Assembly (NCBI GenBank): GCA_050012255.1
Contig: JBEKHN010000029.1
Span: 1 to 15,902, forward strand
From: Candidatus Bathyarchaeia archaeon
GTDB lineage: Archaea > Thermoproteota > Bathyarchaeia > Bathyarchaeales > Bathycorpusculaceae
DNA: 15,902 nucleotides
Direction of reading: 5' to 3'
The first letter of the stretch is position 1. Every line of letters begins with the position of its first letter. Of this stretch, positions 1 through 15,902 are shown in pieces. A model generated the notes under the pieces. It searched no databases and was not told the DNA's origin. It saw nothing but the letters and a program-made list of their open reading frames with translations. Position numbers and translations under genes: made by a program.

Positions 1-74
1 TTACCATCCCATATTGTTGGTTTCTCTAAGGTTAGCACACGTTTCATTCGATTTTTCGCCTTGGACGATATCAT
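1..74 (-). CDS. 5' end of an unknown protein running off the window (MISSKAKNRMKRVLTLEKPTIWDG...)
   Basis: Minus-strand ATG at 74, preceded by GGGAGG-aaac (SD) and a TTTAAC box at 105..100. The frame stays open to the window edge. Confidence 0.6.
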   Translation of the reverse strand, partial: MISSKAKNRMKRVLTLEKPTIWDG

Positions 75-161
75 GTTTCCTCCCGTTCCTTCAGTCCTGG
101 TTAAACCATTTACACAGCGCGCGCGTAGTGATTGGATAAGACCAATGAGCACTTTATAGAC

Positions 162-710
162 TCAAGAACGAATTTCTCTATCTTCTGTTGATCGCCTTTG
201 ACAGTAAGATCTGAATAAACTGTATCTCTGCAGGCGTGGCCAGCCAGTCTTTGCATAAATTAGTTTTTCTGGATTTTTCCTCAGCCAGTTCATCATATGG
301 AAGAAGCTCTTTGCCTTTTTCTCGTCTCTTTCTTTTACTGGCTCATAACCCAAGTTTCTGATTTCGTCAAGGTATGCTATCTCCGTCAGCCTCTGCGGCT
401 CCCCGGTGACTGTGATTCTGTCGACTTGACTGCCGCCATACATCTCTCTTAAATGATCTACCGCTTCGTCGAAGATGTAGCCTCTGCAGATTTGAATTTG
501 TTCGTCTTTCTTGATTTGGAGTTTGCTCAGCAGTTGAAACACGACTGTCGAAGCCTGCTTCAGATACTCTTTTGATCGGAATCGCGGATATCTGAAGTAT
601 TTAACATCCAAGATATCGTATCTGAATTCCTGAGTCTCGCAGCGAAAGGCTCCTATGACCACGCCAAAAAGTAGGTCGCCTATGCCTGCATCGTCAACAA
701 TTATTGTCAG
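162..710 (-). CDS. Uncharacterised RNase H/HII-like fold protein (~182 aa), probable CTG start
   Basis: The 162..662 ORF stays open up to CTG at 710, directly after an in-frame TAG. The extension adds TIIVDDAGIGDLLFG, which resembles the RNase HII first-strand motif (xGxDEAGRG). CRGY and KTGW motifs lie downstream. Confidence 0.7.
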   Translation of the reverse strand: MTIIVDDAGIGDLLFGVVIGAFRCETQEFRYDILDVKYFRYPRFRSKEYLKQASTVVFQLLSKLQIKKDEQIQICRGYIFDEAVDHLREMYGGSQVDRITVTGEPQRLTEIAYLDEIRNLGYEPVKERDEKKAKSFFHMMNWLRKNPEKLIYAKTGWPRLQRYSLFRSYCQRRSTEDREIRS

Positions 711-969
711 CTAACCCCATCCCCTTGTGTAAGAGATAAATGAACCATACGCACATCTGTGAAAACGCCTCATATGTGCCTTATATTGTTTGTTTCTCGG
801 ATTTCTTGTCCCTCATGCACACGTGATATATTATTCTCCCAAAAAAGATCGAAGATTGTCCAAATCATGAAAGCCTGATGGGGTGGCTTAGGTCAAAGCC
901 CACGTTTGAACTGTGAGTTTCATGTCCATTGTTTTCCGTAGTTGCCTGCTATATCAAAGCGTCGTAGAT

Positions 970-998
970 GCGCGCGCAATCTGCACTAAAGTTAATAT
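970..998 (+). promoter_or_regulatory. GCGCGCGC box plus BRE/TATA-like element (ctaaaGTTAATAT) for the AT-hook gene
   Basis: Palindrome TGCGCGCGCA at 969-978, then GTTAATAT at 991-998 just upstream of the predicted leader hairpin. Confidence 0.5.
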
Positions 999-1012
999 TC
1001 TTAGCCTCCCCA

Positions 1013-1094
1013 TTGTCGATTTGGCCAAAGTGCTAACTATTGCTCTCTTGGACAAGTAGACTTCGGTATCGGTGGCACTCGGCTGAGTTGATGA
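1013..1094 (+). ncRNA. Putative structured 5' leader RNA (long stem with multibranch top) covering the start codon
   Basis: 1013-1026 pairs with 1081-1094 (14 contiguous pairs, 6 G.U). 1029-1035 pairs with 1073-1079. A C(UUCG)G tetraloop sits at 1061-1066. Confidence 0.45.
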
Positions 1095-1699
1095 CAATAA
1101 TTACTTCGAGAAATCGAGGCAGACCACGGAAGCATGGCTGGACAGAATTCGCGAATGTGGAGCATGATTCTTCACTTGAAGCTCAATACCTAAGATGGGC
1201 AAGTGTCAACAATCATGCACTAGCTAAATGTGCACATGATGGCTGCCCACAATGCGCAGGAAAAAGTTTCAGACTTAGGCATGACGTGAAATTCAACAAC
1301 ATACGGTTCTATTGCCCAAACTGCCGTTTTGAAACGTCATTTCACATAATAAACCCAAAACAAAGCCTTCGCTCAATTGAAGTCTACGATGAAAAAGGCA
1401 ATTTTGTTGGCACAAAGAACATTGACGATTACCATGAAAAAACTAGTCGAGAGAACGCTGACTCGCGAGTGATGATTTCTGAGCAAAAACTGGACTTGGG
1501 CGGCGAATGGTTCGACGGTGTCTCAGGCACCAATTCACAGTCTCGACACTTGACCCATGAGGAAGTACGGAAACGAATTGAGGACCGCAAGATGAAGAGA
1601 CTCATGGAAGCTAACGCTGATGAGATGGAAAGCATTGAACAAGATGAGCGGGGATCATTCTTCAAAGACGAGTTTCATGGAGACAATGTTACAGACTGA
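1091..1699 (+). CDS. Hypothetical protein with N-terminal AT-hook (RGRPRK), Zn ribbon (CPQC...CPNC) and charged/acidic C-terminus
   Basis: Long ORF. ATG 1091 is preferred over TTG 1040. RGRPRK is at nt 1115-1132, followed by two CxxC pairs. Confidence 0.8.
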   Translation: MTIITSRNRGRPRKHGWTEFANVEHDSSLEAQYLRWASVNNHALAKCAHDGCPQCAGKSFRLRHDVKFNNIRFYCPNCRFETSFHIINPKQSLRSIEVYDEKGNFVGTKNIDDYHEKTSRENADSRVMISEQKLDLGGEWFDGVSGTNSQSRHLTHEEVRKRIEDRKMKRLMEANADEMESIEQDERGSFFKDEFHGDNVTD

Positions 1700-1760
1700 T
1701 TTTCTGTAATATAGTATGAGGAAGAGCAGAAGCAACATTACTTTTCGAACATCAACAATT

Positions 1761-1791
1761 GCGCGCGCTTCTGTGCAGGCAAGATTTAACT
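1761..1791 (+). promoter_or_regulatory. GCGCGCGC box plus TATA-like TTTAAC for the small basic peptide gene
   Basis: GCGCGCGC at 1761-1768, TTTAACT at 1785-1791, ATGs at 1812 and 1830. Confidence 0.5.
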
Positions 1792-1829
1792 TCCAACTTT
1801 GACTATTCGAAATGGCGATTTTGTTGAGC

Positions 1830-1916
1830 ATGGGAAGTGCTAAGAAGAAACCGATGACAAAAAAGGAAAGGGAAGAGAGAAGAAAGAAGCACAAGGAGAA
1901 ACGCTTGAAGAAGTAG
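1830..1916 (+). CDS. Small Lys/Arg-rich peptide MGSAKKKPMTKKEREERRKKHKEKRLKK (28 aa; alternative start at 1812)
   Basis: Below the ORF-track cutoff. It has its own TATA-like box, SD-like GGCGAT at 1814-1819, a purine-rich coding strand and TAG at 1914-1916. Confidence 0.65.
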   Translation: MGSAKKKPMTKKEREERRKKHKEKRLKK

Positions 1917-1955
1917 TCTCAATCGTTGCGCATTATTCATTCTCAGCGAGCGCTG

Positions 1956-2129
1956 TTATTGAAGTTTTGCGCCACATTTTGGGCACTTAAGAGGATAGTT
2001 TTCTTTGCTTATCATTTTCACTCCGCAGCCGAAGCAGATGCAAATCTTGCATACTGGGCAATGGTAGTTTGCACCTTGAATGCGGTTGCCGCGCATGCTG
2101 CAAGGCTTGGTTAAGCAGTTATCAGACAT
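1956..2129 (-). CDS. Small Cys-rich zinc-finger protein (57 aa, 9 Cys, RING/C4C4-like spacing)
   Basis: ATG at 2129 follows GGGGGGAACAG (SD-like). Pattern C-x4-C...CPVC-x4-CFGC...CPKC. Confidence 0.8.
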   Translation of the reverse strand: MSDNCLTKPCSMRGNRIQGANYHCPVCKICICFGCGVKMISKENYPLKCPKCGAKLQ

Positions 2130-2246
2130 CTGTTCCCCCCCAGTGGAATGGAGATTTGCCACAATAAAGAACGCATGGTTTGAAGGTTAAAAGAAGTCTG
2201 GTCATGCAACATTCTTGAGAAATGGAGAGAGTGGAGTAGAAGTGAA

Positions 2247-2367
2247 CTACTTTCTAACTTGAATTAGCTCGTCTCTAACCGCCTCTGCCACGAACTCGGC
2301 TCAACTGAGGTATCCTAGAAAATCCTTATCAAGTATTTTGTAGCGCGCGGGGTTTGAGTGTGGTCAC
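2247..2367 (-). pseudogene. Degraded CopG/ribbon-helix-helix transcription factor
   Basis: The minus strand reads YKILDKDFLGYLS*AEFVAEAVRDELIQVRK*, matching the archaeal RHH helix-B signature GYxSxxEFVxEAVR. There is an in-frame TGA at 2303..2301, and the likely beta strand (VTTLKP) is in another frame. Confidence 0.6.
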
Positions 2368-2450
2368 CGGCGAGTATGGGACGGACGCAACCTCTTCAGG
2401 GAGAGAAAATGGAAAGTGCCCACCTAAACGGAAAATGTATCTGCCTAAGG

Positions 2451-2470
2451 CTTTATAAAGGGTATATAAG
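2451..2470 (+). promoter_or_regulatory. Tandem TATA boxes upstream of tbp
   Basis: Palindromic CTTTATAAAG at 2451-2460 and TATATAAG at 2463-2470. The ATG is at 2498. Confidence 0.7.
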
Positions 2471-2497
2471 CACTTCAGTAATAAGAAGTGGATTTCC

Positions 2498-3058
2498 ATG
2501 CCGAAGAGCACGGCCATAATAAAGATTGAGAACGTTGTTGCTTCTGCCACGCTGAACCAGAAGGTTGACTTGAACGCTATCGTCAAGAGTTATCCAGGCG
2601 TCGAGTACCGTCCAGAACAGTTCCCCGGCCTAGTGTATAGGCTCAAGAAGCCGAAGACGGCTACTCTGATCTTCAACTCTGGGAAAATGGTCTGCACAGG
2701 TGCAAAATCGGAACAGGAATCGCGCAGGGCAGTCATGAAAGTGATCAAAGAGTTGAAGAAGGGCGGAATAATCATCATCAGCAAGCCGGAGTTGAAGATT
2801 CAGAACATCGTTGCTTCCGGAATCCTCGGAGGAATGATAGACCTGGAGAAGGCTGCGTACACTCTTGGAAAGACGATGTACGAACCGGAACAGTTTCCAG
2901 GCCTGATATACAGGATGGACGAGCCCAAAGTTGTCATACTGTTGTTTGCAAGCGGGAAGCTTGTCTGCACTGGAGCGAAAAAAGAACAGGATGTTTACGA
3001 CGCTGTGCACAAGCTCCATGGGATATTGGAGGAGCAAACCCTAATTTTCTATGAATAG
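2498..3058 (+). CDS. tbp: TATA-box-binding protein
   Basis: Two TBP repeats: NVVAS...YRPEQFPGLVYR...LIFNSGKMVCTGAKS and NIVAS...YEPEQFPGLIYR...LLFASGKLVCTGAK. Confidence 0.99.
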   Translation: MPKSTAIIKIENVVASATLNQKVDLNAIVKSYPGVEYRPEQFPGLVYRLKKPKTATLIFNSGKMVCTGAKSEQESRRAVMKVIKELKKGGIIIISKPELKIQNIVASGILGGMIDLEKAAYTLGKTMYEPEQFPGLIYRMDEPKVVILLFASGKLVCTGAKKEQDVYDAVHKLHGILEEQTLIFYE

Positions 3059-3098
3059 ACTTCTTTCCTTCCATTCTGACCTATGTATCTGTCTTTCT

Positions 3099-3728
3099 CT
3101 ATCCTTTCTTGACCTGCTTCAAGATGGTCTTCAGCTGATCCTGATCAATCGTTCCTAGCTCGTGCAGGGTACTGACTATTTCAGTGATGTTGAGCAGCGC
3201 ATGAAGCTTCACGCCGGTCTTTGCAAGCTTTTCTCTTCCGCCTTCCTGCCTGTCTATGAGCACAACAGCGTCGGTCACCACGCCCCCTTCTGCCATTATG
3301 GCCCTTTCCGCCTTCTGTAAAGACAAGCCGGTTGTTACAAGGTCGTCCATCAACAGAACGCGGTTTCCAGGAGCAATTATTCCTTCTATCCTCCTCTCTC
3401 TTCCGTGAAAGCGCGCACCTTTTCGAACATACAGAAACGGTTTCTTCAAGTTGAAGGCAACTACTGATGCAAAGGGTATCCCCGCAACCGGTATCCCTGC
3501 TATCCTATCGACATTGCCCAATCCGATTTCGCTCCTTATGAACTCCACGAAGCAGTCGCAGATTTTCTCAAAGGCGTCAGGAAAGCTCGGGATGATTCTG
3601 AGATCTATGTAGTACGGACTCATCTTTCCGCTTGTGAGCTTGAAAGCGCCAAACTTCAAGGCCCCTATCCTATCCAGAACCTTGCTGATCTCAACCTTCA
3701 TGCCTTCGCTCTTTCTTTCAGTAGGCAA
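3099..3728 (-). CDS. pyrE: Orotate phosphoribosyltransferase
   Basis: GAFKLTSGKMSPYYIDLR, YVRK loop and PRPP-binding motif VLLMDDLVTTGLS. TTG start after GGTGTGA; alternative ATG at 3701. Confidence 0.96.
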   Translation of the reverse strand: MPTERKSEGMKVEISKVLDRIGALKFGAFKLTSGKMSPYYIDLRIIPSFPDAFEKICDCFVEFIRSEIGLGNVDRIAGIPVAGIPFASVVAFNLKKPFLYVRKGARFHGRERRIEGIIAPGNRVLLMDDLVTTGLSLQKAERAIMAEGGVVTDAVVLIDRQEGGREKLAKTGVKLHALLNITEIVSTLHELGTIDQDQLKTILKQVKKG

Positions 3729-3732
3729 TGTT

Positions 3733-4431
3733 TCACACCTTCTTAGTAACCTGGTAGATCTTCCCCGTCTCAGGTATCAGACACGTCGTCTTCGGCAGTT
3801 CCTTTTTCAGAAGCTCAGCGAACTCCTTCTGCTCCGATACTGAGCTGGTGTGGTAGGGCGCTGCCACTTTAGGCTTGGTCAACCTGACGATGTCAACACC
3901 GCTTGCAGGCGAAGCGCCGGGCGCGATGCCCACAGTGCAGAAAACTAGGTCCAACTTCTCTCTGTCGCCGATTGCTACCATCTCAGGAAAAGGAAGACTG
4001 TCCGCTGTGTGGAAAACTTTCACGCCATCCTCACTTGTTATTACAAAAGACACTGGCGTCGCCGCCGGAGGATGATTGCTTCTCTCAACCTTCACAGAGA
4101 CGTCGCCAAGCTTAACTTCAGAGCCAGGTTGCACTTCGTGAAGCTTTTCCGGGGGAATAGCGTTCCGCAGTCTTCTGGCAGATGTGGGGTCAGCGACTAC
4201 CATGCACTGCGTCAGCTTGTGGATCTCTGCCACCAGCGGTTGGTCTAGATGGTCGTAGTGCTCGTGGGTAACTAGGACTGCATCAACATTCCTGAAGTCT
4301 CGCGCCTTAACATCAACAGGGTCTACGACAAGCGTCTTCGAAGGCGTCTTAACAGTGACCCCAGCATATCGGTTAAACCACACGAACAAGATCTCGCTTT
4401 TAGACGGGTTCTCCGAGATGGACATTATCAT
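3733..4431 (-). CDS. Metallo-beta-lactamase-fold metal-dependent hydrolase (UlaG/lactamase_B_3-like)
   Basis: VVDP, THEHYDH (HxHxDH), FHTADS and PYH motifs. It ends 4 nt before pyrE, so the two are likely co-transcribed. Confidence 0.92.
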   Translation of the reverse strand: MIMSISENPSKSEILFVWFNRYAGVTVKTPSKTLVVDPVDVKARDFRNVDAVLVTHEHYDHLDQPLVAEIHKLTQCMVVADPTSARRLRNAIPPEKLHEVQPGSEVKLGDVSVKVERSNHPPAATPVSFVITSEDGVKVFHTADSLPFPEMVAIGDREKLDLVFCTVGIAPGASPASGVDIVRLTKPKVAAPYHTSSVSEQKEFAELLKKELPKTTCLIPETGKIYQVTKKV

Positions 4432-4604
4432 TTCCTCAAAGCTGATAATTACAACGTTTGAGTCTTAAGAATCTATGCTAATGCCAAATTATCAGGAACG
4501 CCTGCGCGCAGACTTTCTATGAGAACGGGCCTGCCGCATTTTTATCGTCCTTAACAAGGCTTAATAGCTTCTGGCTAGGTTTTTCAGTATTCAAGTGATG
4601 CTGC

Positions 4605-5888
4605 ATGGTTGACGCTTGGCTGCCTTATGGAAAATCGATGGTCTGCGTGAGGATTCCAGCACAGAACTTTTTAGGTTCAATAGAACCGAGAGAGAAACCG
4701 GGCGTATCAGACACTCGAGCTGAGGTTGAAGGGGCCCTGAAACAGCCTATTGGTTCGAAGAGGCTCGTTGAAATCGCTAAACCCGAAAGCCGGGTGGCAA
4801 TAGTTGTAGATGATGTGACTAGGCCGGCTCCAAGTTACCTCATGGTTCCACCGATACTTGATGAGCTGGACGCTGCGGGAGTGAAGCCCGAGAATGTGAC
4901 GGTTGTTTTTGCCTGCGGGTCCCACAGGCCTGTTACGCGTGAGGAAGCGCTCGGGCTTTTAGGTGAAGCTGTTCTCAACCGTGTGAAGACGGTGAGTCAC
5001 GACTGTAAGGCTCAAGACTTGGTTCACGTGGGAACAACTCATAAGCACGGAACAAAGGTGTACTTGAACCGGACTTTCGCGGAGGCAGATGTCAGAATCT
5101 TGACAGGAGACGTGTGTCTCCATTACTTTGCTGGCTACGGCGGTGGGAGAAAAAGCATCCTGCCGGGACTTTCGGGTGAGGAAACGATAAAGCACAATCA
5201 TGCCATGCTCTTGGACGCCCATGCGAAAACCGGCGTACTCAATGAAAACCCAGTCAGCGAGGACATGGCGGAGGCTGCAAAAATGGTCAGAGTCGATTTT
5301 GCGTTGAACGCTGTCATCAACAGCAAGCACGAGCTTGTCAAGGCTTTTTCAGGAGACCTCGATCAAGTGTTTTCCGAGGGTGTTAAGCTTGTCGACGAGA
5401 TGTACCGTGTGCAGGTGGAGCGCCGCGCAGACGTCGTTGTCGTCAGCCCTGGGGGGAATCCTGCAGACCTGAACCTCTTCCAAGCCTACAAGGCGGTGGA
5501 CAACGCTTTGGAAGCTGTTAAGCGTGGCGGCGTCATCGTTTTGGTCGCTGAACTTCCAGAAGGTCATGGAAACCAGGATTTCTACGATTGGATGGTTAAG
5601 TTCAAGGATTTGAAAGCCATGGAGAGCGAAGTCAAGCGCAACTTTGTCATGGGCGGAGCCAAGGCCTACTACTACACGAAGGCTTTGCAGAAGGCTCAGA
5701 TAATTCTCGTTTCCTCAATGCCAGACTATTATGCTGCGACGGTTTTCAAACTGAAGACCGCAAGGGCCGTAAACGATGCCCTCAATCAAGCCTTGACGAT
5801 CGCTGGGAAGAATGCCAAGGTCTGGACCATGCCCTATGGAAATTACACGTTGCCAGAGGTCAGAGCGGTCGCCGAAGAGGGCCATTAG
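4605..5888 (+). CDS. larA: Nickel-pincer-dependent lactate racemase (LarA) family protein
   Basis: DDVTRP, GSHR, HYFAGYGGGRKSILPG, HNH and DLNLFQAYKA motifs of LarA. Promoter-like CTTAATA lies near 4560. Confidence 0.93.
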   Translation: MVDAWLPYGKSMVCVRIPAQNFLGSIEPREKPGVSDTRAEVEGALKQPIGSKRLVEIAKPESRVAIVVDDVTRPAPSYLMVPPILDELDAAGVKPENVTVVFACGSHRPVTREEALGLLGEAVLNRVKTVSHDCKAQDLVHVGTTHKHGTKVYLNRTFAEADVRILTGDVCLHYFAGYGGGRKSILPGLSGEETIKHNHAMLLDAHAKTGVLNENPVSEDMAEAAKMVRVDFALNAVINSKHELVKAFSGDLDQVFSEGVKLVDEMYRVQVERRADVVVVSPGGNPADLNLFQAYKAVDNALEAVKRGGVIVLVAELPEGHGNQDFYDWMVKFKDLKAMESEVKRNFVMGGAKAYYYTKALQKAQIILVSSMPDYYAATVFKLKTARAVNDALNQALTIAGKNAKVWTMPYGNYTLPEVRAVAEEGH

Positions 5889-5889
5889 A

Positions 5890-6855
5890 ATGAGATTGTT
5901 GAAACCGCCAAGGCTTAATCGCGGCGACACCTTTGGCGTAGTTGCTCCTTCTTATCCTGTTGCTCCCTTTCAGAAGCTCTACGATCAGGGAATCAGAAAT
6001 CTGAAAAGCTTTGGCTTCAAAGTGAAGGAAGGCAAGACTGTGAAGCTTGAGCACATGGGTTACATGGCGGGAACAGACGCTCAGAGAGCCGAGGACATCA
6101 ACAAGATGTTTGCGGACAAAGAGGTCAAAGCCATCGTCTGTGCCATAGGAGGACAGGTTGCGATTCGAACTCTACGCTATCTGGATTTCGATTTGATAAA
6201 GGCCAACCCTAAGATTTTCTCAGGCATGAGCGACATCACAACCTTTCACGTTGCCTTTCTTGCAAAGACGGGTCTCAGCGGCCTTCACCAGTCAGATGTC
6301 ATTTTTGGCTTCGGAGCAGACCTGAAAAGCTTGGAAGCCAGTTACGAAATGGGGCTTTTTATGAAAATCACCGAAAACGCGGAGCCTCTGGGACTGCTAC
6401 CCAAGTTCACGCCGTGGGAAGTTTGGCGCGAAGGCAAGGCTGAAGCTAGGCTTTTCGGCGGAAACATCCCGTCATTGCAAACGTTGCTTTCAACTCCTTA
6501 CTTCCCAAAAATCGATCAGCCGGTTATCCTCTTCTGGGAATGCACGGCGAAGCCGCTTGAAAAGATAGACCAGGACCTGACTCAGTTCAGGGAAGCTGGC
6601 TTGTTTGAAAAGACGAGCGGCATGCTCATCGGCAAGATCAGGGGCGAGGAGCCCAACCAGCCTGGCACGATAAGGGACATGACCGAAGAAGTCAAGAAAG
6701 TGATCCTGGACATAGCTGAAGAATTTGATTTTCCCATCATCGCAAGCATGGATTTCGGTCACTACACGGCTAACCTGCCGTTGCCGTTTGGGCTCAAGGT
6801 GAGCATGAACACGGAAGGGGCAAGAGTCCGGATAAACGAGTCCTACGTGAACTAG
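5890..6855 (+). CDS. S66 family peptidase (LD-carboxypeptidase/MccF-like)
   Basis: KPPRL..GDT.GVVAPS, RAEDIN.MF.D, GMSDIT (Ser), LFWE (Glu) and DFGH (His). The real start is ATG 5890, 1 nt after the larA stop. Confidence 0.93.
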   Translation: MRLLKPPRLNRGDTFGVVAPSYPVAPFQKLYDQGIRNLKSFGFKVKEGKTVKLEHMGYMAGTDAQRAEDINKMFADKEVKAIVCAIGGQVAIRTLRYLDFDLIKANPKIFSGMSDITTFHVAFLAKTGLSGLHQSDVIFGFGADLKSLEASYEMGLFMKITENAEPLGLLPKFTPWEVWREGKAEARLFGGNIPSLQTLLSTPYFPKIDQPVILFWECTAKPLEKIDQDLTQFREAGLFEKTSGMLIGKIRGEEPNQPGTIRDMTEEVKKVILDIAEEFDFPIIASMDFGHYTANLPLPFGLKVSMNTEGARVRINESYVN

Positions 6856-6924
6856 CTTTAACGTGGGAAAAGCGTTTAAGCTACGTTGAAGTCTAGGCTT
6901 TAAGGTTTACTGGAGTCGAAGGAC

Positions 6925-7416
6925 TTGCAGGGCACGTACAAACTGCGGAAATTCGGTGTGAACGACTTGGCAAGCGTCACGCACATCAATGAGCTGTGTC
7001 TTCCAGAAAACTACACCGACATCTTCTTCGTAGACTTGTACCGCAGGTTCCCTGAAACCTTTATCGTCGCAGAAGAAGATGACAAAGTCATTGGATACAT
7101 CATGTGCAGGGTTGAGGTTGGCTTTTCAAACTTCGGCCTCAGCGGCTTCGTCAAGAAGGCACACATCGTTTCCGTTGCCGTTGTGCCTGAACACAGGCGC
7201 AAGGGCATAGGAGAGGCTCTGGTAGCCCAAGCCATGGAGGGCATGCGAGCCTACAGCGCGAAGCAGTGCTATTTGGAAGTGAGAGTGACCAATGAAGAGG
7301 CAGTTGCTCTGTACAAGAAGCTGGGTTTCGAAGTCACCCGCACGGTTCACGGGTACTACGCAGACGGGGAAGACGCCTTCGTGATGAGCCGTGACATACA
7401 GTCGAAAAACAAGTGA
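6925..7416 (+). CDS. rimI: Ard1/RimI-type N-alpha-acetyltransferase (GNAT)
   Basis: CLPENY, HIVSVAV.PEHRRKGIG, YLEVRVTN and YYADGEDA. TTG start; TATA-like TTTAAG near 6875. Confidence 0.93.
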   Translation: MQGTYKLRKFGVNDLASVTHINELCLPENYTDIFFVDLYRRFPETFIVAEEDDKVIGYIMCRVEVGFSNFGLSGFVKKAHIVSVAVVPEHRRKGIGEALVAQAMEGMRAYSAKQCYLEVRVTNEEAVALYKKLGFEVTRTVHGYYADGEDAFVMSRDIQSKNK

Positions 7417-7422
7417 GCATGC

Positions 7423-7872
7423 CTAGACGAGCACGGGCTCCGCTCTTTCACTCACAAAGTTAATTGCCTGCAGAACAGACTTTGCCAGTCCTAGCAGCCC
7501 CAGCAGCATCGAAATGACGAGAAACAGTCGAAGGTCAACGATCAGATTCACGTTTCCAACGGCGTACTCGAAGATTCCCGAGTTCAGGAAGAAGACCAGA
7601 TAAATCATGACAAACAGGGCTTTTGCCGCGTTGAAAACATGCTGAAAAAGCGTGCCTGAAGCCAAATCGCTGATGATCATCAGCACGACGTAGACTATGA
7701 TGAAGGTTTGGAACATCTGCTGCAAGCCGGGGACCATCGATGAAACCGGCGCTAAAAACTGAATCAGAACGGTATAAACCACGATTACTATCGTAGCCTT
7801 GACTGCGGCTTTAACGACTTTGAGCACGTTTTTCCAAATTCTTCCTTTGGCCCGGTTTTCTTCAGTCACCAT
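7423..7872 (-). CDS. Hypothetical integral membrane protein (~4 TM, 149 aa)
   Basis: ATG 7872 with GGAG upstream, overlapping the stop of the previous gene. Four hydrophobic segments. Confidence 0.8.
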   Translation of the reverse strand: MVTEENRAKGRIWKNVLKVVKAAVKATIVIVVYTVLIQFLAPVSSMVPGLQQMFQTFIIVYVVLMIISDLASGTLFQHVFNAAKALFVMIYLVFFLNSGIFEYAVGNVNLIVDLRLFLVISMLLGLLGLAKSVLQAINFVSERAEPVLV

Positions 7873-8680
7873 GAGCGGCGATCTCCTGTCCATAATTGAA
7901 AAAAGTCGTAACGAAAAAGACTTCAAAACGTACGACGGGCCCTGCTGCTGACGGGACATAGACTTCAAGGTTTCCAGCGAACGGTGAATCTTGAGCCACT
8001 TGGATGCTAGTTTGACCTTGGCCAATCAGCTCACTAACATTGCTGTACGCGCGCAGCCACACTGCACCCGTCAGGTCAAAGAATGCGTGGTTCTCAAAGC
8101 TCAGTGGAACGGTGGCCATGGAATAAGTGGCGTTGAACATGGCGAGCTGAGGCGTTCCCAGCGCCAAATTGTAAAGCGGAGCTCCCCACTGCATAGAAGA
8201 GTTCGATGAGACCTGCACCGGGATCACTCCCGCGGCCAGCATGCTTAGCCTCGTGTTTGTTGTGAGGTCAGTGTCGTTGTTCAAGAGGCTTTGATGAGTT
8301 TGCAGCAGGTCAGTGACGTTCAGCCTCACGTCTTGAGTGACGTTTATCGTCTGGCCTTGACCTATTACAGGTATGAATATTGATCCTCCTGCGACCGCTG
8401 AGCCATTTTCATCTAGGAAGCTTCTGGAGATGTTGAAATCAGCTATCTCGTAGAGACCGGTGTTGACGACAGACACTGGAAAAGAAAACAGCAATTCATG
8501 GTCTTCTGTCATGCTGGTCTGCGGCTGTCCGAGGCTAACCTGAAAGTCTTTCATAGAATAGATTGCGGATGCAGAGAAGATGATGAGAAAAATCCAGAAG
8601 GCAGAGGTAGCTATGCCTATGATTCGGATAGGTACTCTCATGATTGGCTGTTCTCCGGTGTTAGGCAATCCGTCAGACAA
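7862..8680 (-). CDS. Membrane-anchored extracellular beta-rich protein (tandem LEA_2/Ig-like domains possible)
   Basis: N-terminal TM segment, beta-strand periodicity with V.NTG and FENH motifs, and several N-x-S/T sequons. Start is TTG 8680 or ATG 8641. Confidence 0.8.
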   Translation of the reverse strand: MSDGLPNTGEQPIMRVPIRIIGIATSAFWIFLIIFSASAIYSMKDFQVSLGQPQTSMTEDHELLFSFPVSVVNTGLYEIADFNISRSFLDENGSAVAGGSIFIPVIGQGQTINVTQDVRLNVTDLLQTHQSLLNNDTDLTTNTRLSMLAAGVIPVQVSSNSSMQWGAPLYNLALGTPQLAMFNATYSMATVPLSFENHAFFDLTGAVWLRAYSNVSELIGQGQTSIQVAQDSPFAGNLEVYVPSAAGPVVRFEVFFVTTFFNYGQEIAAHGD

Positions 8681-8699
8681 AGGATGCTGTTGGAGAAAC

Positions 8700-9218
8700 T
8701 CACTTCTTCTCTTTCTGATTCTGCTGTGACTCTTGCTTTGGTTCTTGTGGCTTCTGCTGTGTCTGCGGCACTTTTTCTGGTGTTAGGACCATGATCTCTG
8801 CTTCGTACGGCTTGGTTTCGGCTTTAGGTTCTGGCTTCGTTTCCTGCTGCTTGGTTTCAGCCTGCGATTTTTCTGTCTTGGGTTTCGTAGCAGGCTGTGG
8901 CGTTTCTTTAACTATTGTCAGTTCTTCCGTGAGAACTGCTGGTGTTTGACGCGCTTGTGAAATTATTGTAACTCCTCTTATGGTGAGAAGTGAGCCTATC
9001 CAGCCCATCACGCCTAGGTACATTATGCTTATGCACGTTGAGATCAGTGGAGCAAGAGTTGCGCCGAATGTGCTTGCGAGGTCGCTGGAAGTCCGTATTG
9101 ACAAGCCTTGAGTTAGAAAGCCGTAAGCGCTGAAGAAAGTGAACATCAGTAGGGCTACCCCTATCATGAGCACGGTCATCGCGGACAGGGCCATTTTATC
9201 CCTGAAAGTCTTGAACAT
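8700..9218 (-). CDS. Hypothetical 2-TM membrane protein with a Q/E/K/P-rich low-complexity tail
   Basis: Two hydrophobic helices, then ETKQQETKPEPKAETKP...QKPQEPKQESQQNQK. TATA-like TTTAATAT at 9259..9252. Confidence 0.82.
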   Translation of the reverse strand: MFKTFRDKMALSAMTVLMIGVALLMFTFFSAYGFLTQGLSIRTSSDLASTFGATLAPLISTCISIMYLGVMGWIGSLLTIRGVTIISQARQTPAVLTEELTIVKETPQPATKPKTEKSQAETKQQETKPEPKAETKPYEAEIMVLTPEKVPQTQQKPQEPKQESQQNQKEKK

Positions 9219-9310
9219 TTCTTGTTTCCCGATTTTAGTCGGGCCTGTGTAATATTAAATCTTCTGATACACTAAACATAATCTTGAATCCATATCAAAG
9301 AAACTGAACA

Positions 9311-9335
9311 GCGTTATAAAAAATAGTAGAAAAAT
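9311..9335 (-). terminator. Oligo-T archaeal terminator after the fumarate hydratase beta gene
   Basis: The minus strand reads ATTTTTCTACTATTTTTTATAAC just after the stop at 9347. Confidence 0.5.
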
Positions 9336-9346
9336 GGTGGCTGAAA

Positions 9347-9952
9347 CTACGGCGTTATGCCAAGTTTCTGATAGATTCTCTGCTTGCTCTCCTCCACACT
9401 CTTCTGCACGTCTGCGAACAGGTTGTTTCCGTGTGAGTCGATGGCGACTGCCAGCGGCCCGAATTCTTCAGCTTCGAAGATCCACATGGCTTCGGGCATT
9501 CCCAAGTCGAACCATTCCACGCTTTTGATGCTCTTTATTGCCTTAGCGGCTAGCACTGCGGCTCCACCCGTAAACGCACCGTAGACAGCACCGTACTTTG
9601 CCATCGCGTCTGTTGTCCTCTTTCCCATACCGCCCTTGCCGATGACCACTCTGACTTTGAAGTCTTTGATGAACTCGTCTTCGAAGATGTCCATCCGCGT
9701 GCTCGTCGTCGGGCCCGCGGCTACTGCTACCCACTTGTCCCCTTCTTTAGCTACAACGGGTCCGCAGTGAAACACAGCCAAGCCTTCAAGGCTGACTGGC
9801 AGGGGTTTGCCTTCCTTGAAGTATTCCAGAGCTCTTCTGTGAGCCTGATCTCTGGCGGTCACTATGGTTCCAGTCACGTAGAGCACATCGTTGACTTTGA
9901 GTTTGCGAATTTGCTCCTCCGAGATCGGAGTCTTAAGCTTGTAAACTGTCAT
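9347..9952 (-). CDS. Class I fumarate hydratase / L-tartrate dehydratase, beta subunit
   Basis: TARDQAH, HCGP, AGPTTSTRM, IGKGG, LGMPEA and IDSHGN motifs. Confidence 0.96.
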   Translation of the reverse strand: MTVYKLKTPISEEQIRKLKVNDVLYVTGTIVTARDQAHRRALEYFKEGKPLPVSLEGLAVFHCGPVVAKEGDKWVAVAAGPTTSTRMDIFEDEFIKDFKVRVVIGKGGMGKRTTDAMAKYGAVYGAFTGGAAVLAAKAIKSIKSVEWFDLGMPEAMWIFEAEEFGPLAVAIDSHGNNLFADVQKSVEESKQRIYQKLGITP

Positions 9953-9961
9953 CTTTTCACC

Positions 9962-10846
9962 TCACCACTCCAGTTTGTGCGTTAAATACTCGACGTTTCC
10001 GTCTGCGCTTATCCTTGCCGTCGCGCGTCTTGAGGCCCAGCAGTTGAAAGCGACGGCAACTGGGAAAGACGCTGGGTGTCTGAAAGCGTAGTCGACGTGC
10101 ACGCCGAGGACTGTTGTTTTTCCGCCGAGGCCCATCGGGCCTATCCCAGTCATGTTTGCGGCCTCAAAGATCTCTTTCTCAAGCTTGGCGATTTCTGGCT
10201 CCGGGTTGTGTTCAGTGAGAGGTCTGAGCAGGGCTTTCTTGGCCAGTTTCATCGACGTGTCGGCTCCGCCGCCCATCGCAACTCCCAGTATGTTCGGGGG
10301 ACAGGGCTGAGCTCCAGCCTTTATCACGGCGTCCACCACAAACTTCTTCAAACCCTTGATTCCTTCGCCGGGAACGATCATTCCGCCGATGCAGACGTTT
10401 TCGGACCCTCCTCCCTTGGTCATCACCGTCATTTCCACACTGTCTCCTGGAACGATTTCCCAGTTTAGAACAGGTATGTATCTTCCGGTGTTGTCTCCGC
10501 TGTTCTTTCCTGTGAACGGGTCAACCGCGTTCGGTCTCAGCGGAACTTCCTTCGTGGCCCTCTTCGTAGCGTTTATCAGCGCGGTCTCGACTCTGTCAAG
10601 GTTCTTTGCTTTGGCGCCCGCCTTGATGTAGAAGATAATTGTGCCCGTGTCTTGGCACACTGGAGCCTGGTATTTTTCTGCCAGTTCAATGTTGTCTAAG
10701 ATGGCTTTCAGCTGCGTTTTGCCCGTGGCGCTTGTCTCTTCAGCGTACGCTTTTTCCAAAGCCTGCTTTACGTCGTCTGGCAGGTAGATGACCGCTTGTT
10801 TCAGAATGTTGAAGGCAACGTTTTCCGGGGCTTTTTCTGTTTCCAA
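9962..10846 (-). CDS. Class I fumarate hydratase / L-tartrate dehydratase, alpha (Fe-S) subunit
   Basis: CQDTG, KGGGSEN, AQPCPP, GIGPMGLGG, HPAS and NCWASR motifs. TTG start. Confidence 0.96.
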   Translation of the reverse strand: METEKAPENVAFNILKQAVIYLPDDVKQALEKAYAEETSATGKTQLKAILDNIELAEKYQAPVCQDTGTIIFYIKAGAKAKNLDRVETALINATKRATKEVPLRPNAVDPFTGKNSGDNTGRYIPVLNWEIVPGDSVEMTVMTKGGGSENVCIGGMIVPGEGIKGLKKFVVDAVIKAGAQPCPPNILGVAMGGGADTSMKLAKKALLRPLTEHNPEPEIAKLEKEIFEAANMTGIGPMGLGGKTTVLGVHVDYAFRHPASFPVAVAFNCWASRRATARISADGNVEYLTHKLEW

Positions 10847-11047
10847 GGTTTCTTCCCCTTTTTGGCTTGTTTTATGGAAGAGGCGCGTACTTATACCTTG
10901 TCTTGCTCGTCGCAGATACTGAAGAGGACTGTTTCGGGTTGTTCACTTTAACCTATCTCTCCGTGGAAGGTGGGCTGTTAAGCTTCGCGTGTTTTAAATA
11001 CGGCGTGTCTATCTGTTCTATCAACTGTGGAAGGAGAGAAGGGTTTT

Positions 11048-12064
11048 ATGGCCTCGGAAGAAACACCGGAAAGCTCTGAGGACACCACTAAGAAGAAGTA
11101 TGAGTTTTTAGAGGACTTGCCAGGAGTCGGTCCTGCTACTGCCCAGAAGCTGCGAGAGATGGGTTTTCACACGATCGAGTCTCTGGCCATGGCGACCGGC
11201 CGGGAGCTGGAGCCCGCCGGCATAAGCGAGAAGAAAGCCTTCTCGATAATCGAGATTGCACGTGCAAATATCGGCGTCTCTTTCATTCGAGCAGACGAGC
11301 TCCTGAGGATGCGCAAGGACGTTTTGCGTCTGACGAGTGGAAGCAAGGTTGTGGACAGGCTGCTTAATGGCGGAATGGAGACGCAGACCATAACGGAGTT
11401 TTACGGCGAGTACGGAACTGGAAAAAGTCAGATCTGCCACCAGCTGTGCGTGAACGTTCAGCTGCCTCCCGAGAGAGGCGGTCTCAGCGGTTCAGCGTTG
11501 TACGTTGACACTGAGAACACCTTCCGCACCGAACGCATCGTTTCGATGTCTAAGCATTTGGGGCTTGACCCTGAACAGGTCGTGAAGAACATAATCTACG
11601 CGGAAGCTTACACTTCTGACCATCAGATGTTCCTGCTTGACAATGCTGATGAGGTCATCAAGGCAAACAACGTGAAACTGATAATCGTAGACTCTTTGAC
11701 AGCGCACTTTAGAAGCGAGTACATTGGACGCGAGATGCTGGCGCCTAGGCAACAGAGACTGAACAAGCACATGCACAAGCTCATCGGTTTGGCGAGAGCC
11801 TTCAACGCTGCGGCAGTCGTGACCAATCAGGTTATGGCGAAGCCCGACGTTTTCTTCGGAGATGCGGTTCACCCCATCGGCGGTCACATCGTCGGACACA
11901 CGAGTCACACGCGTGTTTACCTGAGAAGGGCTGCGCATGGGCCCATACGCATAGCGCGGCTGGTCTCAAGCCCGTACCTGCCTGAAGGGGAGGAAATATT
12001 TAAAGTAACAGAGAACGGCATAGAGGATGCTTCCGAAGAAGAGAAGAAGCCTCGTGGTCACTGA
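11048..12064 (+). CDS. radA: DNA repair and recombination protein RadA
   Basis: N-terminal HhH (LPGVG), Walker A GEYGTGKS, Walker B LIIVDS, RQQ.L, TNQV and PIGGH. TATA TTTTAAATA at 10992-11000; ATG at 11048. Confidence 0.98.
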   Translation: MASEETPESSEDTTKKKYEFLEDLPGVGPATAQKLREMGFHTIESLAMATGRELEPAGISEKKAFSIIEIARANIGVSFIRADELLRMRKDVLRLTSGSKVVDRLLNGGMETQTITEFYGEYGTGKSQICHQLCVNVQLPPERGGLSGSALYVDTENTFRTERIVSMSKHLGLDPEQVVKNIIYAEAYTSDHQMFLLDNADEVIKANNVKLIIVDSLTAHFRSEYIGREMLAPRQQRLNKHMHKLIGLARAFNAAAVVTNQVMAKPDVFFGDAVHPIGGHIVGHTSHTRVYLRRAAHGPIRIARLVSSPYLPEGEEIFKVTENGIEDASEEEKKPRGH

Positions 12065-12066
12065 AG

Positions 12067-12528
12067 ATGCCTATTCCGTCAGCTCTCGTAACAAGATTCT
12101 TTCAGTTGCTAGTCAACAGGCAGTTCACAGAAGCAGAGCGGGAGCTGGAGAGGCTGAAGCAGAAGATGCAGAAGACAGAGTGGAACAGAGGATACTTCAG
12201 GGCCCTGTACGGCATGTTTCTGTCCCGCAAGGCAAACGGTGACTCGTACGCGCTCTTCTCAACCATGGATTTGAACGATAAGCCAGCCCTGAACGGTTAC
12301 AGACGAGAATTTCTCGAACATGTGAGGAACAGGTGGCACGGGGACTTTGACCGAGGTTTCTTTTCAGCGTGGGCAGACTGTATGCGCGTGCTCAGCAGAA
12401 TAACCGTCCCCAACAACGTGGCCAGTCCAAGCCCCAAAGGTTCAGCGACTCAAGAAGAGAATTCTGAGACTGCGAACCCTGACGACCAAGCATCGATGGA
12501 AGACTTCCTCAAAGAGGAAACAGACTAG
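12067..12528 (+). CDS. Hypothetical alpha-helical protein, apparently co-transcribed with radA
   Basis: Starts 2 nt after the radA stop. Internal repeat RGYFRAL / RGFFSAW and a disordered acidic tail. Confidence 0.85.
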   Translation: MPIPSALVTRFFQLLVNRQFTEAERELERLKQKMQKTEWNRGYFRALYGMFLSRKANGDSYALFSTMDLNDKPALNGYRREFLEHVRNRWHGDFDRGFFSAWADCMRVLSRITVPNNVASPSPKGSATQEENSETANPDDQASMEDFLKEETD

Positions 12529-12827
12529 GCCCCAGCAAGCATCGTGTACAGCAGAGCGAAGAAAGCTATCCAGGAGAGAAAGTAGATTCCTATTCCCGTT
12601 GTCAACAGCTTCTGAGTTTTCTGCACTTTAAGCCGAAATCTGGCCTTTATAACGTAGTACGAGAGCACGTACACTATTATGGCAAGAGACACGCTGTTCA
12701 GCAAGAGGTTATATTGAAACGTTGTGCTGGAAATCGCGTTTGCCGCTATACCATAACCTATGCAGACCAAAGCGGCCATGATGCCGAACCCGAATCTGAG
12801 CCAGTACACGGTTTCCAGAGGTTTCAA
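12525..12827 (-). CDS. Small 3-TM membrane protein, EMC6/Rab5ip-like
   Basis: Three TMs, YWLR at the N-terminus and C-terminal GIGIYFLSWIAFFALLYT. TTG start; the stop shares CTAG with the convergent gene. Confidence 0.75.
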   Translation of the reverse strand: MKPLETVYWLRFGFGIMAALVCIGYGIAANAISSTTFQYNLLLNSVSLAIIVYVLSYYVIKARFRLKVQKTQKLLTTGIGIYFLSWIAFFALLYTMLAGA

Positions 12828-12948
12828 GGCTTTGCAACCTTTCCAACTTATATTTTGAAACGAGATTTAAAGTTGCCTATTATCTACTATTTCGATAGAA
12901 ATTGAATTCTAGAACAATGCCTTCTCACACGGAACGAGGCATGCGAGC

Positions 12949-13065
12949 CTACTCGTATCGAAGCAGGTACAGTGGCTTGCTTACTTCTATTTTCTTCTGC
13001 CTTTTGGAGATTTTCTTCAACAGACAACCGCGCTCAACGGGTTGAATTGCATTTTGTGTGTTCAA
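12949..13065 (-). CDS. Small basic protein MNTQNAIQPVERGCLLKKISKRQKKIEVSKPLYLLRYE (38 aa)
   Basis: TTG at 13065 preceded by GGGTGGGT (SD-like), with TTCATAAA around 13116..13109. It fills the gap between the EMC6-like gene and rqc2. Confidence 0.55.
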   Translation of the reverse strand: MNTQNAIQPVERGCLLKKISKRQKKIEVSKPLYLLRYE

Positions 13066-13249
13066 TCTTCGTTACCCACCCTTCTCAACGACGAGGATAC
13101 ATTTTTGGTTTATGAATCACTAATCCATATTTCAAATGCTCAGGTCTTCAACATGCCAGAAGAAGAAAGACCGCCGCTCGGATGCTAGCAGATGACAGGA
13201 GAACGCGTATTTATAGTGTCTGAATCATTAGTGTGTGATGTGACTCGGG

Positions 13250-15310
13250 TTGTCCAGCAAGGAGTTCACAAGCTTCGACGTTGCCGCCGTGGTGCGAGAG
13301 TTGAAAACCGAAGTGCTATGTTCGATCGTGAGCAACATTTACCAGCTGGACGCCAAGACCATAGCTCTCAAACTGCACAAGGCTGACAAACCACCGCTTT
13401 GGCTGATCCTGGAGGCTGGAAGACGTATGAACCTGACGGTCTATGCGTCAGAGAAGCCTTCCACGCCTCCTGCGTTCTGCATGGCTTTGAGGAAGTACTT
13501 GCGGAACGCTCGATTGAGCTCCATTGAGCAGTACGAGTTTGAGAGGGTAGTTGTGTTGTCCTTCAACGCTCAAGATATTGATTTCCGACTGATCCTGGAG
13601 CTCTTCGGCGACGGAAACATTATCCTTGTGGGCGAAAATGCTGAGATCCTCCAAGCTCTAGTTTACAGGCGGATGCGAGACAGGAACGTTGTTCGCGGTG
13701 AGCCTTTCAGGTTTGCACCTTCAAGCGGGAAGAACCCGTTCAAAGTGGGCTACGAGGAATTCAATTTAACCCTAAAGTCTTTCGGCGATGTCGAAGTCGT
13801 TAGGGCGCTCGCTCGTTTTCTAAGCATAGGCGGCATTTATGCAGAGGAGGTTCTAGCTCGGGCTGGTGTTCATAAAGCCAAGGTCTGCAACCTGTTGAGC
13901 GATGATGAGGTCAAGAGCATCTTTGAAAGCCTTCAGGAGCTGTTGTCGCAGGTTACGAATGGAGCCCTGGAACCTCGTGTCGTCTTCGACAAGACCGACG
14001 TTCTTGTTGATGCTACGCCACTAAGGCTGAAACGTTATGAGAGTGAAACTTTTAGAATCCATTCCCATGGTACATTCAACGACGCACTGGATGAGTTCTA
14101 CGCCAAGCTTTCAGCGCTTGAAAGTGCTGCCCAAGGGGCGAAGGTTGAGGAGTTCAGAGCTGAAGCGGCAAGACTTGAGCGCATCGTCGCTGAACAGCAG
14201 AAAGTAGTGGCCAGCGCTCGTGCTGAAGCGGAGCGGTACAGGCGTATCGGTGACGTGATTTATGCGCACTTCAGTGAGTTGCAAGCCATAATGGAAAAAT
14301 TCTTTGGAGACAAGAAGGGCGGCAAGGAATGGAAGAACATAGTTTCTGAGGCTTTAAGCGAGAAGCAGAAGGGTGTCCAACCTTGGGTGTTTTTTGAGTC
14401 TTTTAACAACGAGGAATTCTCAGTCAAATTCTGCGTGGACGCCTTGTCCTTCAACCTAGACTTGCACAAGACACTCTTTGAAAGCGCGTCAGAGTTTTAT
14501 CGACGCAGCAAACGTGCCAAGCAGAAAATGGAAGGCGCGCAGGCGGCCTTAAACGATTCTTTGAGCAGACTTGAGGAAGCTAAAGCAAAGGTGGACGAGG
14601 CGCACGCGTTGGAGTTTGTCAAGCCAGCCGAAGCCTTGGGAGAGCTTGAGAAACTCAGGGTTAAGCGTAAGGAATGGTTTGAAAAGTTCAGGTGGTTCGT
14701 GTCATCCGACGGGTTTCTGGTTGTTGCCGGCAAGGACGCCGTGACCAACGAGGTCTTGATCAAGAAGTACACGGACACTGAAGACATCGTTTTCCACGCC
14801 GATATTGTCGGTGCGCCGTTCGTCGTGGTCAAGAGGGAAGAGCGAGAACCAGGAGAAGAATGCTTGCGCGAAGCAGGAGAGTTCGCCGCTGCTTTTTCGA
14901 GAGGGTGGCGGGAGGGCTTTGCGAGCGTGGACGTTTACTGGGTTAAGCCGGAGCAGCTGAGCAAGGGAGGGCCTTCTGGCGAATCCGTAGGCCGCGGTGC
15001 GTTCGTTGTTCGGGGCGAGAGAAATTGGATGCGCGGCGTTCCGCTCAGGGTAGCGGTCGGCGTTGCTCTTGACGAGGGAACAGGCGTGGCCAGAATCGGC
15101 GGGGGACCTGTTGAAGCGGTCAAGGCGAAGACAAATGTATACGTGGTAATCGTGCCGGGAGACTTGAGCGGCAAGGAACTTTTCAAGCGTGTTCTCAGGA
15201 GTTTGGCTGAAAAAGTGTCTAAGGAACTGCGTGAAGCCATCTTGACCCTGTCAGTTGAGTCGGTTAGAGAGTTTATTCCATTCGGAAAGGGCACGGTTCT
15301 GAAAGACTGA
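13250..15310 (+). CDS. rqcH: Ribosome quality-control factor Rqc2/RqcH (NEMF/NFACT family)
   Basis: NFACT-N (FCMALRKYL, ERVV, ELFGDGNIIL), HhH (GG.YAEE), coiled coil and NFACT-R (WFEKFRWF, GKDA, FHAD..GAP). TATA TTTATA at 13210; TTG start. Confidence 0.96.
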   Translation: MSSKEFTSFDVAAVVRELKTEVLCSIVSNIYQLDAKTIALKLHKADKPPLWLILEAGRRMNLTVYASEKPSTPPAFCMALRKYLRNARLSSIEQYEFERVVVLSFNAQDIDFRLILELFGDGNIILVGENAEILQALVYRRMRDRNVVRGEPFRFAPSSGKNPFKVGYEEFNLTLKSFGDVEVVRALARFLSIGGIYAEEVLARAGVHKAKVCNLLSDDEVKSIFESLQELLSQVTNGALEPRVVFDKTDVLVDATPLRLKRYESETFRIHSHGTFNDALDEFYAKLSALESAAQGAKVEEFRAEAARLERIVAEQQKVVASARAEAERYRRIGDVIYAHFSELQAIMEKFFGDKKGGKEWKNIVSEALSEKQKGVQPWVFFESFNNEEFSVKFCVDALSFNLDLHKTLFESASEFYRRSKRAKQKMEGAQAALNDSLSRLEEAKAKVDEAHALEFVKPAEALGELEKLRVKRKEWFEKFRWFVSSDGFLVVAGKDAVTNEVLIKKYTDTEDIVFHADIVGAPFVVVKREEREPGEECLREAGEFAAAFSRGWREGFASVDVYWVKPEQLSKGGPSGESVGRGAFVVRGERNWMRGVPLRVAVGVALDEGTGVARIGGGPVEAVKAKTNVYVVIVPGDLSGKELFKRVLRSLAEKVSKELREAILTLSVESVREFIPFGKGTVLKD

Positions 15311-15427
15311 ATTGAAGTTCAGAACTCTGCATGTTCTTTGGTGAATGAGAATGTTTTGAGGTGGCTTTGGCGTCTCAGTGGCTCACCCTTTTTTCTCCTC
15401 CAGTCGATTTTGCAAGGCTCTTTACTT

Positions 15428-15902
<475 letters not shown>

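Follow-up and report, generated by a model that had tools for sequence, protein, structure and literature searches.

What holds together the small genes that adjoin tbp in this Bathyarchaeia genome, and what is the alternating GC palindrome GCGCGCGC that recurs between them? The window analysed here, 15.9 kb long, is a whole contig, so positions 1-2400, where these genes lie, are at a contig end. The 2.35-Mb genome of the window is called G000, compared genomes are numbered from G001 and contigs from C1 upward, and the set of related genomes comprises 61 genomes, 11 in the genus and 50 outside it. The original prediction was of a cluster of small nucleic-acid- and zinc-binding genes with a shared promoter motif; most of the genes proved real, whereas the shared promoter motif did not. 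We consider it likely that positions 1-2400 are a patchwork of gene turnover between yhbY and tbp, not a co-regulated unit, and that GCGCGCGC is a genome-wide junction palindrome found where DNA has been deleted, inserted or exchanged.

The composition of the region had been described by eye as more AT-rich than the rest, and the difference is real though modest: positions 1-2400 have a GC fraction of 0.4425, at the 10th percentile of 2.4-kb windows across the genome (mean 0.480, sd 0.028). Likewise, 5-kb windows rich in the motif are poorer in GC and in coding sequence and richer in repeats, and positions 1-2400 are like them.

GC runs and homology breakpoints in the window

All three exact copies of GCGCGCGC in the 15.9-kb window fall within positions 1-2400 (117-124, 970-977 and 1761-1768), and the 6-mer GCGCGC is matched 12 times across the window (overlaps counted), whereas shuffled sequence averages 4.66 ± 2.44 and reaches 12 in 3 of 200 shuffles. 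Run 1 (117-125; GCGCGCGCG, preceded by A and followed by T) separates the yhbY block from the block of gene A. Run 2 (970-977) stands 114 nt upstream of the start codon of gene B, run 3 (1761-1768) lies 62 nt past the B stop codon and 44 nt before the start codon of gene C, and run 4 (2343-2349; GCGCGCG, 7 nt) is found at the truncated end of pseudogene E, 95 nt upstream of the conserved tbp promoter block. The near-motif GCGAGCGC (1946-1953) marks the left edge of the block of gene D.

The edges of homologous blocks coincide with these positions. The block 1-114, which includes the yhbY 5' UTR, is repeated at C28:772-885 with 98% identity, and this homology stops at 114, 3 nt short of run 1, while the A block is homologous to G001 and G003 from 131 onward. 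Run 2 is retained in G001 and G010; the G008 orthologue lacks it and matches the window only from 986, right after the run. Around run 3, a repeat shared with C14 stops at 1774 and homology to G010 at 1779, and at the near-motif, homology to G001 stops at 1943 and an 86%-identical copy on C13 begins at 1950. The truncation point of E is 4 nt from run 4. All four runs are thus within about 20 nt of the ends of homology blocks (114/131, 986, 1774/1779 and 2339), and we infer from this coincidence that they are probably rearrangement scars, one of them abutting a truncated gene.

Distribution of the palindrome and the question of co-regulation

Were GCGCGCGC the binding site of a common regulator in the promoters, the genes would form a co-regulated module for chromatin, transcription or dormancy. 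The layout is compatible with this: three exact copies and one 7-mer within 2.4 kb are each upstream of some gene, at distances of 43 nt (yhbY ATG), 114 nt (B), 44 nt (C) and 149 nt (tbp), every product resembles a nucleic-acid binder, and the adjacency of A and B recurs in G001, G010 and G008. The copies at 970 and 1761 are kept in G001 and G010, but the spacer is 93% identical there, so their conservation says little either way.

The genome-wide distribution argues against such a role. GCGCGCGC occurs in 434 overlapping copies, forming 368 runs, where about 27 are expected under a first-order Markov model (about 16-fold over-representation); it is the commonest intergenic 8-mer, and the five commonest intergenic 8-mers are all derived from it. 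The intergenic 17.7% of the genome holds 290 of the 368 runs (79%), counts that are approximate since the crude gene caller overlooked B and predicted a false ORF at 1655-1894. Runs occupy every type of spacer, with 65 in convergent spacers, which lack promoters, and their density is flat at about 0.5-1 per kb with no distance peak, dropping to 0.2-0.5 per kb within 50 nt upstream of start codons. Furthermore, GCGCGCGC is absent upstream of two gene C paralogues and from the orthologous B promoter of G008, although the TATA box is kept there, and in G010 and G009 the 260 nt that precede tbp contain no run of (GC)3 or longer. The linkage of the genes is weak. At 20 fetched loci with an A orthologue, B was near in four, C in one and D in none, and tbp was inside the fetched stretch at four; one of the four nearby B genes has the opposite relative orientation, and another is a B-like copy of 50% identity at a distance of 2.3 kb. 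In G008 the A-B orientation differs. None of the 12 loci outside the genus has B, C or D near A, so synteny, proposed as a check on the cluster, is confined to the genus and variable even there. Neither the promoter motif nor the module built on it is supported, and we regard co-regulation through GCGCGCGC as very improbable.

The form of the palindrome is narrowly defined. Among intergenic runs a length of 8 nt is commonest (162 runs), followed by 9 nt (99) and 10 nt (48), with a single run of 11 nt. Over all runs, A precedes in 63% and T follows in 57% of cases, with no other flanking preference. The motif, a genome-wide and lineage-restricted junction palindrome, can be written A(GC)4-5T. 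AGCGCGCGCT is present in all 11 genomes of the genus at 7 to 114 copies (0-4 for a control word); outside the genus it reaches 63 copies in G027, 53 in G034 and 23 in G055, and 38 of the 50 genomes have 0-1.

Genes between yhbY and tbp

The contig opens with the 5' end of a yhbY/CRM-domain gene (1-74, minus strand), which runs off the contig start; its full-length orthologues in G001 and G010 match PF01985 (E 7e-18 and 8e-18). This gene start had been overlooked in the original prediction.

Gene A (162-710, minus strand; 182 aa) belongs to a Bathyarchaeia family that has no Pfam model and has an RNase HII-like fold. It was expected to be an RNase H-like protein, and the structural evidence bears this out: its AF2 model is confident (pLDDT 91.9) and its best PDB match is the RNase HII structure 1eke (E 7.6e-4, TMq 0.53). 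RNase HII (PF01351) is its closest family: it shares the RNase H-like fold, and its N-terminal VDDAG motif matches that of the RNase HII of its own genome, but it differs in several respects. It has no match in Pfam, NCBIfam or PHROG, and none to PF01351 even at E <= 1; its profile-profile alignment (hhalign) with the RNase HII of its own genome covers only the N-terminal VDDAG block (66 columns, 39% probability); and that canonical RNase HII is encoded separately at C23:4983-5585. The start codon is CTG here and ATG, GTG or TTG in the remaining orthologues, some of which have an additional C-terminal CxxC zinc ribbon. The gene has 1694 relatives in the database and is present in 28 of the 61 related genomes; throughout the order it is conserved by vertical descent, in widely differing surroundings and at 60-96% identity.

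The spacer between A and B contains a dispersed 33-nt repeat (879-912) with 94% identical copies at C1:389082-389114 and C5:6519-6551, each adjoining GC runs; it is not a tRNA fragment, and an Rfam search returned no match. Gene B (1091-1699, plus strand) encodes 202 aa with an N-terminal AT-hook (RGRPRK), a CxxC...CxxC zinc ribbon, the conserved segment DLGGEWFDGVSGT and a C-terminal helix. The AT-hook/zinc-ribbon protein is real and conserved, with 218 relatives, all of Bathyarchaeia type, at 62-97% identity. Pfam gives only sub-threshold matches for it, to Cys_rich_KTR (22.2 bits where 25.5 are required) and to AT_hook (E 0.33), and its AF2 model is poor (pLDDT 58). The structured leader ascribed to it finds no support in the folding energy of -27.9 kcal/mol (z = -1.27), which 23 of 200 shuffles match, and a compensatory change occurs in only one of 26 predicted pairs. 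Directly 3' of the stop codon lies a dispersed 76-nt element (1699-1774) that holds run 3 and is 95% identical to C14:18762-18837; positions 1693-1734 are also 93% identical to C9:3916-3956, and the post-stop part of the element is retained in the G008 and G003 orthologues.

A 28-aa basic peptide had been proposed, and which ORF was meant is ambiguous. The ORF at 1716-1802 (28 aa) is unsupported and spans both the motif and a repeat boundary, whereas gene C (1812-1916, plus strand), a 34-aa basic peptide MAILLSMGSAKKKPMTKKEREERRKKHKEKRLKK that is 28 aa long from its second Met, has two full-length paralogues at C5:58772-58671 (85% aa identity) and C2:206776-206675 (76%). Their DNA is 77-79% identical, and the protein has been kept despite this drift. 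A partial copy lies on C13, and the G001 orthologue is 97% identical. Gene D (1956-2162, minus strand) encodes a 68-aa zinc-ribbon mini-protein (57 aa from the ATG at 2129) with paralogues on C13 (90% aa identity), C24 (58%) and C1 (76% over 33 aa, gapped). It is a genuine zinc mini-protein, but the RING-like label is replaced by a zinc-ribbon similarity, seen only in sub-threshold matches to a rubrerythrin-like domain and HVO_2753-type zinc fingers. The dead RHH regulator is well founded: E (2246-2339, minus strand) is a 5'-truncated RHH (CopG-like) pseudogene fragment, 84% identical in DNA to C8:31545-31638, where an intact 49-aa RHH gene lies at C8:31546-31695. It retains 80% aa identity over 30 aa to the C-terminal part of that gene, but its frame contains a TGA and the N-terminal strand is missing.

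On the far side stands tbp (2444-3058, plus strand; PF00352, E 1.6e-63) with its conserved promoter block TTTATAAAGGGTATATAA. Homology on this side begins at 2444 in G010 and at 2420 in G009, and the content of the interval between B and tbp varies among G000, G010 and G009; tbp is a stable neighbour of a variable region. In the closed genome G001, a yhbY-C-B-A block is surrounded by housekeeping genes. A, B, C and D are probably independently inherited small genes and E is a gene fragment, together forming no operon-like unit.

Could one integrated mobile element, be it a virus, a plasmid or an integrative element, nevertheless have brought A-E together and then decayed? Such a remnant had been suggested as an alternative to the module and is closer to the truth, as the region, a mosaic of below-average GC at the end of a contig, includes several segments present in multiple copies as well as a truncated pseudogene. 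The codon usage of B is weakly host-like: tbp and pyrE of the window score about 60, the 219-aa orthologue from G001 only 9.8. B also has faint PHROG matches (phrog_17149, E 4e-5; a Lar-like family, E 0.02). Yet a search of the window found no integrase, terminal repeat, or att or tRNA target, in agreement with what had been noted for the first two, and integrase and transposase families matched none of 17 scanned ORFs in the 20-kb G001 context. The blocks each have their own paralogues and junctions and share no common boundary pair. Together with the vertical conservation of A and the many relatives of B, this makes the remnant of a single element very unlikely; A and B are genes that Bathyarchaeia inherit stably, rather than the cargo of a recognisable mobile element.

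Deletions that leave new GC runs

The association of runs with junctions extends to the whole genome. Ends of within-genome repeats fall inside runs 50 times and 1-5 nt outside them 41 times, against a background of about 1-2 per nt at 30-200 nt. Among the 290 intergenic runs, 50 have a repeat end within 10 nt and 240 do not, where random sets of 290 intergenic positions give 20.7 ± 4.2 (maximum 34 in 200 draws). When G000 was compared with 1.2 Mb of its congener G001, 47 of 413 synteny-block ends in G001 and 38 of 404 in G000 lay within 10 nt of a run, i.e., about 10%, the remaining 90% or so not being at a run; for intergenic block ends in G000 the figure is 32 of 280, with 1.9% of intergenic positions expected. 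A run of at least 8 nt was present at the junction of the short allele in 13 of 62 simple indels, and no long allele among the 62 had runs at both ends.

The direction of change is resolved for three indels only, five further events not being polarised. Segments of 3291 bp (three ORFs), 1123 bp (a 292-aa ORF) and 1059 bp (a 349-aa ORF) in G000 have homologues in G003, G004, G007 or G009, and in their place G001 holds only CGCGCGCGC or GCGCGCG. The outgroups polarise these three indels as gene deletions of 1.06 to 3.29 kb, each of which left a new (GC)n run, the ancestral alleles having at most 1-5 alternating G/C letters per boundary. G007 has a second, shorter deletion that shares the right boundary and carries a GCGCGCGC run, so two nested deletion alleles exist at one locus. 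Position 989015 of G001 looks like the opposite case, a 3-kb repeat-rich insertion beside a pre-existing run.

These deletions also bear on whether the palindrome is a selected functional DNA element, such as a boundary or insulator, a Z-DNA or supercoiling site, a methylation-linked highly iterated palindrome, or an uptake or recombination signal, whose link with junctions is secondary and due to fragile tracts or microhomology. Alternating CG tracts can form Z-DNA and provoke deletions, and identical 8-10-mers would supply microhomology for illegitimate recombination. Strong over-representation, a tight length limit, presence throughout the genus and avoidance of the stretch between core promoter and start codon would all suit selection. 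However, the run is new sequence in the three resolved deletions, its occurrence is patchy among related genera, its position is not kept in more distant orthologous spacers, and it does not track m5C methyltransferases, found in only two of the 11 genus genomes. We therefore judge a primary selected function unlikely.

The nearest parallel of this kind is HIP1 (GCGATCGC), which PMC4390886 and the abstract of PMC5861425 describe as a cyanobacterial highly iterated palindrome, abundant genome-wide with more than one copy per gene in some genomes, and tied to orphan methyltransferases that recognise its inner sequence. Both are 8-bp perfect palindromes that are hugely over-represented in one lineage each and have no agreed function, while our motif differs in being 79% intergenic, in the scarcity of m5C methyltransferases (2 of 11) and in arising anew at deletion junctions.

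Transposons and other palindromic repeats

Alternatively, a TA-targeting cut-and-paste transposon or MITE family with GCGCGC ends may have left the runs as excision footprints or used them as target sites, and joint use of the ends of two adjacent copies would then cause the deletions. G000 contains at least 25-26 paired MITE copies of 138-183 bp with the form TA-GCGCGC-ATGCTT-GTTCCTAAATTC...GAATTTAGGAAC-ACGCTA-GCGCGC-TA. Under the excision-footprint rules of Tc1/mariner/IS630-type transposons, TA + GCGC + GCGC + TA equals the consensus TAGCGCGCGCTA exactly. The sharp 10-nt length ceiling would fit a fixed staggered cut, the patchy lineage-restricted spread would fit a mobile-element history, and one site is polymorphic, with the MITE in G001 and the 8-nt GCGCACGC in G000. 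The difficulties are that only 10 of 368 runs adjoin a MITE end, that T at -2 and A at +2 are found in only 34% and 38% of runs, and that at least one side of each resolved deletion scar is without TA; moreover, the orthologous-site test had only two informative sites. IS630-type DDE_3 transposases were found in none of the 11 genus genomes, and the presence of DDE_Tnp_1 does not track the motif. We hold this origin to be possible though doubtful. As to known MITEs of the Tc1/mariner/IS630 type, this genome shares with them a GCGCGC-ended family with mostly TA flanks, a footprint that equals the consensus and a lineage-restricted spread, but here the search for a partner transposase found none, TA on both sides is lacking in most runs, and the scars replace kilobases of unrelated genes, not an element. 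MITEs are reviewed in PMC10969869 and PMC11602168.

Two further systems resemble parts of this picture. REPs, which RAYT transposases mobilise, are intergenic, palindromic, GC-rich and rearrangement-associated, with hundreds per genome, as is our motif. According to the abstracts of PMC3733652 and PMC3184786, REPs are 20-40-bp imperfect palindromes that fold as stem-loops. By that description REPs and BIMEs differ from the motif, which has 8-10 bp, lacks conserved flanks and is too short for a hairpin. Integron cassette arrays and CALINs likewise consist of single unrelated genes split by a recurring palindromic site, with content that varies between relatives. Their attC sites are imperfect palindromes of roughly 60-140 bp, and integron cassettes lie in one common orientation, whereas here the site has 8-10 bp, genes are on both strands and no integrase was found in the window or in the 20-kb G001 context.

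Implications for gene turnover

Other candidate factors also fail to follow the palindrome: Ku is present in genomes poor in the motif, while searches of the motif-rich G027, G034 and G055 did not find it, and ResT/TelK were found in none of the five genomes searched. For the region as a gene-turnover patchwork, the picture that emerges is one of genes with separate roles. We predict that A acts as a divergent RNase HII-like nucleic-acid enzyme, that B and D bind nucleic acid as small zinc-ribbon proteins and that C is a small basic protein, each working independently of the others; single GC runs may have a regulatory side role. The palindromes between them would be written or reused at junctions by a putative break-and-rejoin activity, which may be transposon-related or may be an end-joining process that adds self-complementary filler.

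Genomic setting of the region between yhbY and tbp

The window is the complete contig C29 (15,902 bp) of a genome of 2.35 Mb and 38 contigs (G000), and the region at positions 1-2400 is therefore one end of this contig. The genome's placement in the Bathyarchaeia comes from the database names of close protein relatives. The GC content of 1-2400, 0.4425, is below the genome mean of 0.480; the region is thus AT-rich, as originally noted by eye, but to a modest extent, at the 10th percentile among 2.4-kb windows. On the left, the 5' end of a yhbY/CRM gene (1-74, minus strand) contributes its first 24 codons only, and the YhbY orthologues of two related genomes, G001 and G010, match PF01985 above the cut-off (65 bits). 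To the right of position 2400 lie tbp (PF00352, above the cut-off, 211 bits), an orotate phosphoribosyltransferase-like gene, an MBL-fold hydrolase and then more ordinary-looking genes; the profile scan on this side covered these three, and the genes past the hydrolase were named from sequence alone. Further along, the listed coordinates of a LarA-like ORF (4605-5888) and an LD-carboxypeptidase-like ORF (5812-6855) give a 77-nt overlap. The match to the LD-carboxypeptidase-like ORF in G010 is confined to its first 42 residues and RimI comes immediately afterwards, which suggests that this gene is variable too or that its true start lies further downstream. An Rfam scan of positions 1-3200 at E <= 1 matched nothing.

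A genome-wide palindrome, probably not a promoter motif

The palindromic word GCGCGCGC had been read as a motif shared by three promoters of this region. In the whole genome it occurs in 434 copies, in 368 alternating GC stretches (runs), where about 27 copies are expected, and together with its one-letter extensions it accounts for the five commonest intergenic 8-mers. Runs of 8 nt are the most frequent and the length distribution ends at 10, with A before and T after the run as the only flank preference. According to a crude gene caller, 290 of the 368 runs are intergenic and fall in all spacer classes, 65 of them in convergent spacers, and their density within spacers is flat except for a drop 0-50 nt upstream of start codons. 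Neither a fixed distance of GCGCGCGC to a TATA box or start codon nor an enrichment upstream of genes only was found. The run in the gene B spacer is present in G001 and G010, both 93% identical across the spacer, and the word is absent upstream of both full-length gene C paralogues, from the gene B promoter of the related genome G008, and from the stretch upstream of tbp in G010 and in another relative, G009. These results speak against a shared promoter motif. All 11 genomes of the genus are rich in the word, as are a few other genera, and most relatives have almost none of it; a literature search found no description of it in archaea or Bathyarchaeia.

As an 8-bp palindrome with such a strong genome-wide over-representation, GCGCGCGC resembles the highly iterated palindrome HIP1, which one published account links to an orphan methyltransferase recognising its inner sequence (PMC4390886). 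A methyltransferase of the m5C family PF00145, the only family covered, was detected in 2 of the 11 genomes of the genus, and its occurrence does not follow that of the motif.

Linkage of the genes

Linkage was counted over 20 fetched loci holding a gene A orthologue, some of them shortened by contig ends. Gene B (1091-1699, plus strand) lies near gene A (162-710, minus strand) in four of these (G001, G010, G008 and G003), gene C (1812-1916, plus strand) in one (G001) and gene D (1956-2162, minus strand) in none, and tbp falls within the fetched stretch in four. The A-B arrangement is tail-to-tail in G008, whereas it is head-to-head in the window, and the B-like copy of G003 is 50% identical and 2.3 kb away from A. 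The closed genome G001 has the four genes in the order yhbY-C-B-A, surrounded by housekeeping genes, and tbp does not occur within ~9 kb of them. The interval from B to tbp contains C, D and the pseudogene fragment E (2246-2339, minus strand) in the window, a yhbY copy and a zinc-ribbon membrane protein in G010, and other DNA in G009. This synteny does not support the proposed co-regulation, and the clustered genes probably do not form a functional module. A false lead is thereby removed, as the shared word is no evidence of a regulon.

A decayed mobile-element remnant had been suggested as the alternative. None of the scanned window ORFs is an integrase or transposase, neither att sites nor terminal repeats were detected at the ends of the block, and a scan of 17 ORFs from the 20-kb stretch around it in G001 likewise yielded no integrase or transposase. 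This agrees with the earlier remark that no integrase or terminal repeat is visible, and the remnant of one integrated element is improbable. Integron and CALIN arrays have attC-type sites tens of bases long, genes in a single orientation and an integron integrase. The region differs from them in that the run site measures 8-10 bp without conserved flanks, the window genes lie on both strands, and no integrase was seen in the window or in the 20-kb G001 context.

Products of the individual genes

The RNase H-like assignment of gene A is supported by a confident AF2 model (pLDDT 91.9). Its top Foldseek match in the PDB is the RNase HII 1eke (E 7.6e-4, probability 1.00, TMq 0.53); the RNase HII 3p83 is also matched (TMq 0.48), and retroviral integrase cores and eRF1/Pelota domains follow. 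These matches indicate that the modelled fold is RNase H-like, with RNase HII as the closest structural match. At the sequence level, none of the library models scanned fits gene A, PF01351 (RNase HII) gives no match at E <= 1, and the gene A profile has 0 matches among PDB sequences at E <= 10. The canonical RNase HII of the same genome (C23:4983-5585) begins VDDAGRG and gene A begins IVDDAGIG; hhalign links the two through the N-terminal block alone, with 39% probability. Within this N-terminal block, the only part aligned, the invariant gene A residues D6 and D7 fall on the DD of VDDAG, and C75 is also invariant in the orthologue alignment. Gene A has 1694 relatives in a big protein collection and is present in 28 of 61 related genomes.

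The gene A frame requires CTG at 710 (708-710, minus strand) as its start codon. CTG is also used by six of the seven closest orthologues, the exception being G010 with TTG, and 13 more distant orthologues start with ATG (nine), TTG (two) or GTG (two). In six of the seven CTG-bearing sequences a stop codon immediately precedes the CTG, and the next canonical start would remove the invariant DDAG motif. Many database entries are 166 aa long, with the start taken at an internal GTG and the DDAG motif lost; gene A entries are routinely 16 codons short because the start codon is CTG. A second paralogous family (ILIDDAGWGDL..., about 30% identical; loci L051-L055, e.g., G029:C10:62636-63175) occurs in many relatives and was not found in G000. 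Gene A orthologues from other genera (loci L030, L032, L038, L039 and L040) have a C-terminal extension of ~40 aa with the zinc ribbon CxxC...CEVPFKPD..RPVYCxxC, which the window's copy lacks.

The AT-hook/Zn-ribbon description of gene B fits its product, which contains the AT-hook RGRPRK, a CxxC...CxxC ribbon, the invariant segment DLGGEWFDG and, at the C-terminus, a long helix, and has 218 relatives. All its Pfam matches are below threshold and its AF2 model is poor (pLDDT 58). The structured leader ascribed to this gene was not sustained, as the predicted structure is not significant. Gene C encodes a basic peptide of 34 aa; its two full-length paralogues are 76-85% identical in protein and only 77-79% in DNA, a pattern that argues for a real coding gene. 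Gene D is a real zinc mini-protein with three paralogous copies in the genome, now read as a zinc ribbon instead of RING-like. Fragment E is indeed a dead RHH gene, of which the C-terminal two thirds remain with an in-frame TGA, and an intact copy lies at C8:31546-31695.

Runs coincide with block junctions

The runs are associated with the ends of DNA blocks, both within the genome and between genomes. Within G000, repeat ends cluster exactly at runs: a repeat end falls no more than 10 nt away from 50 of the 290 intergenic runs, compared with 20.7 +/- 4.2 for random intergenic positions. G000 was further compared with 1.2 Mb of its congener G001 (about 92% identical, 59% alignable), where 47 of 413 block ends in G001 and 38 of 404 in G000 are no more than 10 nt from a run; for intergenic G000 block ends, 32 of 280 are near a run against 1.9% expected. 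Among 62 simple indels, the short allele has a run of at least 8 nt at the junction in 13, and only 6 of the long alleles show a run at one of their ends, none at both.

Outgroups resolved three of these events as deletions and gave no direction for five others; one further event resembles an insertion beside a run. The three polarised segments of G000 (C8:12774-16064, C5:12605-13727 and C23:1859-2917) all encode ORFs and have homologues in the related genomes G003, G004, G007 or G009. In their place G001 has only CGCGCGCGC or GCGCGCG, and no deletion boundary shows more than 1-5 alternating G/C letters in the ancestral alleles. At the first locus (C8:12774-16064), G007 retains a further 105 nt of the segment, followed by GCGCGCGC and the same right boundary, so that its deletion is shorter than that of G001 and shares the right boundary. 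At this locus G001 itself has two runs 23 nt apart that enclose a remnant of ancestral sequence (fetched locus L090 ~1500-1560; G001:C1 ~681,500-681,560).

All four runs of the window sit at block junctions. The run at 117-125 separates the yhbY repeat block, ending at 114, from the gene A block, starting at 131; the run at 970-977 precedes the G008 homology that starts at 986; the run at 1761-1768 lies by the end of a repeat shared with contig C14 (1774) and of the G010 homology (1779); and the run at 2343-2349 adjoins the truncated end of E at 2339. An imperfect fifth copy, GCGAGCGC (1946-1953), falls where the G001 homology ends (1943) and the gene D block starts (1950). Motif-dense 5-kb windows elsewhere have low GC, low coding density and repeats, as in 1-2400, many of them at contig ends, and the paralogues of C, D and E are located in such windows. 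We conclude that the runs are junction-associated and that, in at least some cases, they were newly written at deletions.

Two repeats of the region are dispersed. A 76-nt element (1699-1774) lies directly 3' of the gene B stop, with copies at C14:18762-18837 and C9:3916-3956 (93-95% identical), and its first part is also found 3' of the B orthologues in G008 and G003. It has no Rfam match, and Logan contig depth over 1701-1800 is far above that of the neighbours in four of four public sequencing runs; the Logan contigs that match the window are fragmentary, none of those listed spans the region, and the listed sequencing runs include no RNA. The element could be a 3' UTR, a terminator or a small-RNA module. 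A 33-nt repeat in the A-B spacer (879-912) has 94% copies at C1:389082-389114 and C5:6519-6551, both near GC runs; a tRNA fragment or att site was rejected, as aragorn finds no tRNA at the copies.

Possible origin of the runs

G000 contains a family of 138-183 bp with at least 25 (25-26) paired copies of the form TA-GCGCGC-ATGCTT-GTTCCTAAATTC ... GAATTTAGGAAC-ACGCTA-GCGCGC-TA (e.g., C4:16954-17130 and C11:19027-19209), which, being small, with inverted ends, many copies and mostly TA flanks that fit a short target duplication, is MITE-like. With GCGCGC at both ends and mostly TA flanks, this family makes it possible that the runs are transposon-related, as footprints or as targets. We consider such an origin rather improbable, since few runs adjoin a MITE end, TA flanks only about a third of the runs, and no partner transposase was found. 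An autonomous partner was sought, and DDE_3 is present in 0 of 11 genus genomes; a 3.1-kb candidate element on contig C34 was rejected, as its ORFs, an M29 peptidase among them, are ordinary. An excision footprint is recognised when the same site has the element in one genome and a footprint in another, flanked by the target duplication. Only two orthologous sites could be compared, one with the MITE facing the 8-nt GCGCACGC and the other with the MITE in both genomes.

We also hypothesize, as an improbable and more tentative idea, that a dedicated excise-and-rejoin process may leave a self-complementary (GC)4-5 filler where the ends are joined. The two broken ends might, for instance, each receive an alternating G/C tail and then pair through these tails, and the resulting scar would stay active and be reused for more nested deletions and insertions. 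Were this filler-joining true, the hundreds of GCGCGCGC words would record the gene loss and gain of the genome, and regions like 1-2400 would be the places where the process is tolerated. Among the enzymes considered in a phylogenetic profile, Ku (PF02735), the IS630 transposase DDE_3 (PF13358; 0 of 11 genus genomes), the m5C methyltransferase (PF00145; 2 of 11), the telomere resolvase ResT/TelK (PF16684) and DDE_Tnp_1 (PF01609) were all rejected because they do not track motif density. G000 encodes a Ku homologue at C10:12429-12968 (PF02735, E 5.6e-41), as do 7 of the 10 remaining genomes of the genus; of 14 named control genomes, PF02735 matched in Bacillus subtilis only and in none of the four archaea.

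In practice, the runs can serve as markers of variable regions and of likely assembly break points. The Bathyarchaeia are a widespread uncultured group, and a palindrome that marks gene-content junctions, de novo in the three resolved cases, would be a readable record of their genome flux. Such a palindrome would, in addition, be a sign that archaea have an undescribed activity of DNA joining or of mobile elements.
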